DNA of 44,903 nucleotides from a virus (taxonomy: Duplodnaviria > Heunggongvirae > Uroviricota > Caudoviricetes). The stretch lies in the IMG/VR virus record IMGVR_UViG_2718217885_000015. The stretch is one strand, 5' to 3'. How positions within the stretch are numbered: the first letter of the stretch is position 1; each line of letters opens with the position of its first letter. Below the pieces are notes generated by a model. It ran no database searches. It saw only the letters and a program-made list of their open reading frames with translations, and had not been told where the DNA came from. Positions 1 to 44,903 of this stretch are shown in pieces. A program made the position numbers and the translations under genes.

Positions 1-588
1 TTACGTAACGTCAAACGCTCGAATTGATCCCAAATCCTCCAGTGTATTTAACGCATCTTTCATCTCACGCTGACGCTGATAAATCTCATCGTTGCGATCG
101 ACCTGCGCCTGCGCCATCGCTGCAGCCAGCCCCTCAAGTTCCAGCATCGACAGTTTCACCTTCTGATTATCAGCGTCACCCCACACCATAACATCCCGTG
201 CAGTGTAGGATTTCGCCGATATCACCACCGGATAAAGACGGGCTAGTGAGTCGGGGCCTGCGTTCCAGGTGTGACCGTTCCATTCGAACGTGAACGACAG
301 TGCTTCCTGTTCTGTACGCCATGCCTCAATTTCCCGCCTTTTGGCATCCTTTGCCGCTGCAATAAGTTCAGGCGTGACGGTGAACGGGGCGATTTCGCCC
401 CATTTCCCGCTTTGCAGCTCCTGCCAGACATGCTGGCCTGTCGGGGCCATATCATCCTGTATGGCAGTATACAGGGCGAACTCCGTTTCACCTTCAAATA
501 ACACCTCGCAGTCAACCGCACCATTTTCAAGATAATGTGCGTTTCTGATGCCTTTCACCGCTCTGATTTTCATGTCTGATTTCCTCAT
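1..588 (-). CDS. tfa: Tail fibre assembly protein (Tfa-like chaperone)
   Basis: 195-aa ORF immediately downstream of J on the minus strand; its ATG overlaps the J stop by 1 nt (TAATG); size and position match lambda Tfa-type chaperones. Stop codon at 1-3, so complete. Confidence 0.8.
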   Translation of the reverse strand: MRKSDMKIRAVKGIRNAHYLENGAVDCEVLFEGETEFALYTAIQDDMAPTGQHVWQELQSGKWGEIAPFTVTPELIAAAKDAKRREIEAWRTEQEALSFTFEWNGHTWNAGPDSLARLYPVVISAKSYTARDVMVWGDADNQKVKLSMLELEGLAAAMAQAQVDRNDEIYQRQREMKDALNTLEDLGSIRAFDVT

Positions 589-3500
589 TACTCAATGCGT
601 ACAAAAAGACCGATAAAGCCACGCTGAGTACCATAATTGTTACCCAGGCCCGAAAGCGCCGTGTAACGACCGGGGAAGTTGTATTCACCGGCACCGCCAA
701 TCACAACCTGCGGTGAGGATGCGTATGTCCCTGTATCACTAACCTGTGCACTCATGGCCAGAGGACCAAGACGGGAACCCGGCACAGTATCACCGAGTCC
801 CAGAGAAGCATTTTCACCAAAACTTTCTCCCTGATATACCGCCATAATCGGCACACCGACGGCCGGGTATTGGTAATATGAGAACGGACCATTACCGGCG
901 GTTGAGGACATCAGATATGCCAGGGAGTTGCCGTCATACACAATAAGGCTTGATGTTGCATTCCAGCTGTTACCACTGTAGCGATAACGCATACAATGTA
1001 TGCTGTGCTCATCCTCGTAATACTGGTTGTAGTACAGCAGCGTTTTGAATTTACGCGCTGAGTCTGAACCATCGTTATCAGAGGGTGACCACATCACATC
1101 AATGATACCGTTAAATTTCGTGGTGCCCACCAGCAGCGTGGAGGAGTCCGCAATACTGACCGCATAACGCCCCGGGGTGACTGTCTGCAGCCATATAACG
1201 AAATCAGCCTGTCCGTTAAATGACAGAGCTTCGGCGCTGGTGAATGCCTGTCCAAACCCATACATCCCGGACAGGGCCAGCCTGCCCGGTGTGCGGTCAC
1301 GGATATCACTCTGGGGTTCCATCGTCGCAGCCGCGCTCAGCTCAAGCTCCGTGCGCATGGCTTCAGCCGTGTCATGCGCCAGCAATGCGCGGCCCTTCTC
1401 TGACAGCAGAGACAGTGAGGCATTCCCGTCCGTATTGAAGTACAGAAGATTATCTGCCCGTTGCGTCAGTGCGCTGATTGCCGTTAAGACGTCATTAAGC
1501 GGTTGTTTGCCTGCCAGCGCGTTTGTGATTGTCGTCGCAAAGTTCGGGTCATTGCCCAGCGCCGCTGCCAGCTCGTTCAGGGTGTCCAGAACTTCCGGCG
1601 ATGAGCCAACCAGCGCAGCAAGCAGTTTGCGCACAAACGCTGCGTTCGCTGCTTCCAGACCGGCGGCATCATCCGGTGGGGTTGGGGTGGTTGGGGTGCC
1701 GGTGAAGGCCGGGCTGTCCAGTGGCGCTTTTGTTTTCGTCTCGTCCATGACGGTTTTGACAGCCTTTGGCGTGGCAGCCAGTTCCTCGCTGTCGTTGTCC
1801 GTATCACTACACAGTTGCACCAGACCTTTTTCTGTCGTGGAGGCATTTGTTGCATTCAGGTCATCAACTATCTGCTGCGCCTCATCCCTGTACTGTTTCG
1901 CTTCCTGCGCATTGTCTGCACCTGCATCCTGGCTGGCTTTAGCCTGTCGGGCGTATTCAGCGGCGCTGTTTTCATGCCCGAGTGCAGCATTTGCTGCATT
2001 TTCCGCGCTGGTTGCAGCTGATGATGCGGCATTATGATAAAGGCGGGCACGTTCGGCGGCATCGACTGATTCGTCCCGCGCTGTGCCTGATGACTGTGCG
2101 CTGTTTTCTGTCTCCCCGATTTTTTGGGTCACTTCAGCAATATCACTCTCTATCTGCTGATTGATCTCATCCTCCAGTTGCTCAACTTCACTGCGCAATG
2201 CCGAGGCATTAATACGATCGTTCAGCTCCTGCCCCAGCAGGGTGCTGTTTATTTTCCCTTCAAAAAAATTGAGATACACCTCAGCATCGTTACCCGGCTG
2301 GCCAACAGCCTCCACAAATGCCGATTTGCCGACGGTATTCACACTGCGAACGTAAAAATAATAATTATTGCCCGGCTCAATATCCGGTCCGGAGGCTATC
2401 CAGTACAGCGCCGTACCAAGATAGCGGGCTGTGGTTTCAACCTGCCTGATATCGATAATCCGCTTTTCCGATAACCAGAACTCAAACTGTACCGTCGGGT
2501 CATATACAGCCAGTTTCGGGACCGCCGTTATCTGAAAATACCCCGGTATCAGTTCAATAGTGACAGGCGCTGCCGGTGCCGCAATCCGGAACGATACCGA
2601 CGCCGGATCACCCTGCTGCCCCCGGGCATTTACCGCCCGGACCGTCAGCATATAACGCCCCAGCGCCAGTTGTCTGAAGCGGTATGTGGTTTCCGTCGTC
2701 CGGGCTGTGCTGACCAGCCGCTCACTGCCGTCGTCCGCTGCCACGGTCAGGCGAAGCATGAAGCTCACGCCCTTCACCACCTTCGGCGTGTCCCAGCGGG
2801 CCAGTACCTGATACTCCCCGCTGTCTGCGGTGACTTCGGCGGTAAGGTGCTGCACCGCTGGCGGTGTGACACCATTCACCGTGCCGCTCTGGTCGCCGTC
2901 AAAGTGCGCCCCGTTATCCACGATGGCTTCTTTTTCCGGTACATGCTGCACGGCAGTGATGGCATACGTGCCGTCGTCGTTCTCACGGATACTCACGCAG
3001 CGGAACAGGCGCTGGCGCAGCGTCGGCAGCTTCAGCCCCCACACGCTGTATTCGGCAACGCCGTCAGGAACACGGCTCACTTTCACCTTCATGCCGTCGG
3101 TGACGGACTGAACCTCCACGCTGACCGGATTGCCATTTCCGTCAACCAGGCTTATCAGCGTGGTGCCGGAGGATGGCAGCGTGATTTCACGGTCGAGCGT
3201 CAGCGTCCGGGTCTGGCTGTTCACCGCCAGCACACGACCACCGGTGCTGATACCGGCATAGTCATCATCACAGATTTCAATAACATCGCCCGGTACATGG
3301 CGAAGCCCTTCGGCACCCACGCTGAAGTCCACGGTCTGCGTTTCCAGCAGTTCCGTTTTAATCAGCCACAGCCCGGCGCGGTGCGCCTGCCCCCGGCTGG
3401 TACAGCCAAAGGCATCCATCTTCGTGACGTTACGACCGTAACGGGCAATGGCCTGCGTGTCCTCCACAAGCTCTGTTGCCGTCTCCCAGCCGTTGTCCGG

Positions 3501-4715
3501 GTCAATCCAGTTCACCTCAACGGCATTATGGCGGTCCTTCAGGGCGCTGAAGCTGTAGCGGAACGGCGCGCCATCATCCGGCATCACCACATTACTGCGG
3601 TTATAGGTCCACACCTTATCTGATGGTCGGTCCTGCACGAACGTCAGCGTCTGCCCGTTCCATACCGGCATACAGCGCATCGCCGAGCAGAAATCACTGA
3701 GCACATCCCACGCCTTGCGCTGTGTGGTCAGGTACGCATTACAGGTGATGCGCGGCTCCGTGCCGCCAAAACCGTCCGGCACCGACTGATCGCAATGCTG
3801 GCCGATGACATACAGCGCCCATTTGTCCACATCCGCCGCACCAAGACGTTTCCCCATGCCGTAGCGCGGATGGGTCAGCATATCCCACAGACACCAGGCC
3901 GGGTTGTTGCTGTATGCCGGCTTAAACGTTCCGTCCCAGATACCGCTGTATTGCCGCGTCTGCGGGTTATAGTTCGACGGCACCTGCAGAATGCGCCCGC
4001 GCAGATGATAATTACGGCTCACCTGCTGGCTGCCGAACTGCTCCGAATCCACCTGCACGCCGACCAGTGCCGTGTTCGGGTAGCACTGTTTCACATCGAT
4101 GATTTCAGTGTATGACGACCAGAGCGTTTTGTTCTGCAGCTGGTCTGTGGTGCTGTCCGGCGTCATCCTGCGCATCCGTATATTGAACGGGCGCGGCGGC
4201 AGGTTACCCACCACCACCGAGGCCAGATACTGCGAGGTGGTTTTGCCCTTAATGGTGATGTCTTTTTCCGTCACCCAGCCACCATTACGCTGGATCTGAA
4301 CCAGCAGGCGGACTTCCGACGGATTCCGGTCCCCCTTTGAGGTGGTTTCCACCAGTGCCTGCACACCGAAGGTAAAGCGCAGACGGTCAATGTTTGCAGA
4401 TGTGATGGTCCGGGTGATCGGCGTGTCGTATTTCACTTCCGTACCCAGCACCGTCTCGGAACCGGAGGATTCAAATCCCTCCGGCGGTGCCTGCTCCTGC
4501 TCACCTGCCCGGAACACGACCGTGACACCGGAGATGTTGGTATTCCCCTCAGTGTCCAGCACCGGCGTACTGTTCAGCAGCACGCTTTTTAATCCATCCA
4601 CCGGACCTTCAATCGGCCCTTCGCTGATGGCATCAATCACACTCAGTAACTGCGTGGACTTCAGGTTGTCCTTCGCTTCGCGCGGGGTATGCCCCTTACT
4701 GCTGCCTTTACCCAT
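588..4715 (-). CDS. J: Host specificity / central tail fibre protein J, with a side-tail-fibre-like C-terminal region
   Basis: 1375 aa; the first ~800 residues align with lambda J as I recall it (e.g. [21 protein letters not shown]); the C-terminal ~550 aa carry a conserved tail-fibre motif (TEKGLVQL...AATPKAVK...[13 protein letters not shown]) and a Gly/Tyr-rich distal region instead of the lambda J C-terminus. Confidence 0.9.
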
Positions 4716-4775
4716 TCCTCACGCTCCATAAACGACAAAACCGCCCGCAGGCGGTTTCACATAAAACATTTTGCA

Positions 4776-5447
4776 TCAGCGACCAATCACCACAACCTGA
4801 CCACCGTCCCCCTCGTCTGCCGTGCTGATCTCCTGAGAAGCCACCCGCGACCCCACGCGCATTTCACCGTACAGAACAGGCAGAACATTGCCCTGGGCAA
4901 CCATGTTATCCAGTGAGGAGAAATAGGTGTTCTGCTTACCGTTATCCGTTGTCTGTGTACGGGGAGTTCTGGCTTTCGGTGCCAGCATCTGCGCCACACC
5001 ACCAAGTACCATACTGGCACCGAGAGAAAACAGGATACCGGTCATACCACCGGCCCCAATGGCTGCCCCCCATGCTGCAAGGGTGGCTCCGGCAGTAAAG
5101 AATGATCCGGCAATGGCGGCAGCCCCCAGGACAATCTGGAATACGCCACCTGACTTGGCCCCGGCGACTCTGGGAACAATATGAATCACAGCGCCGTCAG
5201 GCAGAACCTCATGTAACTGCGCCGTCAATCCGGACGTGCTGACGTCCCGCCCGGAAATCCGTACCTGATACCAGCCGTCGCTCAGTTTCTGACGAAACGC
5301 CGGGAGCTGTGTGGCCAGCGCCCGGATGGCTTCGGCCCCCGTTTTCACACGCAGATCGATGCGGCGGCCAAATCGTTGTAAATCCCCGTAAAGGCAGATG
5401 CGTGCCATGCCTGGTGACGCCAGAGGGAGTGTGTGCGTCGCTGCCAT
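4776..5447 (-). CDS. I: Tail assembly protein I
   Basis: 223 aa, near-identical to recalled lambda I (MAATHTLPLASPGMARICLYGDLQRFGRR...); overlaps the 3' end of K as in lambda. Confidence 0.9.
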   Translation of the reverse strand: MAATHTLPLASPGMARICLYGDLQRFGRRIDLRVKTGAEAIRALATQLPAFRQKLSDGWYQVRISGRDVSTSGLTAQLHEVLPDGAVIHIVPRVAGAKSGGVFQIVLGAAAIAGSFFTAGATLAAWGAAIGAGGMTGILFSLGASMVLGGVAQMLAPKARTPRTQTTDNGKQNTYFSSLDNMVAQGNVLPVLYGEMRVGSRVASQEISTADEGDGGQVVVIGR

Positions 5448-6088
5448 TTGTCGGTATACCTCTCTCGTTTGCTCAGTTGTTCAGGAATATGGTGCAGCAG
5501 CTCGCCGTCACCACAGTAAATGGCGGCATGATTCGGCACCGATGAACCAAAGCAGCACAGCAGCACATCGCCCGGTTGTGCTGATGACAACGGCACCTGA
5601 TACAGCCCTGTGGCCTCCAGATTATCCAGATAGAGATTCTGACCTGATTTCCACCAGTCATCATGTCGGTAAAAATCCGGCAAATCGATACCTGCAAGAT
5701 GATAGGCATCGCGGAACAGCGTATAACAGTCTGTCACCCCGTGCTCAAAACGCCGCCCGGTGAGATGCGGCACACAGCGGAACTTATGAATCACTCCCCG
5801 GCAGACCAGCCACCACGGCAAATCACTCTGCACCTGCAGCCGCCTGTCGGCCTCACTCAGCCAGGGCAGACCACCGGGGTGGCTGTGGACCAGCGCCACA
5901 ATCTCACCCTGCATTTCTGCCTGCAGCCAGTCTTCCGGCGACATACGGAAATACGCCTCCGGCTCACCGGAAATATTCACGCAGGGAAAATATCTTTCCC
6001 CCTCCGGCGCTCTCACCACGAAGCCGCACGACTCCGCTGGCGCACATCGCCGGGCGTGCGCCAGAATCGCTGATTCTGTCTGTGTCAT
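5345..6088 (-). CDS. K: Tail assembly protein K (NlpC/P60 and JAB/MPN-like)
   Basis: 247-aa ORF starting MTQTESAILAHARRCAPAESCGFVV, matching recalled lambda K; HSHP motif present. Confidence 0.9.
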   Translation of the reverse strand: MTQTESAILAHARRCAPAESCGFVVRAPEGERYFPCVNISGEPEAYFRMSPEDWLQAEMQGEIVALVHSHPGGLPWLSEADRRLQVQSDLPWWLVCRGVIHKFRCVPHLTGRRFEHGVTDCYTLFRDAYHLAGIDLPDFYRHDDWWKSGQNLYLDNLEATGLYQVPLSSAQPGDVLLCCFGSSVPNHAAIYCGDGELLHHIPEQLSKRERYTDKWQRRTHSLWRHQAWHASAFTGIYNDLAAASICV

Positions 6089-6093
6089 GGGAT

Positions 6094-6792
6094 TTACTGC
6101 GAAAGTTTGTTAATGGAAAGGAAGCCGCCAAAGTTGCCGACGTTATTGCGGAACTTACAACCGCTCAGGCATTTGCTGCATTTATCCTTCGTGATATCGG
6201 ACGTTGGCTGGTCATATTCATCCGCGACAGCCGGACCGCTATAACCGCACTCATCACCGCGATAGGTCCAGGTGCAGGTGTTGGCCAGCATGATACGTCC
6301 CGGAAAAACAGCGCCGTCCGTTTCCGTCGGCGTGGACAGTACAAAGGAGGCACTCACCGCGCTCAGTTCGCTGCACTGCTCGATGCGCCAGCGGCTGATC
6401 ACCTCCTGCTCCGGATCGGCGTCACTGTTTCCGTTGACGAAGTTCACCGCATCCAGAAAACGGGCGTAAACCTTACGCCGGACCACCGTTCCGCCGACCA
6501 GACTCTGCAGATCTTCCGCCATCCCGGTGACCATACCGTACAGGTTAGAAACCGTCAGCGTGGGGCGCGTACTGGTGCCTTTGCCATTCAGTTCAAAACC
6601 ACTCCCCTGAATGGGATACGGCTGATACTGTCGCCCCTGCCAGGTGACCGGCTCACCTTTTTCGTTCTGCTCATTACAGAAAAAATAACGTTCTCCACCG
6701 ACCTCTGTCAGGTCGATTTCCCAGAGCACCACGCTGGCCGACTGCTCCGCACGGGTGCATTCATTCAGTGTTTCCTGCCGGATATCCTGCAT
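6094..6792 (-). CDS. L: Minor tail protein L
   Basis: 232 aa; position between K and M; C-terminal Cys cluster (CSKCLSGCKF) as in lambda L. Confidence 0.9.
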   Translation of the reverse strand: MQDIRQETLNECTRAEQSASVVLWEIDLTEVGGERYFFCNEQNEKGEPVTWQGRQYQPYPIQGSGFELNGKGTSTRPTLTVSNLYGMVTGMAEDLQSLVGGTVVRRKVYARFLDAVNFVNGNSDADPEQEVISRWRIEQCSELSAVSASFVLSTPTETDGAVFPGRIMLANTCTWTYRGDECGYSGPAVADEYDQPTSDITKDKCSKCLSGCKFRNNVGNFGGFLSINKLSQ

Positions 6793-7121
6793 CAGTTCAC
6801 CACCTGTTCAAACTCTGCGCTGAACTCAACACGCAGCATACTGACCCGCGACGACCATTTTGCGCAGGTCACCTTTATCTGCCGCCACTCATAAGGCGGC
6901 GTCCACAGAAAGGCTTTCCAGCCCCCGTGCTCAGCCAGAAACGACTCCAGCGCCGTGGCCTCCTCACGGGAGACAGACAGCGTCACGCTGTACGTTTTCA
7001 GGTCAGCGTTCAGCCCGGCAGGCGCTCGCTGGGAATAGCCATCACCAAAGCGCACTTTCCTGACGGAAGGGGCCGAAACCACATCCATACCGGGTTTCAC
7101 TTTCCAGCGGAAGGTTTTCAT
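6792..7121 (-). CDS. M: Minor tail protein M
   Basis: 109 aa, lambda M-like, between H and L. Confidence 0.9.
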   Translation of the reverse strand: MKTFRWKVKPGMDVVSAPSVRKVRFGDGYSQRAPAGLNADLKTYSVTLSVSREEATALESFLAEHGGWKAFLWTPPYEWRQIKVTCAKWSSRVSMLRVEFSAEFEQVVN

Positions 7122-9697
7122 CGTCCACCTCCGGAGAACAGGCCACCATCACGCATCTGTGTCTGAATTTCATCACGGGCACCCTTGCGGGCCATGTCAT
7201 ACACTGCCTTCATCATCTGTGGACCTGGCAGACCATTCGTACCGTCGTTCTGAATCACCACGTGATTGTTCTGATTAAAATTAATGCCTTCAGCCCGCCG
7301 CATCTGCGCCGGACTTCCGGCACCGCCCACATAACCACCTTCCGCATAGCCCCGCATCAGGCGGTACAGGTTGCCGACACCAATCCGGCTGGTTGCCTCC
7401 TTCGTGAAGACAAATTCACCACGGTGAACAATCCCCGCTGGCTCATATTTGCCGCCGGTTCCTGTGAATCCTCCGGTTGCAAAATGGAATTTCGCCGCAG
7501 CGGCCTGAATGGCTGTACCGCCTGACGCGGATGCGCCACCACCAACAGCCCCGCCAATGGCGCTGCCGATACTCCCGACAATCCCCACCATTGCCTGCTT
7601 AAGCAGAATTTCTGTCATCATGGACAGCACGGAACGGGTGAAGCTGCGCCAGTTCTGCTCACTGCCGGTCAGCATCGCCGCCATATTCTGTGCAATACCA
7701 TCAAAGGTCTGCGTGGCTGCACTTTTTACCTGCGACATACTGTCCGTGGCGCTCTCTTTCCACTCGCTCCAGCCGGACCTGAGGCCTGCCATCCAGCTCC
7801 CGCGAAGCTGGTCTTCAGCCGCCCAGGTCTTTTTCTGCTCTGACATGACGTTATTCAGCGCCAGAGGATTATCGCCATACTGTTCCTTCAGGCGCTGTTC
7901 CGTGGCTTCCCGTTCTGCCTGCCGGTCAGTCAGCCCCCGGCTTTTCGCATCAATGGCGGCCCGTTTTGCCCGTTGCTGCTGTGCGAATTTATCCGCCTGC
8001 TGCGCCAGCGCGTTCAGGCGCTCCTGATACGTAACCTTGTCGCCAAGTGCAGCCAGCTGGCGTTTGTACTCCAGCGTCTCATCTTTATGCGCCAGCAGGG
8101 ATTTCTCCTGTGCAGACAGCTGGCGACGTTGCGCCGCCTCCTCCAGTACCGCGAACTGACTCTCCGCCTTCCACAAATCCCGGCGCTGCTGGCTGATTTT
8201 CTCATTTGCTCCGGCATGCTTCTCCAGCGTCCGGAGTTCTGCCTGAAGCGTCAGCAGGGCAGCATGAGCACTGTCTTCCTGACGATCGCCCGCAGACACC
8301 TTCACGCCGGACTGTTTCGGCTTTTTCAGCGTCGCTTCATAATCCTTTTTCGCCGCCGCCATCAGCGTGTTGTAATCCGCCTGCAGAATTTTCCCGTCTT
8401 TCAGTGCCTTATTCAGCTCTTCCTGACGGGCGGTATATTTCTCCAGTGGCGTCAGCAGGCGCTCATACGCCTTCTGCGCCTCTCCGGTATACTTCAGCTG
8501 TGACGCCTCACGCTCAGCCCGGTCCCTTGCCACCAGTTCACCGGCTTTTTCCATATCCGACTGCAGCGTGGCTGCCGCCAGCCCCAGACGGGCATTTTCA
8601 CGGTCATCCCATGCACCCTGAAGGTTGGCACGGAAAGAGGAGGTCTTTCCCCGGCGCTGACTCCGGCTCTGGTACCACTGCCATTTTTTATCCGCCTCAT
8701 CAAATGCCTTCTGCGCACTGGCGAGCATATCCGCTGAGGATTCAGGACGACCGATATCCAGGATGGCATCCCACATCAATTTGAATGCCTTCCCGGTTTT
8801 ATCCGCCCAGGTTTCCAGCGTCCCCATGTTTTCTTTCAGGCGACGGGTCTGCTCATCAAAGCCTTTTGTGGCGATATCGTTCGCCGCCTGTAAGGCCCCT
8901 GCCTCATCCCCCGAACGCTGCAGCTGCGCAACATACGCAATCTGCTCTGCCGTCACGTTACGGAACTGGCGCGCCATAGCCATCAGTCCCGACGTCGGGT
9001 CGGTGGTCAGCTTTCCAAAAGCCTCTGCAACCTTGTCCACTTCCACACCGGATGCAGAAGCAAAACGCGCCACACTCTGGTTGATGGCATCAAACTGTTC
9101 ACCACCACGCACACCGGCATTCACCAGGGCTGCCAGTGACTCGCTCGCCTGGTTAAACGTCAGCCCTGCTGCCTGTCCGGCTCTGGAGAGCGTCAGCATG
9201 CGATCGGCAGTCAGTCCGGACTGATTACCGGAAAGAACCAGGGTTTTATTAAACGCTGAAAGCGTGGAATCCCCCTGGTACCAGGCATACGCCAGCGCAC
9301 CTGTCGCCACCGCCAGCGAGGTGACCCCGACCATCGGCAGGGTGATCGCACCGGCAAGCCCCCTGAACATGGGGATCATCCCGCCGAAGGCGTCCTTCAC
9401 CTGACCGCCCTGTTGCAGCAGGATCAGCCAGGGATTCTGACCACCGGCAAGCTGCGTGGCGATATCCGTAAACTGTGCAGGCAGGGTACGCATGGCCGCT
9501 TTATACTGCCCGACGGAAATCCCGGCTTTTTGTGCAGCCAGCGCCTGACGGCTCAGGCCCTGTTCAACAGCACTGGCGGTTTTTCTGGCGTCGGTATCCA
9601 GTCCTGAAAAATGACGCCTTACCCGGCTTATCTGCTCATCGAAACGGACCGCATCCAGACTCAGGTCAATAACAAGATCACCAACCGGCTGGGACAT
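7118..9697 (-). CDS. H: Tail tape measure protein H
   Basis: 859 aa, coiled-coil-rich with a Gly-rich C-terminal region; located downstream of G/G-T as in lambda. Confidence 0.9.
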   Translation of the reverse strand: MSQPVGDLVIDLSLDAVRFDEQISRVRRHFSGLDTDARKTASAVEQGLSRQALAAQKAGISVGQYKAAMRTLPAQFTDIATQLAGGQNPWLILLQQGGQVKDAFGGMIPMFRGLAGAITLPMVGVTSLAVATGALAYAWYQGDSTLSAFNKTLVLSGNQSGLTADRMLTLSRAGQAAGLTFNQASESLAALVNAGVRGGEQFDAINQSVARFASASGVEVDKVAEAFGKLTTDPTSGLMAMARQFRNVTAEQIAYVAQLQRSGDEAGALQAANDIATKGFDEQTRRLKENMGTLETWADKTGKAFKLMWDAILDIGRPESSADMLASAQKAFDEADKKWQWYQSRSQRRGKTSSFRANLQGAWDDRENARLGLAAATLQSDMEKAGELVARDRAEREASQLKYTGEAQKAYERLLTPLEKYTARQEELNKALKDGKILQADYNTLMAAAKKDYEATLKKPKQSGVKVSAGDRQEDSAHAALLTLQAELRTLEKHAGANEKISQQRRDLWKAESQFAVLEEAAQRRQLSAQEKSLLAHKDETLEYKRQLAALGDKVTYQERLNALAQQADKFAQQQRAKRAAIDAKSRGLTDRQAEREATEQRLKEQYGDNPLALNNVMSEQKKTWAAEDQLRGSWMAGLRSGWSEWKESATDSMSQVKSAATQTFDGIAQNMAAMLTGSEQNWRSFTRSVLSMMTEILLKQAMVGIVGSIGSAIGGAVGGGASASGGTAIQAAAAKFHFATGGFTGTGGKYEPAGIVHRGEFVFTKEATSRIGVGNLYRLMRGYAEGGYVGGAGSPAQMRRAEGINFNQNNHVVIQNDGTNGLPGPQMMKAVYDMARKGARDEIQTQMRDGGLFSGGGR

Positions 9698-10549
9698 ATC
9701 TCACACCTCCAGGAATCCCCGCTGAAGCCATCATTAATGCGACATCATCCTCACTGACATCCACCACATCCGCAGAAGGTGAAATATCGCCCCCTCCTTC
9801 CCCACCAAACCGGATGCCTCCGGCAAGTCCTGCCGCTTTCTGCATCAGCATTTTTTCCTCATCCGGCATTTCCGTCTGCTCTTCCTCACGCCGGGGGGCA
9901 AGCAGACTGAAGTCCGAGGGATACATATCCGGATCGCAAAAAAACAGGCTGAGTACGGTGTACGTCAACCCGGAAAAATGCATATCCAGTTGGGTATCGT
10001 GAAAATAATGCGTGCGGTAAAAACGGTGCCAGTCGGCATATTCGGTGGATGTCATCCCGGCAAGCATGGCGCGCCAGTCAGGCCTCCCCATCTCACGCGC
10101 CAGTCTGAGGGCAAAATTCAGCTCGCCGTCGAAGACTTTCCCGCAGAAAAATCATCATCAGTAAGCGCATTATTTTTCGCCACTTCGGTGATATCCGTAT
10201 CCACATGAACAGGCTCACTCATCCCGGACAGGCACAACACCACTTCTTCCGCCCGGGCAACGGCATCGGCAGGCCAGGTGGTGAGCACTTCCTGCTCTAT
10301 CTTCATCACGGCCTCATTCATTGACGGTGACTCCGTTTTCTGTGGATGGTTATGCCACAGGGACATCGCCACCAGAAACGCCCCGGTTCTGACAAGGTCT
10401 TCCACGCTCACCTGCAGGTTGCCGCTGACTTCAGCCTCTTCTGCCCGCCGTTTCAGGAGGGCAAGATGCTCAATACGCTGCAGCGCAGACAGCTCAGAAA
10501 GCGTGACAGACACACCGTTATATTCAAATTGTTCTGTTTTCAGAAACAT
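9678..10549 (-). CDS. GT: Tail assembly chaperone G-T fusion, made by programmed -1 ribosomal frameshift
   Basis: The ORF 9678-10091 is in the -1 frame relative to G and in phase with a -1 slip at GGGAAAG (minus-strand positions 10142-10136); I checked the codon phase directly. This is the conserved lambda G/GT arrangement. Confidence 0.75.
10118..10549 (-). CDS. G: Tail assembly chaperone G
   Basis: 143 aa; ends ...FSAGKSSTAS; the slippery heptamer G GGA AAG lies in frame 0 near its 3' end. Confidence 0.9.
   Translation of the reverse strand: MFLKTEQFEYNGVSVTLSELSALQRIEHLALLKRRAEEAEVSGNLQVSVEDLVRTGAFLVAMSLWHNHPQKTESPSMNEAVMKIEQEVLTTWPADAVARAEEVVLCLSGMSEPVHVDTDITEVAKNNALTDDDFSAGKSSTAS
10136..10142 (-). 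other. Programmed -1 frameshift slippery heptamer G GGA AAG
   Basis: Plus strand CTTTCCC at 10136-10142; on the minus strand it reads GGGAAAG with codon phase G GGA AAG in the G frame. Confidence 0.8.
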
Positions 10550-10562
10550 GTATAACCTCCGT

Positions 10563-11315
10563 TTACCCTGCAGCGCCCGCTTCAGTAACGGTGACTTCAG
10601 CTACCGTGGCAAACTGACCATTACCGGAAATCACGGGGATACTCACTTTTCCAGCCTTAACCCCCGTCACAGTGATCACCATATCTTTCACAGCAATGGT
10701 TCCCGTTGACGGATCGGCGGAAACCGCTCTGAACGTCTTGTCGGTTGCACTTTCCGGCTCAAAAGAAACAGTCAGGGTGGTTGCTTTCCCTTTTTCCACG
10801 GTACCGGATGTCGGCGTCACCTTAATTGCAGTGACCGGCGTAATTTCGCTGCGTTCTTCCGCCACGGAGGGTTTGCCCACGTTGGTAACTTTCACTGTTC
10901 GGGTGATCACTTCTTTCGCCGTCACGGCCTTACCGATACTGCTGACCCAGCCACGAAACACATCCACCGTGCCATTCGGAAAACGGATTTTATAGGCCCG
11001 GACATCGCCGCTTTCAAACCAGCCTATAAGCCCTTTCTGGCCTTCCTCTCCCGGTTTCCAGGCCAGCGTAAAACTGGTATCACCCGCAGATTTCTGTCCC
11101 TGCCCGGTCGCGGTCCAGTCCGCGTCTTCATCATCCAGGTAGTTATCATCGTAGGATTCTGCCGTCATCTCGCCGGGTGTCAGATCCTTCACCTTAGCCA
11201 GTCGCTGCCAGTCATCGTCTGACAACGGGTTTGCATAAGCATCACCCGTGCCGGTGTAAACCCACAGTGTGGTACCGGCACCTTTTACCGGCGCCAGGGG
11301 ATTTGGTGTTGCCAT
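10563..11315 (-). CDS. V: Major tail protein V (with C-terminal Ig-like domain)
   Basis: 250 aa, lambda V-like, between U and G. Confidence 0.9.
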
Positions 11316-11322
11316 ATCGTCC

Positions 11323-11718
11323 TCACATCTCGTATGTAATGGAATAAGTCAGATCTGCAGAACTCCACAATGCCATATCGTCATCACGACGATAGTCATA
11401 GCCCTGCGTAACCATCGTGGTAATCATGCCTGCCAGTGCAGGGATCGCCGCCATCGCCGGGTAAATCCGGCTTTCCATCCACTGATCAAGCTCTGAATCC
11501 GGTACCTGTGCCGGTAAAAACACCTCAATATGCAGTGTGGCCCGCCAGGTATCTGCATCCAGCTCTTCACCGGTATACTCTGCATCCGTCAGATAAACCG
11601 CGACCGCGGGAAAATCCTCTTCGTCAAAAACAACGGGGCGACCATCAAACAGCGTCGCCCCGTGTTCATGCTGCTCCAGTGCATCCAGCACTGCAGCACG
11701 GATATCAGTATGTTTCAT
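11323..11718 (-). CDS. U: Tail terminator protein U
   Basis: 131 aa, lambda U-like. Confidence 0.9.
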
Positions 11719-12249
11719 CGTTTTATCGCAATCCTCAGTTGTTGTTTCAGCGCATATGCCAGTTCTCCGGGCAGGCGTTCACGCCGGATACGGTCAACGT
11801 TTTCATCAAACGCCTGTTTCAGTGGGGCCGCCATCGGGATTTTCACCACATCAATGGGGTAACGGTTTTTCCCGGCCACACGCTGCATTACATGCCAGCG
11901 ACCATTTTTTAATCGCTGAATAAATGCCCGCTGATAACGATGCTGACCGGCTTTGAGTATGCTGTTCGGACGACGGCCCAGCATCCTGATCCCCAGCTTA
12001 ATCACCGGGAGATCACCGCGTTTAACGATAATTTTGGCATTCGGATTTCTGACCGTGGCCCGTTTCAGTCTGGACCGTTCCTTTACCAGTTTCCGGCTCA
12101 CCCTGGTCTCCCGGGCAACCTGTGGACGAAGACTGATTAATCGCCGTTGTGGCCACGCGGTTAATGGCCATTGCTGAAGCCGCCGGAATGGCGTTTTTAC
12201 GAACCCGGCTCAGATTTTCAATCGCCTGATCAAGCCCTTTTATCGCCAT
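11715..12249 (-). pseudogene. Z: Tail completion protein Z, disrupted by a single-base frameshift
   Basis: The N-terminal 43 codons (MAIKGLDQAIENLSR...INQSSS, from 12249) and the C-terminal part (...QVARETRVSRKLVKER... to 11715) both match lambda Z but sit in different frames; the frames switch at about 12121-12126, consistent with a 1-nt insertion. Confidence 0.7.
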
Positions 12250-12263
12250 AATTCACCCTGCGT

Positions 12264-12617
12264 TTATCGTCGCCGGTTAACTGCCGGTGGTTGCCCACGG
12301 TTGAGCCAGAGATAACAACTGCCCCCGTCATCCGGAGAAACACGATCCACCCAGAATGTCTCACCATTAATGGTCAGCGTGTCACCACGCCGCACAGCAC
12401 GAACCGTATCCGTCCGTACAAATAATGACGGGCAGCTTCCTTCAATACGGACCCCGCTACCGGCAAACCCCAGCGACTCCGGATCGTCAAAAACCCCCTG
12501 AACTTCGCTGCCACACTGTGCCCCCGAGGTGAACTGCGCACAGAGCCCCATCACTTCAATAATCGTGCTGTCCACCCCGGCAAGGGCAGCATCAAAGGCA
12601 TTCTGAAAATCACGCAT
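12264..12617 (-). CDS. FII: Head-tail joining protein FII
   Basis: 117 aa, lambda FII-like, between FI and Z. Confidence 0.85.
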   Translation of the reverse strand: MRDFQNAFDAALAGVDSTIIEVMGLCAQFTSGAQCGSEVQGVFDDPESLGFAGSGVRIEGSCPSLFVRTDTVRAVRRGDTLTINGETFWVDRVSPDDGGSCYLWLNRGQPPAVNRRR

Positions 12618-12993
12618 GCTCAGCCGTTCCGTGCTGTATCATGGCTGTCGCCAGTGGTGATGGCACCAGAACACGCATGCCCCGGTACGTCAGTTCAACG
12701 GGACGGCCTGTCTCCGGGCAATACCCCATCACATGCAGGCATTTCCGCACACGAACCGCTTTAACATCATCCGTAGCATCAGTGTTGTGCAACTGCTCAC
12801 CATCGTCTGTGTGATTTTGCTCAGGCCCGCTCTCATCACCAGGCATAATGCCCTCCCGGGAAGCAGCAAGCTCCTCTTCCCACTCAGACACACGTTGCGC
12901 AATATCCGCAGCACTCCCCGATATATCCGCCTCGCGCCCCAGCAGGCCAGCCAGTTGACGAAGACGATTCAGATTTTCTTCTTTTGTTGCCAT
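12610..12993 (-). CDS. FI: DNA packaging protein FI
   Basis: Likely start at MATKEENL, preceded by a GGGGG ribosome-binding site; acidic lambda FI-like protein downstream of E. Confidence 0.75.
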   Translation of the reverse strand: MATKEENLNRLRQLAGLLGREADISGSAADIAQRVSEWEEELAASREGIMPGDESGPEQNHTDDGEQLHNTDATDDVKAVRVRKCLHVMGYCPETGRPVELTYRGMRVLVPSPLATAMIQHGTAEHA

Positions 12994-13044
12994 ATCAGCC
13001 CCCTGTGAAAAAAGACACGGGGGCATTTCGCCCCCGCTCACGGA

Positions 13045-14073
13045 TTATTTCACCTGCACCACCACAAACTCATCCGGATCTGGCAGCACCATCAGCGGTG
13101 CGGACTGCGTCATGGTAAATTCACGGGCCGGATCGCCCACGGTCAGCCAGTGTTTCGGATAACGGGAAGAGGCCACCACACCTTCGGACAACGCCTGTGC
13201 ATCCTGAATGGCACCATAGCAACGAATGCCCTCTGCTGCCGTATTCCCCAGGACCAGTGTACCCTCCGGCAGATAACGTTTTTCGGTACCGTCTTCTGCC
13301 ACATAAGACGTTTTTGCCACCACAATGGCCAGATCACCGTAATACCCTTTGAAAGACACCACAGCCCCCAGGTCTTTCACTGCCGTTTCGAGTTGTGAAT
13401 TTGAGCCGCGACGGGTATCCAGTTTTTCGCGGAAAAGCTTAAAGCCATTCAGCAGACGCCAGACAGTACCGTCCATAATGGCAATATTCACAAGACCGCT
13501 GGCCTGATCGCAGTAAAGGTCAATATCATGCGTCGGATCAAACGTATCACGGTCCTGCTCAGACCATTTTTTACCGTCGGCCTGCTCAATGTTATTTCCT
13601 TCAGAGCGTCCAAAATCAACCTCAATTTTCTCGAACTGGTCTCCTTCCATGGTGTATTTGCCATACAGCACGGCATTCACCGCCTGCATTTCTTCCACCT
13701 GGACAATGGCGTGCTCTTCCTGTTTGAGGTTATCTGTGATGATACGCAGACGACGGTAGGCCGGGTCGTTCAGCTGAGCCGGATCTTCACCGGGAAGACG
13801 CTCAACCGCCTGCTGGTAATTAAATTCGTGTTTCGGCTTGACGTAGCCCGGACGTAACACGCGGGTTTCACCACCACGATGACGCAGCACTTTTCCTTCA
13901 ACAACCGGGGAAACATAGGCCGCCACCGGCGTTTTTCCGGTAATTTTGTCCAGCATCACCTCTTCGGTATGGAAATTCACCGTACGGCGGAAAAACAGCT
14001 CCAGAAACAGCGCACGATATTTCACTTTTTGTTCGGTATAACCGAGCAACTGGCGGGTCGTAAACAATCCCAT
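13045..14073 (-). CDS. E: Major capsid protein E
   Basis: 342 aa with strong similarity to recalled lambda E (e.g. KLDTRRGSNS.LETAVKDLG, TGDPAREFTM.QSAPLM). Confidence 0.95.
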   Translation of the reverse strand: MGLFTTRQLLGYTEQKVKYRALFLELFFRRTVNFHTEEVMLDKITGKTPVAAYVSPVVEGKVLRHRGGETRVLRPGYVKPKHEFNYQQAVERLPGEDPAQLNDPAYRRLRIITDNLKQEEHAIVQVEEMQAVNAVLYGKYTMEGDQFEKIEVDFGRSEGNNIEQADGKKWSEQDRDTFDPTHDIDLYCDQASGLVNIAIMDGTVWRLLNGFKLFREKLDTRRGSNSQLETAVKDLGAVVSFKGYYGDLAIVVAKTSYVAEDGTEKRYLPEGTLVLGNTAAEGIRCYGAIQDAQALSEGVVASSRYPKHWLTVGDPAREFTMTQSAPLMVLPDPDEFVVVQVK

Positions 14074-14130
14074 AAATCAGTTCCTTTCATTCAGAAATCA
14101 GTCAGGCCACCGCGGTGGCCTGATAACGTG

Positions 14131-14478
14131 TTACGGCAGCGCCGCGTGACTCAGGGCACTGCCGGCAAAGGCATTTGCCTTTTTGTGTTCATCCACACTT
14201 TCAGGCCAGCGGATTGCCTCCGTCGCAAAGGTCCCCGACTTGTAATAGGTCAGTACCGTCTCTGTGCCTTCAAGCGGCAGTACCAGTATGCCAACCGCAC
14301 TACCGGCTTTCTGTCCGTCCCAGACCACCAGTTTCCCGCTGGCTTCATCCAGCATCAGGGGCGTCAGTGCCGGTGTTGCCGAGGAAATCCCGCTGCTGCC
14401 TGTGGCGGTGTGAGCCGGATCATTACCTGCAAAAATACGTACTTCCGCACGCTGTTCAGTGATGGTTTTCGTTACCAT
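14131..14478 (-). CDS. D: Head decoration protein D
   Basis: 115 aa; motifs NDPAHTAT, TPLMLD and KSGTF shared with lambda D. Confidence 0.9.
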   Translation of the reverse strand: MVTKTITEQRAEVRIFAGNDPAHTATGSSGISSATPALTPLMLDEASGKLVVWDGQKAGSAVGILVLPLEGTETVLTYYKSGTFATEAIRWPESVDEHKKANAFAGSALSHAALP

Positions 14479-14514
14479 ATTGTAAAAACCTCCTGTTGAT
14501 GGTCAGCACTGACT

Positions 14515-16020
14515 TCATGGCATGGCCATGAGCATTTTCACGTCCGCATCACCGTCTGCTGACGTCTGTGGCACGCCACCCTGTACCGCTGCCGGTGAAT
14601 GGTTCGCCATGAAATGTTCAAACATGGCGGTTGTGGATGCAGAGACCGGCTCTGCCTTACCTGATCCCGCAGCCAGCACAGCCCGGGCGCTCTCCACGGT
14701 CATTCCCGGGCAGGCAGCCAGCTGTTCAGCCTGCGCCTCAGCCCCTTTTGCCTCATCCAGTGCCATGATCTGATCACGGAGTGAGGGTCCGGCATCCGCC
14801 TGCGGTGAAGCAGCCAGGACAGGGCGGGCTTTTTCCACCGTCATCTCCGGCATCGCCGCCAGCGTTGCCGCCAGTTGTTCACGACCTTTCGCCTCTTCAC
14901 ACGCCATAATGCGATCGGCTTCACTCTGCGTGGATGCCACCGGCTGCTGCGGTGCCGCCGCGGCCAGAATCGCCCGGGCCTGTTCAACGCTCATGCCCTG
15001 TTGTCCTGCCAGCATCGTGGCAAGCTGTTCACGTCCTTTCGCTTCCTGGCATGTCAGGATCCCCATTACTCGCTGGTTCTCCTGCACGGCGGCTTCCGTT
15101 GCAGTTAATTGCGGCATAGTGCCTCCTGTATCATGTGTGTTCAGCGCCGTTGCCATCACACTGATGGCATCCGACGCATTGATTAATTCATCCGCCAGCC
15201 CGGCCTCAATGCCGGACTGACCTTCAAAAACGGCGGCCTCTGTTCCCGTGACCGCATCCACAGACAACCCGGTATACATCGCCACTTTTTCGGCAAACAT
15301 CCGGTGCGCCGCATCAATGCGCTTCTGCATGTCCTGGCGAACCTCTGCCGGTAAGGCTTCAAACTGATTGCCATCCACCTTATGCGCCCCTGAGTAAATC
15401 AGCGTGATATCCACACCGGCCTGTGCCAGATGCCCGGCATAGCTGACATGGCTCATCATCACGCCAATGGAGCCGATACGGGATGTCTGGGTAACCAGCC
15501 GTCGGGAGCAGGCCGACGCCAGCAGCATGGCTGCAGAACAGGCCGTGTCATTGCACAGTGCCCAGACCGGCTTCTGCTGGCGGAGGCGATAAATCATGTC
15601 AGCGCAGTCAAACGCGCCGGCGGCCTGCCCGCCCGGACTGTCAATGTCCAGCAGTACGCCCCGCACCTGGCTATCCGCCATTGCCTGCTGAAGACAGGCG
15701 ACAATGCCATCATAGCCTGTCATTCCGGAAAATGGCCGCATACCACCCAGCCTGTGCACCAGCGTGCCGGTCACCGGCAGTACCGCAATACCGTTCACCA
15801 CCCGGTAAACACGGGCCGGTCGTTTACCTCCGGCCATGTACTCGTCCGTTTCAGCCAGCATTCCGGGAGCATCAAGCTGTACCTGCTGTTGTGGTACCGA
15901 AAGACTTGCTGCCCCCATCTCGCGCCCGAGCGCGCAAAAGAAAACCCGCGCATAGGCGGGCTCCAGAAGCAGCGGTTCATTGAATGCTGCGGCAATAATG
16001 TGTGAAAGATTACGTCTCAC
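14515..16020 (-). CDS. C: Prohead protease C (S49 family) with in-frame Nu3-like scaffold region
   Basis: 501 aa; N-terminal ClpP/S49-like protease region, then a C-terminal region holding three ~35-aa tandem repeats; position between B and D. Confidence 0.9.
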   Translation of the reverse strand: MRRNLSHIIAAAFNEPLLLEPAYARVFFCALGREMGAASLSVPQQQVQLDAPGMLAETDEYMAGGKRPARVYRVVNGIAVLPVTGTLVHRLGGMRPFSGMTGYDGIVACLQQAMADSQVRGVLLDIDSPGGQAAGAFDCADMIYRLRQQKPVWALCNDTACSAAMLLASACSRRLVTQTSRIGSIGVMMSHVSYAGHLAQAGVDITLIYSGAHKVDGNQFEALPAEVRQDMQKRIDAAHRMFAEKVAMYTGLSVDAVTGTEAAVFEGQSGIEAGLADELINASDAISVMATALNTHDTGGTMPQLTATEAAVQENQRVMGILTCQEAKGREQLATMLAGQQGMSVEQARAILAAAAPQQPVASTQSEADRIMACEEAKGREQLAATLAAMPEMTVEKARPVLAASPQADAGPSLRDQIMALDEAKGAEAQAEQLAACPGMTVESARAVLAAGSGKAEPVSASTTAMFEHFMANHSPAAVQGGVPQTSADGDADVKMLMAMP

Positions 16021-17602
16021 GTGGTGTTGTCTCCTCTTCCGGCCTGCGACTCTCCGCTATCTGCTGCTGATACGCCTGCGCTATCCACACCGGACGTGAG
16101 AGTCCGGCTTTTTGCCGCTCTGCAGATTCCCTGACCTGCTGGCGGAAAATGTCCTGATAATCCTCGCCCATCAGCGCCAGCTCTTTCTCATACGTGCTCA
16201 GTCCGGCCTCAATGCGCATCACCGATTCCTGGACTTCCTTGAGCCCGTCAATGGCCATTCTTCCGGCACCAATCCACTCTGCCCGTGACCAGGCTGATCG
16301 CGCCTGATAAAAATCAAAACGTGCCCGTGGCGGACGAATAATCCCCCGAAGAAGTGCCTCTTCCAGCCAGCAGGAAAACATCTGCGTGGCCAGCCGGGCC
16401 GCAATAAATTTTCGCCGCCCCATAAAATAGCGCCACGACTCATTGGCGGAGGCGCGGGCACTTGAGTAACTGACCTTCGAGTAATCACGGGACAACTGTT
16501 CGTAGGAAACGCCAAGACCGGCGGCGATATACCGCAGAAGCGCCTGTTCAAGCGCAGAAAATCCATTGTCTGAATCCTGCGCAGTCTGTAGTTTCAGATC
16601 ATCACCAGGGAAAAGGTGCGGAATTTTGACACCGCCCAGTGTCACGTGATTCGTGTCATACCAGCTGGAGAACTTCTCCAGAATATTAATAAGCGGATTA
16701 TCCTTCTGCTCCTGTGGCGCGCCGGCGATATATTCAAAGGCCTTTTCGGTATCAAGTTCACTTTCAATCGTCGCTGCATACATCGCCTTCACTATGGCCG
16801 ACTGAAGCTGTGTTGCCTGCAGGGAATCGAGCATCTTCAGCCGTTCCATGACGCTGTAAAACTGATTAGCCCCACGGGTCTGCCCGTCCTCCACCGGCTC
16901 GAAAATATGCAGCATGGCCGGACGCCCGGTGGGAAGTTCACGCGGGATCCGTTCCCATCGTCCACTACCAGAGAACGGAAAATCATCCTCACAGATATGG
17001 TACGCGACGGCACGGCCATATCGATCGACCTCCACACCAGCCCGCAGAAAACGGTTCCCCATACCGTGTCCAGGCGTGTCCACCCGTTTCGGACTCACGG
17101 CTTTAAAACGCGTACGGAATAACTGCGTGGTTTCCGTATCCCAGACCGGCTGCACAAAGATTTCGCCGTTAAACGCATGAACGCCCACACCTTCACGGAT
17201 AAATTCCGTGAACGTGCGTTTTCCTTCCACGTCGATCTCGCCAGACATCCCTTCGGCGTATTCCGACCAGGCCGCCTCCACCTCATCGACAAAGCTTTTT
17301 GCTGCGGTCTCCCGCATCCCCAGCCAGCGCCAGTTCGGACGGTAGCTGATCAGAAACATATGCCCGACAATGTGATCCTTATGCAGAGCCACCGCATTAG
17401 CCGCTATTCCGTTATTGCGCACCAGATCATCTGCCCGGGCATTCCCCAGACGCAACGCGGGCAGCAGGGCCGCATCGGCACTCTGCGCCGGTGGCAACCA
17501 CTCAGCCATTTGCCCGCCAAATCCTGCGCCGCCCCCGTTGTAGCTGAGACTCTCACGAAGCGGAACGCCGTTCACATCAATCAGGACAGGCGTTCGTTTC
17601 AT
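16010..17602 (-). CDS. B: Portal protein B
   Basis: 530 aa, lambda B-like portal, between W and C. Confidence 0.95.
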   Translation of the reverse strand: MKRTPVLIDVNGVPLRESLSYNGGGAGFGGQMAEWLPPAQSADAALLPALRLGNARADDLVRNNGIAANAVALHKDHIVGHMFLISYRPNWRWLGMRETAAKSFVDEVEAAWSEYAEGMSGEIDVEGKRTFTEFIREGVGVHAFNGEIFVQPVWDTETTQLFRTRFKAVSPKRVDTPGHGMGNRFLRAGVEVDRYGRAVAYHICEDDFPFSGSGRWERIPRELPTGRPAMLHIFEPVEDGQTRGANQFYSVMERLKMLDSLQATQLQSAIVKAMYAATIESELDTEKAFEYIAGAPQEQKDNPLINILEKFSSWYDTNHVTLGGVKIPHLFPGDDLKLQTAQDSDNGFSALEQALLRYIAAGLGVSYEQLSRDYSKVSYSSARASANESWRYFMGRRKFIAARLATQMFSCWLEEALLRGIIRPPRARFDFYQARSAWSRAEWIGAGRMAIDGLKEVQESVMRIEAGLSTYEKELALMGEDYQDIFRQQVRESAERQKAGLSRPVWIAQAYQQQIAESRRPEEETTPRET

Positions 17603-17805
17603 AACCTCACTCCCAGCGGACGACGGCGACGTCGGGTTGTCCCCAGTACCGACTCCGCATCATTGATCGCCCGGTTAAGCTCATCCAGAGAAGCTGCCGT
17701 ATATTCAATTCTGCGACCATCTTTCTGGACAGACACCACCCGTTTACCGGTTAATAAATCAAGGCGCGCCTGACGCAGCGCCTGCAGTTCAGCGACTGTA
17801 ACCAT
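17599..17805 (-). CDS. W: Head-tail joining protein W
   Basis: 68 aa, between A and B. Confidence 0.85.
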   Translation of the reverse strand: MVTVAELQALRQARLDLLTGKRVVSVQKDGRRIEYTAASLDELNRAINDAESVLGTTRRRRRPLGVRL

Positions 17806-19717
17806 TCACTCCTCCGGACAGCTTCGCTGCCAGTTCTTTAAGGGTTGGCCGGGTCGTCTCTTCTTCCCGGGATTTTGCCAGTACAGCCAGATCAAGCTGC
17901 CAGCGTTGCACGGACACACGTAATGCCGCGTAGGCATACACCAGACAGTCCAGCGCTTCGTTACGCCGCTTTTTGTTATCCCACAGCAGACGCATCTTTC
18001 CTTTTTCCCACTTCTCCACAAGCTCTTCCGCGACCAGTTGCTGCGCTTCTGTCTGCGAAAAAATCTCCGGATCATCAGGAAAACGGATGGCATACGACGT
18101 GGCTTCATCCGCAGGCGTGGGTTCAGCGTTCATACGGGCATAGAGAATTTCTTTTGCGGTGTCCGTCCCCACTTCACACAGATACACGCCCCGCTGATTG
18201 CGGGTTTTTGGCATGGTGATCACCGGCTTGCCATAGACAGATGCGCCTTTTACCGGCAGCACCCGGAAAACACCGTGTTTTTTTGACCTCTGATAAACGA
18301 TTTCGCCATCGATCCCCCCGGTGTCCCAGCAGACACGGGAAATGGTCATTTCGGTTCCGTCTGCATGGCGGTATTTTTTGTTGATCGCCGCATCCACACG
18401 TAACAGCGTCTCTTCCTCATCGGGACGCCCCATAATGATGATTTTATCCACCAGAAAGGCTTCCTCTCCCGGAGCCCATCCCCAGACATACATCTCAAAA
18501 CGGTTTCGCTGCGAGTCAATGCCCGCCGTCAGATAAACCACCCGGGCAGGCACCGCCGCCGTGTAACGCACAACCTTATCCATCAGTACCTGGTGATCGA
18601 GTTTTTCGCCCACGGCCTCTTCCCAGGTCTCGCCCAGCGTGGTGTTCACAAAGGTTTTCAGGCCGTTGGGATCTTTCAGTGCATCCAGCCAGTCATAGAC
18701 TATCTGTACCCAGGTGGTGAACGGACTGTACGCCGTCCAGATATGGAAAGTGATGGAGCGCGGCGGCGGAATTTCATCACCCCGGGCGCAGAAAAACATC
18801 AGGCCGTCACGGGTCCACATGCCCGTGTTTTCACAGATCCACCGCCCGTTGCTCTGGTCAAGCTCAGACTGATGGATCACGCAGCCATAATGTTCACAGA
18901 GGTAGAAAACGCTTTCGGGGCTGTCCTTCTCCCATTTAAGGCCAAAAGGCGTGGATTCATCGCCAAATTTCAGATACTGCGCCTCCCCACAGTGCGGGCA
19001 GGGCACATAAAAACGCATGAAATGTGCCGACTCGTTAGCGGCTTTTTCGATCTGACAGGTGCCTTTGATTTTAGGCGTCGAGCCGCGAATGGATTTTGGC
19101 CATACAGAGCCCTCAATACGCTTATCCCCCAGCAGGGTTGGCGAGCCCTCTTTTTCGACATCCGGCTCGAACGAGGAAAGTTCGTCATAGCAGACCACGT
19201 CCACGGATTTTTCACGGTAGTTTTTGGCGGCAGCGCCGCCCAGGCACCAGAAGCCCACACCCGATGAAAAGCGTTTCAGCGTGAGAGTATTGTCACGATG
19301 TTTACGACCCAGCCATGGGGAAAGGTCTTTCAGGCATGGCACGTCCCGAATCGTCGCCTCCACGTGAGACTTCATAAAATCTTCAGCGGCAGAATCCGTA
19401 GGCTGAAAAAGCAGACTGTTTCGGGATTTATGCTCAATAAAATACCCGACCACCCCCAGCAACATCTTTGTATAGCCAACACGGGCAGATTTAATCAGAT
19501 TAACAGTGCGGATCTGATCATTCCCCATGCTGTTCATGATGGCGATCTGGAATGGCAGCGTTTTCCATTCTCCCTCACCATATGAAGATTCTTTAGGCAG
19601 ATAATAATTTTGATCAGCCCATTCAACTGGCGTCACCGGCAATGCCCTTATCAGGGGCTGTAATGCTGTTGTGACAGCGCTCATCATATTATTCAGTTGT
19701 TGCTCTGATATATTCAT
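17789..19717 (-). CDS. A: Terminase large subunit A
   Basis: Strong match to recalled lambda A (TAVEWAD.NYYLPKES, CPHCGE.QYLKFGD, TTLGETWE); likely start at MNISEQQ (19717) rather than the upstream in-frame ATG at 19774. Confidence 0.95.
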   Translation of the reverse strand: MNISEQQLNNMMSAVTTALQPLIRALPVTPVEWADQNYYLPKESSYGEGEWKTLPFQIAIMNSMGNDQIRTVNLIKSARVGYTKMLLGVVGYFIEHKSRNSLLFQPTDSAAEDFMKSHVEATIRDVPCLKDLSPWLGRKHRDNTLTLKRFSSGVGFWCLGGAAAKNYREKSVDVVCYDELSSFEPDVEKEGSPTLLGDKRIEGSVWPKSIRGSTPKIKGTCQIEKAANESAHFMRFYVPCPHCGEAQYLKFGDESTPFGLKWEKDSPESVFYLCEHYGCVIHQSELDQSNGRWICENTGMWTRDGLMFFCARGDEIPPPRSITFHIWTAYSPFTTWVQIVYDWLDALKDPNGLKTFVNTTLGETWEEAVGEKLDHQVLMDKVVRYTAAVPARVVYLTAGIDSQRNRFEMYVWGWAPGEEAFLVDKIIIMGRPDEEETLLRVDAAINKKYRHADGTEMTISRVCWDTGGIDGEIVYQRSKKHGVFRVLPVKGASVYGKPVITMPKTRNQRGVYLCEVGTDTAKEILYARMNAEPTPADEATSYAIRFPDDPEIFSQTEAQQLVAEELVEKWEKGKMRLLWDNKKRRNEALDCLVYAYAALRVSVQRWQLDLAVLAKSREEETTRPTLKELAAKLSGGVNGYSR

Positions 19718-20198
19718 CGAGTAAATCCGGTAATTTATCCCCCGCCCGCGCACACTGATTTGCCCCCTTCGCAATAAGGGTTTTCAGATGGTCAAGATGG
19801 CGCGGTGTTAAATCAGGAAACTGTCGCTGCATGGATAAAGGGATGGAATCAAGCGTACTGGATAACGCCATTGCCAGCTTACTGAGGGCAAAAATACAGA
19901 ACCCGGTGTCAATAAGTTTTCCTTTTGACACCTCATTTTTTAACTGCTGTGTAACAGCCTGTTCTGCTGTCAGTTCCCATCTGGCAATAAGCAATTTCTC
20001 CTCATAGTCGTCTTCGCTATCGCCATCAGGCACATCGTTTTTACTTCTCCTCAGATACGATATGTAAAAATCGCGCCAGGCATCCAGATCCAGTTGCCCT
20101 CTCTTATTCGATATCGGGGCACCCGGCAATTTCTGCAATCTGCGAAGCTGGCGATCGGTCAGACTTAAATGCCTGGCAACTTCAGTCTGCGTAGCCAC
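19689..20198 (-). CDS. Nu1: Terminase small subunit Nu1
   Basis: 169 aa; first gene after cos; C-terminal similarity to lambda Nu1 (FC.F.LS...LDS.PLS.QR.FP.L..RH.D.LK); N-terminal HTH. Confidence 0.85.
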   Translation of the reverse strand: MATQTEVARHLSLTDRQLRRLQKLPGAPISNKRGQLDLDAWRDFYISYLRRSKNDVPDGDSEDDYEEKLLIARWELTAEQAVTQQLKNEVSKGKLIDTGFCIFALSKLAMALSSTLDSIPLSMQRQFPDLTPRHLDHLKTLIAKGANQCARAGDKLPDLLDEYIRATTE

Positions 20199-20245
20199 TC
20201 CTCACCTCGCAAAAACTCTCACCTCACAATCACAACAAAACCGGT

Positions 20246-20392
20246 CATGTCCGGCTTACATGTCTATTTTTGTTCATGTCCGGTTCACAGAAAACCTGTT
20301 TTTATATTTTTCATATAGTTAACTTGAAGAGAAACCGGACATGGATCCCGGAAAATTTTCATAAATAGCGAAAACCCGCGAGGTCGCCGCCC
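20246..20392 (-). other. cos: cos site: cosN (AGGTCGCCGCCC on plus, 20381-20392) and cosB with three CATGTCCGG repeats
   Basis: The 12-nt sequence is the reverse complement of the lambda cohesive end GGGCGGCGACCT, and its flanks match the lambda cos flank; repeats sit at 20246-20254, 20275-20283 and inverted at 20335-20343, with an AT-rich (IHF-like) stretch between them. Confidence 0.85.
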
Positions 20393-20591
20393 CGTAACAG
20401 GCCGGATCGCCAGAAAGGACCCGAAAATGATAATAATTATCAATTAAATAAAAGTTATCTCAACCGACAAGTTCACCATGAAAGAGGACAAATAATGAGT
20501 TCGGTCTCAATGCATTAATTGATCTGCATCAAATTTAAGTAAAAACATCTTTGGACAATACAGAACACTGCAGTGAATATGGAAAAAGACA

Positions 20592-20804
20592 ATGTCATCG
20601 AAGAACAAAACCAGCAAAACAACAACCCGTAACATCCGTTTTCCCAATCACATGATTGAGCAGATCAATATCGCCCTTGAGCATAAAGGCTCCGGCAACT
20701 TTTCGGCATGGGTTATTGAAGCCTGTCGCCGGAGGCTGGCAGCAGACATAAAATGTGCCCGTCAGTTAACTGTAACAAAGAATGATACACCGTCTGCTCT
20801 GTGA
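20592..20804 (+). CDS. Small ribbon-helix-helix (CopG/Arc-like) protein
   Basis: 70-aa plus-strand ORF in the AT-rich region between cos and the lysis genes; motif NIRFPNHMIEQINIALEHKGSGNFSAWVIEACRRRL looks like an RHH fold; weak ribosome-binding site. Confidence 0.45.
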   Translation: MSSKNKTSKTTTRNIRFPNHMIEQINIALEHKGSGNFSAWVIEACRRRLAADIKCARQLTVTKNDTPSAL

Positions 20805-20949
20805 TAACTGTTCATATAACCATTTCTTTATATTGCTGAATTTACAAAAAGTCGCAGTTATTAGTCGTATTTATTCCGAATTGAAATCATCCGTCATATA
20901 AAATAAAAAAGAATAACAATAATAATCTTCTACCCTTATCAGTACCTTT

Positions 20950-20979
20950 ACTGCTGTGCTCCAACACAGCAGTTTTTTT
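20950..20979 (+). terminator. Rho-independent terminator
   Basis: Perfect 9-bp stem ACTGCTGTG/CACAGCAGT with a 6-nt loop, followed by a T7 run. Confidence 0.6.
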
Positions 20980-21603
20980 GATTATGCTCACATATTTTTC
21001 ATCCCCACCGCACTGCACATTATAACTGTTGCTTTTCAATTCAGGCTTTGTGCAGGTATGTCTGAATCTCCTCCGGGAGAGGTCTTCATCGTTATCAGCC
21101 CCAAAACACACCAGCGACACTGACAAAGAGCCTGCGAGTGCAGTTGCCCCGTTTTCGTTTTATGATGTATTCACCCAGTCAAATAATGAGCAAATTCAAT
21201 CCATGTCAGACGGCAGAGAATCATAAAATTTAACCATCGTGCTTACATAAACAATCCGATAAAGACTTAACATACTTAAAATCGCATATTGCATAAGAAT
21301 AAATAATAAGTCATCAAAAAACATCGGGCAAAACTACCGCAACTCCAGTTAAAAAGACAATATATTAATCCAGCGACCTCATTTATTATTCAGAAATGCT
21401 TAATAATAAGATATTTCCTGTTATTCCTTTATGGAGATCGGGTAACGGCTCCATGCCAGTCTTGTTGAATGGCTCAAAAAATAAGAGAATAATTCATAAC
21501 ATATATTGTAATTCAGGCTCGGTTATTTCGAATTGAATACTTGCATTAAAATCTGATAAAAAATTCGTCATAACAACAACATTCTCTTCTGCATGTGCCA
21601 TAA

Positions 21604-21632
21604 CCTGCCGTAACAACCCGGCAGGTTTTTTT
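21604..21632 (+). terminator. Rho-independent terminator
   Basis: Stem CCTGCCG/CGGCAGG followed by a T7 run. Confidence 0.5.
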
Positions 21633-21832
21633 ATTGAATAAATTTCCGGTTTCTTCCACCATCGCACCGGCCAGGCGACTATGAGGGGACAACGCCGCGC
21701 TCCGTTAACGCAGTAAACCCCGGTGTGTATCGTTTTTGATTATCCCCGCACACTCGCGCAGAGGAGTCTCCCCGTAGGGCTGCGGTCTCTGTTAATGCGG
21801 AAATACGGCGACGATACAACGCATTGAAAAAA

Positions 21833-22291
21833 CTATTTCAGGCACTGAGTACGGATATATTCCTGAAGCGTTCTCAATGCTGCCTGGTCGTTGATGATTC
21901 CGTCTCTGATACCGAGAACGTTTCGTCCAGCAACTTGAGAGAGTTCGACGCTGGCATCATTGCCCACGCGGGCGGTGGCGGTGGCTTCACGCACGGAACC
22001 TGAGCAGGTGGCGTTGATCCGCAGGCGCTTACGACCAGCGGTAACATCAGCACGCAGAGTTTCATTTTCAGCTCTCGCATCGGCTAATTCCCTCGAGTAT
22101 TTTGCATCGAGCGCAGCAACATCGTGCTGGCGCTGCTGCATATCAGTAATGGTGACGTTCGCCAGCTTCAGCTCACTGACTTTTTTATCGCGCTGCGCTT
22201 TGTAAGTGATGGCGTTATCGCGGTAATGGTTTGTTGCCAGACACAGCGCACCACAGAGCACCAGCAGAATAACGGTAAACGCGGAAAGCAT
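21833..22291 (-). CDS. Rz: Spanin inner-membrane subunit Rz
   Basis: Start at MLSAFTVILLVLCGALCLATNHYRDNAITYKAQRDK, close to recalled lambda Rz; the longer ORF call to 22504 is an upstream in-frame extension. Confidence 0.85.
   Translation of the reverse strand: MLSAFTVILLVLCGALCLATNHYRDNAITYKAQRDKKVSELKLANVTITDMQQRQHDVAALDAKYSRELADARAENETLRADVTAGRKRLRINATCSGSVREATATARVGNDASVELSQVAGRNVLGIRDGIINDQAALRTLQEYIRTQCLK
21874..22080 (-). CDS. Rz1: Spanin outer-membrane lipoprotein Rz1, embedded in Rz in the +1 frame
   Basis: Lipobox LVVSAC plus a proline-rich stretch CVKPPPPPAWAM, as in lambda Rz1; probably starts at the second Met (22065). Confidence 0.75.
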   Translation of the reverse strand: MRELKMKLCVLMLPLVVSACGSTPPAQVPCVKPPPPPAWAMMPASNSLKLLDETFSVSETESSTTRQH

Positions 22292-22572
22292 TCGGTTTAT
22301 GCTCACCCCAGCATCCCCGACGAAGACAACATCATCCAGCCCAGGGAAAGAAAAAGAGCAACCAGCATCAGTGAAAATGAAATGCCGACAATTACACAGA
22401 GGATCTTCGCCAGCGTTATGAGTTTGTCTGATATCATTGGTCACCACTCCATCAATCCGTCTTTGTGATTTTTCCTTTGCCTGTATCAGCCAGGACAAAA
22501 TCAATCAGCAGATTCGCTTCGTTTATCAACGTGCGAATTTTTGATACATGTGCAGCTTTAACCGACTTCCAC

Positions 22573-23022
22573 TCACTCAGCCCGGTACCAAACAAACTGG
22601 CGATGTTTTTTATCCCGTTTCATGTCAGCGCATACCTGATTGAGTTCTTCCATCACGCTCATTCGACGGGGATTAACGACAAAACCCTTCGTCCAGTATT
22701 CATAGAGAACATCGTCGCACTCTTCCTGATACTGAATGACCCTGTCGCGGATTTCAGGTTTAACTTTGTTGGGATTGATGGTTTGTAACCAGCCCGCAAG
22801 TTTTCGAAGTGGCAGGGATACCATATTGCGTCGTTTCCCATCCTCAGCAACCATAATGATTTCCGTTATAGTTGACGCAAAACGCTGTCTTAACTTAGCC
22901 AACTGTGATTGCCAGGCTAGCCCCATCCCCGCAACAACAGGCTTCATGGGAACGTACGGCTCGCCATTATGGTTAACCACATAAAGAGAGTTGCCGTGAA
23001 ACGGCACGGTCATCATATTCAT
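22573..23022 (-). CDS. Phage antirepressor-like protein (Ant/KilA-N-like) between endolysin and Rz
   Basis: 149-aa ORF; I recall a similar antirepressor-like gene between R and Rz in some E. coli lambdoid prophages; assignment by position and weak motif resemblance only. Confidence 0.45.
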   Translation of the reverse strand: MNMMTVPFHGNSLYVVNHNGEPYVPMKPVVAGMGLAWQSQLAKLRQRFASTITEIIMVAEDGKRRNMVSLPLRKLAGWLQTINPNKVKPEIRDRVIQYQEECDDVLYEYWTKGFVVNPRRMSVMEELNQVCADMKRDKKHRQFVWYRAE

Positions 23023-23294
23023 CGGTTATTTCCTTTTAGTGATGAACCTTGTCTCACAGGAATCCGGCCCACAGAAAAGCACCGATAGCCAAACCGGTAT
23101 CCTCAAGGGTCATCCTGAAAGGTTCTGTGTTGTGAGATGCGCGTGAGATGCGCAGAAAATGACAAAGGCACCATTGCGGTGCCTCAGCGTGAAACAACAG
23201 TTTTGACTTTACTCACTTACATTTCGCCAGTTCGCAGGATTTCGCGTTATCCGCCCACGTTGGCCAACGTCATTTTTCAGCAAAAATATTCTGC

Positions 23295-23828
23295 TTATCT
23301 GTCAATTCCCCAGCACGCCAGCGCACTTTCCTGATCTCGCCGGGATACCTGACCGTAGCAATTATTTGAGCGGATACGGCAGTCTCTGCCACCGTCCTTA
23401 ATCCACCAGCGAATCGCTTCGCAGGCACCTTTTCGATCACCTGCATTAATTCGTTTATAAAACGTCGACGGGAAACACTTACCGGGGCCAATGTTATACG
23501 GACAGAATGACGCGATCCCCGCTTTCTGGGGTTCGGTCAGCGGCACTTTGATGTTTTTCTCCACCCATGCCAGCGCCTTGTCACGTTCGATGGCGTTAAC
23601 CCGGTCGCATTTTTCCTTTGACAGCTTCATGCCAGGAATAACAGGCTTACCATCCACCCGGGTGGCTCCACGGCAGATGGTCCAGATCCCCGCACCATCA
23701 CGGTATGCCGTGGTGTGGTTACCTTCCTTTTCATCCAGAAACTGGTCGAGGATTTCAGGCGCAGGCGCACCTGCGGCAATCAGCGCCAGAACGGCAGCCG
23801 ACAGACCGTATTTGATTTTGGTGTTCAT
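23295..23828 (-). CDS. R: SAR endolysin (T4-lysozyme-like, GH24) with N-terminal signal-anchor-release domain
   Basis: Hydrophobic N-terminus (LSAAVLALIAAGAPAP) followed by the catalytic motif EGNHTTAYRDGAGIWTICRGAT (E-8aa-D-5aa-T). Confidence 0.85.
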   Translation of the reverse strand: MNTKIKYGLSAAVLALIAAGAPAPEILDQFLDEKEGNHTTAYRDGAGIWTICRGATRVDGKPVIPGMKLSKEKCDRVNAIERDKALAWVEKNIKVPLTEPQKAGIASFCPYNIGPGKCFPSTFYKRINAGDRKGACEAIRWWIKDGGRDCRIRSNNCYGQVSRRDQESALACWGIDR

Positions 23829-23956
23829 GGATATTTATCAGGATTTATCGGTTCCGAATCCCTGGATATGTTAAGTCTTCAGCCCGCCAGTGGTGGGCAC
23901 TGGTGTTTTACCTGATGGCTGAAATATATCTGACAATTCCCGTCGAGGATTTAGCA

Positions 23957-24271
23957 ATGTATAACGATGAACATAAATATACCGCCTGCATGCAGGCCAT
24001 GAATGAACAATTTAAATCAGCATTCCTTAAACTCATTCAGCAAAACCACGAAGCAGTAAAATCCATTCAGGCTGAACCGTATGGACACCTCACACCACCA
24101 ACTCTCGACATTATGTCCAGAATATTAACACCAGCCATGCTTCTACGTCTGAAAGACAATATAAATGACTGGTTAAACGAAGAATTAAACTACCTTGAAT
24201 GTGAGTGGGATCATCATTACGCCAAATCACAAAAAGAACGCATCTTCCGTCGATTATCCGGCAACAGATAA
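23957..24271 (+). CDS. Hypothetical protein (plus-strand gene inside the lysis cassette)
   Basis: 104-aa ORF with a GAGGA ribosome-binding site 7 nt upstream of the ATG; convergent with the 213-aa minus-strand ORF; no recognisable domain. Confidence 0.45.
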   Translation: MYNDEHKYTACMQAMNEQFKSAFLKLIQQNHEAVKSIQAEPYGHLTPPTLDIMSRILTPAMLLRLKDNINDWLNEELNYLECEWDHHYAKSQKERIFRRLSGNR

Positions 24272-24280
24272 CGAGCCAGC

Positions 24281-24922
24281 TTATATACGTCCTTTAAGAT
24301 AAGTCAGTCCTGGATGAAACCAGTAAGCAGGCACTTTTTTAAAGGGTGGATTATCAAAATCACGAAGAAGAGCCTCCCGCACAACTGCATCCTTGTCCGC
24401 ACCACTGGCCAGCGCTTCAATCTCAGCAGCTACCTGCAGATATCCCATGCAACGACCAATGCGCTTCATTAGTCCCTGCTTTTTATTGTTCTTCAGGTAA
24501 TCAATGGCAAATTCAATGAGCGCCTCACTGTGCTGGTGCGATGCTGGTGTTACTTTTCCATCTTCACGGATCGTGATATTCCAGTCATCGCTTGTCACAA
24601 TAAAAGATGGCCGATTATCCCCCCATTCCTGGTCTTTATCCGGTGCAGACGCAATAAAATAACGTTTATTGCCTTCCTCTCCGGCACTTTTAACTGTAAT
24701 GGAGTACTTTTCTGACAATGCGGTCGGTAAAAACTTTTCCTGCAAAATCTTCGCAAAGGTCCTGCGAGCAATTTTGATGCAATCATCGTAAAACGCTGCT
24801 TCCTGCTCATCGCGGCGTTTTTTTTCATCTTCAGAAACCATCAGCACCGACAGTTTTTTATTCAGTTCAGTGATTTCATTTTCCAGGCAACTTATGCGCT
24901 GATTCATTTCTTCATGGTTCAT
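24281..24922 (-). CDS. Hypothetical protein with N-terminal coiled coil, coupled to the holin
   Basis: 213-aa ORF starting 3 nt after the holin stop, with a GGGGAGAG ribosome-binding site; sits between holin and endolysin; no recognised domain. Confidence 0.55.
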   Translation of the reverse strand: MNHEEMNQRISCLENEITELNKKLSVLMVSEDEKKRRDEQEAAFYDDCIKIARRTFAKILQEKFLPTALSEKYSITVKSAGEEGNKRYFIASAPDKDQEWGDNRPSFIVTSDDWNITIREDGKVTPASHQHSEALIEFAIDYLKNNKKQGLMKRIGRCMGYLQVAAEIEALASGADKDAVVREALLRDFDNPPFKKVPAYWFHPGLTYLKGRI

Positions 24923-24925
24923 CGT

Positions 24926-25141
24926 CTACTCTCCCCGCGCCGCCTTACGCCGGTCTTCTTTAATTTTGAAATACAGGTTCGTCAGATACGTCAGCAGACC
25001 AAACAGCAGACTCCCCAGCACGCCTATTGCCACCCACTGGGACGGAGAGACTTTGTCCAGCAGCTGCAGTAACCAGTATCCCGTCCCCACCGCTGACGTG
25101 GTGTATGACACACCTGTTGTGATTTTTTCCATCTGGTACAT
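24926..25141 (-). CDS. S: Class II holin / pinholin (phage 21 S-like) with dual-start motif
   Basis: [71 protein letters not shown] resembles recalled S21; Met1 and Met4 form the antiholin/holin dual start; pairs with the SAR endolysin. Confidence 0.85.
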
Positions 25142-25443
25142 ACCCCGTCTCCCGTTATCCGGAAGCTGACAACAATAAAAAAGCCACCCGTTAATTACTG
25201 ATGGCTCTGATGCATAAACGTCATCATTCCTGACCGTTATGATTGACAATGGTTATCATTTTTATATAAAAATACTCCCGATATGTGTTACATATCATTT
25301 CTCCACGGGGAATATCCCCACGCCAGCGTCAGACTCGTTTTCCCGTTCTCTTCTGTGCTGGCGTTTTTTTATTATGATGTCGGTGCATTTATTTCCAGCA
25401 CCAGGCTTTCAATCTCAACACCATACGCGGAATTTTTGGGCGT

Positions 25444-25469
25444 AAAAAATCCCCTCCGGTGAGGGGATT
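25444..25469 (-). terminator. Rho-independent terminator upstream of the holin (candidate tR')
   Basis: Stem AATCCCCTC/GAGGGGATT with a 4-nt loop; the A-run on the plus strand gives a U-run on the minus strand. Confidence 0.5.
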
Positions 25470-25701
25470 TGCTTATGTAAACATTTACACTGCTTACCTG
25501 CATGGTGCCGGGTGCCTCCCGGTGAATTCAGTATCAGCACCTGAATCCGCAATTATCCCATATACCTACTTGCTGATTGCCCCTCCGCACAGGGGGATTC
25601 ACCATGCGAAATTTTTTTAACAAATGCTCAGTCTGACAGGCAACTGTCAACTGACTGAATTGTGAGACAATTAAAATTTTCGGGGCGTAACTGATACCCG
25701 G

Positions 25702-25866
25702 TTAACTACCTGGCATGTCCTTTTTCACCAAAGGAAAAAGCACCACCACAATACCGACCACCAGCACTCCATCCGCCAGCACCGACATGATCCTGCTGGT
25801 GAAATCCACCATCACCACCAGAAACAGCAGGAGTGCCACAGCGGCCAGACGCAGTTTTACCGTCAC
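25702..25866 (-). CDS. Small hydrophobic protein (54 codons) coupled to the TerB-like gene
   Basis: GTG start overlaps the TerB-like TGA stop (CTGTGACGG); translation VTVKLRLAAVALLLFLVVMVDFTSRIMSVLADGVLVVGIVVVLFPLVKKDMPGS shows two hydrophobic segments; below the ORF-track size cut-off. Confidence 0.4.
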   Translation of the reverse strand: MTVKLRLAAVALLLFLVVMVDFTSRIMSVLADGVLVVGIVVVLFPLVKKDMPGS

Positions 25867-26294
25867 AGGTGGTTCTCCAGTCGCAGGCCAAGAACACCAG
25901 CAATCTCTTCCAGAACCTTACGCTCTTCCGGCTCAATTTCACCATCTGCTTCAGCAATGGCCACCGCCACATCCAGCACATCTTCCGCTTCACGCGTATC
26001 GTGTTTCACATCTTCAATTTCACGCAACGCTGCACGACGACCAATTTTAAAATTGGTGTCAAGCTGACCTGTGATCGTGGCACTGATGGCATTAATTTCT
26101 GACGTAAATGCGGACAATGCTGGCTGGTTACGTAATACCTGTTCGATCTTCGCTTTCTCTGAAGTCTCACATTCACCATCTGCATAGGCCACCAGGTAGG
26201 CAGCATTAATAACCGCCTGTGCCAGATCGCGTTTCTCAAACTTTTTAATTTCAGTTGCTGCTCTGCGGGTTTTCTTTTTGAAAATACCAAACAT
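25863..26294 (-). CDS. TerB-like (tellurite-resistance TerB family) protein
   Basis: 143 aa; repeated acidic helices (VINAAYLVAYADGE... and VAVAIAEADGEIEPEERKVLEEIA) typical of the TerB fold. Confidence 0.65.
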   Translation of the reverse strand: MFGIFKKKTRRAATEIKKFEKRDLAQAVINAAYLVAYADGECETSEKAKIEQVLRNQPALSAFTSEINAISATITGQLDTNFKIGRRAALREIEDVKHDTREAEDVLDVAVAIAEADGEIEPEERKVLEEIAGVLGLRLENHL

Positions 26295-26467
26295 CGTGAC
26301 TTTTCCTTTTAGTGGGTGAGCCTGCGCCCGGGGGTGACCAGCCCACAGAGAAAGTCACACTGACCATCCAGTAAGCTCCCCCCTGAAAAGCTCTGTGGTT
26401 TTTGATATGCGCCGGGCGTGGCGCGGATACAAAAAAGGCCCGCAAAAGCGAGCCAGGAAAATAAGTA

Positions 26468-26544
26468 TGGCGCGTTGTACTGGATTCGAACCAGTGACCG
26501 ATTGCTTAGAAGGCAATTGCTCTGTCCGACTGAGCTAACAACGC
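26468..26544 (-). tRNA. argO: tRNA-Arg (anticodon UCU)
   Basis: Folded by hand: acceptor GCGTTGT/ACAACGC, D-arm GCTC/GAGC, anticodon stem ATTGC/GCAAT with loop CTTCTAA, T-arm ACTGG-TTCGAAT-CCAGT, encoded CCA; 77 nt. Confidence 0.85.
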
Positions 26545-26557
26545 ATGATGCAGATAA

Positions 26558-26638
26558 TGGACCGCCATCGAGGACTCGAACCCCGCACCAACAACCCTGT
26601 TATCGTGTCGTCTGCTCTTCCTGATGAGCTAATGGCGG
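26558..26638 (-). tRNA. tRNA-like sequence with canonical acceptor, D- and T-arms but a non-canonical anticodon arm (possible pseudo-tRNA; argN-like position)
   Basis: Acceptor CCGCCAT/ATGGCGG, D-arm GCTC/GAGC, T-arm CGGGG-TTCGAGT-CCTCG and CCA are present, but the 27-nt region between D- and T-arms (GACGACACGATAACAGGGTTGTTGGTG) gave no standard 5-bp stem with 7-nt loop in my manual fold. Confidence 0.5.
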
Positions 26639-26645
26639 TATGTTA

Positions 26646-26721
26646 TGGTGGCCCTTGCTGGATTTGAACCAGCGACCTGGCGATTATGAGTCGCTCGCTC
26701 TCACCACTGAGCTAAAGGGCC
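26646..26721 (-). tRNA. ileZ: tRNA with anticodon CAU (Ile2/lysidine-type or Met; ileZ-like position)
   Basis: Acceptor GGCCCTT/AAGGGCC, anticodon loop CTCATAA, T-arm GCTGG-TTCAAAT-CCAGC, CCA encoded; 76 nt. Confidence 0.85.
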
Positions 26722-26761
26722 GGGCGCAGGATAATAACGGTACGTAACTAATTCTGCAATA

Positions 26762-27820
26762 TCATCCGTTCTGACTGACTAAATCCTGAACTTCCTTGAC
26801 CGTCTGCTCAAAACGCTCAGTCTCCAGCTCAACGCCAATTGCACGACGTCCCAGCGCCATCGCTGCTTTGACCGTCGAACCCGACCCCATGAAAAAATCT
26901 GCAACCAGATCTCCCGGACGACTGCTTGCGCTGATTATCTGCTGCAACATTTCTGCCGGTTTTTCGCACGGATGTTTCCCGGGATAGTACTGCACCGGTT
27001 TATGCATCCACACATCGGTGTACGGCACCTGCACAGTCACACCGAAATACCGCCGCAAATTTTTATATTCTCTCAGCAGTTCCGTATACTGCCGGTTCAG
27101 TTCACTGTATGTGCTGACCAGCTGGTGGTGTGGCTGCTCCAGTTCACCGCGCTGATGTTTTTCTGCTGCAACACGCGCAAACAACGCCTGCAATTTGTTG
27201 TAATCAGCTTCGTTCGGTAACTGCCACTGACTGGTACCAAACCAGTGCGAAGCCATGTTTTTCTTTCCGGTGGCTTCCGCTATCTGTTTTGACGTTATTC
27301 CCAGTTCGGCACGAGCATCCCTGAAATACGATATCAGCGGTGCCATTATGTGCTGTTTGAGTTCCCTTTCTTTTGCCGCATAGCCGTCACTTTTGCCGCG
27401 ATATGGCCCCTGGTAATGTTCAGCAAACAGAACGCGCTCTGTGGCAGGAAAATATGCGCGCAGACTTTCTTTATTACACCCATTCCAACGTCCGGACGGC
27501 TTCGCCCAGATGATATGGTTAAGCACGTTGAAACGTTCACGCATCATGATCTCAATATCAGATGCCAGGCGATGCTCACAGAACAGGTAAAGACTTCCGG
27601 CAGGTTTCAACACCCGCCAGAACTGGGCCAGACAGTGGTCCAGCCACTTAAGATAATCTTCGTCCCCTTTCCACTGATTGTCCCAACCGTTGGGTTTCAC
27701 CTTGAAGTAAGGCGGATCGGTAACAATCAGGTCAATGGAATCATCAGGCAGGGACTGAATAAAATGCAGGCAATCAGCGTTGATTAAATCAATACTGTTT
27801 ATTTTTACAGTATTTTTCAT
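26762..27820 (-). CDS. DNA methyltransferase (N6-adenine/N4-cytosine class; orphan, phage-borne)
   Basis: 352 aa; catalytic DPPY motif (VTDPPYF) near the N-terminus and AdoMet-binding FxGSG (DFFMGSGST) near the C-terminus; no adjacent restriction endonuclease recognised. Confidence 0.85.
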   Translation of the reverse strand: MKNTVKINSIDLINADCLHFIQSLPDDSIDLIVTDPPYFKVKPNGWDNQWKGDEDYLKWLDHCLAQFWRVLKPAGSLYLFCEHRLASDIEIMMRERFNVLNHIIWAKPSGRWNGCNKESLRAYFPATERVLFAEHYQGPYRGKSDGYAAKERELKQHIMAPLISYFRDARAELGITSKQIAEATGKKNMASHWFGTSQWQLPNEADYNKLQALFARVAAEKHQRGELEQPHHQLVSTYSELNRQYTELLREYKNLRRYFGVTVQVPYTDVWMHKPVQYYPGKHPCEKPAEMLQQIISASSRPGDLVADFFMGSGSTVKAAMALGRRAIGVELETERFEQTVKEVQDLVSQNG

Positions 27821-27970
27821 GGATCAGTAAGCGTAACTCTGGTAGGCTCACTCTGCTTTTGCGCTAAAGCAGTGGGCCGTGGTTCGCTTGTGACCAGTAA
27901 GCATGAGCGAATGGCTGGCAGGTGCTACCAACACCCACCAGCCGCCCATTTTCACAGCAGGAAACCGCCA

Positions 27971-28258
27971 TTACTGGCAGCGTCTGAATTTATTCCCGTA
28001 CCCGCCGTTATCCTTCGCCAGACCCGCCAGAACTAACTGAGTCAGTATTAACTGGCACCGGACTTCGCTTACTCCGGTAGTTCTCGTCATCATGCGTGGC
28101 GTTACCCACTTGTCAGCAGGTAAGAAATGAAGGACTGCGGCGGCGGTTTCTGTCATATCTTGCTGTTTTAGCATGTTTTTTCCCTTCTGGTTAAGATGAC
28201 ATACCAATAACTCTTGTCTAAAAAGCCAGCAAGATAAAAAGTCAGTATTCACGACCAC
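27971..28258 (-). CDS. Hypothetical protein
   Basis: 95-aa ORF, possibly starting at the internal Met (MLKQQDMTE...); no recognised domain. Confidence 0.35.
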   Translation of the reverse strand: MVVNTDFLSCWLFRQELLVCHLNQKGKNMLKQQDMTETAAAVLHFLPADKWVTPRMMTRTTGVSEVRCQLILTQLVLAGLAKDNGGYGNKFRRCQ

Positions 28259-28283
28259 CAGCGTGTTTACTGTACTGCACCAA

Positions 28284-28306
28284 GTTTACAGGTACAAAAA
28301 AACCGC
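28284..28306 (-). terminator. Short hairpin plus U-run terminator on the minus strand (alternative tR' candidate)
   Basis: Minus strand CCGC-TGA-GCGG stem within CCCGCCGCTGAGCGG, followed by T7. Confidence 0.4.
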
Positions 28307-28350
28307 TCAGCGGCGGGTTTAAGTTGTGTGGCGAAGTAACCACTCTTAAC

Positions 28351-28379
28351 AGCATATTTGATTTTTTACGATTGTAAAC
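28351..28379 (-). promoter_or_regulatory. Candidate sigma70 promoter on the minus strand (possible late promoter PR')
   Basis: -35 TTTACA (28379-28374), 17-nt spacer, -10 TATGCT (28356-28351); lies about 40-60 nt upstream of the 28284-28306 terminator. Confidence 0.3.
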
Positions 28380-28443
28380 GGTTGATTATTCATCTCCAAT
28401 AAAAATAATTGTGTAGGTATGCCCTTAACAATGGATAAGAAAC

Positions 28444-28890
28444 ATGAATAAAATGACTGTATTATTACTTAGCGCAACTATCATTTCAGGTTGTACTTCT
28501 TCCGTACCATTGATAAAGAAAACTCAATCAGGAAAACCTGAGGGGGTTTATCAAAATACGACAAAAGATAAAGTCAAAGATGCCCTTGTGAATTACTGCA
28601 ATAGTAGAGGGTTGATAATTTACAACGCGGATAACAGCAGTGTTATATGTGGTAAAGAACTGGAAGGCGGGTCTGCTGTTTTTGGACAAATGTTAATCGG
28701 CAATGCCTATTCAACAACCCCGGTATCAAAAGTCAGATTTACTATCGCTCAAGTTAATAACGATACAAAAGTGTGGGCCGATATGTGGATGGAAACTCAA
28801 ATGGCAATGGGGCAAGTACAACAAATGGCTATAACAGACAACGCAAGCAAAAACACTATCCAACAACGTCTTGATGAATTAAAACCTTAA
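28444..28890 (+). CDS. Lipoprotein of unknown function (moron, opposite strand to the surrounding operon)
   Basis: 148 aa; signal peptide with lipobox LLSATIISG-C; AT-rich; a candidate TTGATT-17-ATAATT promoter lies upstream. Confidence 0.7.
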   Translation: MNKMTVLLLSATIISGCTSSVPLIKKTQSGKPEGVYQNTTKDKVKDALVNYCNSRGLIIYNADNSSVICGKELEGGSAVFGQMLIGNAYSTTPVSKVRFTIAQVNNDTKVWADMWMETQMAMGQVQQMAITDNASKNTIQQRLDELKP

Positions 28891-28975
28891 GTAAATTAAT
28901 TAAATAAAATGGGGAGAAATAAATCGACTCCCCACACATTAAACTGATTCAATTACCCCCTCAATAAGAGGTCTT

Positions 28976-29356
28976 CTAACGATCCATCTCTAGCTCAATT
29001 TCTAACATCATTAACATGCCATCAACTACACCTTCAGCCTTTTGCAATAAACGCCCAACCCAGCAATCAGAACGCCCATGTTTACGGGCAAGCGCCATAA
29101 ACGTCATACCACCTACATAATAATCCACTAATAAATCGTGCAAATCGCTGTTGTTCTTTTTCAGGCGAGCCATGCACCCACAAATGATCATCGCGTCATC
29201 GTCACAACATTGCGGGCGGGATTTTACTTTTGAAGGGATTAGTCCTTTAAATCCTGCAGCAATAGACGACCAGGTGACATCCTCGTGATTATTTGCCACC
29301 CATGCCCCCCAACGTTCAAGAACCATTTGAATATCACGCATCAACTTTCTCCACAA
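28976..29356 (-). CDS. Q: Late gene antiterminator Q (phage 21/82 or QuuD type)
   Basis: Resembles recalled DLP12 QuuD ([14 protein letters not shown]..., Cys cluster [16 protein letters not shown]); likely start at Met6 (29341). Confidence 0.8.
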
Positions 29357-29358
29357 AA

Positions 29359-30348
29359 TCAGGCCAGAACGCCAATTGCCAGCGCACGATCGATAAAACG
29401 AAATATCAGCTCCAGCTGGGAGCCATACTTCTCTTCAAATGCCACGGTATCCGCATGCAGCTCGTCGTGATGCTTTCTGCACAAAGGCAACACAAAAAGG
29501 TCATGCGCTTTTGTTCCCATTCCACCCTGACCGTGACCTATCAGGTGGTGGGGATCATCAGCAGGCTTTCCACAACATGCACACGGCTGTGTCTTAACCC
29601 AGCGCGTGTACTTTTCATTAACCCAGCGGCGACGTTTGGGGCGTAACATAAAAGACTCCGGCGACTCCGGATCCACTTTCAGCGCCAGCACCTTTTTCGC
29701 TTTATCCTGGATGATGCTGGTGGCAGGAACCGAAGGCACAAGGTCACACTCCCGGGTGACAGACGGCACAACAGGCGTCGGTAATCTCAGTGCCTTACGG
29801 GCTGCACTTTCCGGTAAGGCATCCGCCAGGTCATTACGAGCCAGCCACCAGCACAGTTCCGGCATTGTCACAACGTGACTATCATCAAAACCGAGATCCC
29901 GACGCACGACAGATAACACCCACCGGGCACAGTTATCCGTTGCCATTGATTCCAGCCGTTCCGTGAACTGATCGCGCAGCTGGTTATCGCAGTGCCAGCA
30001 CAGACGGATTGCGCCCGGAGCGTGTCGCATTGTGGTCATATTCTCGCTGTGCCAGTCGGAATGAGGCCACTGGCAGCCTTTTTCACGAAGTAACCAGCTT
30101 TCAAGACATTCCACGCCACCAGCACGACGGATTACCGCCTCATTGCGGAACATAGCCCGAACGGCAGGATCATCCGCCAGCGGTTGTGATGCCGCCGGAA
30201 CGGCACCACTGGCAAAAGATGAATAACGTTCCGGCTCAGGCTCCAGCAGGACACGCCCCTGCATAAACAGGGGCATCAGCTCTGAACCGGGTCTGAACAA
30301 TACGATCCCCATACGTGGGGCAATTTCAGGGGTCAGTAGTGCTCTCAA
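29359..30348 (-). CDS. DUF968-like phage protein with C-terminal HNH-like zinc-binding motif
   Basis: 329 aa; C-terminal CACCGK...HHLIGHG...CRKHHDELH motif; family name recalled (YdfU-like), not searched. Confidence 0.6.
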
Positions 30349-30357
30349 CGTAGAACC

Positions 30358-30873
30358 TCACAGCACAATCTGTTTCAGTTTCTGTACCGCTTTCCCCATA
30401 TCCGCCATAGCATCAACAAACTCATCAAATTTACGACTTGCCATTCCATACGCCTGGAGGATTTCCAGTTTCAGAGGATCCAGTTGCTTTTTAATTTCCG
30501 CACGATCATTAAATTTCTTCTCTGCTTCTTCCGCAGCCCTGATCAGCTCCTCAGCATGCCTGCGTAATTCATCCGGAGTAACGGTCTTTTTAATCACAAC
30601 GGGTTCCTCTGTTTTTACTGGTATTTCACTATTTACTGCCTGATGTCCAAATTTAGGATGATGTAACGTTGTAGTTCTTCCATCATTCGCAACGACCAGA
30701 AGTCCACTGTCGCGGATAATGCCAATGAGTATCTCCTTATCCCTTTTATTCAGCAGACTGTACGCCTGCACTTTCTGTGATATCTGGGTCAGTGTTGCGC
30801 CTTCCGGCATTCGTTCAACAAAACGTTTAACCCTGGATAAAACTGGCTGCAGATGGGGTGGTGTAATTCTCAT
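30358..30873 (-). CDS. Hypothetical phage protein (helical, coiled-coil C-terminus)
   Basis: 171-aa ORF in the nin-like region; no recognised domain. Confidence 0.5.
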   Translation of the reverse strand: MRITPPHLQPVLSRVKRFVERMPEGATLTQISQKVQAYSLLNKRDKEILIGIIRDSGLLVVANDGRTTTLHHPKFGHQAVNSEIPVKTEEPVVIKKTVTPDELRRHAEELIRAAEEAEKKFNDRAEIKKQLDPLKLEILQAYGMASRKFDEFVDAMADMGKAVQKLKQIVL

Positions 30874-30888
30874 GCTCCACGCCTCCCA

Positions 30889-31800
30889 TCAGTGAACGGT
30901 ATCGAGCAGCTTTAACAGCTCAGGGAATCGGGATTCGAAGAAATGCGGCTGCGTCTCGCGCGGATTTGCAGGACTGGTGATGTTCTTGCCGAACATGCAG
31001 CCTTTCGCCGTCAGCGACCAGAATTTTTTGATGTTGTTAATCGCGGTACGGCTGTATCGTTCGCGTTGTTCAACGATCCCCAGCTTCGCCATCTGGTGAT
31101 ATGCCTGATTAGCCGTCAGGCGGATACCATACTGCTTCAGCAGTGCACTCAGCGACAGCGTAGGGCGGCTTGAACCATCTGGCGCATCAGCAGGTGCATC
31201 AATGGCATAGATCGGCATAAGTTCAGGAAGACCTGCTACCTTTGATAATTTCTGGTATGCACCAAGTTTCGAGGAGTTTGACAGATTTAGAGTCTTTGCT
31301 GCTGATTCAAGCAGAATGACCCCGGATTTAATTTTGTCGGATGTGGTTTCTTCTGGTGATGAATTATGAAGCGCATCAAAAGTACGTATCACTTTTAAGC
31401 TGAATGCCGGGCTGATCCACATTGCATATGCATAGACCAGCTCTTTACAGACATACGTCCCACCATTGCGCCCCTGAATGGTGATGACAGGAATACTACG
31501 GGAATCTCCCGTAGTTTCTTCTTCCAGTAATTCCACAAGAGCCTTCGTTTCAGGACGACGCATAAACTCGTGAACTTCCAGCGAACGGGAGGAGCGATTC
31601 TCACCAGCGGCAAGAAGAGCAGCTTTCTGAAGGTCGTTAAGACAGTAGTTAGATTCAAAGTACTGGCGCACAGAAACGCCATCAATTACAAGCAACTGAT
31701 TCATTGGTTTCTCCACAAATTTCGGGACTGCACTCCCTTTTCGTTGATGCAAGATGAACTTACTGCGATTTTTAATAGTTATCAAGGATACACTGTTCAT
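30889..31800 (-). CDS. KilA-N domain protein (antirepressor-like)
   Basis: 303 aa; N-terminal segment LLVIDGVSVRQYFESNYCLNDL...GTYVCKELVYAYAMWISPAF fits the KilA-N pattern. Confidence 0.65.
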   Translation of the reverse strand: MNSVSLITIKNRSKFILHQRKGSAVPKFVEKPMNQLLVIDGVSVRQYFESNYCLNDLQKAALLAAGENRSSRSLEVHEFMRRPETKALVELLEEETTGDSRSIPVITIQGRNGGTYVCKELVYAYAMWISPAFSLKVIRTFDALHNSSPEETTSDKIKSGVILLESAAKTLNLSNSSKLGAYQKLSKVAGLPELMPIYAIDAPADAPDGSSRPTLSLSALLKQYGIRLTANQAYHQMAKLGIVEQRERYSRTAINNIKKFWSLTAKGCMFGKNITSPANPRETQPHFFESRFPELLKLLDTVH

Positions 31801-31855
31801 AAATACAGTATCTTTAACGAGGTAATACCCAAATTTAGGGTGTTGCTCAATTCCG

Positions 31856-32251
31856 TTACCGAGTTGCTAATTTGCAACTCGCTTTTTCGTACTTACTGAT
31901 AGTGATCTCGACCTTACCTTCCGGGATAACCGGTCCCCACTCCACCAGCATTCTTTTCACCTGACTGTCGTCTTCCCACACCCCCGCGTGGGTCAGGGCG
32001 TCAAACAGCGCCTTGTTATAGTTGTCCAGATCGCGGATCCGGTTATCCGGAGGAAACAACACGATCTCCACTGAAGCAGGTGCCGACGTTGGTTTCGGCA
32101 GACGACGTAACTGCTCAACTATTGCTGCGCACGCCGCGCTCTGGAATTTTCGCCCCGCCGCGCTTATCAGGCTCTTACCAGCAAACGCCCCTTTGTTGGG
32201 GTGTCGCCAGTACGTGTTCACGCTGGGCGGGAAAGGCAGGATCAGCTTCAT
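31856..32251 (-). CDS. rusA: Holliday junction resolvase RusA
   Basis: 131 aa; conserved RDLDNYNKALFDALTHAGVWEDDSQV motif as in RusA. Confidence 0.85.
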   Translation of the reverse strand: MKLILPFPPSVNTYWRHPNKGAFAGKSLISAAGRKFQSAACAAIVEQLRRLPKPTSAPASVEIVLFPPDNRIRDLDNYNKALFDALTHAGVWEDDSQVKRMLVEWGPVIPEGKVEITISKYEKASCKLATR

Positions 32252-32574
32252 ACTTTCAGGCCTCTCTCATGTAACCAGTGAGTTGCACGCAGCCTTGCGT
32301 TTTCCTCACCGGCAAGCAGTGAGCGGATAATCCCGACCGCCTCGCTGTCGTCGTCCTTCATCGCAGTATGAAGCGTTATCCCCCGGGCCACACCACGCTT
32401 TATCGTGATGACGCCTTTTTTCTCCAGTGCGCGAAGATGCTCCACCGCTGCATTCACTGAACGGTATCCCAGCATGGTTGCCACCTCCTGATTGGTTGGC
32501 GGGAAGCCACGTTCTTGCTGGTAAGAAATCAGCATATCCAGCACCTGCTGCTGACATTGAGTTAACGTCGTCAT
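32248..32574 (-). CDS. LexA-like N-terminal winged-helix DNA-binding protein
   Basis: LTQCQQQVLDMLISYQQERGFPPTNQEVATMLGYRSVNAAVEHLRALEKKGVI resembles the LexA DNA-binding domain; no S24 peptidase domain; start ATG overlaps the stop of the upstream gene. Confidence 0.6.
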   Translation of the reverse strand: MTTLTQCQQQVLDMLISYQQERGFPPTNQEVATMLGYRSVNAAVEHLRALEKKGVITIKRGVARGITLHTAMKDDDSEAVGIIRSLLAGEENARLRATHWLHERGLKV

Positions 32575-33068
32575 TAAGCCCCCACGTAATTCCCTGACAG
32601 ATACCATTCATCACCCGATACAGCGCGCTTGCTGCTTTTCCGTAAGCACCGCTCACGACGCGCCAGAAAATTGTTTCGTTCTGGCTGGGAGTGGCTTTCA
32701 CGGAATGCCTCCATCCACACCGTTGCAGCTCGACGGAATAAGCCCCTGGACTCCAGTTCTTCAGCCTGGCGGGTCAGGCACAAAATCACCCGGGGGTCGT
32801 TAGTGCCGACATAGAAATTGCGCACAGGTCTGGTTTCACGAACAGATTGTGGTTCCGGCTCCTGCGCTCTCTCAGTCAGGCGCGGGAAATGTCTGCGTGT
32901 ATCTCCTTCACAACGGTGAGCCACACGCCCACTCTGACGTAACTTGCTTGCTGACTGCAGAACGCGCTGCCGTGAGTAACCAGCAAAAGCATCTGCAATG
33001 TCTCCGGAAGTACACCCCGGATGGGCTTCAATGAATTTCTGAACTTCATTCAAAAGACTCATAATCAC
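32574..33068 (-). CDS. PerC-family (Pch-like) transcriptional activator homologue with N-terminal extension
   Basis: 164 aa; motif LESRGLFRRAATVWMEAF matches the PerC/Pch signature (LE.KG.WRRAA..W) that I recall. Confidence 0.5.
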   Translation of the reverse strand: MIMSLLNEVQKFIEAHPGCTSGDIADAFAGYSRQRVLQSASKLRQSGRVAHRCEGDTRRHFPRLTERAQEPEPQSVRETRPVRNFYVGTNDPRVILCLTRQAEELESRGLFRRAATVWMEAFRESHSQPERNNFLARRERCLRKSSKRAVSGDEWYLSGNYVGA

Positions 33069-33883
33069 CCCCTGAATCCTGCCGGGATCTGGCTGTAGTC
33101 CACGTTGTCGTAACTGGCTTTGAAGTACGGGTCCTCGCGTCTGGCTGCAGATACTGCAGGAACTTCCCAGGATTCTTCGAAATGACGATCCGGACCAAAG
33201 AACGTGACAGCCTGTTTCACAAATTGTGTGCCGCTGTTACCCATCGCAGATACCCAGCCCGCGTAGCGTTTCACACCTTCCAGCATGGTTTCGGGGTTTA
33301 CCCCCTCATTCAAACGGGCTTTCCAGGCTTTGAAGGCTGCAGATTTTAAATTGCCACCAGCACGTTTGGGATAGGCCAGCCATGCCTGCTCAAACTCCGG
33401 AGAGTATTCCGGTCGGTTTGAACGAACTCGCACAGACTCATCAGCAGATGCACCAACAGCTATTGGTTCATTGACTGGTTCTTTGACTGGTTCAAAAGAG
33501 TGACTGGTTCTGGGTGAATCTCCTGCACTACCCCCTGGTGCAACTCCTGCACTACCTGGTGAATTTGCTGCACCAGATAGTGAATTATTTGCACTACCCC
33601 CTAGTGAATCTCCTGCACCATCAAGATGAAGGAGATAGATATTACTTGAGTTACCTTTTTCACCTTTCCGGGTGACTTTTTTTACCAGCCCGGACTCACA
33701 AAGGGCCGCAATATGATTCATCACAGAACGTTTGCTAATCTCGCACTGGTCAGCAATATGCTGGTAGCTGGGCCAGCACTCACCCTGATCGCTGGCATTA
33801 TCAGCCAGCTTGATCAGAACCAGTTTTCGCAATGGATTACCCACTCGAATTTTCATCGCTTTAACCATCAGCTCCATACTCAT
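33065..33883 (-). CDS. Putative replication initiation protein (O-like), N-terminal winged HTH plus Gly/Ser/Ala-rich linker
   Basis: 272 aa; HTH region (SYQHIADQCEISKRSVMNHIAALCESGLVKK), repeat-encoded linker, and a conserved C-terminus (YPKRAGGNLKSAAFKAWKARL) typical of prophage replication proteins. Confidence 0.55.
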   Translation of the reverse strand: MSMELMVKAMKIRVGNPLRKLVLIKLADNASDQGECWPSYQHIADQCEISKRSVMNHIAALCESGLVKKVTRKGEKGNSSNIYLLHLDGAGDSLGGSANNSLSGAANSPGSAGVAPGGSAGDSPRTSHSFEPVKEPVNEPIAVGASADESVRVRSNRPEYSPEFEQAWLAYPKRAGGNLKSAAFKAWKARLNEGVNPETMLEGVKRYAGWVSAMGNSGTQFVKQAVTFFGPDRHFEESWEVPAVSAARREDPYFKASYDNVDYSQIPAGFRG

Positions 33884-34104
33884 GCTGCACCTCCGAGATG
33901 CTTCATGTTTTTTCCGGAGCGAAAGGCTATAAGCGGCATACTGACGCGGTAATTACGGCCCAGCGGTTCACAAACCACCTTCTGACATTCACGGTCAACC
34001 AGGCTAACACGTAGAACATGCCCTGCAGGCGTGGTGTACCACTGACCCGGACGAGGACAACGGAAAGTCTGATTGGTAAAACGTTTGAAAATATTCCGGA
34101 TCAT
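33880..34104 (-). CDS. Hypothetical small protein
   Basis: 74-aa ORF, apparently coupled between Rha and the O-like gene. Confidence 0.4.
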   Translation of the reverse strand: MIRNIFKRFTNQTFRCPRPGQWYTTPAGHVLRVSLVDRECQKVVCEPLGRNYRVSMPLIAFRSGKNMKHLGGAA

Positions 34105-34646
34105 TTGCGCCCCCTTACCTCTGAAGAGTTCAGCGACGAATGAATAAGACGGGCAAGAAATGCCGCATCGTTAATTCGGTCATACAGACTTACAGCCAGC
34201 GGTGATTCAGCTTTTTCCAGCATGGGATAAAGCTGCTGCAACCAGACCTGATGAATTGATGAAATGTAGGAATAGAGTACGCTGGCGTTATGTGCAACGT
34301 CGCTCGGTACAGCGGGCTTTGAAAGCTGTTTCTCCATCTGGTTAAAGGCATTGATGTATGCCTCTTTGAACTGGGCAGCACGTTTACCCGTGAAACCCAT
34401 AGCAAGAAACGCAAAACCGTCGCGGGTTATTTGATAGCAAGGTAGTTTGCGGCCTGATGCGTCGATGTACTCACTGGGCTGAAAATTCAGCTCAATAAAT
34501 TCGGCAGAGCATTCAAGAGACGCAATTTTTTGAATGACGTTTTTGTGTTGTTTGCCAAAATAACTAGCAACAGCCAGAGAAGAAGTAACAACTTTGCCTG
34601 CAATAATGCAAAGTTCAGGTTGTACTAAGGCAGGGATCGTAGCCAT
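34101..34646 (-). CDS. rha: Rha-family phage regulatory protein
   Basis: Start at MATIPALVQPEL with a GGAGG ribosome-binding site 8 nt upstream; Rha signature region (GKVVTSSLAVASYFGKQHKNVIQKI...YQITRDGFAFLAMGFTGKRAAQFKEAYINAFNQME). Confidence 0.7.
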   Translation of the reverse strand: MATIPALVQPELCIIAGKVVTSSLAVASYFGKQHKNVIQKIASLECSAEFIELNFQPSEYIDASGRKLPCYQITRDGFAFLAMGFTGKRAAQFKEAYINAFNQMEKQLSKPAVPSDVAHNASVLYSYISSIHQVWLQQLYPMLEKAESPLAVSLYDRINDAAFLARLIHSSLNSSEVRGRK

Positions 34647-34649
34647 GAT

Positions 34650-35249
34650 GGCAGCCTCCGTATGCAATGGATAACTTCCACCACCGGAAACGCCAATTTC
34701 GCTGGTGGTGAACTGAGCAGGGTTGGCGTAACCGGCGCATACGGAAACCGGCGCACCTTTCGGTGCCCCCACCCAGCCCACCATAATTTGGGTATAGCTG
34801 AGTTGTAGCAACAAAAAAGACGCTAACGCGCCAATTGTCGCCGTATGCAATTCCAGGACGCCAATCCCGGCACCCGCTTTATAAGGTGCCTGAACAGTGT
34901 AACGTCCCGGAATGGCAGAATCAATGTGCTGGTGGTCCTTCACACTCAACAAAATCACGCCTGAATTTCCACAAAGGGCTAAAGCACTCATGCGGGTAGT
35001 CTTTGCGAAGATAGATAACGCGCTGTGTTTCTGGCTCCCAACGAATAACATGAACATAAAGTCCTCTTCCGTCACGAAACCAGCGGTTAAGTTCCTGCAC
35101 AACTCGCCACCCACAGTCAGGTAAAGTTCTCTGTGGTTACTTACAGCCAGGAGATTTGGTAATCTGCATTCATGCCGTAACAACAGGTGTTCAGCGACCC
35201 TGACCACCAGCTGTTGCGACAAACGGTTATTTGCCGTTAAACTGTTCAT
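34650..35249 (-). CDS. Uncertain: upstream in-frame part of the 382-aa ORF (separate gene, N-terminal domain of a longer Rha protein, or non-coding)
   Basis: In-frame ORF continuing upstream of the Rha start; its ATG at 35249 overlaps the stop of the cII-like gene, which suggests coupling, but the sequence has no recognisable domain. Confidence 0.25.
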
Positions 35250-35809
35250 GCGTTAGTTTCTCCACAGACACAAAACGCCACGACGCCCGGAGCTGCACAC
35301 TCGCGGGCGTCACTCTTTTCTGGAGCGCAAAAGATTTTGTAGACCAGTGCTGCATGCTCCTGGAGCTTCGAAATTGACAGATACAACTCATCATTAATTG
35401 CTGTCTGCTCGTGTGGCTCCACTACCCCATCTTCGATTGCCGAACGAATCTGCTTTGAGTAACTCCCGATCTGTTCGATGACTTCCAGCAGGCGCTGGTT
35501 TATATCGGCGTTCTCTACTTCCTCAATTTCAGGAAGCGATACAAACACCCCACCAGCAGACTGTGCGACAGCATCCGCAATGTAGTGAGTGCCAGCCGCG
35601 CGCTGTAAAATCATTGCCCATCCCAGCGGGAAAATCTGATCGCCATCTGCACGAAGGCGGTTGAATAAAGCGTTCTCTGTTACATCCAGCCACTCAGCAG
35701 CTTCAGCGTAACCCCCCGGCAACGCCGCGATAGTTTTTCTGACAGCTTTCACGTACCACTCAGGCTGTTTTTCTACTTTCCAGTGATGCTTACCCACGGT
35801 TAGCCTCAT
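35246..35809 (-). CDS. CII-like / YdaT-like regulatory protein (second gene of the early-right operon)
   Basis: 187-aa ORF immediately downstream of cro; assignment by position and weak resemblance only. Confidence 0.45.
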   Translation of the reverse strand: MRLTVGKHHWKVEKQPEWYVKAVRKTIAALPGGYAEAAEWLDVTENALFNRLRADGDQIFPLGWAMILQRAAGTHYIADAVAQSAGGVFVSLPEIEEVENADINQRLLEVIEQIGSYSKQIRSAIEDGVVEPHEQTAINDELYLSISKLQEHAALVYKIFCAPEKSDARECAAPGVVAFCVCGETNA

Positions 35810-35840
35810 CGTTCTGTGGTTAAAAATTAAAGGTGTTCTG

Positions 35841-36041
35841 TTAATCTTTCGGATAGATATCCGGTCTTAAGTCAGATTTCGTAATTGCACCTGACGTGCA
35901 TTGCTCAAGTTTTTTAGCCAGCACAAAACTGGCTTTTTTATAACCATTGAAAACCAGCCGTAAGTAGCCTGGTGTTGAGCCAACTTTTCCGGCCAACTCG
36001 CCCTGCTGTTCTTTGGTTAAAGAGTCCCAATACGCTTTCAT
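35841..36041 (-). CDS. cro: Cro-like repressor (HTH)
   Basis: 66 aa from MKAYWDSL, with an AAGAGG ribosome-binding site; divergent from cI across the operator region. Confidence 0.7.
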   Translation of the reverse strand: MKAYWDSLTKEQQGELAGKVGSTPGYLRLVFNGYKKASFVLAKKLEQCTSGAITKSDLRPDIYPKD

Positions 36042-36044
36042 ACA

Positions 36045-36067
36045 ATATGTACCTCTTATATACATAT
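36045..36067. promoter_or_regulatory. Operator-like palindrome ATATGTA-N9-TACATAT (OR)
   Basis: Perfect 7-bp inverted repeat with a 9-bp spacer in the cI-cro intergenic region. Confidence 0.5.
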
Positions 36068-36096
36068 TACATGATTAAAATGAACCTTCAAGATAC

Positions 36097-36115
36097 TTGT
36101 ACCCTATCGGTACAA
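36097..36115. promoter_or_regulatory. Operator-like palindrome TTGTACC-N5-GGTACAA (OR)
   Basis: Perfect 7-bp inverted repeat 17 bp upstream of the cI start. Confidence 0.5.
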
Positions 36116-36131
36116 AGGTTTTAATTTCGTT

Positions 36132-36806
36132 ATGAAAACAGTCCATGACATCCGGCGGTCTAACGCCAGAAAACTGAGAGATGGTGTTGGCGGGAATTCT
36201 TCCTTTGCCACCATGATTGATCGCGAACCAACCCAGACCAGCAGGTTTATGGGAGATGGTGCTACTAAAAATATCGGTGACAGCATGGCACGGCACATCG
36301 AAAAATGTTTCGACCTGCCTGTCGGATGGCTTGATCAAGAACACCAGACAACGAACATCACAAAAAAACCTGATGTTTCAATCACTAATAAACAAATAAC
36401 GCTAGTCCCTGTCATATCATGGGTACAGGCCGGAGCATGGAAAGAAGTTGGCTATTCTGAGGTTGATTTGAGCACAACAGAAACATATCCCTGCCCTGTA
36501 CCCTGTGGCGAAATGACTTATATATTGAGGGTGATTGGTGATTCAATGATTGATGAGTACCGTCCGGGGGACATGATTTTTGTCGATCCAGAAGTACCAG
36601 CCTGCCACGGCGATGACGTTATTGCATTGATGCACGATACAGGTGAAACCACCTTCAAAAGGTTGATAGAAGACGGGACACAGCGTTATCTCAAAGCATT
36701 AAACCCCAACTGGCCTGAGCCTTACATTAAGATAAACGGTAATTGCTCTATCATTGGTACAGTTATTTTCTCAGGAAAACCAAGAAGATACAAAATTAAA
36801 GCCTGA
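36132..36806 (+). CDS. cI: CI-type prophage repressor (N-terminal HTH, C-terminal S24 LexA-like autopeptidase)
   Basis: 224 aa; Ala-Gly cleavage site (VQAGAW), catalytic Ser (GDSM) and Lys (FKRL) of the S24 domain. Confidence 0.85.
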   Translation: MKTVHDIRRSNARKLRDGVGGNSSFATMIDREPTQTSRFMGDGATKNIGDSMARHIEKCFDLPVGWLDQEHQTTNITKKPDVSITNKQITLVPVISWVQAGAWKEVGYSEVDLSTTETYPCPVPCGEMTYILRVIGDSMIDEYRPGDMIFVDPEVPACHGDDVIALMHDTGETTFKRLIEDGTQRYLKALNPNWPEPYIKINGNCSIIGTVIFSGKPRRYKIKA

Positions 36807-36818
36807 TCAATGTCTATG

Positions 36819-36841
36819 AACCTGCTTCGGCAGGTTTTTTT
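36819..36841 (+). terminator. Rho-independent terminator after cI
   Basis: Stem AACCTGC/GCAGGTT with TTCG loop, followed by a T8 run. Confidence 0.7.
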
Positions 36842-36845
36842 ATAC

Positions 36846-36878
36846 TTGACAATGTACCATTAAGATACATAATGTACC
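36846..36878 (+). promoter_or_regulatory. Candidate early-left promoter (PL-like) overlapped by an operator-like repeat
   Basis: -35 TTGACA (36846-36851), 17-bp spacer, -10 ATAATG (36869-36874); spacer contains ATGTA-N9-TACAT and direct AATGTACC repeats related to the OR half-sites. Confidence 0.5.
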
Positions 36879-37001
36879 TGCATAAGATATCGAACAGGCA
36901 GGACGCCCACGAAGTAGCCGTCCGGGGCATACGAAGACCGGAATGATTCGTAAATAAAAAAGCGCCCAAGTGGACGCTTCACTTTTGAACTGGATTTATA
37001 A

Positions 37002-37244
37002 TCAATTATTTTCTTCATAAATGTTTTGTAATGTATTTATGAGATTTGGTATTTCTTTTATGGGAAAAGAATATATTGGACTTTCGATAATTTTATCAGA
37101 TTCAAATGGTGGTTGTTTGCAGGACAGTTGAACTATAACTGAATTATGATCTTTAACTGGCACACAGTACCAACCACATACATCAAAAACAGGAGTATTT
37201 TGATTATCCATTATGTCCTCGACAACTAAAAACACTGCGTACAA
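37002..37244 (-). CDS. Hypothetical protein (AT-rich moron antisense to the early-left transcript)
   Basis: 80-aa ORF in an AT-rich segment, followed on the minus strand by a hairpin plus U-run (about 36957-36990). Confidence 0.35.
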   Translation of the reverse strand: MYAVFLVVEDIMDNQNTPVFDVCGWYCVPVKDHNSVIVQLSCKQPPFESDKIIESPIYSFPIKEIPNLINTLQNIYEENN

Positions 37245-37872
37245 ACCTCAAAAGCAGGGAGTTATTTATAAAATTTCATAAAGAATAATTACTGATAGCG
37301 ACAATTCATTGTTCTTGAATTTTGAAAAATAGCAAGACAAAACAATGTAAACTTATTTAAGAAAACTTCTTATTATGTAAACAAAACAACCAATTCGTTA
37401 TATAGGAAAAACAAATAGTACGCAAGAAAATATTCAACAGGGGTATTACATTCAACCATAAGAGTAATCGTCTCTTTGGTAACTAATACCGAACATTTTA
37501 TTGTAACACGTCGTATGGCACATGCGTCGTTAGCGGTCTGGGGACGTTAAAGGGGACAATCCACTCCTTGCTCGGGCAAACAAACCAGGTAGCCGGAATG
37601 TGCAAGTCAATGATGATGCTGATAAGACGCCTAACCAGCGTGGCGATCCGGTTTGACGCCTGGGAAGAGACCAGGGTGCAACGATGAGGGCATTTATGGA
37701 GCCGCGACAAAGTGTGGTGCCGTAACTGGCTAAGTGCTCTCAGCGTTGTGGTAATCCGCGAAATGGCGCGGCGGTAAGTATGGCGGGGTTACTCTTTCCC
37801 CGTTGAGGACACCGGATTGTCAGGTTGACCATACGCCTGAGTGACAACCCCACCACAACAGCCACTGCTTTG

Positions 37873-37918
37873 GCGGTACCAGTTTGTACACTTGCTTCCG
37901 GCTGGTACCGCTCTTTTT
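37873..37918 (+). promoter_or_regulatory. Hairpin plus CGCTCTTTTTA: terminator and/or boxA-like antitermination element
   Basis: Perfect 10-bp inverted repeat GCGGTACCAG/CTGGTACCGC with a 19-nt loop, followed by TCTTTTT; the run resembles the boxA consensus CGCTCTT(T)A. Confidence 0.45.
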
Positions 37919-38007
37919 ACAAAACAGAGAAGAGCATCACCGGACGACGGGCTCATAACCCAATCCATCCGGGCGGCTGCCACCGCAGGTGTTCTTCTCT
38001 GTTTTGT
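37919..38007 (+). ncRNA. Large hairpin (14-bp arms ACAAAACAGAGAAG/CTTCTCTGTTTTGT) directly upstream of the first early-left gene; candidate boxB/put-like RNA element
   Basis: Perfect 14-bp inverted repeat at 37919-37932 and 37994-38007 with a GC-rich 61-nt spacer; no convincing ORF in the surrounding 550-bp GC-rich region. Confidence 0.35.
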
Positions 38008-38055
38008 GGAGAAACCAACCGACCTTGCAGGGTCGATATGATGAGGAGCAGCAAA

Positions 38056-38418
38056 ATGGCTAGCGAACGCAGTACTGATGTGCAGGCATTTATCGGGGAG
38101 CTGGACGGCGGCGTATTTGAAACCAAAATCGGCGCAGTTCTCAGTGAAGTCGCTTCCGGTGTGATGAACACGAAAACCAAAGGTAAGGTCTCACTCAACC
38201 TGGAAATCGAACCATTTGATGAGAACCGTGTGAAAATCAAACACAAACTCTCATATGTTCGCCCGACTAACCGCGGGAAAATTTCCGAAGAAGACACCAC
38301 CGAAACGCCGATGTATGTCAATCGCGGTGGTCGCCTGACTATTCTGCAGGAAGACCAGGGACAATTACTGACTCTTGCCGGTGAACCTGACGGAAAACTA
38401 CGCGCAGCAGGTCATTAA
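38056..38418 (+). CDS. YfdP-like prophage protein
   Basis: 120 aa from MASERSTDVQ, with a GAGGAG ribosome-binding site; the upstream in-frame extension in the ORF track is probably not translated. Family name recalled from E. coli CPS-53. Confidence 0.55.
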   Translation: MASERSTDVQAFIGELDGGVFETKIGAVLSEVASGVMNTKTKGKVSLNLEIEPFDENRVKIKHKLSYVRPTNRGKISEEDTTETPMYVNRGGRLTILQEDQGQLLTLAGEPDGKLRAAGH

Positions 38419-38483
38419 TATCGTTCTTAATTAACTGATTATTTATCTCATCACTGAATATCTTTATATAGTGAGGACTTATT

Positions 38484-39308
38484 ATGTCTCAGAACTTAGA
38501 CGCAACCGCAATTAATCAAATCCATGCCCTTATTTCTGCTCAGGGTGTTAATGAAATTATCAGTAAGATTGGTGCCGATGCTGTGGCATTGCCTGAGAAT
38601 TTCCGCATTCATGATCTGGAAAAATTTAATTTAAATCGCTTCCGTTTCCGTGGTGCGCTTTCCACTGCCAGCATCGATGACTTTACCCGTTATTCTAAAG
38701 ATCTTGCAGATGAAGGCACCCGCTGCTTTATCGATGCCGATAATATGCGTGCCGTCAGTGTGCTTAACCTGGGTACTATTGATGAACCAGGTCACGCAGA
38801 TAACACCGCCACTCTCAAACTGAAAAAGACAGCGCCGTTCTCTGCTCTGTTGTCTGTTAATGGCGAGCGTAACTCCCAGAAGTCACTGGCAGAATGGATT
38901 GAAGACTGGGCCGACTACCTTGTGGGCTTTGATGCTAATGGTGACGCCATTCAGGCAACAAAAGCAGCTGCGGCAGTCCGTAAAATCACAATTGAAGCAA
39001 ACCAGACCGCTGATTTTGAAGACAATGACTTCAGCGGCAAACGCTCTCTGATGGAGTCTGTCGAAGCGAAGACCAAAGACATTATGCCAGTGGCATTTGA
39101 ATTTAAATGCGTTCCGTTTGAAGGTCTGAAAGAACGTCCGTTTAAATTACGCCTCAGAATTATCACTGGCGATCGTCCTGTACTGGTTCTGCGCATTATT
39201 CAGCTGGAAGCGGTGCAGGAAGAAATGGCTAACGAATTTCGTGATCTGCTTGTTGAGAAATTCAAAGACAGCAAAGTAGAAACCTTTATTGGTACTTTCA
39301 CCGCCTGA
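38484..39308 (+). CDS. YfdQ-like prophage protein
   Basis: 274 aa with a GAGGA ribosome-binding site; same size and operon position as the CPS-53 YfdQ family, as recalled. Confidence 0.65.
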
Positions 39309-39435
39309 TTTCATTACTGCAAATGCCCCTGCGGGGGCATTTATGGAAACGTAATTAACTCAATAATCGCCTGAAGGCGAGGGTTTTCTTTAACCAAAAT
39401 TCAGAGCGGTGCAGCGCATATACGTGGAGAACAAA

Positions 39436-39972
39436 ATGTCATTTATTAAAACTTTTTCCGGGAAGCATTTTTATTATGACAAGATAAATAAAGACGACAT
39501 CGTGATTAACGATATCGCGGTTTCCCTTTCAAATATCTGCCGCTTTGCCGGTCATCTTTCTCACTTCTACAGTGTCGCCCAACATGCGGTGCTTTGCAGC
39601 CAGCTGGTGCCGCAGGAATTTGCTTTTGAAGCGTTAATGCATGATGCAACAGAAGCGTATTGCCAGGACATTCCCGCACCACTGAAACGCCTTCTTCCTG
39701 ACTATAAACGGATGGAAGAAAAAATAGACGCCGTAATCCGTGAGAAATACGGGTTACCCCCAGTTATGAGTACACCCGTGAAATATGCCGATCTCATCAT
39801 GCTGGCAACCGAACGCCGCGATCTCGGGCTTGATGATGGCTCTTTCTGGCCTGTACTGGAAGGCATCCCGGCAACAGAGATGTTCAACGTGATTCCACTG
39901 GCACCGGGCCATGCCTACGGGATGTTTATGGAACGCTTCAACGAGTTATCGGAATTACGCAAATGTGCATAA
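39436..39972 (+). CDS. HD-domain phosphohydrolase (YfdR-like 5'-deoxynucleotidase)
   Basis: 178 aa from MSFIKTF (GGAGA ribosome-binding site); HD-type metal-binding residues (H...HD...D) in FAGHLSHFYSVAQHAVLCS...MHDATEAY. Confidence 0.7.
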   Translation: MSFIKTFSGKHFYYDKINKDDIVINDIAVSLSNICRFAGHLSHFYSVAQHAVLCSQLVPQEFAFEALMHDATEAYCQDIPAPLKRLLPDYKRMEEKIDAVIREKYGLPPVMSTPVKYADLIMLATERRDLGLDDGSFWPVLEGIPATEMFNVIPLAPGHAYGMFMERFNELSELRKCA

Positions 39973-40841
39973 CTCATGTAGTTAGTTTTTCTGGCGGGAG
40001 AACATCCGCATATCTTGTTCACCTGATGGAAGAACAAAGAAAGGCTGGCAATAACGTCTGCTACATCTTTATGGATACCGGTTGCGAACATCCGCTGACA
40101 TACCGCTTTATCCGGGAGGTTGTGAAGTTCTGGGACATACCACTAACTGTGTTACAGGTCGATATAAATCCTGAGCTTGGGCAGCCAAATGGTTATACAG
40201 AATGGGAGCCAAAGGATATTCAGACACGAATGCCGGTGCTTAAACCGTTTATGGACATGGTTAAAAAGTACGGTACGCCATACATCGGCGGCGCGTTCTG
40301 TACTGACAGGCTAAAACTCATCCCTTTCACGAAATACTGCGATAACCATTTCGGGCGAGGTAATTACATCACATGGCTGGGTATTCGTGCAGACGAACCC
40401 CGTAGGCTGAAACCGAAATCGGGCGTCCGGTATCTTGCCGAGCTGTCAGATTTTGATAAGTCGGATGTTATCCGGTGGTGGCGAAAACAACCTTTTGATT
40501 TGCAAATCCCGGAGCATCTCGGGAACTGTGTTTTCTGCATCAAAAAGTCAACGCAAAAGCTGGGGCTTGCATGTAAAGACGAACCAGGTCTGATGCGAGT
40601 TTTTAATGAGCTGGTTACAGGCAAACACGTCAGGGATGGTCATCGCAGAACAGGTAAAGACATTATGTACCGTGGTCACCTGACGCTTGACGGAATTGCC
40701 AGAATGTCTGCCAACAGCGACTACAGAAATTTGTATCAGGCGATGGTACAGGACAGGCGATTCGATACCGGCTCGTGTTCAGAGTCATGTGAAATCTGGG
40801 GTGATCAATTGGAATTGGAATTCGAAGAGGTAGGGGTATGA
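39963..40841 (+). CDS. PAPS-reductase-family (PP-loop ATP pyrophosphatase) protein
   Basis: 292 aa; N-terminal PP-loop VSFSGGRTS; C-terminal Cys cluster (CVFCIKKS...CSESC); translationally coupled to the next ORF (ATGA overlap). Confidence 0.75.
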   Translation: MCITHVVSFSGGRTSAYLVHLMEEQRKAGNNVCYIFMDTGCEHPLTYRFIREVVKFWDIPLTVLQVDINPELGQPNGYTEWEPKDIQTRMPVLKPFMDMVKKYGTPYIGGAFCTDRLKLIPFTKYCDNHFGRGNYITWLGIRADEPRRLKPKSGVRYLAELSDFDKSDVIRWWRKQPFDLQIPEHLGNCVFCIKKSTQKLGLACKDEPGLMRVFNELVTGKHVRDGHRRTGKDIMYRGHLTLDGIARMSANSDYRNLYQAMVQDRRFDTGSCSESCEIWGDQLELEFEEVGV

Positions 40842-41185
40842 CAACCGAAATTAACTACCATGCACTGCTTGAGCGCGCACGGAATAAAGTGCAGAGCATT
40901 GAGTTCGCCTTAACACAGAGTGCATTCGCTGAGATTCGCGCTGAGCTTGAAAATGATTTAGAACTGGCACGGATTGCACTGGCATCTCTGGAAGTTGAGC
41001 CAGATGAACGCGCAGCCTATGAATTATTTATGGAAAAGCGTTTCGGTAAAACAGTCGATCGTCGGAGAGCAAAAAACGGTGATAACGAGTACATGGCGTG
41101 GGATATGGCTCTCGGCTGGGTCGTCTGGCAACAACGCGCTGGCATGAGTCTTTCAACTGCACAACCACAGGAGGGTCAACAATGA
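40838..41185 (+). CDS. Hypothetical early-left protein
   Basis: 115-aa ORF coupled to the upstream gene; no recognised domain. Confidence 0.5.
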   Translation: MTTEINYHALLERARNKVQSIEFALTQSAFAEIRAELENDLELARIALASLEVEPDERAAYELFMEKRFGKTVDRRRAKNGDNEYMAWDMALGWVVWQQRAGMSLSTAQPQEGQQ

Positions 41186-41376
41186 ACAACTTAATGACAA
41201 CAAAACAAGTCGCCGAATTCTGTGGCGTTTCAATATCGACGGTGCTTCGCTGGAACAGCGTAAACCGGAGAACTGGCCAGAAGTACAGGCCTGATTTTCC
41301 AGATCCTGATATTAAATCATGCCCAAATAAATGGGCGTCACGCAAGATTTACAGGTTTGCAGGAGTTATTGAATGA
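41182..41376 (+). CDS. AlpA/Xis-type excisionase or regulator (HTH)
   Basis: 64 aa from MNNLMTTKQVAEFCGVSISTVLRW, with an AGGAGG ribosome-binding site; typical partner of P4-type integrases. Confidence 0.7.
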   Translation: MNNLMTTKQVAEFCGVSISTVLRWNSVNRRTGQKYRPDFPDPDIKSCPNKWASRKIYRFAGVIE

Positions 41377-41720
41377 CGTATGTGAACAGACACGTCTATG
41401 GCACGGTAAGCGTCTGTCTGAGCGATACAGGCACGGACGTTGCTATCCACAAGCATTAATTATCAGGAAACGGGGACCGCTCCCCAAGCATGATGTATTG
41501 AAACGAAGACATTTACACAATGATAGAAAAAATACTAAAATAATGATTCAACTCAAAGAGTTGATGTACATAAAATGCCTCACCAGCCTAGGTGAACATT
41601 TTCATGGGTGGGGAAAAACATGATGTGGACCACACTTCCCCCTCTAAAAAGAGGGGAAAGAGTATGGTTTTGTTGTACACTAAAGGCCATATGGTTTTTT
41701 ATTATGTTTGGATAAGATAA

Positions 41721-41906
41721 ATGAATGTAATAGCATTTGATGAAATAGAATCTAGCATAGCCGCCAATGATCAGGTTGATTCTATCTGCATTGAATTAAC
41801 AACATTTAATCAAGATAATGTCATTTCATTTGAAAGTAAAAAGAAAAATAAAGAAATTCTTGATGCATTTTTTGAAATAATAAATACTGATATAGTTTTC
41901 GACTAG
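41721..41906 (+). CDS. Small acidic ORF upstream of the deaminase gene (may instead be part of a non-coding RNA)
   Basis: 61-aa ORF, AT-rich, weak ribosome-binding site, 10 nt upstream of the 531-aa gene; a 7-bp hairpin CCCCTCT/AGAGGGG lies at 41639-41656 upstream. Confidence 0.3.
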   Translation: MNVIAFDEIESSIAANDQVDSICIELTTFNQDNVISFESKKKNKEILDAFFEIINTDIVFD

Positions 41907-41916
41907 GTAATTAGCA

Positions 41917-43512
41917 ATGGCTGAAGCAGCAAAAAAAACTCCACAAAAGCTGAATGAAAAAAAAGGCTCAACATCGGCATCATCACTTGAGATTGTGAAT
42001 TCACGACAATCAAAAGATATTTATCTTGGATTGTGTGGATATGTTGGATGTGGCATGAGAACGATAAACAAAATTATCGAAGAGATATCCAAAGAATGGG
42101 GGTATAATGTTGTACACATCCGCATAAGTGCGCTTATGGAAAACCCATTATATTTTGAGCCAGCAGCACTGAAGGTATCCGAAAGCACACAAGTTAATAG
42201 ACATTTAAAACTCCAGGATATTGCCAATAAACTTCGTAAACATTACAAAAAAAATGAGTTGCTTGCAGAAGCTGCTATTGCAGCAATCGCAGCAGAGAAA
42301 AATAATATTGATTATAATAATGATGAATATAAAGGTACTGTCTTCATCATTGATCAATTCAAAAGGCCGGAAGAAATAGAGTTATTCAGAGTTATATATC
42401 AGCATAATTTCTATTTGTTAGGAGTTTTGCGCGATTTAGATTACCGAATTCCGAATCTCATTGATGACGAATCGACAAAGAACGACCTTCATTTAATTAT
42501 CAATATTGATAATAAATCCTCTGATCCGTATGGACAAAGAACCGGGGAGACCATTCTTGATTCAGATTTTTTTATTAAAAATAACTTCAGCCAAAAAAGT
42601 GAATTAAAGAAGAAGATTGATCGGTTTTTCGGTCTTATTCATGGCAAAAATGGTTTAACACCAACTTTTAACGAGAAAGGTATGTATGCTGCCTTTTCAA
42701 CATCATTACAATCAGCTTGTTTATCACGTCAAGTAGGGGCTGCACTGTTTGATGATGAAGGGAATTTGCTTGCCGTGGGTAAGAACGACGTACCTAAAGC
42801 TGGTGGCGGGTTGTATAGCAGTGATGATTTTGATAACGATCATCGATGCGTTCACAAAAGTGGTAAGTGTTATAATGATGCAAACAAGCTAAAAATTAAA
42901 GACCGTATAAAAAGCATATTATCAACCGAAGTAAGAACTGTATTAGGTATTTCCGCAGGACAAACTGTTGCCGATATTAATATAACACGACTTCTAAACA
43001 AATTAGATAATATTGCAGAAGGCATTTACAAAGACAGCAAAATATCAAGTGTAATGGAGTACTCCAGATCAATTCATGCTGAAATGGACGTCATTACATC
43101 AATGGCTAGAAAACAAAACGGCGATACTAAAGATAAAATTCTTTTTACGACAACCTATCCCTGCCACAACTGTGCAAGGCATATTGTCGCAGCTGGAATA
43201 AAAAAAGTAGTATATATAGAGCCATTTGATAAAAGCCTTGCTCTTGATCTGCATAATGATGCAATAACAAAGAACGAAGAATCTTCCAAAGTAATATTTT
43301 GTGATTTTGAGGGGGTATCACCCCGCCGCTACCATAAATTTTTTAGACCAACGGATGAACGTAAAGATGATAAAACAGGGGCTGCAAATAAATTTAATGC
43401 TCGCTACAAAAATCATATAGATGTTCAATATCTTGATGATTATAGAAAGTATGAGACTGTTGTAGCTAAGAAATTTATAAACGAGATTGCTAAACCAGAG
43501 TCTCAGCCATAA
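41917..43512 (+). CDS. Two-domain deoxycytidylate/dCTP deaminase-like protein (AvcD/DcdV-like): N-terminal kinase-like region plus C-terminal CMP/dCMP deaminase domain
   Basis: 531 aa; C-terminal zinc-binding deaminase signature HAEMDVI...(26 aa)...PCHNCARHIVAAGIKKVVYIEP, preceded by ACLSRQVGAALFDDEGNLLAVGKND; N-terminal glycine-rich GLCGYVGCGMRT and Walker-B-like VFIIDQF; markedly AT-rich against the flanking phage DNA. Confidence 0.7.
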   Translation: MAEAAKKTPQKLNEKKGSTSASSLEIVNSRQSKDIYLGLCGYVGCGMRTINKIIEEISKEWGYNVVHIRISALMENPLYFEPAALKVSESTQVNRHLKLQDIANKLRKHYKKNELLAEAAIAAIAAEKNNIDYNNDEYKGTVFIIDQFKRPEEIELFRVIYQHNFYLLGVLRDLDYRIPNLIDDESTKNDLHLIINIDNKSSDPYGQRTGETILDSDFFIKNNFSQKSELKKKIDRFFGLIHGKNGLTPTFNEKGMYAAFSTSLQSACLSRQVGAALFDDEGNLLAVGKNDVPKAGGGLYSSDDFDNDHRCVHKSGKCYNDANKLKIKDRIKSILSTEVRTVLGISAGQTVADINITRLLNKLDNIAEGIYKDSKISSVMEYSRSIHAEMDVITSMARKQNGDTKDKILFTTTYPCHNCARHIVAAGIKKVVYIEPFDKSLALDLHNDAITKNEESSKVIFCDFEGVSPRRYHKFFRPTDERKDDKTGAANKFNARYKNHIDVQYLDDYRKYETVVAKKFINEIAKPESQP

Positions 43513-43518
43513 CTGTTT

Positions 43519-43557
43519 CCACTCCTTATTTCTGTAAGGATAAGGAGTGGTGTTTTT
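43519..43557. terminator. Bidirectional terminator between the convergent deaminase and integrase genes
   Basis: Perfect 11-bp stem CCACTCCTTAT/ATAAGGAGTGG followed by TGTTTTT. Confidence 0.6.
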
Positions 43558-43664
43558 ATAAGTATAATGACCGTCTCTTCATAAATCGGCAAATCGAAAT
43601 ATCAGCAACCAGTTAATTATAAGCCAAGAATCATTACTATTTTCTTACTCTGTATGTCTATTCA

Positions 43665-44903
43665 TTATTCAATAGGCTGTCTGTTGGAACCTAAATTAGT
43701 GTAAGTAAGAATCGAATCAACCCTATCCCACCATGCCTGATAGGCTTTACGCTGTTCTTCTAGATAATCGCTCTTATCATAAACTTGCCATACCCCTGGC
43801 AGTTTATGACCGAGCATTATTTCAGCAATATGAGGCGCAGTAAGATCAGAAAAGTTTGTTCGTGCTGTTCGTCTCAAATCATGAAGAGACCAATGAGGAA
43901 ATTGATACCCCAAACGCCGCCATGCGTACTGCATTAAATTGTAAGGCAGCGACTGCAATGATGTCCGACCAACTGGCTCCTTGCTTCCTTCCTTGGTAAA
44001 AAGCATATCGGAACCGTTGTTCATAGAGATAACGTATTTTATAAGCTCTTCAACCGGTTCAATAATGGGGCGCTTTAGCGGTTCGCCTGTTATATCACCT
44101 GTCTTATGTCGTTCTGGCGGTACAGTCCATACCTTATTAATGAAATCAAAATCATCCATCCTGGCAGTAATCAGCTCTGAACTACGACAGCCGAAATGCA
44201 GCAATAGTTTAATGAAGGCCCGGTATTTGGGAACCATTCGAGAACCATCGATCGCAGCATAAAGGATTTTAATTTCATCGTGTGTCAGAAACCGTTTCTT
44301 CTGACCTTTACGGATATCCATATCTTTACCCGTGATATCCGACAGAGGGCGAGTTTCAATGAGCTTTCTCTTATACGCCCAGACATGGGCCTGCTTTGCG
44401 TTAATTAGCAATCGGTCTGCTATTGCTGGAGTCTTAGTGCTAAGAGGCTCCAGGACCTCTAACCAATCATGCAATGTAGCTACATCGTGAGGGATAATCC
44501 CGATTTTAGAGAACAGGTGCAGTTCAAATGAGCGGAGTATCTGCTCAGAACCTTTTTTATTTTTTACACAATATGCGTCATACCAGGCACGGATCACAGA
44601 CTCCACCGTCATGGCTTCAGTAGCTTTGCGTTTTTCTGCCTGCTTGACCAATCGTGGATTGCGGTTTGACTCGAGTTCACCACGAAGACGGATAACTTCT
44701 TCTCTGGCCTCTTTTAGTCCAGTTGCCGGGTAAGTTCCGATATCAAGACGCTCACCTTTCCCTGCCCATTGATAACGATATTGGAACACTACGCGACCTT
44801 TCGGTGATACTCTGACAGACAGACCATCCCGATCTGATTTAACCAAAACCTTATCACGTTCCTTTCCAACGACTGAACGCAACCACGCATCAGAAAGCGC
44901 CAT
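43665..44903 (-). CDS. int: P4-type tyrosine integrase
   Basis: 412 aa; N-terminal MALSDAWLRS...GLSVRVSPKGRVVFQYRYQW typical of P4-family integrases; C-terminal catalytic region (HDLRRT...GH...Y); ATG at the last base of the window, so complete but with no upstream sequence. Confidence 0.9.
   Translation of the reverse strand: MALSDAWLRSVVGKERDKVLVKSDRDGLSVRVSPKGRVVFQYRYQWAGKGERLDIGTYPATGLKEAREEVIRLRGELESNRNPRLVKQAEKRKATEAMTVESVIRAWYDAYCVKNKKGSEQILRSFELHLFSKIGIIPHDVATLHDWLEVLEPLSTKTPAIADRLLINAKQAHVWAYKRKLIETRPLSDITGKDMDIRKGQKKRFLTHDEIKILYAAIDGSRMVPKYRAFIKLLLHFGCRSSELITARMDDFDFINKVWTVPPERHKTGDITGEPLKRPIIEPVEELIKYVISMNNGSDMLFTKEGSKEPVGRTSLQSLPYNLMQYAWRRLGYQFPHWSLHDLRRTARTNFSDLTAPHIAEIMLGHKLPGVWQVYDKSDYLEEQRKAYQAWWDRVDSILTYTNLGSNRQPIE

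Follow-up and report, generated by a model that had tools for sequence, protein, structure and literature searches.

One of the closest described counterparts of the locus presented here is found in the Stx phages (933W, Sakai Sp5/Sp15). [quoted passage not shown] Transcription in the Stx phages runs on to a second terminator, located at +258, and gives rise to the small RNA StxS, and the 144-aa Q ORF of these phages overlaps the -35 element of PR', with no gene between the two. In PA-2, 434B and DLP12, which carry the same Q subtype, the slot between Q and PR' is taken by the porin gene lc/nmpC in the opposed orientation, and the same PR' block lies downstream. The LF82 prophage Perceval likewise has this Q subtype and PR' block, 1.66 kb apart, which is the spacing of the porin-bearing phages, and in the Perceval lysogen a gene annotated as the porin NmpC is transcribed 10-fold above the prophage background (PMC9928086). 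In Lambda_ev087, the gene next to Q is blc, an opposed outer-membrane lipoprotein gene that encodes a lipocalin. Prophage-borne genes for outer-membrane lipoproteins that face the late operon are also represented by lambda bor/Iss, bor being located after Rz and transcribed against the late operon. Finally, Cor (phi80, N15, T1) and Llp (T5) are small, receptor-blocking outer-membrane lipoproteins of phages, and their genes adjoin tail genes.

We describe here a further variation on this arrangement in a 44,903-nt stretch of DNA (the window; IMG/VR record IMGVR_UViG_2718217885_000015) from a virus of the Caudoviricetes. An AT-rich cassette of about 600 bp has probably been inserted backwards between Q and its cognate PR' in a lambdoid prophage, the late operon of which lies on the minus strand. 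The first-pass annotation had drawn attention to positions 28259-28975, and that observation is confirmed as real. Judged from sequence comparison, the cassette is a prophage moron of the ordinary sort, occupying a slot which other outer-membrane protein genes fill in related phages.

The Q gene and its late promoter

The gene Q (28976-29341, minus strand) encodes a 121-aa antiterminator of the Q21 family and the 933W/QuuD subtype (PF06530, E = 2e-51; E = 7e-9 against Q21 PDB chains). The mechanical ORF begins at a TTG and spans 28976-29356; alignment to relatives and the RefSeq/GenBank records set the start at Met6, and PhiR40_1 and RefSeq both list Q at 366 nt. Identity is 79% to the 144-aa Q of the Stx2a phage, over all 121 aa, 85% to the Q of the 434B/DLP12 type and 93% to that of Lambda_ev087. 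The protein lacks the last 23 residues of the Stx-phage Q, the last 23 codons of the 933W-type gene being replaced by the cassette.

On the minus strand, PR' consists of a -35 element TTTACA (28378-28373), a 16-nt spacer containing CGTAAAAA and a -10 element TATGCT (28356-28351). The same two hexamers had been put forward earlier with a spacer of 17 nt; the distance measures 16 nt, and the identification of the promoter as PR' is upheld by its homology to the Stx2a-phage promoter with the dRNA-seq-mapped start, TTTACA-16-TATGCT aligning with TTTACG-16-TATCAT of Sakai/VT2phi_272. The published 258-nt RNA places the mapped Sakai start 7 nt past TATCAT, and by the same measure late transcription in the window would start near A28344. 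The PR' block, 65-85 nt in length, is kept in hundreds of phage records, and among the matches listed it comes after lc/nmpC, the porin gene in opposed orientation, in PA-2, in 434B and in some 30 more phage records. Within the window there is a single occurrence of the motif GTTTACRNNCGTAAAAA, against an expectation of 0.01. It is for this conservation, rather than for its match to the consensus, that PR' is accepted; the plus-strand promoter discussed below has no such backing. We also considered a late promoter placed right behind Q (28891-28975) and set it aside in favour of the conserved block: the candidate picked by eye there, TTGAGG-17-TAATGT, is poor and is conserved nowhere.

The conserved initially transcribed region, GTTAAGAGTGGTTACTTCGCCACACAACTTA (28319-28350, minus strand), travels with Q of the 933W/QuuD type. 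It is kept in 434B, PA-2 and the Stx2a phages, and is absent from phages with lambda-type Q that share everything downstream. Since PR' and the first ~30 transcribed bases travel with the Q subtype, they would carry its loading signals, and 28319-28350 is presumed to be the site of the pause and Q-loading signals. The conserved candidates for Q-binding or pause elements are CGTAAAAA in the spacer and TAAGAGTGGTTAC past the start, both of which have homologous counterparts in the Stx phages; a search near the start site for a -10-like pause element gave no convincing hexamer. As Q acts in trans, a moron between the Q gene and PR' does no harm. In Lambda_ev087, a promoter that has this -35 and spacer in common (GTTTACAATCGTAAAAA...TATGAT) is found further downstream; the arrangement differs in that a terminator like the Stx-phage tR' hairpin stands right after Q and that the post-promoter transcribed region is not conserved. 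The lipoprotein there is of a different family and belongs to a larger island that also holds a YbgA-like gene.

The candidate tR' hairpin

The candidate tR' is a hairpin followed by seven U's, AACCCGCCGCTGAGCGGTTTTTTT, at 28318-28296 on the minus strand (~+27 to +49). It is homologous to the first hairpin and U-run of the Stx phages, which in Sakai lies at +25 to +49, and the same hairpin is annotated as a 'terminator' in phage Ayreon. In phages with lambda-type Q (PF03589), the shared sequence begins at the hairpin and nothing upstream of it matches, the pattern that would be expected if a Q-specific promoter and leader had been joined to a generic terminator module. Of the PR'/tR' pair envisaged in the first-pass annotation, the promoter stands and the terminator is only partly secure. 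The hairpin is weak in the window because of a G-to-T change, with a dG of -6.3 kcal/mol against -11.2 to -12.6 in relatives, and the change was also seen on checking PhiR40_1 and two more E. coli genomes. Moreover, the stronger Sakai homologue lies inside the 258-nt StxS_L RNA, so that polymerase passes it.

In the lysogen, PR' would be constitutive, and most of its transcripts would end at or shortly past the 28318-28296 hairpin. After induction, Q-modified polymerase would read through into the first gene of the late transcript (27971-28174, minus strand; 67 aa, PHROG 331, function unknown) and beyond it into the methylase, tRNA and lysis genes; the mechanical ORF of the 67-aa gene runs on to 28258 from a GTG. 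It is possible, though we rather doubt it, that the hairpin fails as late terminator and PR' transcripts largely read through it in the lysogen, with constitutive expression of the 67-aa gene, the tRNAs and the DNA methylase, and that the barrier is the stronger terminator at 26454-26437. The low stability of the hairpin in the window and the passage of polymerase through its stronger Sakai homologue both point in this direction, as does the position of the next good minus-strand terminator, GGCTCGCTTTTGCGGGCC followed by six U's, which is met at 26454-26437, past tRNA-Arg and before the lysis genes. However, the hairpin is followed by seven U's and has been kept as a unit at a recombination boundary, in phages of two Q families. 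In 720R4 it is the sole terminator-like site between the lambda-type Q and the late genes, and RNAs of ~50 nt could have gone undetected in the libraries and Northern blots from Sakai.

A blastn search of the window (word size 7) with StxS, the 3' 74 nt of the Stx PR' transcript, returned only chance matches of 11-18 nt elsewhere. An StxS-like sRNA was likewise discarded, no Rfam family being found in the region and the match to STnc130 scoring 26 bits against a threshold of 55.

The cassette and its lipoprotein gene

The cassette (28380 to ~28978) comprises a candidate promoter, the lipoprotein gene and 3' hairpins. Homology to 434B, PA-2 and the Stx phages extends on the left up to 28379 and is taken up again on the right at ~28982, and the GC content between these borders is 0.335-0.405, against ~0.5 in the flanks. 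The slot between Q and PR' is empty in the Stx2a phage, holds a porin gene in PA-2 and 434B, and holds the lipoprotein gene on a 600-bp insert here. The porin cassette is 1.7 kb long (2.9 kb with IS5), and its cargo is a 16-strand porin and not a lipoprotein, both products, the lipoprotein by prediction, being proteins of the outer membrane. The earlier description of the gene as a moron is well founded, given the AT-richness, the presence or absence among otherwise homologous phages, and the varying positions of its homologues, which occur in prophages from Salmonella, Citrobacter, Jejubacter, Phytobacter and further genera. Of 5426 complete E. coli genomes, 184 (~3%) carry the region in full, as do two phage records, PhiR40_1 and PhiR55_1. 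Both were deposited as complete phage genomes with E. coli hosts named, which suggests, and does not prove, that the layout is compatible with lytic growth. Across the 184 genomes, the lipoprotein ORF is intact and near-invariant.

Wholly within the cassette lies a candidate sigma-70 promoter on the plus strand, TTGATT (28382-28387), a 16-nt spacer and AATAAT (28404-28409), which matches the consensus at 9 of 12 positions, is identical in three cassette variants and has a predicted start at ~28415-28416. TTGATT had been proposed before and remains a plausible -35 element; the -10 then assigned, ATAATT after a 17-nt spacer, matches TATAAT at 2 of 6 positions and gives way to AATAAT. In the 1.8-kb region there are 8 promoter-like matches, against 3.8 +/- 2.2 in shuffled sequence, and since this is only about twice the expectation, consensus matches alone prove little. 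Upstream of distant homologues, where a conserved promoter was sought, the regions are unalignable, and only a TGGA Shine-Dalgarno-like motif recurs. If functional, the promoter would give the cassette a start of its own, back to back with PR': 3 bp separate the two -35 hexamers, and ~72 bp the start sites.

At the other end of the cassette, a hairpin with a 7-bp stem (TGGGGAG/CTCCCCA; inverted repeat 28910-28916/28928-28934) and an 11-nt loop is followed by a U-rich tail (28892-28934, minus strand), and this terminator-like site faces transcription coming out of Q. The minus-strand fold of 28890-28975 has a free energy of -24 kcal/mol (z = -2.46). A canonical plus-strand terminator was not found in the cassette, the hairpin after the stop codon having its U-tail on the Q strand, unlike the terminator of the porin cassette, which is oriented with the porin gene.

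The gene itself (28444-28890, plus strand) adjoins Q and runs opposite to the late operon, as had been reported. It opens with an ATG and encodes a lipoprotein precursor of 148 aa, with a predicted signal peptide of residues 1-16, the lipobox ISGC and a predicted lipidated Cys17 (codon 28492-28494). The reading of the product as a lipoprotein is sound: the PROSITE-type lipoprotein rule is satisfied by the protein and by 19 of the 21 homologues aligned with it, and the lipobox cysteine is invariant across the family. The +2 position is Thr in the window protein; the 19 homologues that were scored have Ala, Thr or Val there and never Asp, in line with sorting to the outer membrane. The mature chains of the homologues hold exactly two further cysteines each, Cys52 and Cys69 in the window protein. 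The product is predicted to be an outer-membrane lipoprotein, which would be sorted by Lol, contain one disulfide and adopt a BamC-like alpha+beta fold.

The structure model is confident, and its fold matches include BamC domains, Francisella Flpp3 (DUF3568) and DUF4468 TBP-like lipoprotein folds, at identities of 6-15% and with Foldseek E-values all >1e-3. The same fold is found in eukaryotic KA1 domains and SRPBCC proteins, and a BamC-like fold therefore implies no function. The top-scoring PHROG, 3152, is labelled 'unknown function', and together with its wider family it comprises >800 cluster representatives, for which there is no Pfam model. Searches of Pfam and NCBIfam (E<=0.01-0.1) and of the PADLOC defence models (E<=0.01) matched no family. 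Two other labels were rejected. The matches to PHROG 'Rz-like spanin' are weak (E 0.02-0.04) and cover the signal peptide only, and the UniRef name of a Xenorhabdus homologue, 'VirB7', was taken as an automatic label based on the lipobox.

Possible roles of the lipoprotein and of the Q/PR' junction

We tentatively regard the lipoprotein as an envelope-altering factor of lysogenic conversion, the most likely effect of which is to keep out superinfecting phage at the stage of adsorption or of DNA entry. Like Cor and Llp, its homologues are encoded near tail-tip, tail-fibre or receptor-binding genes, in 6 of 8 phage contexts; unlike them, the window gene lies ~24 kb from J, and homology of the protein to Cor or Llp was not detected. 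Searches of Pfam, NCBIfam, PHROG and PADLOC gave no link between the family and a known exclusion protein. The notion that lipoprotein-carrying phages share the receptor-binding end of J was dropped after a single full-length J comparison, in which the N-terminal ~700 residues alone are homologous and no common C-terminal receptor-binding region was seen.

The first-pass annotation had likened the gene to bor, and a serum-resistance or virulence factor of the Bor/Iss type would indeed be, as in lambda, a prophage-borne outer-membrane lipoprotein opposed to the late operon; a bor/iss-like gene is moreover annotated after Rz in 434B. The comparison survives as an analogy only, for homology to Bor/Iss was not found in Pfam, NCBIfam or PHROG: no Pfam or NCBIfam model, that of the Bor family included, matches the protein, PHROG 3152 is its top match among the PHROGs, and with 148 aa, a BamC-like fold and a location after Q instead of Rz, such an identity is highly improbable. 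AT-rich DNA is a typical target of H-NS, and the gene could be silenced in this manner, or it could encode an envelope protein of the lytic cycle, since the homologues are co-directional with the adjoining phage genes in 7 of the 8 other contexts (tail modules in 6), where late transcription could read the gene; the weak promoter evidence at the window locus adds to this. We nevertheless consider a silent or purely lytic gene unlikely. The window gene is antisense to the Q transcript as well as to the late transcript and lies upstream of PR', and hence it stands outside any phage operon and needs a promoter of its own. The ORF has stayed intact and near-invariant in the 184 genomes, and four homologues inside tail operons have their own canonical downstream terminator, which is the classic layout of a moron. 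In addition, the porin gene nmpC, in a prophage with the same Q subtype and PR' block, is expressed in Perceval lysogens (PMC9928086).

A bolder extension of the exclusion reading, which strikes us as improbable, is that PHROG 3152 represents a new class of exclusion lipoproteins that block receptors or entry, and that the promoter in the window is interlocked with PR' so that the two influence each other, with a transcript that is possibly antisense to Q. The back-to-back geometry may be likened to that of lambda PR/PRM, and if the idea were true, polymerase occupancy at a constitutive late promoter and expression of a conversion gene would affect each other. An unterminated lipoprotein transcript could then also be an antisense RNA to the 3' end of Q, for which lambda paQ, an antisense RNA against Q, is a precedent.

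Overall, the analysis contributes mainly tidy annotation, and fixes the late promoter, its probable start and the cassette borders for a prophage type that ~3% of the complete E. coli genomes carry. The periplasmic domain family of the lipoprotein is large and unnamed, and its phage-borne members cluster with host-recognition genes, which makes the lipoprotein a candidate exclusion factor. Because the first terminator after PR' is weakened here, the leakiness of the late operon may differ from that of the Stx phages that share the promoter. Taken across the phages compared, the junction of Q and PR' of the 933W/QuuD type is used repeatedly as a landing site by outer-membrane-protein genes in the opposed orientation, having received the porin Lc/NmpC, the lipocalin Blc and the present lipoprotein.

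Prophage setting and the Q protein

The window is a complete lambdoid prophage, carrying an integrase (43665-44903), a CI-like S24 repressor (36132-36806) and a J protein of 1375 aa among lambda-like tail genes. On the minus strand, the late antiterminator gene Q is followed by a DNA methylase, two tRNA genes (block at 26468-26721) and the lysis genes, with a gene for a TerB-domain protein (25863-26294, minus strand) between the tRNAs and the holin. ARAGORN calls the tRNAs as tRNA-Arg(TCT) and a CAT-anticodon tRNA labelled Met; at the position of the latter, RefSeq annotates tRNA-Ile in the identical locus of strain 09-00049, and its homologue in Sakai is ileZ. The same RefSeq locus lists a third 'tRNA-OTHER' between the two, which is absent from the ARAGORN output. 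Just upstream of the holin region lies a full-length Rfam match to the sRNA STnc100 (149 bits; 25438-25636, minus strand), and the lysis cassette is unusual in having an antirepressor N-terminal domain gene (P22_AR_N; 22573-23022, minus strand) inserted between those for lysozyme and Rz. Further, the Rfam models for C4 antisense RNA (81 bits) and for the Hfq-binding RNA isrK (61 bits) match side by side at 34701-34889 (minus strand), a pair that resembles, here in a lambdoid setting, the c4/ant immunity module of P1/P7 type.

Q belongs to PF06530 (Q21 family) and distantly matches the Q21 proteins of solved structure; alignment places its true start at Met6, giving 121 aa. It is 93% identical to Q of phage Lambda_ev087, 85% to that of 434B (DLP12 type) and 79% to the 144-aa Q of Stx2a phages.

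The late promoter and its candidate terminator

The first-pass annotation had proposed divergent promoters in this region, each with a 17-nt spacer, and a possible PR'/tR' pair. The minus-strand hexamers TTTACA (28378-28373) and TATGCT (28356-28351) stand, although they lie 16 nt apart. On the plus strand, TTGATT (28382-28387) is retained as part of a candidate lipoprotein promoter but pairs best with AATAAT (28404-28409), again at 16 nt, rather than with ATAATT. Promoter-like matches in the region number 8 against 3.8 +/- 2.2 in shuffled sequence, only about twice the expectation, and the case therefore rests on sequence comparison and not on consensus.

The block from 28379 to about 28296, GTTTACAATCGTAAAAAATCAAATATGCTGTTAAGAGTGGTTACTTCGCCACACAACTTAAACCCGCCGCTGAGCGGTTTTTTT, is ~76% conserved in Stx phages and ~86% in PA-2, 434B and some 30 other listed records of lambdoid phages, and its PR' core motif has a single occurrence in the window, where 0.01 would be expected. 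Unlike in the window, the block adjoins Q directly in the Stx2a phage VT2phi_272 and Sakai Sp5, where the Q reading frame crosses the -35 hexamer and ends within the spacer. In Sakai, dRNA-seq located the PR' start and Term-seq the 3' end at tR', 258 nt apart (Sy et al.; PMC7547250). Counting 258 nt back from the last U of the tR' U-run in the Sakai sequence leads to an A, 7 nt after TATCAT; by this homology the late transcript of the window should start at A28344. The assignment of the minus-strand promoter as PR' is thus supported by its homology to a mapped promoter. The record of phage PhiR40_1 (L001 3444-3557, corresponding to 28243-28356, minus strand) carries here a 37-aa 'hypothetical protein' whose ATG sits inside the PR' -10 hexamer and whose frame spans the terminator; the call is almost certainly spurious.

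The tR' half of the proposed pair holds only partly. A hairpin with seven U's (28318-28296, minus strand) makes a short PR'-tR' transcript of ~49 nt plausible. Its predicted dG is -6.3 kcal/mol against -11.2 to -12.6 in relatives, because the 3' arm reads GCGGT and not GCGGG, a G-to-T change that about halves the predicted stability and is shared by the window, PhiR40_1 and two further E. coli genomes checked. Moreover, the stronger homologous hairpin of Sakai lies at +25 to +49 within the 258-nt StxS_L RNA, and polymerase therefore gets past it at least part of the time; a StxS homologue was not found in the window. The weak fold and the Sakai read-through would also suit a first terminator that leaks, backed by another barrier downstream, a less likely but serious alternative. 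The next strong minus-strand terminator (GGCTCGCTTTTGCGGGCC plus U6, 26454-26437), just after tRNA-Arg, separates the methylase/tRNA block from the TerB and lysis genes and could act as such a barrier.

Phages 720R4 and Ayreon, which carry a lambda-family Q (PF03589), are ~98% identical to the window from the hairpin downstream, through a 67-aa gene and the methylase, and share no sequence with it upstream of the hairpin. Conversely, the 933W/QuuD-type Q comes with this promoter and the first ~30 transcribed bases regardless of what follows the leader, be it the holin (434B), the StxS region and tRNAs (Stx phages) or the methylase (the window). Promoter and leader thus track the Q subtype while the hairpin does not, the pattern expected if the former hold Q-specific loading signals and the latter is a generic terminator that phages can exchange. 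Candidate Q-binding or pause elements are two conserved sequences, CGTAAAAA within the spacer and TAAGAGTGGTTAC beyond the start. In E. coli OkiPb01716, the same unit (Q, lipoprotein, PR' and 67-aa-type gene) leads into a gene for a helix-turn-helix protein in place of the methylase; the late-operon module downstream is therefore itself mosaic.

The lipoprotein and its family

The lipoprotein gene (28444-28890, plus strand) encodes 148 aa beginning MNKMTVLLLSATIISGC. Its candidate promoter lies entirely within the AT-rich cassette between Q and PR', back to back with PR'; with 3 bp between the -35 hexamers and inferred starts ~72 bp apart, the polymerase footprints must, we infer, overlap. Beyond the stop codon, a hairpin with a 7-bp stem (28910-28934) has its U-rich tail on the Q strand (minus) and resembles a site that halts transcription emerging from Q more than it does a terminator of the lipoprotein gene, whereas in 434B the terminator at the corresponding position points the same way as nmpC.

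All 21 aligned homologues keep the lipobox Cys, and 19 of them pass the lipoprotein rule (none of these with Asp at +2), in agreement with the first-pass reading as a lipoprotein. Each mature chain contains two more Cys and no others, as would suit a single periplasmic disulfide. The protein has no Pfam, NCBIfam or PADLOC match, PHROG 3152 ('unknown function') being its only assignment. A word-index search recovered 31 relatives, all from Enterobacterales, and an exhaustive profile search 823 cluster representatives (E<=1e-3). The ~145-aa domain, with more than 800 cluster representatives and no Pfam model, forms a large, unnamed and presumably periplasmic family. Distant members P0106, P0142, P0187, P0100, P0105 and P0116 carry C-terminal PDZ, TPR/YfiO-like or SHOCT modules; P0051 and P0054 have instead a Cys-rich extension without Pfam match.

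Elsewhere, homologues are phage-borne in every context recovered (n=8): six lie in the lambda-like tail-tip/tail-fibre module (H-M interval, K-I/J interval or after J), one in the nin region, and one context is not clear-cut. Four have a GC-hairpin/U-run terminator of their own downstream. Such mobility fits the definition of a moron, as the gene had been called at first. Host-recognition genes are also the neighbours of Cor and Llp, lipoproteins that block receptors, and it is mainly this shared preference that invites superinfection exclusion as a tentative guess at function; the single possible J-protein comparison gave it no support.

The slot between Q and PR'

The cassette spans ~600 bp with a GC content of 33.5-40.5% against ~50% in the flanks. 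Its borders, where homology to the other phages of this Q subtype is lost, fall at 28379/28380 and, at the Q end, within two codons of the stop (~28978-28982); compared with the Stx arrangement, the cassette takes the place of the last 23 Q codons. Of 5426 complete E. coli genomes, 184 have the whole arrangement, as do PhiR40_1 and PhiR55_1; both of the latter are deposited as phage genomes, complete and with their E. coli hosts named, which suggests that the layout can sustain lytic growth.

In PA-2, 434B and their relatives, the same slot is filled by the porin gene lc/nmpC, likewise in opposite orientation. The LF82 prophage Perceval has the same Q and PR' block as the window; its NmpC is counted among the morons, with transcription 10-fold over the prophage background (PMC9928086). 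In Lambda_ev087, a terminator similar to the tR' hairpin of Stx phages comes first after Q, and next an opposed gene for the lipocalin lipoprotein Blc and a YbgA-like gene; a promoter that shares the -35 and spacer (GTTTACAATCGTAAAAA...TATGAT) appears only beyond these, and its transcribed region differs (features at L015 2842-2865, 2283-2807 and 1059-1086). With porin, lipocalin and lipoprotein genes all found here, genes for outer-membrane proteins in opposite orientation have thus come to occupy the Q/PR' junction repeatedly. Overall, the arrangement is a moron in an already known Q/PR' slot, together with a late cassette of the Stx/DLP12 type.

Follow-up and report, generated by a model that had tools for sequence, protein, structure and literature searches.

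The e14/SfV immunity module, shared by the cryptic prophage e14 of E. coli K-12 and Shigella phage SfV and with ymfK (cohE) and ymfT (croE) as its cI and cro genes, is already known and already annotated, and the region described here is a copy of it. It lies in the window, by which we mean the whole stretch of phage DNA that was analysed (44,903 bases). Its CI is 99.6% identical to that of SfV, and the DNA running from cro through OR and cI to PL is 94–96% identical in SfV, SfIV, cdtI, twelve Stx2c-converting phages, Ayreon and 2H10. The chromosomes of E. coli 09-00049 and OkiPb01715 carry an identical (100%) sequence, and the region is found at an identity of at least 90% in 1323 of 5426 complete E. 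coli genomes; identical copies in the E. coli genomes of RefSeq are annotated as ymfK and ymfT. The GenBank record of SfV contains a 'putative operator region' that corresponds to window positions 36047–36115, i.e. it runs from the first base of the site that we call ORa to the last base of ORc, both taken in their 19-bp forms. Mehta, Casjens and Krishnaswamy (2004, BMC Microbiol 4:4) reportedly identified the binding sites of the e14 repressor and Cro by their similarity to SfV. In a review table YmfK is listed only as an 'SOS-sensitive repressor' and the target of CroE is given as the 'croE operon' (PMC8249747). Binding data for the repressor (footprinting, ChIP) were not found in the searchable literature, where the operator strings had no match either and TGTACC as an 'operator' led to primers only.

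The order of genes and control elements in the window (cII, cro, OR, cI, PL) is that of a lambdoid immunity region. The genes, and the gap in which OR lies, are:

35246–35809: CII-like gene of the CP76 type, the next gene after cro.
35841–36041, minus strand: cro-like gene of the YmfT/CroE type (66 aa) with a YdaS-like helix-turn-helix; its start is the ATG at 36041.
36042–36131: OR, the 90-bp gap between the divergent cI (plus strand) and cro (minus strand).
36132–36806, plus strand: cI, of the YmfK/CohE and SfV CI type (224 aa).

The C-terminal part of CI is an S24 autopeptidase (Peptidase_S24 in Pfam, E 1.3e-26) with PDB matches to lambda CI, UmuD and LexA, and a predicted cleavage site, Ala100-Gly101, together with the dyad of Ser138 and Lys176 can be read from the translation. 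Searched against Pfam, the N-terminal domain gave no family and no helix-turn-helix, even at E 10, while phmmer matched it to the SPC32H repressor (5d50, E 9e-4) and to a CI N-terminal domain (7nkv, E 0.05). The helix REPTQTSR occupies residues 31–38, where the recognition helix is expected. A single-sequence AlphaFold model of the repressor was unusable (pLDDT 31), and a search for homologues of the 75-aa N-terminal domain gave nothing beyond fragments of CI itself. Cro matches YdaS_toxin (E 1.5e-5) and HTH_3 (E 0.0065), neither of which passes its Pfam cut-off; its gene is annotated as ymfT in RefSeq and is co-inherited with cI in all relatives.

A preliminary description of this DNA, made from the letters of the window, placed the immunity operators in two palindrome families shared between OR and the PL-like promoter. 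For OR it named ATATGTA-N9-TACATAT (36045–36067) and TTGTACC-N5-GGTACAA (36097–36115), and for PL it named ATGTA-N9-TACAT (36852–36870), within the 16-bp spacer of the promoter, and direct repeats of AATGTACC (36851–36858 and 36871–36878, 20 bp apart). Every one of these sequences is present where it was said to be. The division into two families, on the other hand, does not survive: TTGTACC-N5-GGTACAA can be written as TTGTA-N9-TACAA and thus has the motif and spacing of ATGTA-N9-TACAT, so both OR palindromes are instances of TGTA-N9-TACA with identical spacing and there is a single motif. The operator is 17 bp long, with the consensus TGTACC-N5-GGTACA. It was also right to place two palindromes in OR, but a third and weaker site there, ORb, had been missed. 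The sites and the promoters that they overlap are:

36048–36064 (36047–36065 with flanks, 19 bp): ORa, TGTACCTCTTATATACA, an exact TGTA-N9-TACA (21.8 bits, rank 3 in the matrix scan below).
36064–36091, minus strand: putative promoter PR for cro, with the -35 hexamer TTGAAG (36086–36091), a 16-bp spacer and the -10 hexamer TAATAT (36064–36069).
36081–36097: ORb, TGAACCTTCAAGATACT, a weaker site with 3 mismatches to the consensus (11.3 bits, rank 4).
36097–36132, plus strand: putative promoter PRM for cI, with the -35 hexamer TTGTAC (36097–36102), a 17-bp spacer and the -10 hexamer TTTAAT (36120–36125).
36098–36114: ORc, TGTACCCTATCGGTACA, a perfect palindrome with 0 mismatches to the consensus (21.9 bits).
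36818–36837, plus strand: intrinsic terminator of cI, a stem-loop followed by a T-run.
36846–36873, plus strand: PL-like early-left promoter, a strong promoter by sequence, with TTGACA (36846–36851), a 16-bp spacer and CATAAT (36868–36873), matching the consensus at 11 of 12 positions.
36853–36869: OL1, TGTACCATTAAGATACA, an exact TGTA-N9-TACA with the best score of the window (23.7 bits).
36873–36889: OL2, TGTACCTGCATAAGATA, of which only the left half (36873–36878) is a good half-site.

A search for further copies leaves little doubt that the palindromes exceed chance. TGTA-N9-TACA has exactly three matches in the 44,903 bases, all of them flanking cI, while 0.39 are expected per window and about 0.001 for the ~150 bp concerned. 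The half-site TGTACC by itself is too common to mean much (26 copies in the window, 13.9 expected). We also scanned the window with a weight matrix built only from ORa, ORc and OL1 of relatives other than E. coli. Its top four positions were 36852 (23.7 bits), 36097 (21.9), 36047 (21.8) and 36080 (11.3), which are OL1, ORc, ORa and ORb in that order; the next best position scored 5.7 bits, and none of 200 shuffles reached 21.8 bits. By contrast with these strong sites, 23.5% of the shuffles reach the score of ORb somewhere in 45 kb, and the full OL2 scores -3.5 bits (rank 28), so that in this window alone ORb and OL2 are without significance.

Conservation was assessed at 19 loci found by a scan of one genome per species, with repressors 73–99% identical to the one in the window and with about 15 genera represented (Escherichia, Klebsiella, Pseudocitrobacter, Atlantibacter, Leclercia, Phytobacter, Enterobacter, Pantoea, Trabulsiella, Kluyvera, Limnobaculum, Rahnella, Edwardsiella and others). 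The OR and PL regions of these relatives align without gaps, and in the alignment the half-sites are invariant and the centres vary. Left OR half-sites reach 2.0 bits per position, and the distances from site to site and from each site to the ATG of cI are fixed. At the loci of 17 relatives, 73 of the 75 positions with at least 10 of 12 consensus matches fall at -84, -51, -34, +721 or +741 from that ATG. A second set consisted of 80 viral contigs in which the N-terminal domain of CI is essentially identical; as the scan kept only near-identical copies, this set is useful for polymorphism and not for distant co-variation. Polymorphism in it is concentrated in the five middle base pairs of each site and in the linker between ORa and ORb, while the half-sites hardly vary. 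The few differences between the window, SfV and Ayreon follow the same pattern of site centres and linkers.

Within OR, each site lies over elements of transcription or translation. ORa overlaps the last base of the PR -10 hexamer, the start region of PR and the Shine-Dalgarno sequence of cro (GAGG, minus strand). In the 19 relatives its TGTACC and TACA are invariant and its consensus is TGTACC-TCCTG-TGTACA, where the TCC of the centre is constrained because it is the complement of the cro Shine-Dalgarno sequence. ORb carries the PR -35 hexamer (TTGAAG, minus strand) in its centre; this centre, 43 bp upstream of the cI start, is a candidate position for PRM activation. Its consensus in relatives is TGAACC-nnCAA-GGTACT, at the fixed offset of -51, with an invariant TGAACC and with GGTACT as the commonest right half; an equivalent site is carried by Pseudomonas phages. 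The CAA of the centre is partly conserved since it is the complement of the TTG in the PR -35 hexamer. It should be noted that part of the conservation of ORa and ORb is explained in this way, by the overlapping cro ribosome-binding site, PR -10 and PR -35. ORc directly abuts ORb and overlaps the -35 hexamer and spacer of PRM. Its consensus in relatives is TGTACC-nnnnn-GGTACA, with both halves invariant and only 0.47 bits in the centre.

The putative PR agrees with the sigma-70 consensus at only 8 of 12 positions, and the promoter scanner passed over it; the TTG of its -35 hexamer and its -10 hexamer are conserved in relatives. In PRM, TnTAAT is conserved and the distance from the -10 hexamer to the ATG is 6 nt in nearly all relatives. 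To judge from this spacing, the cI mRNA would begin with the A of the ATG at 36132, or close to it, and would be leaderless. The ymfK mRNA of e14 has been reported to be leaderless by differential RNA-seq (PMC4681348, Fig. 2E), which agrees with our placement of PRM, the e14 sequence from the -10 hexamer to the ATG being identical to that of the window. Rfam gave only three sub-threshold matches, among them a spurious SAM-III over OR (E 0.12).

On the other side of cI, the cI terminator is present in most relatives, with compensatory changes in its stem, and is annotated in SfV and Ayreon. The PL hexamers are invariant in the 19 relatives save for one -35 substitution (CTGACA in the locus L018), and the annotation of phage Ayreon lists PL as a promoter. 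OL1 takes up the whole PL spacer and extends into the adjoining ends of the two hexamers; its half-sites are invariant and its centre is variable, both in the relatives and in the viral contigs. With the exception of the -35 hexamer of L018, PL in the relatives reads TTGACA(A/G)TGTACC-nnnnn-G(G/A)TACATAATGTAC(C/T). OL2 spans the expected start point of PL, with its centre 20 bp from that of OL1. Its left half, TGTACC, is nearly invariant in relatives, and its right half is weak: most of them have GAAACA or GCAACA, a few have GATACA, and the window has AAGATA. The direct repeats noted earlier at PL are real in that AATGTACC occurs twice, but the second copy is the left half of the weak OL2 and not a separate element. 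Further copies of TGTACC inside cI (36422, 36497 and 36756) were considered as extra operators and dismissed, being unconserved at synonymous positions in relatives.

Outside the operators, a leader at PL (36893–36950, plus strand), the first segment transcribed from this promoter, is conserved across genera and forms a covarying stem in which 4 pairs show compensatory changes. It has no match in Rfam and no second copy elsewhere in the window, and a kinship with the HK022 put RNA was rejected, as no sequence similarity to the put region of HK022 was found. SfV-like phages have been reported to be without N (PMC3851460), and this covarying RNA might conceivably be a cis-acting element that controls early-left read-through in phages of this kind.

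The motif was also followed beyond the close relatives, together with the CI helix. REPTQ(T/I/V)SR (residues 31–38) is invariant in 19 of 19 relatives. Edwardsiella phage EPP-1, whose N-terminal domain is 66% identical, keeps the helix, the motif and the layout, and the motif and layout are kept as well in the P. aeruginosa phages vB_Pae_CF67a and vB_PaeS-D14E, with N-terminal domains 53–58% identical. The repressors of these EPP-1 and Pseudomonas phages retain REPTQ(V/I)SR, with the N-terminal domain fused to longer C-terminal parts. In their OR regions TGTACC-TCCnn-GGTACA lies over the GGAGG of the divergent gene, and next comes a hybrid site with a -35 hexamer in its centre (TTGACG, other strand); the third OR site overlaps this ORb equivalent by 1 bp in the Pseudomonas phages and abuts it in EPP-1. 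Where the helix is another one, the palindromes are others too: mEp043 (helix REPSYVSR) has the palindrome TTTACC-N4-GGTAAA, H-19B (helix VSPSQLTQ) has repeats of the TTATCA type, and homologues from Ralstonia, Comamonas and Variovorax have other helices, each with other palindromes. Such co-variation, seen at the level of sequence, is what would be predicted if the repressor sets the operator specificity. It has, however, no power to tell whether the motif is read by CI, by Cro or by both, because the divergent gene of the Pseudomonas phages also encodes a YdaS-like Cro homologue (32–33% identical, with a conserved YLR in the helix). For this reason the Pseudomonas phages were rejected as a means to tell the two proteins apart.

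Taken together, the sites are very probably the operators of a lambda-type CI/Cro switch of the e14/SfV immunity group. This reading is the best one because the sites flank cI, overlap promoter hexamers, have invariant half-sites and follow the recognition helix. The preliminary description, which had proposed that these are the CI/Cro binding sites and define the immunity specificity, can thus be followed with the amendment that they form one family. Could there still be two operator families that are read differently, one preferred, for example, by CI and the other by Cro? The arms of the OR palindromes do differ in the window (ATATGTA and TTGTACC), GATACA or TATACA often takes the place of GGTACA as the right half in the E. 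coli group, and an unequal affinity of CI and Cro for single sites is normal in lambdoid switches. We nevertheless regard two families as highly improbable. The sites have TGTA-N9-TACA in common with the same spacing, one matrix scores all of them, and ORa reads TGTACCTCCTGTGTACA in most relatives, with the TGTACC and GTACA halves of ORc. As for the 7-bp arms once ascribed to ATATGTA-N9-TACATAT, they are present, but the left outer AT is unconserved in relatives and the right outer AT belongs to the -10 hexamer of PR.

A different possibility is that only Cro (YmfT), or some other phage or host factor, reads the motif and that CI binds elsewhere. In every relative Cro is indeed inherited along with the motif, and even the Pseudomonas phages have a homologue of it. 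This is very unlikely all the same, for no other palindrome recurs at OR or PL, and lysogeny needs both PR and PL to be blocked, while the sites described here are the only conserved ones over the hexamers of these promoters. Moreover, the CI helix does not vary among phages that keep the motif and, to our knowledge, all lambdoid switches that have been characterised have operators common to CI and Cro. That the inverted repeats are RNA hairpins or terminators and not protein sites is hardly credible, even though a terminator scanner lists ORc (TTGTACCCTATCGGTACAA plus AGGTTTTAAT) as terminator-like. Their stems are invariant, without compensatory change, and the same hexamer occurs at five places, while the true hairpins nearby, namely the cI terminator and the stem of the PL leader, keep their pairing with compensatory changes. 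In addition, ORc is located upstream of the mapped leaderless start of cI and hence outside the cI mRNA, and OL1 lies within a promoter spacer.

If the sites are CI/Cro operators, the switch might work as follows. A dimer of CI (224 aa, YmfK-type) would recognise a single 17-bp palindrome via the helix REPTQTSR, and the YdaS-like Cro (YmfT-type) very probably reads the same palindrome. In a lysogen, CI bound to ORa and ORb would shut PR; these two sites lie on the same face of the DNA, since 33 bp, or about three helical turns, separate their centres. From ORb, 43 bp upstream of the cI start, CI would be in position to activate PRM, like lambda CI at OR2, and ORc would lower PRM when CI is abundant or when Cro binds. 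At PL, OL1 and the half-site OL2, with 20 bp between their centres, would together shut the early-left operon. Self-cleavage of CI at Ala100-Gly101 by Ser138 and Lys176, stimulated by SOS and RecA, would then free all three promoters. The order of affinities, cooperativity, the activation of PRM and the sharing of sites by Cro are points that we infer within this scheme, and the same applies to the role of OL2 at PL.

The centres of ORb and ORc are 17 bp apart and thus on roughly opposite faces of the DNA. Since these sites abut in such an orientation, pairwise cooperativity of ORb and ORc in the style of lambda is doubtful. The layout of the sites at OR and PL has been kept from Enterobacteriaceae to Pseudomonas phages. 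One might therefore think of a binding mode unlike that of lambda, with a higher-order assembly of CI on a 34-bp composite site and a dimer anchored by one half-site. What speaks for it is that ORb and ORc abut, that the third site is three turns off and that a lone half-site is conserved at PL; we still consider it unlikely.

The operators proposed here for the CI/Cro switch concern an immunity type that roughly one in four complete E. coli genomes carries, that of K-12 among them (as e14), and that also occurs in serotype-converting Shigella phages, a Cdt-I phage and Stx2c-converting phages. They would decide to which incoming phages a lysogen is immune and when SOS induction releases prophage genes, for instance those for toxins and for YmfM, the division inhibitor of e14. 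In the refined map a single 17-bp motif accounts for three sites at OR and one and a half at PL, each placed with respect to PR, PRM and PL, and this gives footprinting, reporter fusions and work on engineered immunity precise positions to aim at.

Among other described systems, PL of HK022 shows a resemblance, having TGTAC/TGAAC half-sites with GTACA and one operator in the PL spacer (...TTTACATTAATGAACTTTAAGTACATCAT...). However, TGTAC and GTACA are separated there by 5 bp, as compared with 7 bp here, and the CI helix of HK022, TPKAISKW, is unrelated to REPTQTSR. Operators of the HK022 type (15-bp sites with an HK022-like CI) were tried as an explanation and rejected, since neither the spacing nor helix 3 of CI fits, and the resemblance of the half-sites is probably coincidental. 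CI of Shiga-toxin phage H-19B and of phage mEp043 is homologous in its N-terminal domain (42% and 39% identical, respectively) and likewise has an S24 C-terminal domain; its recognition helix and palindromes differ, a change that is expected for another immunity specificity. Rep of Salmonella phage SPC32H (5d50) is the only solved structure that matches the N-terminal domain significantly (E 9e-4, residues 1–73). The two share the tail ...NIG..AR.IE....WLD, but they are only ~30% identical and differ in helix 3.

The likeness to lambda is one of organisation. In both, cI and cro are divergent, three imperfect 17-bp OR palindromes cover PR and PRM, and further copies lie at PL; both have a leaderless cI mRNA and a self-cleaving S24 repressor. 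The middle OR site lies ~43 bp upstream of the cI start here, and OR2 of lambda is centred about -42 from the cI start. The differences start with the recognition sequence, which is another one. OR centres are 33 and 17 bp apart here, with ORb and ORc abutting, versus 24 and 23 bp in lambda; only one and a half sites can be recognised at PL, and ORa overlaps the ribosome-binding site of cro. Furthermore, Cro has a YdaS-type helix-turn-helix instead of the lambda Cro fold, and the CII analogue is of the CP76 type.

It is with the e14/SfV group itself that the agreement is closest. No new kind of system is revealed by our analysis: this is an ordinary and widespread immunity region, in which the operators of SfV, Ayreon and e14 (MG1655) match those of the window and differ from them only in site centres and linkers. 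Compared with e14 and SfV, the allele of the window has TCTTA as the centre of ORa, ATTAA as the centre of OL1 and an unusually poor right half of OL2, and it recurs in 4 of the 80 viral contigs. The genes downstream of PL differ between the SfV/e14 group and the window because these phages are mosaic.

The CI N-terminal domain, the operators and the YdaS-like Cro form an old module that has moved across family boundaries. Phages of P. aeruginosa (CF67a, D14E and about 20 others) share it, as does Edwardsiella phage EPP-1: although the identity of the CI N-terminal domain is only 53-66%, these phages have the same operator motif and almost the same arrangement of three sites. The operator regions in these distant phages, by extracted locus, are as follows.

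L027, 1416-1483: operator region
L113, 916-985: operator region
L112, 914-982: operator region

At close range the same sites are polymorphic. In a set of 80 viral contigs whose CI is essentially identical, OR has 29 distinct sequences and PL more than 30, and almost all of the differences fall in the 5 bp at the operator centres or in the linker between ORa and ORb. Relaxed constraint alone may account for this, or selection may be at work, for instance by tuning affinity through DNA shape.

36054-36058: variable site centre
36104-36108: variable site centre
36859-36863: variable site centre
36077-36079: also variable

Hexamers TGTACC or GGTACA are enriched in the whole window (26 observed versus 13.9 expected), and three of them lie within cI.

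36422-36427: hexamer within cI
36497-36502: hexamer within cI
36756-36761: hexamer within cI

These intragenic copies are probably there by chance, since they show no conservation at synonymous positions among relatives. A weak match of the SAM-III riboswitch over the operator region (36039-36129, minus strand; 21.7 bits and E 0.12, against a gathering score of 45) is almost certainly spurious.

Downstream of the PL operator, the beginning of the early-left transcript (ACAGGCAGGACGCCCACGAAGTAGCC...GATGATTCG) is conserved across many genera, while the genes that follow it vary.

36893-36950, plus strand: PL leader, first ~60 nt of the PL transcript
~3594-3650 of locus L001: counterpart of the PL leader
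2693-2610 of locus L111, minus strand: counterpart of the PL leader

Four pairs of its 5-bp stem show compensatory changes (UCCGG/CCGGA, CCUGG/CCAGG, CCCCA/UGGGG), and many E. coli contigs carry an alternative allele of the leader (...CACAGGCAAGATT). The window holds one copy only; the leader had no match in Rfam, and its sequence is not similar to that of HK022 put. Roberts et al. are said to have described transcription-termination immunity in SfV in 2007, and the PL leader may be tied to it.

Two open reading frames are read differently in the RefSeq annotation of an identical genome.

37002-37244, minus strand: small ORF of 80 aa, within region 36959-37244
36980-36959, minus strand: terminator of the small ORF
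34101-35249: ORF of 382 aa with both Ash and Rha domains

The small ORF, which separates PL from the yfdP/yfdQ/yfdR-like early-left genes as a moron-like antisense insertion, is called in RefSeq as a 69-aa hypothetical protein. The 382-aa ORF is split there into two genes that overlap, one for a Rha family regulator and one for a DUF4222 protein. Read on the plus strand, the hairpin at 36980-36959 could weakly terminate the PL transcript after ~90 nt.

ORb and ORc (36081-36114) adjoin without a spacer, with a centre-to-centre distance of 17 bp; in the Pseudomonas phages the two sites share 1 bp. ORb always contains one GAACC-type half, which is on the left in enterobacteria and on the right in Pseudomonas. 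This geometry is unlike that of lambda and differs also from those of P22 and 434. The PL region of HK022 (locus L030, ~815-870, minus strand; ...AATGTACTATTGGTACTTTACATTAATGAACTTTAAGTACATCAT...) has half-sites, TGTAC or TGAAC and GTACA, similar to those of the window, but they are separated by 5 bp rather than 7 bp, and the recognition helix of the HK022 repressor is unrelated to that of the window's CI.

Follow-up and report, generated by a model that had tools for sequence, protein, structure and literature searches.

Structured RNA modules in the early-left leader of a lambdoid prophage: an apparently undescribed pseudoknotted RNA upstream of a dicF-like array

The leader of the early-left operon in a lambdoid prophage is built from separable RNA modules, the first of which (module A) is an apparently undescribed and very widespread structured RNA, while the others follow an order resembling that of the dicF locus of Escherichia coli K-12. 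The DNA analysed here (the window) is the whole 44,903-nucleotide stretch of IMG/VR record IMGVR_UViG_2718217885_000015. Its GC-rich leader block (37501-38060, 560 nt) is a mosaic, and a sensitive BLAST search of 50,697 phage records found sub-segments of it separately in different phages. Since modules A and B both covary strongly, we regard the leader as a functional RNA region and not a spacer. The interest of this leader lies in module A and in a module B hidden within the DicF precursor, rather than in the boxA-like motif and hairpins that a preliminary description of the same DNA had singled out.

Results

Organisation of the locus

The gene content around the leader identifies the window as a lambdoid prophage. 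The gene of a CI-type repressor occupies 36132-36806 (plus strand) and a Cro-like gene 35841-36065 (minus strand), with a CII-like gene starting 31 bp beyond the latter, as close behind cro as had been reported. Just past the cI terminator (36818-36837), and flanked by TGTAC-type operators, is a PL-like sigma-70 promoter (36846-36873, plus strand) with a TTGACA hexamer, a 16-nt spacer and a CATAAT hexamer; it agrees with the consensus at 11 of 12 positions, which bears out its earlier assignment. The first early-left gene is yfdP-like (PHROG 204; plus strand, start codon at 38056) and is followed by yfdQ-like, YfdR-type 5'-nucleotidase and PAPS-reductase-like genes, among others. A 531-aa gene at 41917-43512 carries a Pfam deaminase domain.

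The preliminary description noted roughly 1.2 kb between promoter and first gene without a convincing plus-strand open reading frame, GC-rich in its last 550 bp. The first ~620 nt past PL are accounted for by an AT-rich insertion and are no part of a conserved leader. GC content jumps at 37500, from about 0.28 (37200-37500) to about 0.55 (0.54-0.56 across 37500-38000), confirming the GC-rich non-coding leader that had been proposed. The insertion itself (36959-37244, minus strand) lies between PL and the conserved leader, outside the RNA array, and carries an 80-aa minus-strand open reading frame (37002-37244), which matched nothing in Pfam or PHROGs, together with its own terminator (36980-36959). 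In phages cdtI and Ayreon, which lack the insertion, the GC-rich block begins ~45 nt past PL; here, with the insertion in between, module A is 620 nt from PL. The GenBank record of phage Ayreon names E. coli K12 as host.

Antitermination signals, coding capacity and known RNA families

The leader open reading frames had no Pfam match at E <= 1, and no N-like protein was found among the early-left genes scanned against PHROGs (PHROG 204, 210, 318, 424 and 660), in line with the earlier claim that an N-like protein is missing. Nor is an N-like protein encoded by the first gene of any of five other leaders that contain module A. Casjens and colleagues have noted that related phages (LLS, itself a relative of the mEp460-like phages, and mEp460-like phages) are also without N, and have speculated about a put-like RNA (PMC12315714).

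The boxA-like motif on which the preliminary description had drawn did not survive comparison. Against the consensus forms CGCUCUUA or UGCUCUUUAACAA, the candidate CGCTCTTTTTA has four mismatches to the 13-mer rrn-type boxA, and the window contains no more boxA-like matches than chance would give (17, against 21.8 in shuffled sequences). Homologues read CGCCCTTTTT or CGCCCCTTTTC at this position, and we therefore interpret the motif as only the 3' arm and U-tract of a hairpin, in agreement with the preliminary remark that it is also terminator-like. Antitermination of the lambda N/nut type was rejected on these grounds: no N gene was found in the leader or among the early-left genes scanned, and the leader has no boxA element.

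Alternatively, the block might have no function, being GC-rich filler or what is left of decayed genes, or it might encode a small protein. GC-rich DNA gives long stretches without stop codons, here of 83 and 66 codons (plus strand) and up to 96 codons (minus strand), which would fit a coding function, as would the hypothetical proteins annotated in the leader region of some phage records. However, these frames vary among homologues and are not conserved, and they match no Pfam families; a hidden N or other small protein was rejected for the same reasons. Variable hairpins differ in length by non-multiples of three, compensatory changes preserve the helices of A and B, and the plus strand of the block folds better than the minus strand when each is compared with shuffles (z = -5.1 against z = -3.4). 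Taken together, we consider filler or coding sequence very improbable.

The preliminary description had called for a covariance search with Rfam; carried out here, it detected no known family over the leader. Rfam 15 gave no match at the gathering threshold over 37500-38060, and at E <= 10 the sole match in the same interval was to CC0196 (37579-37627, opposite strand), which at 14.6 bits against a cut-off of 35 we attribute to chance. Rfam does place STnc100 and C4 RNAs elsewhere in the window. ARAGORN found no tRNA in the leader.

Module A is a pseudoknotted RNA with a nearly invariant core

Module A occupies 37506-37679 (174 nt, plus strand) and is defined by covariation and by a covariance model. 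It comprises a hairpin P1, a stem P2 that encloses a variable hairpin, a hairpin P4 and a hairpin P5 with a GAAGAGA loop. The P4 loop, (C/A)ACC, pairs with a downstream GGU(G/U) to give a pseudoknot, PK2. Two further strings, UGGCACAUG and GGUAGCCGGAAUGUGCAAG, are nearly invariant and could form a second pseudoknot, PK1.

We aligned 35 sequences with pairwise identities below 93%. In this alignment ~58 positions are invariant, and hairpins that differ in length lie between them; the invariant positions fall in junctions and loops, while the peripheral stems vary freely. The proposed structure has 97.6% of cells paired, with compensatory changes at 11 pairs, and the covariation score of 0.268 (0.111 in shuffles) was reached by none of 500 shuffles. 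When the partners were slid out of register, only 27-48% of cells paired. Module A is thus a structured RNA with a pseudoknot. The strands of PK1 (GCACAU/AUGUGC) are almost invariant even in homologues gathered via a different anchor, where three single changes amount to one U-G pair and two mismatches. Because both strands vary so little, PK1 itself is proposed as a hypothesis.

The covariance model of the module (R1) scores 138 bits here and also finds the copy in phage P1. It detects a single copy in the window, with none on the PR side. Module A had no Rfam match, even at E <= 10, and a literature search with the conserved strings of A and B gave nothing relevant.

Module A is widespread and has varied neighbours

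By megablast, module A is present in 1636 of 5426 complete E. coli genomes (~30%), and the copy in the window is 100% identical to a chromosomal stretch of E. coli strain 08-00022. Among the 40 matches listed there was no annotation on A itself, and the sole feature was an adjacent tRNA-Arg, in seven of them. An exact 19-mer from the core occurs in at least 120 IMG/VR contigs and, among GTDB species representatives, in 12 enterobacterial genera.

The contexts in which A is found are diverse. It lies in the PL leaders of lambdoid phages (cdtI, Ayreon, mEp460, mEp390 and Stx2c phages), between tRNA-Ile and ban in phages P1 and P7, and just upstream of tRNA-Arg in the Uetakeviruses phiV10 and SPN1S and in a Klebsiella phage. 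The distance to the promoter is ~45 nt in cdtI and within ~10 nt in homologues L034 and L114; in P1, A is 2.3 kb downstream of the promoter, past a terminator. In homologues L030 and L086 unrelated DNA has been inserted right after A, and A has stayed intact. The adjacent genes differ accordingly, being yfdP-like, other unknown genes, P1 ban or tRNA-Arg. Since these neighbours differ and the core is nearly invariant across Enterobacterales, our working view is that A acts at the level of RNA or transcription, independently of the downstream genes.

So nearly invariant a core points to a specific partner, or to a fold that binds a ligand or has catalytic activity. We tentatively raise the possibility, which we think rather unlikely, that A, probably doubly pseudoknotted, is a new class of functional RNA acting on the transcription or RNA-processing machinery, for instance as a cis-acting antiterminator (put-like, but unrelated to put) or anti-Rho element, or as a ribozyme or ligand sensor.

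A rival reading takes A to be a free-standing RNA, simply carried in early operons so as to be made at induction, which acts in trans on a host component (possible targets being a nuclease, an RNA chaperone or a defence system), or which senses a ligand or cleaves itself. The placing of the ~58 invariant positions in junctions and loops is typical of aptamers, ribozymes and protein-binding RNAs, and the self-contained nature of A, its survival beside insertions and its very wide distribution would all be in keeping with an independent RNA. The neighbouring tRNAs (tRNA-Ile in P1, tRNA-Arg in Uetakeviruses) would moreover define the ends of A through tRNA processing. However, A is always co-oriented within an operon leader and never a stand-alone gene with its own terminator, it matches no Rfam riboswitch or ribozyme, and we can name no partner, ligand or cleavage site. 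We consider a trans-acting, sensing or catalytic RNA unlikely.

Stem X and module B correspond to the region upstream of dicF

Downstream of A is stem X (37680-37747, plus strand), a long irregular hairpin, AACGAUGAGGGCA...UGCUCUCAGCGUU, with a variable apex and a predicted folding energy of -29.2 kcal/mol (z = -3.1). In homologous leaders it recurs with other inserts. It is likely to be a substrate of RNase III.

Module B (37745-37859, plus strand) is a second structured RNA with a pseudoknot, recognised by covariation and by its identity to K-12. It is closed by GUUGUGGU/ACCACAAC and contains a hairpin, CCGCG-AAAUGG-CGCGG, and a stem, UUGUCA/UGACAA, whose loop CCAUAC pairs with an upstream GUAUGG. 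In its structure 97.0% of cells are paired, with 11 compensatory pairs, a result equalled by none of 500 shuffles. B is identical at 105 of 115 positions (91%) to the sequence just upstream of dicF in the Qin prophage of K-12, where the order is a long stem, a B-like stretch, DicF, a long stem enclosing an STnc100-like RNA, and dicB. Judged from sequence comparison, the order in the window (stem X, B, hairpin T and a further long stem) is homologous to the dicF locus. In phage P1, B comes directly after the C1-controlled ban promoter and overlaps an annotated 'dicF-like region'; the annotation puts ban under the C1-controlled operator/promoter Pban, and both B and its terminator lie downstream of Pban.

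The K-12 locus has been characterised in some detail. [quoted passage not shown] Intrinsic termination gives the 3' end of the 53-nt form and RNase III cleavage of read-through RNA that of the 72-nt form, and RNase III also makes the 5' end of the 190-nt species (10.1101/2023.04.14.536235; PMC5069750). The K-12 counterpart of stem X would sit where the 5' end of the 190-nt species maps (10.1101/2023.04.14.536235). Counting 190 nt back from the 3' end of DicF leads to the 3' arm of the upstream stem, and from these lengths we infer that the 190-nt RNA consists of B plus DicF. The DicF literature consulted (10.1101/2023.04.14.536235; PMC5069750) contains no description of B as a conserved pseudoknotted RNA.

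The slot between stem X and T is interchangeable, because different phages fill it with different RNAs: B here, tRNA-Arg in a phiV10-like phage, and an STnc100-like RNA in other lambdoid leaders. In relatives with the STnc100-like RNA in the slot of B, that RNA has the same GUGGUGA...UCACCAC closing helix. This phiV10-like Uetakevirus presents the full series of a promoter, A, stem X, tRNA-Arg and a T-type hairpin with U-tract; another hairpin overlaps that U-tract, and a further terminator and then a gene come after it.

Hairpin T and the long hairpin

Hairpin T (37872-37918, plus strand), identified as an inverted repeat and by folding, is a 13-bp hairpin with a U-tract at the position of DicF. 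The perfect 10-bp stem noted in the preliminary description is indeed present: the 10-nt arms (37873-37882 and 37902-37911) form ten perfect G/C-rich pairs around a 19-nt loop and are followed by CUUUUUA. The predicted fold is strong (-21.2 kcal/mol, z = -5.2), and T is a credible intrinsic terminator before the first early-left gene.

The placement of T is that of DicF, in an operon of PL type, directly after module B and ending in a hairpin with a U-tract. T is identical to the 3' hairpin of DicF at 36 of 53 positions (68%), with UUUGGCGGUAnCAGUUU in common. Nevertheless, the Rfam DicF model (RF00039), which scores 76.7 bits on K-12 dicF, gave no match at E <= 10 on 37835-37935 (101 nt). T lacks the 5' seed of DicF, UUUCUGGUGACG, and no more than 12 nt of linker separate B from the hairpin. 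In a crude test with RNAduplex, pairing of T with the start region of ftsZ was energetically no better than that of shuffles (fraction 0.60), and T may therefore be only a terminator. We conclude that T is not supported as a DicF orthologue that targets ftsZ, given the negative Rfam result, the missing seed and pairing at the level of shuffles.

Beginning inside the U-tract of T, as its counterpart does in K-12, is the 5' arm of a long hairpin with a stem of ~25 bp (37914-38012, plus strand), supported by an inverted repeat, by folding (-51.2 kcal/mol, z = -7.9) and by arms that covary in diverged homologues. The repeat (37919-37943 and 37983-38007) is 25 nt long and 84% complementary, and its perfect 14-nt core is the 14-bp hairpin that had been described earlier. 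At the apex, GGGCUCAUAACCC (37949-37961, plus strand) proved on comparison with K-12 metY to reproduce exactly the anticodon stem-loop of the initiator tRNA of E. coli, with three G-C pairs and a CUCAUAA loop. Diverged homologues keep the apex even where compensating substitutions have altered their outer arms.

In K-12, RNase III cuts the read-through dicBF RNA just 3' of DicF to give the 72-nt form (PMC5069750). By analogy, the long hairpin would be an RNase III-type duplex at which the first gene's mRNA is separated from the non-coding RNAs. Since the two hairpins are counterparts of the DicF terminator and the downstream RNase III stem of the K-12 dicBF operon, both can be explained without antitermination.

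Antitermination by an RNA element as an alternative

A different way to view the leader is that A, B or both replace N as a cis-acting processive antiterminator RNA, which is put-like without being homologous to put. The RNA would fold on the nascent PL transcript and bind RNA polymerase, allowing read-through of T and of Rho-dependent sites. RNAs of the put type bind RNA polymerase at the zinc-binding domain of beta' and thereby suppress termination in cis. The order in the window, with PL followed by A and B, then T, then the genes, is that of a put-type element, and an N gene is missing both here and from the five other leaders with A. In relatives (cdtI, L034 and L114) A has a position near the promoter, and whatever A does must be independent of the gene downstream. 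A or B always lies upstream of one or two strong terminators that precede the first gene. The arrangement of phage P1, in which Pban lies upstream of B and its terminator and is annotated as controlling ban, also points in this direction, as do the strings CGGCG...CGUCG shared by hairpin P1 of module A and putL. A home-made count of terminators carries no weight here: one was found downstream of A in 134 of 151 contexts (median distance 343 nt), but the opposite strand gave nearly as many (123).

However, several observations argue against it. At E <= 10, the covariance model R1 matched neither the immunity region of HK022 nor HK639 (positions 1-49,000 of 49,576 bp). The PR operon lacks a second copy of A. 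The copy in P1 lies far from its promoter and after a terminator, and in the window the insertion has likewise moved A well away from PL. The stretch of K-12 Qin that was read upstream of dicF contains no A, and there B and the DicF terminator precede a dicB gene that lies beyond the terminator in the same operon. We rate antitermination by A or B as possible but doubtful. A direct homology of A to put was rejected, as the model recognises neither HK022 nor HK639, the latter with an annotated putL, and only the short first-stem string is common to both.

A dicBF-type array model of the leader

The reading that we prefer, although we hold it with no better than even confidence, is that the leader is a dicBF-type array, in which non-coding RNAs are processed from the transcript and the early-left operon is attenuated at T. 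On this reading the GC-rich leader and the ydfC-dicB interval of the PL-like dicBF operon in K-12 Qin are loci of one kind, the leader having an extra module A upstream. According to the array model, loss of the repressor would allow RNA polymerase starting at PL to transcribe A, stem X, B and hairpin T in turn, and many transcripts would be expected to end at T. As an intrinsic terminator, T would therefore attenuate the early-left genes, from the yfdP/Q/R-like genes onwards. RNA that reads through would fold the 25-bp stem beginning in the U-tract and, by analogy with DicF biogenesis, RNase III would cut both this stem and stem X. Cleavage would release stable non-coding RNAs (A, and B together with T) and leave a trimmed mRNA. 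Termination at T, RNase III processing and the stability of the RNAs are all inferred. Against the model, T falls outside the Rfam DicF family, lacks the DicF seed and pairs with the ftsZ start region no better than shuffles do, and no function is assigned to A.

Discussion

Few kinds of DNA have been studied as much as the prophages of E. coli, and yet a 174-nt covarying RNA carried by ~30% of complete E. coli genomes, by P1 and by Stx-converting phages is unannotated and belongs to no Rfam family. The dicF locus is also recast by these results: the 190-nt DicF precursor would hold a conserved pseudoknotted domain, B, which recurs directly after the P1 ban promoter, and DicF itself would be one variant of a widespread terminator module whose upstream cassette can be exchanged (tRNA-Arg, B or an STnc100-like RNA). 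Should A or B control read-through, this would explain the timing of early-left expression in lambdoid phages that lack N, a question already raised for LLS and the mEp460-like phages (PMC12315714). If A does turn out to be a new class of RNA, it would be the missing device for early antitermination or timing, and one that also serves the ban operon of P1 and the tRNA islands of the Uetakeviruses. The leader elements are small and portable, and can be tested in phage Ayreon or P1.

Several known systems invite comparison with the leader. GOLLD and ROOL are large, ornate non-coding RNAs of phages and prophages, and are often found next to tRNA genes or embedding them. The region described here has no sequence or model similarity to either, and it consists of separable modules rather than one fold. 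The STnc100/PasD small RNAs and the C4 RNA of P1 and P7 resemble the modules in occurring in phage operon leaders next to tRNAs. A and B, however, match neither Rfam model, and their cores are pseudoknots, in contrast to small RNAs that consist of a seed plus a terminator.

The N leader of lambda, with its RNase III site, and the retroregulation site sib provide a parallel for the long hairpin, as a long perfect duplex in an early-left leader just upstream of the first gene. The difference is that here there is no N and no nutL, and that the duplex overlaps the U-tract of a terminator and has a tRNA-like apex. The put RNAs of HK022 and HK639 are likewise found in lambdoid phages without N, as structured RNAs transcribed from PL upstream of terminators, and share with A a local similarity of the first-stem string. 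They have, however, ~70 nt (126 nt as annotated in HK639) and two stems, compared with 174 nt and four or five helices plus pseudoknots for A. Furthermore, A has no copy on the PR side, and it also occurs in non-lambdoid phages, next to tRNAs.

The closest parallel is the dicBF leader of K-12 Qin, from which the window nonetheless departs in several respects. T has no DicF seed, reaches 68% identity across the hairpin and gives no match to the Rfam DicF model; the long stem has an apex resembling initiator tRNA, whereas the K-12 stem has an STnc100-like RNA; and A is present upstream, with none in the stretch of K-12 Qin that was read. What the two leaders share is a PL-like promoter under repressor control and, downstream of it, the same succession of a long stem, module B, a hairpin with a U-tract, a second long stem and a gene.

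Possible alternative pairing and possibly exchangeable parts of the leader RNAs

Where stem X (37680-37747) meets module B, the pseudoknotted RNA at 37745-37859 of the leader, the GUUG at 37745-37748 has two possible partners, both CAAC: one (37678-37681) lies at the base of stem X, and the other (37856-37859) closes module B. Both helices use the same GUUG and cannot coexist, and because they are mutually exclusive, the choice between them could serve as a switch or as a processing determinant.

In module A, the pseudoknotted RNA upstream of stem X (37506-37679), the last hairpin, P5 (CCUCGGAAGAGACGAGG), is swapped for an unrelated AGCCCAGACGAUAUCUGAGUGGCU in the IMG/VR sequences L011, L012, L035 and L044; since these copies carry another hairpin there, P5 may be dispensable or exchangeable. 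The phage P1 copy of module A is followed directly on its 3' side by ATTTTCTGGTGA (L003 3195-3215), a string that in K-12 lies in the 5' seed region of the small RNA DicF (L227 2380-2395). Module B is present, unannotated, in the K-12 reference genome between ydfC and dicF (L227, Qin prophage, 2266-2368). In the 190-nt form of DicF that has been published, it should account for the 5' domain.

The long 25-bp hairpin farther downstream carries at its tip (37949-37961) the sequence GGGCUCAUAACCC, identical on comparison to the anticodon stem-loop of the initiator tRNA metY. This apex is kept in diverged homologues and might be a decoy, a ligand of the ribosome or IF3, or a tRNA remnant.

Flanking genes and other RNA elements

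Between the PL-like promoter and the conserved leader lies an AT-rich, moron-like insertion (36897-37500) that is missing from phages cdtI and Ayreon and must be crossed antisense by transcription from PL. It holds a minus-strand ORF (37002-37244) for an 80-aa protein with no match in Pfam or PHROG; the ORF has its own terminator (36980-36959, minus strand). Farther along, on the plus strand (39436-43512), the products of the early-left operon include a 5'-nucleotidase of the YfdR type, a PAPS-reductase-like protein and a protein of 531 aa with a cytidine/dCMP deaminase domain; these may together constitute a nucleotide or DNA modification module.

On the minus strand, a mechanical 382-aa ORF (34101-35249) contains, within 34701-34889, Rfam matches to C4 antisense RNA (80.7 bits) and to isrK (61.2 bits). 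Probably no more than the Ant/Rha-like 3' part of this ORF is a real gene, and the PR operon would therefore carry an RNA-controlled antirepressor of the P1 immI type. The late region encodes, also on the minus strand (25438-26721), STnc100, tRNA-Arg(TCT) and tRNA-Met(CAT), the two tRNAs separated by a degenerate tRNA-like stretch, and an ORF that by eye looks TerB/TciA-like; the same kit, tciA with tRNAs, is found in the P1 ban operon.

Follow-up and report, generated by a model that had tools for sequence, protein, structure and literature searches.

A putative early-left region of a lambdoid prophage joins K-12-type yfdPQR genes to a NinC-type gene with a possible counter-defence role

In a 44,903-nucleotide stretch of Caudoviricetes DNA (IMG/VR record IMGVR_UViG_2718217885_000015; the window), positions 38056-41185 encode an HD-domain phosphohydrolase and a PP-loop protein of the PAPS-reductase family whose genes overlap. 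The question is whether the two act together, as a sequence-only reading of the region had proposed in describing it as a possible nucleotide-metabolism or anti-defence module. The gene identities, the mosaic junctions, the fold and conserved motifs of the PP-loop protein, and the lack of a conserved HD–NinC linkage are directly established by the comparisons below. The window probably represents a lambdoid prophage lacking a Red/RecT module, and the region would be an accessory section of its early-left (PL) transcription unit, built from independent cassettes. On balance, and with confidence only somewhat above even, we favour an account with two such cassettes, in which yfdP-yfdQ-yfdR and a YfdT-like ORF would serve host take-over and a NinC-type gene would provide escape from phosphorothioate-dependent restriction.

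The five plus-strand open reading frames that had been described as encoding YfdP/YfdQ-like, HD-domain, PAPS-reductase-family and 115-aa proteins were all confirmed, each with strong family or sequence matches. The first, yfdP (38056..38418, 120 aa), is 99.2% identical to K-12 YfdP, matches phrog_204 (E 1e-49) and is called 'protein YfdP' by PGAP, and the second, yfdQ (38484..39308, 274 aa), encodes a DUF2303 protein (Pfam, 310 bits) with 98.9% identity to K-12 YfdQ. These are followed by yfdR (39436..39972, 178 aa), the gene for the HD-domain phosphohydrolase, which is 99.4% identical to K-12 YfdR over 178/178 residues (phrog_318, E 2e-111; PGAP name yfdR), and by the PP-loop gene (39963..40841, 292 aa), an orthologue of lambda NinC (290 aa) with 79% identity over 285 residues and PHROG E values of 8.5e-91 and 1.6e-90 (phrog_424 / phrog_33262). 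The last, a YfdT-like ORF (orf115; 40838..41185, 115 aa; phrog_660), shares 72% identity with K-12 YfdT over 79 aa. The excisionase gene xis (41182..41376, plus strand; phrog_1553, E 2e-35, with weak HTH_17/MerR matches) comes next, at a position homologous to that of the gp34 excisionase of cdtI; separately, an anti-phage dCTP deaminase adjoins int. The region is a known, previously annotated mosaic of accessory genes from lambdoid prophages, and none of its protein genes is new: they have annotations, are nearly identical to genes of K-12 and lambda, and occur commonly in E. coli.

Direct reading of the sequence gave an overlap of 10 bp between yfdR and ninC and ATGA overlaps at ninC/orf115 and orf115/xis, in agreement with the coupling that had been proposed for the 115-aa protein. 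The same-strand genes yfdR-ninC-orf115-xis form one translationally coupled chain, with xis last. The gene layout suggests that they would be carried on a single transcript, as an operon, and be transcribed from PL. The earlier proposal that yfdP and the genes behind it are the first expressed from PL calls for a correction. A consensus scan located a candidate PL-like promoter (TTGACA-16-CATAAT, 36846..36873, plus strand; 11/12 matches), a strong sigma-70-like match directly behind the terminator of a cI-like repressor gene, whose terminator-like hairpin is at 36818-36837. About 1.2 kb separates this site from yfdP, and the interval holds an ORF on the minus strand (37002-37244) as well as a structured RNA (37506-37700).

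The RNA, on the plus strand of the leader upstream of yfdP, is conserved and scores 152 bits with our covariance model R1 (E 3e-43). When 32 diverged copies are compared, pairing holds in 96.7% of cells and both partners have changed in 11 of 29 pairs; none of 500 shuffles reached this level of covariation. It is an unannotated structured element supported by covariation. Neither this copy nor three further phage copies had an Rfam 15 match up to E 1, a literature search by sequence string returned nothing relevant, and a search of the leader for a hidden tRNA found none. Identity with the put RNA of HK022 was considered and rejected, as model R1 has no match in HK022. The element may outrank the neighbouring gene cluster in interest.

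DNA homology to K-12 covers 38037-39970 and picks up again at 40973; ninC thus sits exactly at the position of K-12 yfdS. The HD domain expected at 39436-39972 was confirmed, with the AQH, MHDATE and CQD segments of its H...HD...D motif aligning with PDB 2gz4 (Atu1052; E 1e-13). Databases annotate YfdR as a 5'-deoxynucleotidase. It scores below the YfbR 5'-deoxynucleotidase thresholds in both Pfam PF12917 (24.2 vs 25.9 bits) and the NCBIfam equivalog NF003009 (19.8 vs 122), and by such profile comparisons it is a relative of YfbR, with orthology ruled out. YfdQ matches a PDB entry named 'YfdQ protein' (9o7m, E 5e-44), while PDB sequence searches returned no relatives of YfdP or orf115.

The statement that function is not evident is outdated for the HD protein, given its near-identity to K-12 YfdR, a published DnaA binder. 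The purified K-12 protein binds domain I of DnaA in a Phe46-dependent manner (Noguchi & Katayama 2016, PMC4776307). In the same work, a multicopy plasmid carrying yfdQ and yfdR with either yfdS or yfdT inhibited initiation at oriC, and yfdQ, together with yfdR, was required for this inhibition; the replication effect of YfdQRT was seen on overexpression only, and deletion gave no phenotype (PMC4776307). K-12 YfdR showed weak dNMP-phosphatase affinity, and its affinity for nucleotides was much lower than that of the YfbR type (PMC4776307). The first cassette, yfdP-yfdQ-yfdR with the YfdT-like ORF, most likely helps the phage to take over the host at the level of replication: YfdR, placed on DnaA domain I and acting with YfdQ and YfdS or YfdT, would damp oriC initiation if abundant, and its HD site would contribute weak dNMP phosphatase activity at most. 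The 115-aa product is a YfdT homologue, with a mosaic N-terminus of the Ead/Ea22 type and no DUF551 domain; on the identical E. coli sequence PGAP calls no 115-aa ORF, and what it places in that frame is a partial pseudogene named 'DNA-binding protein'.

The PP-loop protein scores 35.3 bits with Pfam PAPS_reduct (cut-off 22.5), over residues 5-71 only. Conservation was assessed in an alignment of 40 NinC sequences of 51-94% identity, in which S8, S10-G11-G12-R13, S15 and D38-T39-G40 are invariant, as are six cysteines, C113, C126, C189/C192 (CxxC) and C272/C276 (SCSESCE). The motifs that remain unchanged are the SxSGGRxS PP-loop, DTG, GxRxDExxR, CxxC and the C-terminal SCSESCE, so the PP-loop and C-terminal Cys cluster noticed in the single sequence are family features, conserved to an extent that excludes chance. 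The loop carries T in place of the D of the canonical SGGxDS. In the AF2 model (pLDDT 87) the tail, residues 267-292, is disordered and bears SCSESCE, and Foldseek ranked CysH and APS reductase as the best folds, with LarE, TtuA and NcsA next. From these features we infer Fe-S binding and ATP pyrophosphatase chemistry; NinC would be a PP-loop enzyme that has the PAPS-reductase fold, probably contains an Fe-S/cysteine centre and ends in a mobile tail with cysteines.

In profile searches against anti-defence and DNA-modification families, the nearest profiles to NinC were those of the phosphorothioation enzymes SspD, BrxP and DndC. PADLOC profiles for SspD and BrxP match all 40 family members and that for DndC matches 20 of 40; SspD E values run from 1e-14 to 4e-20 (the best) across the family. 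For the copy in this region the SspD match (E 1.3e-14) covers residues 5-152 and profile positions 2-125 of 277 only, and the DndC match has an E of about 5e-3. No neighbouring ORF matched any of the PADLOC Dnd or Ssp models, the partners DndA/IscS, DndD, DndE, SspA, SspB and SspC included. Over query residues 3-282, NinC is 55% identical (E 7e-109) to the PAPS domain of p0018 from Vibrio phage 44E38.1. When p0018 and p0019 were moved into a sensitive phage, it grew on a Dnd+ host (Piel et al. 2022; 10.1101/2021.05.05.442762); this anti-Dnd effect was seen with a two-gene insert that includes a Dam-fused protein, and the PAPS domain by itself may not suffice for it (10.1101/2021.05.05.442762). 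One study found that vibriophages carrying the PAPS gene infect Dnd+ and Dnd- hosts alike. Naturally occurring fusions to a Dam DNA methyltransferase, as in P0081 and P0097, favour a role directed at DNA. Salmonella phage JSS1_004 was also considered as a phage anti-Dnd PAPS reductase and was rejected, being a T7 gp0.7-like kinase.

Because of the closeness to the SspD, BrxP and DndC profiles and the identity to the p0018 PAPS domain, our best guess is that NinC has a role against phosphorothioate-based defence. The anti-defence part of the earlier proposal has real support for the NinC-type gene, the only one in the region with a plausible role of this kind, and not for a joint module of the HD and PP-loop proteins. 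The likeliest target of NinC is DNA itself or the phosphorothioation machinery of the host (IscS/Dnd/Ssp), with the result that incoming phage DNA would escape phosphorothioate-dependent restriction. Points against this role are the half-length SspD match, the T in the PP-loop, the lack of DndA/D/E or SspA/B/C genes in the operon, the two-gene, Dam-fused nature of the vibriophage insert, the study in which Dnd+ and Dnd- hosts were infected alike, and the dispensability of the lambda nin region in the laboratory. A more specific version is tentative, and we would sooner bet against it than for it: NinC types, lambda's included, would be stand-alone enzymes that use sulfur from host IscS, together with ATP, to mark phage DNA with a phosphorothioate or a similar sulfur group, or that poison the host's modification-sensing machinery of Dnd, Ssp or BREX-4.

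The contexts of ninC bear on a different role, in phage recombination or replication or in RNA or cofactor thiolation (TtuA- or LarE-like), with no part in defence evasion. In lambda-like phages NinC lies between NinB (Orf) and NinG (Rap), and among the 80 NinC-bearing viral loci compared the O-DnaB-NinB-NinC-NinF-NinG context recurs many times, extending to Q; a fold likeness to LarE, TtuA, NcsA and MnmA (Foldseek E about 1e-3) points in the thiolation direction. However, the gene also lies behind RecT/YqaJ and behind yfdR, and it occurs without NinB or NinG in contexts as unrelated as an early-left operon and P1-like plasmids; clustering of the ORFs within 3.5 kb at the 80 loci found no partner common across contexts. 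The protein has no recognisable tRNA-binding domain, and its matches to thiolase folds are weaker than those to PAPS and APS reductases. We regard this role as unlikely. Among 5426 complete E. coli genomes, 428 carry NinC, with 72 places on plasmids.

Less likely again is that NinC is an auxiliary metabolic gene, a CysH-type PAPS reductase that raises the supply of sulfite and cysteine during infection. This is the usual database name of the protein and has been argued in some papers, and the Pfam match and the best structural matches agree with it, but the score against the NCBIfam equivalog NF002537 is 20.5 bits where the cut-off is 154, alignment by sequence or profile is limited to the ~65-100 N-terminal residues, and the SspD and BrxP profiles are nearer than CysH. 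The NinC loop reads SFSGGRTS against SSSFGIQA in CysH, and SCSESCE stands in place of ECGLH, the C-terminal catalytic motif of CysH. Moreover, cysH-cysIJ is already present in the E. coli host, and a metabolic role does not sit well with the fusion to a Dam DNA methylase in some phages. A residue-level alignment of NinC with CysH for matching Fe-S ligands was dropped, since hhalign and PDB profiles reach the N-terminal 65-100 residues only. Judged from sequence, NinC is not a CysH-type reductase.

As for the HD and PP-loop proteins acting jointly, YfdR adjoins NinC only at those of the 80 loci whose NinC shares 93% identity or more with the copy studied here, and is adjacent at none of the 66 more distant loci. 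Sixty-five of these have no YfdR within 6 kb; in the remaining one (L056), a homologue with 54% identity is encoded on the other strand at a distance of ~5 kb. At the distant loci NinC lies in the nin region or behind RecT/exonuclease genes. Lambda has NinC without YfdR, and K-12 has YfdR without NinC. A two-step pathway of HD nucleotidase and PP-loop enzyme, yielding a modified nucleotide or modified phage DNA, is the least probable reading and very improbable, since, although it would explain the overlapping genes in one coupled chain, their arrangement in 271 complete E. coli genomes and a looser YfdP-DUF2303-X-NinC order in Stx-type phages such as Ss-VASD, gene X of Ss-VASD has no HD match, lambda and vibriophage NinC have other neighbours, yfdPQR is followed by other genes in K-12, cdtI and most phage records, and no phage record spans at least 80% of the 3.6-kb query, many matches ending at the end of yfdR. 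The vibriophage partner p0019 was examined as a possible HD protein and rejected, being a DUF6475 protein unrelated to YfdR. Because the adjacency is confined to the closest NinC lineage, a coupled nucleotide-modification pathway is unsupported. The junction is a recent mosaic one, the genomic comparison tells against the single module that the sequence-only reading had put forward, and the HD + PP-loop pairing is not to be taken as a pathway.

The second cassette of the favoured account would be NinC alone, a mobile single-gene accessory function in the K-12 yfdS slot. Its significance lies in the fact that lambda NinC, a classic gene of unexplained function, is closely homologous to the one phage 'PAPS reductase' for which defence evasion has been observed. 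If the stand-alone reading, by sulfur mark or poisoning, is true, NinC would be a widespread single-gene counter to phosphorothioate-based immunity in Enterobacteriaceae and Vibrio.

The nearest known system for the first cassette is the CPS-53 (KpLE1) prophage of E. coli K-12, whose YfdP, YfdQ and YfdR are 99% identical to those described here. Gene order and spacing agree, as does the 10-bp overlap in which yfdR ends; in both, a YfdT homologue comes next and xis is downstream. They differ in that yfdS (DUF551) is present in CPS-53 and absent here, where the NinC gene occupies its slot; in the first 35-45 residues of the YfdT-like protein; and in the leader, as CPS-53 lacks the 560-bp conserved segment that carries the structured RNA and its homology begins 19 bp before yfdP. 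Lambda NinC has the same length as the protein studied here, and all motif residues occur in both, but lambda ninC belongs to the PR operon, between ninB and ninD, whereas the ninC studied here is flanked by yfdR and the yfdT-like gene in the putative PL operon.

Overall, NinC folds like CysH and APS reductase (Foldseek E 2e-5; TM-score, normalised to the target, about 0.5) and has the same DTG motif. It departs from them in its near-canonical PP-loop, in the cysteine motif at its C-terminus and in carrying additional inserts. With DndC, SspD and BrxP, the sulfur-inserting PP-loop subunits, NinC shares a similar PP-loop N-terminal half, the only part that aligns; NinC is Cys-rich and far smaller than DndC and BrxP, whose profiles span 468-481 and 779 positions, and unlike in Dnd/Ssp systems no cysteine desulfurase, ATPase or DNA-recognition subunit is adjacent to it. 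The likeness to p0018 of vibriophages 44E38.1 and 41E34.2 extends across the whole NinC-like domain and includes the PP-loop, CxxC and SCSESCE. In 44E38.1, however, p0018 is a PAPS–Dam fusion, its neighbour p0019 is a DUF6475 protein and the host belongs to a different genus, whereas NinC here ends after the PAPS domain, without Dam, and stands beside no DUF6475 homologue.

A LexA-type cI-like repressor gene (36132-36806) lies upstream of the early-left features of the window, which is a lambdoid prophage, and a sequence scan places a strong promoter-like (PL-like) site on the plus strand at 36846-36873. This promoter points into a convergent minus-strand ORF of 69-80 aa (37002-37244; PGAP, 37002-37211), which has no family match and its own terminator at 36980-36959, and whose position is analogous to that of the genes that lambda expresses next to cI during lysogeny. 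About 800 bp without a convincing ORF separate it from a plus-strand chain of yfdP (38056-38418), yfdQ (38484-39308), yfdR (39436-39972), a PAPS_reduct-domain gene, ninC (39963-40841), a 115-aa ORF (40838-41185) and xis (41182-41376). The last four genes are translationally coupled, overlapping by 10 bp at the first boundary and by ATGA at the next two. ORFs, overlaps and family matches all confirmed the coordinates and gene calls of the sequence-only reading.

An AT-rich insert (35-40% GC) separates xis from int. It encodes, at 41917-43512 on the plus strand, a 531-aa anti-phage dCTP deaminase with a P-loop N-terminal part and a dCMP-deaminase domain, which is AvcD-like, scores 464.5 bits against NCBIfam equivalog NF041025 (cut-off 400) and matches the PADLOC dCTPase profile at E 4e-164; it is a predicted prophage-borne defence gene. 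Upstream of it is a 61-aa ORF (41721-41906, phrog_9966) that always accompanies the deaminase in PHROGs. The early-left operon (36807-41376) contains no Red, RecT or Erf recombination module, and of the 16 Chi sites (GCTGGTGG) counted in the window, 11 lie on the minus strand, the strand of the cro-side early genes (PGAP) and, by inference, of the late genes. By these raw counts, the window matches the group of lambdoid phages that PMC12315714 describes as 'no Rec module, Chi-rich'.

The PAPS_reduct-domain protein is the orthologue of lambda NinC (79% identity over 285 residues), and its Stx phage counterparts carry that annotation; its family is large, with 5045 proteins at E ≤0.001 in the homology search. 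The sequence-only reading had tentatively joined this PP-loop enzyme with the HD nucleotidase-like protein encoded by yfdR in one module, but a comparison of genomic contexts revealed no conserved pairing. Among 80 viral contigs with NinC relatives (38-99% identity), in which the window's other proteins were sought within 6 kb, adjacent YfdR was confined to ten loci with at least 93% identical NinC. None of the 66 more distant NinC loci has an adjacent YfdR and 65 have none within 6 kb, the single exception (contig L056) carrying a 54% homologue on the other strand, at a distance of about 5 kb. NinC is otherwise found in the nin region (order O, DnaB, NinB, NinC, NinF, NinG, Q) or after RecT and YqaJ exonuclease, while yfdPQR occurs without NinC in K-12 and in cdtI, Ayreon and Stx2c phages. 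Therefore, the yfdR-ninC junction arose recently, by mosaic joining between genes of the kind usual in lambdoid phages, and the HD-plus-PP-loop pair is not supported as a functional unit; the two are neighbours by mosaicism. The stretch 37800-41400 (3.6 kb) is 100% identical to the chromosome of E. coli 09-00049, where the prophage adjoins yjjG-rimI-holD; no phage record covers 80% of it, and in many the match breaks off where yfdR ends. Some part of it is matched by 3132 of 5426 complete E. coli genomes, with this NinC allele group present in 428 and the entire arrangement in 271.

The HD protein is the YfdR of K-12, and published work links that protein to host replication. YfdP, YfdQ and YfdR share 99.2%, 98.9% and 99.4% identity with their counterparts in the K-12 cryptic prophage CPS-53, and over 79 residues the 115-aa ORF and K-12 YfdT are 72% identical. 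DNA homology to K-12 runs from 38037 to 39970, the end of yfdR, and restarts at 40973, inside yfdT; thus, the PAPS_reduct gene sits exactly in the slot of K-12 yfdS (DUF551). The 115-aa ORF opens with 'MTTxINYxAL', a start that characterises the hypervariable Ead/Ea22 and DUF551 genes found after NinC in related phages, and family comparison found no DUF551 domain in it, which is why PGAP calls only a partial pseudogene here. A related 294-aa protein (P0021) is a DUF551-PAPS_reduct chimera, and long read-through ORFs cross the Ead/Ea22-type genes downstream of NinC (L016 3520-4632 and others), which shows active recombination in the region.

The function of the operon had been considered not evident from sequence; on the HD protein's side, the literature on the K-12 yfd genes answers part of this question. 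In K-12, over-initiation is suppressed, and oriC initiation inhibited, when yfdQ and yfdR are present in multicopy with either yfdS or yfdT. The purified YfdR protein shows Phe46-dependent binding to DnaA domain I and moderately inhibits DnaA-DiaA and DnaA-DnaB contacts, and deletion of the yfd genes gives no phenotype (PMC4776307). A lambdoid phage survey finds the yfd cluster common in early-left operons, independent of recombination modules (PMC12315714). In our profile searches, YfdR falls below the YfbR cut-offs and keeps the HD motif. As Q, R and a T-like gene, the smallest set in the published work, are all present in the window, taking over host replication would be the best-supported role of the cassette, on the basis of overexpression data. 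A YfdQ structure is deposited (9o7m, 36 chains), and a fold search with the predicted YfdQ model gave no informative match.

The 560-bp segment ahead of yfdP (37501-38055) shows 99% conservation across cdtI, Ayreon and Stx2c phages, and its predicted folding is unusually favourable (z = -4.9). The 5′ 195 nt (37506-37700, plus strand) are a separate element of ~190 nt that occurs elsewhere at 76-89% identity: between a tRNA and ban in P1/P7-like phages, and just upstream of tRNA-Arg in Uetakeviruses. Copies are located in viral contigs L089 (P7, 1501-1684), L088 (1501-1745), L090 (1201-1315), L091-L095 and L096-L215. At least 120 viral contigs contain the element's invariant 19-mer, as do 27 species-representative genomes, mostly Enterobacterales, five being MAG contigs labelled Bacillota, Oscillospiraceae or Flavobacteriales. 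From an alignment of 32 representatives of 37 sequence clusters, we proposed by hand a structure comprising a hairpin, a long-range helix around a variable insert, a 4-bp stem with a conserved YUCACCA loop able to pair downstream (a candidate pseudoknot), and a GAAGAGA-loop hairpin. Paired cells reach 96.7%, compared to 27-50% in register-shifted controls, and covariation is strong: both sides vary in 11 of the 29 pairs (74 cells), a level attained by none of 500 shuffles; invariant G-U pairs assign the RNA to the plus strand. The element has no Rfam 15 match, and HK022 put does not match its covariance model. Among the matches listed, 41 of 120 viral loci have a tRNA on the same strand directly next to the element, and no N-like gene lies between promoter and yfdP in the window prophage. 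The element may act in cis, in the leader or in antitermination, or be a stable RNA that is processed along with tRNAs. Thus far unannotated, this structured RNA occurs widely among Enterobacterales phages, namely in lambdoid early-left leaders, P1-like phages and Uetakeviruses.

The rest of the leader (37700-38055, plus strand), which recurs on its own in SfIV, Kati and ST64B-type phages, has two long perfect hairpins just ahead of the yfdP start, with a 13-bp GGCGGUACCAG.../...CUGGUACCGC stem and a ~25-bp stem built on ACAAAACAGAGAAGAGCA / UGUUCUUCUCUGUUUUGU. The minus strand of the prophage encodes STnc100 (25438-25636, 148.7 bits), two tRNAs, Arg-tct and Met-cat (26468-26721), and a C4 antisense RNA (34701-34788, 80.7 bits) immediately beside isrK (34813-34889, 61.2 bits).

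In a 40-sequence NinC alignment, the PP-loop SxSGGRxS, DTGxE, C113, K118, C126, WxGxRxDExxR, GNCxFCxKK and a C-terminal SCSESCE are invariant. The AlphaFold model has a pLDDT of 87, its last 26 residues, with SCSESCE, not being confident. Using Foldseek, we found CysH and APS reductases first (E 2e-5 to 1e-4; TM-score 0.35-0.39 query-normalised, 0.44-0.50 target-normalised), followed by ATP sulfurylase CysD, the sulfur transferases LarE, TtuA, NcsA and MnmA, and GMP and NAD synthetases. NinC is not an orthologue of CysH: it scores 20.5 bits against an equivalog cut-off of 154, aligns to CysH over the first 65-100 residues only, and has the loop SFSGGRTS where CysH has SSSFGIQA.

Searches against defence-system profiles gave SspD as the best match of the window NinC (E 1e-14; family down to 4e-20), BrxP second and then DndC, and SspD and BrxP matched all 40 family members. 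These three are PP-loop subunits for sulfur insertion into the DNA backbone. Furthermore, some family members (P0081, P0097) are fused to a Dam DNA methyltransferase, and one such fusion, p0018 of Vibrio phage 44E38.1, shares 55% identity with the window protein across the entire NinC-like domain. Sulfur assimilation, the usual annotation, fits these motifs, profile scores and Dam fusions poorly, and the host already carries cysHIJ. A recombination role, as the NinB/NinG neighbourhood might suggest, does not survive the movement of NinC to other contexts. Transfer of p0018 and the adjacent p0019 to a sensitive vibriophage gave recombinants that reached 1e11 PFU/ml on a Dnd-positive, retron-deleted host (Piel et al., 10.1101/2021.05.05.442762), a result that a 2026 survey cites for Dnd evasion by phage PAPS reductases; another study reports that vibriophages with the gene show no Dnd-dependent host range. 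Taken together, the profile matches, the Dam fusions, the identity to p0018 and the transfer result lead us to read NinC as a putative mobile single-gene function that targets either DNA or the phosphorothioation machinery of the host. The earlier module reading is thus right in part only, its anti-defence idea being reasonable for NinC alone.

The insert taken from 44E38.1 comprised two genes including the Dam fusion; p0019 (DUF6475) is without a counterpart in the window. The region contains nothing new in kind and is already annotated in hundreds of genomes; the one testable prospect that it offers is that NinC of lambda may, too, counter phosphorothioate-based defence.

Follow-up and report, generated by a model that had tools for sequence, protein, structure and literature searches.

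A very probable AvcID-type anti-phage cassette between xis and int of a lambdoid prophage, with clear signs of coding selection in its small upstream ORF

We analyzed a 44,903-nt stretch of prophage DNA, hereafter called the window, at a locus bounded upstream by an excisionase gene, xis (true start about 41182, end 41376; phrog_1553, E=7e-35), and downstream by a convergent integrase gene, int (43665-44903; phrog_1, E=4e-73). This is the position between an excisionase-like gene and a convergent integrase given in the original prediction. The locus forms one unit on the plus strand: a leader, two genes (a 61-codon ORF and the gene for a 531-aa deaminase) and its own terminator. As predicted, the deaminase gene was lower in GC than the backbone, with a GC content of 0.354 (0.344 for the whole module) compared to 0.504 for the window. 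The cassette is a low-GC moron of a lambdoid prophage, and the location on a mobile element or in a defence island expected for AvcID systems takes here the form of the prophage xis-int junction. Homology with other carriers of this portable module starts at 41502, 41589 or 41640, the last being the point from which the E. kobei copy matches, and we place the cassette from about 41590/41640 to 43560. Since this homology starts only at these positions, the segment from 41400 to about 41600 is phage backbone outside the cassette, and the earlier left limit at 41400 had to be moved. In a megablast search of a phage collection, the cassette was absent from deposited phages, the sole match being a 79-nt end of xis. 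A 5'-deoxynucleotidase (YfdR) is encoded nearby in the same prophage.

The larger gene (41917-43512) encodes an avcD-type anti-phage dCTP/dCMP deaminase of 531 aa. Profile searches and structure prediction had been suggested as checks of this assignment, and both agreed with it. The protein matched the NCBIfam equivalog NF041025 with 464.5 bits (cutoff 400) over model positions 2-437 of 437, the PADLOC dCTPase model PDLC02373 with E=3.8e-164, and Pfam PF00383, and the AF2 model (pLDDT 85.4) displayed a kinase-like plus deaminase architecture. In RefSeq, 100% identical DNA carries the label 'anti-phage dCTP deaminase' (product WP_047085127.1); the AvcD-type gene is already known, and already named so, in public E. 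coli genomes. A sequence search of the PDB returned solved relatives for the deaminase domain only and did not find a full-length AvcD structure. Taken together, the profile matches, the annotation and the modelled architecture place the protein in the experimentally defined AvcD/DcdV family, as first proposed, and judged from the alignments its catalytic and family-specific residues are all intact.

The C-terminal part of the deaminase (about aa 250-480, 42664..43356) is a zinc-dependent domain of the dCMP-deaminase (CDA) fold. The HAE...PCxxC motif and the downstream GIKKVVY noted at the outset are present as H387-A-E389 (encoded at 43075-43083), P415-C-H-N-C419 (43159-43173) and G427-IKKVVY, and all three were invariant in 38 homologues. 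The allosteric dCTP/dTTP motif of metabolic enzymes, G[YW]NG, is lost and reads G288-K-N290-D291, where G288, N290 and D291 are invariant among the aligned homologues. The glycine-rich, kinase-like N-terminal region that had been predicted corresponds in the AF2 model to an NMP-kinase-like P-loop domain (about aa 30-245, 42004..42651), with a lysine-less, glycine-rich Walker-A-like motif, G38-LCGYVGCGMRT-49 (G38-T49, 42028-42063), and a Walker-B-like pair, D146-Q147. C40, G41, G44 and the D146-Q147 pair are invariant in the aligned homologues. The missing canonical lysine in GCGMRT had been pointed out, with the suggestion of a divergent or regulatory kinase fold; its absence is real and no peculiarity of this copy, since the P-loop lysine was found in none of the 22 aligned homologues. 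Mutants in this motif are inactive in both V. cholerae (S52K) and E. coli AW1.7 (G29A/C30A), and because these changes abolished activity, the N-terminal domain, kinase-like by fold, would be required for activity here as well.

Upstream of the two genes, the leader contains a hairpin (41635..41660; sequence and MFE fold) with a 7-bp stem, in which CCCCTCT (41639-41645) pairs with AGAGGGG (41650-41656) around an AAAA loop. Budvicia, Morganella and E. kobei retain altered forms of it, and it roughly marks the left edge of the portable module. The hairpin had been considered as a possible cognate RNA; it does exist, at about 41639-41656, but it lies in the leader, outside the avcI-equivalent segment. 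Insulation or RNA stability are possible roles, and a role as inhibitor is unlikely. A conserved -10-like box, the GTTTTGTTGTACACT region (41669..41681), is a candidate for the cassette promoter, with invariant columns T-x-T-x-T-x-GTA-x-A-x-T in seven leader sequences. The candidate hexamer is TACACT (41676-41681), about 40 nt 5' of the small-ORF ATG, and reads TAAAAT, TAGAAT or TAAACT in relatives. Transcription is predicted to start near 41688. The scan for promoters also gave an alternative sigma-70-like match, TTTACA-18-TAAAAT (10/12, 41512..41541), which is weak evidence and whose sequence is common to the Budvicia copy only. Since the scan returned no more sites than in shuffled sequence, we based promoter assignments on conservation. 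At the 3' end, an intrinsic terminator (43519..43560) has a 13-bp stem and a 6-nt loop followed by TGTTTTTATA; with stem and T-run at 43519-43550, the unit has its own terminator, as had been claimed.

The small ORF (41721..41906), annotated as the hypothetical protein WP_040091656.1, occupies the avcI/difV position (phrog_9966) and is a candidate antitoxin locus, through its RNA, its protein or both. It is 186 nt long and ends 10 nt 5' of avcD, which corresponds to the same-strand element of ~150-220 nt that characterizes AvcID systems. The original prediction had called it a weak ORF. We found instead a conserved protein-coding frame, open in 10 of 10 diverged sequences with the same type of C-terminus (FD-type) at 24-37% GC, where the other frames had 3-14 stops; shuffles gave a probability of about 0.002-0.005 per sequence for an open frame by chance. 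Substitutions by codon position were 84/73/145 (p=3e-7), and pN/pS was 0.16-0.68. An SD-like GGAT (41710..41713) lies 8 nt 5' of the ATG, and a purine-rich element is present there in all aligned leaders. At the other end, the stop codon falls inside the deaminase SD, 10 nt before the deaminase ATG (UAGG, 41904..41907), in a translational-coupling arrangement: the ten aligned sequences retain 'GAT TAG G' (with GAC in the window), and the deaminase ATG follows after a gap of 7-12 nt. A small upstream coding gene, purifying selection and translational coupling to the toxin gene, as looked for in type II toxin-antitoxin (TA) systems, were therefore all found here. The alignments give clear signs that the ORF at the avcI position is under protein-coding selection, which is a new observation, and likewise that this clade's upstream element is at the same time a small-protein gene, translated, under selection and translationally coupled to the deaminase. 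The 61-aa protein itself gave no functional lead: Pfam, NCBIfam and PADLOC domains were not found in it, word-based and exhaustive protein searches returned a few representatives of unnamed "hypothetical proteins", and AF2 did not yield a confident fold, the quality of the model (pLDDT 52, pTM 0.27) being too low for fold searching.

We also searched the same region for RNA signals. The avcI-equivalent segment folded no better than shuffled sequence (z=+1.6), and neither a thermodynamic nor a covariation signal of structured RNA was found in 41690-41920 (RNAalifold consensus -3.3 kcal/mol). Because the validated AvcI regions of V. parahaemolyticus and ETEC were equally featureless, this test was not used against a role of the RNA. 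An Rfam scan of 41000-43700, with E up to 1, revealed no known sRNA family and gave two sub-threshold chance matches (isrC and S4 leader). Tandem repeats were not found in 41380-41930, nor was a terminator-like site between the small ORF and avcD, so that the two marks of type III (ToxIN-like) systems, repeats and a terminator before the toxin gene, were both missing. Overall, the pattern of constraint in the upstream element points, at the level of sequence, to a translated protein.

Small ORFs at this position were not restricted to the close relatives. An ORF with a shared NV[IV]x[FL]...A...[IV]L core was present in 42 of 80 distant loci, and its substitutions by codon position were 34/35/72 (p=5e-5). 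SD cores preceded 27 of the 42 ORFs with the other type of C-terminus (W-type) compared to 12.6% of background ATGs (p=8e-15), and these ORFs end 10-140 nt 5' of the deaminase. In the enterobacterial clade to which the window and ETEC p58 belong the tail is of the FD-type, and Vibrio, Pseudomonas, Shewanella and others have the W-type. The distant ORFs, those of the Vibrio systems included, are probably homologous to the FD-type ORF, a relation that direct comparison supports at no more than a suggestive level (hhalign P=3e-4, probability 40%). The small protein may combine an N-V-[IV]-x-[FL] core with a basic linker and, at its C-terminus, an amphipathic helix. We give even chances to the broader proposal that, across the AvcID family, the avcI locus encodes a conserved protein of ~55-65 aa that is translated and functionally important, whether as the actual inhibitor, as a co-acting one or by regulating AvcD.

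The closest relative with published tests is the AvcD/AvcI (DcdV/DifV) pair of ETEC H10407 (plasmid p58, NC_017723.1; ORF 2618-2803, deaminase 2816-4414), whose deaminase is 61% identical to that of the window over the full length. Both loci have the same layout, with a 61-codon same-strand ORF, a gap of 10-12 nt and a deaminase of about 531 aa, and both small ORFs share the FD-type C-terminus (...KE[IT][LI]xxFxxI[IL]xxxI[IV][FL]D*). The ETEC enzyme depletes dCTP and dCMP, causes filamentation, is neutralized by its own upstream region (61 codons) and protects against several coliphages. However, 39% of the deaminase residues differ, identity between the small ORFs is only about 26%, with a BLASTP match that is not significant (E=0.88), and the ETEC copy lies on a 5.8-kb mobilisable plasmid and not on a prophage. 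The inhibition is reported to be cognate-specific, and there is no cross-inhibition between the upstream elements of different clades. As for the upstream inhibitor foreseen in the prediction, the 186-nt ORF matches the inhibitory ETEC element in size, orientation and spacing, which fits a cognate-inhibitor site in this region, although the hairpin is an improbable form of it.

AvcD-AvcI of V. cholerae VSP-1 and AvcID of V. parahaemolyticus belong to the same family at 44-45% identity. Like the window protein, these deaminases have both domains, a P-loop without lysine, the DQ pair and the zinc motif, and a small same-strand ORF lies immediately 5'. Their published mechanism, loss of AvcI on transcription shut-off followed by depletion of the dC pool, is the one that we adopt below. 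By contrast, the Vibrio ORF is W-type (ending ...A.xLGW*) and its distance to the deaminase start is about 75 nt instead of 10 nt, the V. cholerae copy is found in the genomic island VSP-1 next to vspR and CBASS rather than in a prophage, and RNA sufficiency was demonstrated for the Vibrio systems only. [quoted passage not shown] The dCTP deaminase of E. coli AW1.7 (Tal et al. 2022), the source of the dCTP deaminase models of PADLOC and DefenseFinder, likewise has a kinase-like N-terminal and a zinc-deaminase C-terminal domain, both required for its defence, and a P-loop without lysine (GRTGSGCTT), and it depletes dCTP on infection. We considered it as the closest relative with published tests and rejected it, since its N-terminus and length (576 aa) differ; it belongs to a much more distant branch and is not among the best 120 homologues. 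Its published construct included only about 84 nt of upstream sequence, and hence no avcI-like ORF. The literature groups AvcID with ToxIN, a type III TA system, and both have an upstream labile RNA antitoxin and activation by transcription shut-off. Unlike ToxIN, the window locus lacks upstream repeats and an intergenic terminator, its toxin is not an RNase and its antitoxin segment is a selected protein-coding frame.

Our best explanation, which we hold with high confidence, is that the locus is an AvcID-type (DcdV/DifV, 'dCTP deaminase') anti-phage cassette on a lambdoid prophage. For the steps of the mechanism we draw on the literature about homologues with 44-61% identity, the nearest with experimental data being only 61% identical. 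In the uninfected cell, the deaminase would be made and kept inactive post-translationally by the short-lived product of the upstream element, reported to be AvcI RNA. An infecting phage that shuts off host transcription would let the inhibitor decay, in line with the activation described through loss of AvcI after transcription shut-off (PMC10511110). The freed enzyme would convert dCTP and dCMP to dUTP and dUMP, dCTP depletion having been published (bioRxiv 10.1101/2021.04.26.441389). The dC pool would then collapse and phage DNA replication would stall or give defective particles, and the prophage would so shield its host and itself from superinfecting phages. At the present locus, the inhibitor may be the RNA, the 61-aa protein or both.

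The same enzyme fold also occurs in metabolism, and an ordinary phage dCMP deaminase of the T4 Cd or chlorovirus bi-DCD type, which would feed prophage replication with dUMP/dTTP and not act in defence, would account for the best matches of the C-terminal domain, which are phage and viral enzymes, and for a 5'-deoxynucleotidase (YfdR) gene in the same prophage. We consider it highly improbable. The deaminase matches the defence-family equivalog over its full length, and its additional kinase-like domain is missing in metabolic dCMP deaminases (T4 Cd 1vq2, S. mutans 2hvv, chlorovirus bi-DCD 7fh4), which have housekeeping or phage-replication roles, no antitoxin and an intact dCTP/dTTP allosteric site. 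That site reads GKND here, and in V. cholerae DcdV the equivalent divergence, to GCND, accompanied the loss of dTTP inhibition. Moreover, the cassette travels apart from phage replication modules, onto plasmids and defence islands, and its int-xis moron position is one expressed from the lysogen.

A different question concerns the inhibitor of the AvcID-type cassette. In this clade, it is possible, though on the doubtful side, that the 61-aa protein, rather than an untranslated sRNA, is the inhibitor, as a type II-like antitoxin or an obligatory co-factor of the RNA. On this equally tentative scheme, a labile small protein would bind AvcD, and phage shut-off would end its synthesis, so that its loss would release the deaminase. 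The open frame in ten diverged FD-type sequences, the third-position excess and the pN/pS values, the SD-like elements with the stop overlapping the deaminase SD, and the probably homologous core in distant loci all argue for it; a low-confidence AF2 model would suit a peptide that folds only on its partner, and the published work on the FD-type (ETEC) element covered the cloned ORF region rather than a translation-dead version. Against it, DcdV was still inhibited in V. cholerae by constructs that lacked an RBS or carried TAA in place of ATG, and AvcI RNA is reported, in the part of PMC10511110 that cites Hsueh 2022, to associate with AvcD in a complex and to inhibit the enzyme in vitro. Because these Vibrio loci carry a W-type ORF too, coding selection alone does not make the protein the inhibitor, and the link between the FD and W types is itself only suggestive. 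Translation of the ORF purely as a cis device, a leader or coupling element that sets the level of deaminase translation or protects the RNA, with a peptide functionless in trans, seems unlikely to us. The short gap of 7-12 nt and the stop codon inside the SD would suit such a device, as would the observation in V. cholerae that avcI RNA is 20-60 times as abundant as avcD RNA, where production of the sRNA is unexplained. However, a pure coupling ORF need only stay open, yet the amino-acid sequence is conserved (pN/pS down to 0.16), with motifs common to very distant taxa, and W-type ORFs end 10-140 nt before the deaminase, which speaks against tight coupling as a general feature.

The AvcID-type cassette recurs intact in a prophage, conjugative elements, a small plasmid (p58) and defence islands, and close relatives adjoin GmrSD or a BamHI-type R-M gene. 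Insertions of IS1A and IS421 have broken the same cassette in certain E. coli strains, so activity is not to be assumed for every copy; the window copy is intact. As a defence gene it adds little, being a further prophage-borne copy of a characterized nucleotide-depletion system that standard pipelines already name, here with a lambdoid prophage using its xis-int junction to carry superinfection immunity. The AvcID literature leaves the production of AvcI, its active form and its cognate specificity unexplained, and a translated small ORF offers a concrete and cheap hypothesis. If the small-protein reading holds, the classification of the system would change and there would be a case for a second gene in defence-finder models. 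If true across the family, AvcID would no longer be a simple type III TA system, but one with a dual RNA/protein function or a type II-like one.

The 531-aa ORF at 41917-43512 (plus strand) had been predicted to encode an AvcD/DcdV-like defence deaminase, and this assignment was right. The protein matched the NCBIfam equivalog NF041025 "anti-phage dCTP deaminase" over the entire model (464.5 bits, cutoff 400 bits) and the PADLOC dCTPase model (E=3.8e-164), and Pfam detected the deaminase domain alone (PF00383, aa 252-434). Its motifs are H387-A-E389, P415-C-H-N-C419, G427-IKKVVY and a glycine-rich G38-LCGYVGCGMRT-49. At least 80% of 41300-43700 was present in 41 complete E. coli genomes in RefSeq; the four with 100% identity (GB089, 09-00049, RM9088 and OkiPb01715) all label the deaminase "anti-phage dCTP deaminase" (WP_047085127.1), and some RefSeq genomes also annotate the small ORF upstream, as the hypothetical protein WP_040091656.1. 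We found more than 5,600 homologues of the deaminase at E <1e-10, and sequence and structure comparisons with the PDB returned no solved structure of any full-length AvcD relative. The deaminase locus is an already known and already annotated system.

The glycine-rich motif GCGMRT lacks the Walker A lysine, and the suspicion that the motif might be degenerate was not borne out. In an alignment of 22 homologues (39-87% identity), C40, G41 and G44 were invariant, G46 nearly so, and the D146-Q147 pair was likewise invariant, while the lysine position was occupied by another, nearly always hydrophobic, residue in all 22. In V. cholerae DcdV, the S52K and D162A/Q163A mutants lost activity (DcdV/DifV preprint), and in the E. 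coli AW1.7 protein, whose P-loop reads GRTGSGCTT, G29A/C30A abolished both defence and dCTP depletion (bioRxiv 10.1101/2021.04.26.441389). Since homologues lack the lysine and mutants of these residues are inactive, the lysine-less P-loop is the normal, functionally required state of the family. The N-terminal kinase-like domain is thus required, and it may either transfer phosphate or only bind nucleotide.

Among the tested relatives, AvcD of ETEC H10407 (plasmid p58, NC_017723.1) is 61% identical to the window deaminase and the Vibrio AvcD proteins 44-45%, whereas the AW1.7 protein (576 aa) is much more distant, which places the window allele, by sequence, in the AvcD clade. ETEC AvcD, the nearest validated neighbour, depletes dC nucleotides, causes filamentation and defends against T3 and several SEC phages, and the region upstream of its own gene neutralises it. 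We consider it very probable that the cassette works as an AvcID-type system. In the lysogen, the small ORF and the deaminase would form a constitutively expressed operon, driven by a promoter within the conserved leader (candidate -10 at 41676-41681). As established in homologues, the deaminase would be held inactive by one or more labile products of the upstream element, this inhibitor would be lost when a phage shuts off transcription, and the conversion of dCTP/dCMP to dUTP/dUMP would make phage replication fail.

The features originally described around the gene (ORF, motifs, low GC, xis and int flanks, terminator, 61-codon ORF, hairpin) are all present in the sequence. The gene (35.4% GC) and the cassette (41640-43560; 34.4%) are poorer in GC than the window as a whole (50.4%) and than the adjacent early region, xis and int (44-47%). 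Upstream lies the excisionase gene (about 41182-41376; phrog_1553, E=7e-35), its start placed near 41182 because the match begins at residue 29; downstream are a terminator (43519-43550, 13-bp stem and T-run) and a convergent tyrosine integrase gene (43665-44903; phrog_1, E=4e-73). A hairpin (stem 41639-41645/41650-41656) precedes the small ORF. Homology with other carriers began at 41502 (Budvicia), 41589 (Morganella), 41640 (E. kobei) or 41719 (a metagenomic plasmid-like contig) and ended between 43484 and 43659. The predicted interval, 41400-43557, therefore contains a real cassette, but its initial ~200 bp are phage backbone. Two further mechanical ORFs between xis and the small ORF, 41357-41623 (88 aa) and 41592-41720 (42 aa), had no family match and no conservation past the closest relatives; they probably do not code and belong to the backbone or leader. 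In the backbone adjoining the left edge of the cassette, the minus strand carries two short hairpins that resemble terminators (41548-41564 and 41579-41596); they may be chance matches, or they might shield xis from antisense transcription.

Elsewhere, the unit of small ORF and deaminase occurred within conjugative-transfer regions, near a Rep3 replicon and on p58, and adjoined GmrSD or a BamHI-type R-M gene; this recurrence in varied settings shows the unit to be a mobile, self-contained cassette for defence. The window is lambdoid prophage sequence, in mosaic with Stx-converting phages; about half of 17000-41300 matches Stx2-converting lambdoid phages at 92-95% identity. The GB089 copy is integrated beside yjjG (yjjG-rimI-holD). 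In E. kobei (locus L083, 1141-4596) the cassette is on the far side of int, at the prophage end near icd, as opposed to between xis and int; capture has thus occurred independently at different prophage termini. Just 5' of xis lie genes for a YfdR-type 5'-deoxynucleotidase (39409-39972, phrog_318) and a PAPS-reductase-family protein (39963-40841, phrog_424), nucleotide-related accessory functions that could interact with a defence based on dNTP pools. We also observed disrupted copies. In several bovine E. coli from Okinawa, including NZ_AP042480.1 and NZ_AP042598.1, IS1A sits ~70 nt 5' of the small ORF (equivalent to about 41650) and IS421 cuts off the 3' end of the deaminase gene in the same cassettes (about 43380); truncated proteins of 365-520 aa are also numerous in the deaminase cluster. 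Inactivation of the locus seems to be frequent and may be a sign of fitness cost.

The upstream region had been proposed to hold a cognate inhibitor. According to the DcdV/DifV preprint, DifV is a 152-174-nt RNA that is co-transcribed with the deaminase gene and lies inside a small "hypothetical" ORF directly preceding that gene on the same strand, and analogous upstream ORFs of V. parahaemolyticus, P. mirabilis and ETEC each inhibit their cognate enzyme. The window ORF (41721-41906, plus strand, 186 nt) agrees with this proposal: it has 61 codons and a 10-nt gap, compared with 61 codons and 12 nt in ETEC, and by position it is the equivalent of the published element. It belongs to PHROGs family phrog_9966, of unknown function. 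We compared ten loci with ORFs of this type (ending in D, hereafter FD-type), whose deaminases are 61-90% identical to that of the window. These ORFs have 61-63 codons and share the C-terminus K-x-E-[IT]-[LI]-x-[AS]-F-x-x-I-[ILM]-x-x-x-I-x-[FL]-D. Although GC is only 24-37%, none of the ten sequences has a stop within the frame, whereas the remaining two frames hold 3-14; in shuffled sequence the probability of an open frame was 0.002-0.005. Five disjoint pairs differed at 84/73/145 sites in codon positions 1/2/3 (p=3e-7). pN/pS was 0.16-0.68, and 0.12-0.33 for the deaminase in the same pairs. One pair with 75% nucleotide identity had 80% amino acid identity in frame 0, but 50% and 45% when the frame was shifted. 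Ahead of the ATG is a purine run resembling an SD, and the stop belongs to a conserved motif, "GAT TAG G" (with GAC for GAT in the window), that also serves as deaminase SD. Judged by these patterns, the FD-type ORF is, unexpectedly, conserved as a protein.

Among 80 more distant loci, 67 had an ATG-initiated ORF of at least 40 codons ending no more than 150 nt from the deaminase start, a count that includes a few ordinary large neighbouring genes. In 42 of the 80, the small ORF ended in "[IL]L-x-x-A-x-x-L-x-W" (W-type), with N-[VI]-[VI]-x-[FL] and a basic linker ahead of this ending. Five disjoint pairs of these ORFs differed by codon position at 34/35/72 sites (p=4.6e-5; pN/pS 0.22-0.56), and an SD core stood before 27 of the 42, whereas only 12.6% of background ATGs had one (p=8e-15). 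W-type ORFs also occupy the avcI position in the V. parahaemolyticus locus (L090:1748-1924) and a vspR-adjacent V. cholerae locus (L091:1753-1923). The two types aligned in register with MAFFT, and hhalign gave P=3e-4 at a probability of only 40% (reversed control P=0.12), so homology is likely, not proven. AvcI is termed a non-coding RNA in the papers surveyed, up to a 2025 review, and Pfam has no family for the small ORF, every database copy being labelled "hypothetical protein". The W-type ORFs, their coding-type substitutions and the SD enrichment indicate that the published non-coding AvcI overlaps a small ORF conserved family-wide.

There is good evidence that RNA can inhibit AvcD: DcdV toxicity was still suppressed by V. 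cholerae constructs, expressed from Ptac, that had no RBS or had TAA in place of the ATG (DcdV/DifV preprint), and AvcI RNA is reported to complex with AvcD and inhibit it in vitro (PMC10511110, citing Hsueh 2022). The translation-dead constructs were of the V. cholerae element, not the ETEC or P. mirabilis elements, and inhibition by RNA leaves the conservation of frame, peptide sequence and SD unexplained. No RNA-structure signal was detected in the window segment (z=+1.6) or the FD-type alignment (-3.3 kcal/mol), nor in validated AvcI regions (z -1.1 to +0.6), and the consensus of the Vibrio-type alignment contained no base pairs. Unlike ToxIN, the window cassette has no tandem repeats near the small ORF (41380-41930) and no terminator between its two genes. 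AF2 modelled the 61-aa protein with low confidence (pLDDT 52), which would fit a partner-dependent peptide and proves nothing. We regard the functional importance of the peptide as evenly balanced, and a role for it as the inhibitor or as an essential component of the inhibitor in the window clade as possible though rather doubtful; that inhibitor may be RNA alone, protein or both.

Overall, the main finding is ordinary in that the defence gene was known and annotated beforehand. Only the conserved small protein encoded at the position of avcI might surprise a specialist, and it is directly testable by simple genetics.
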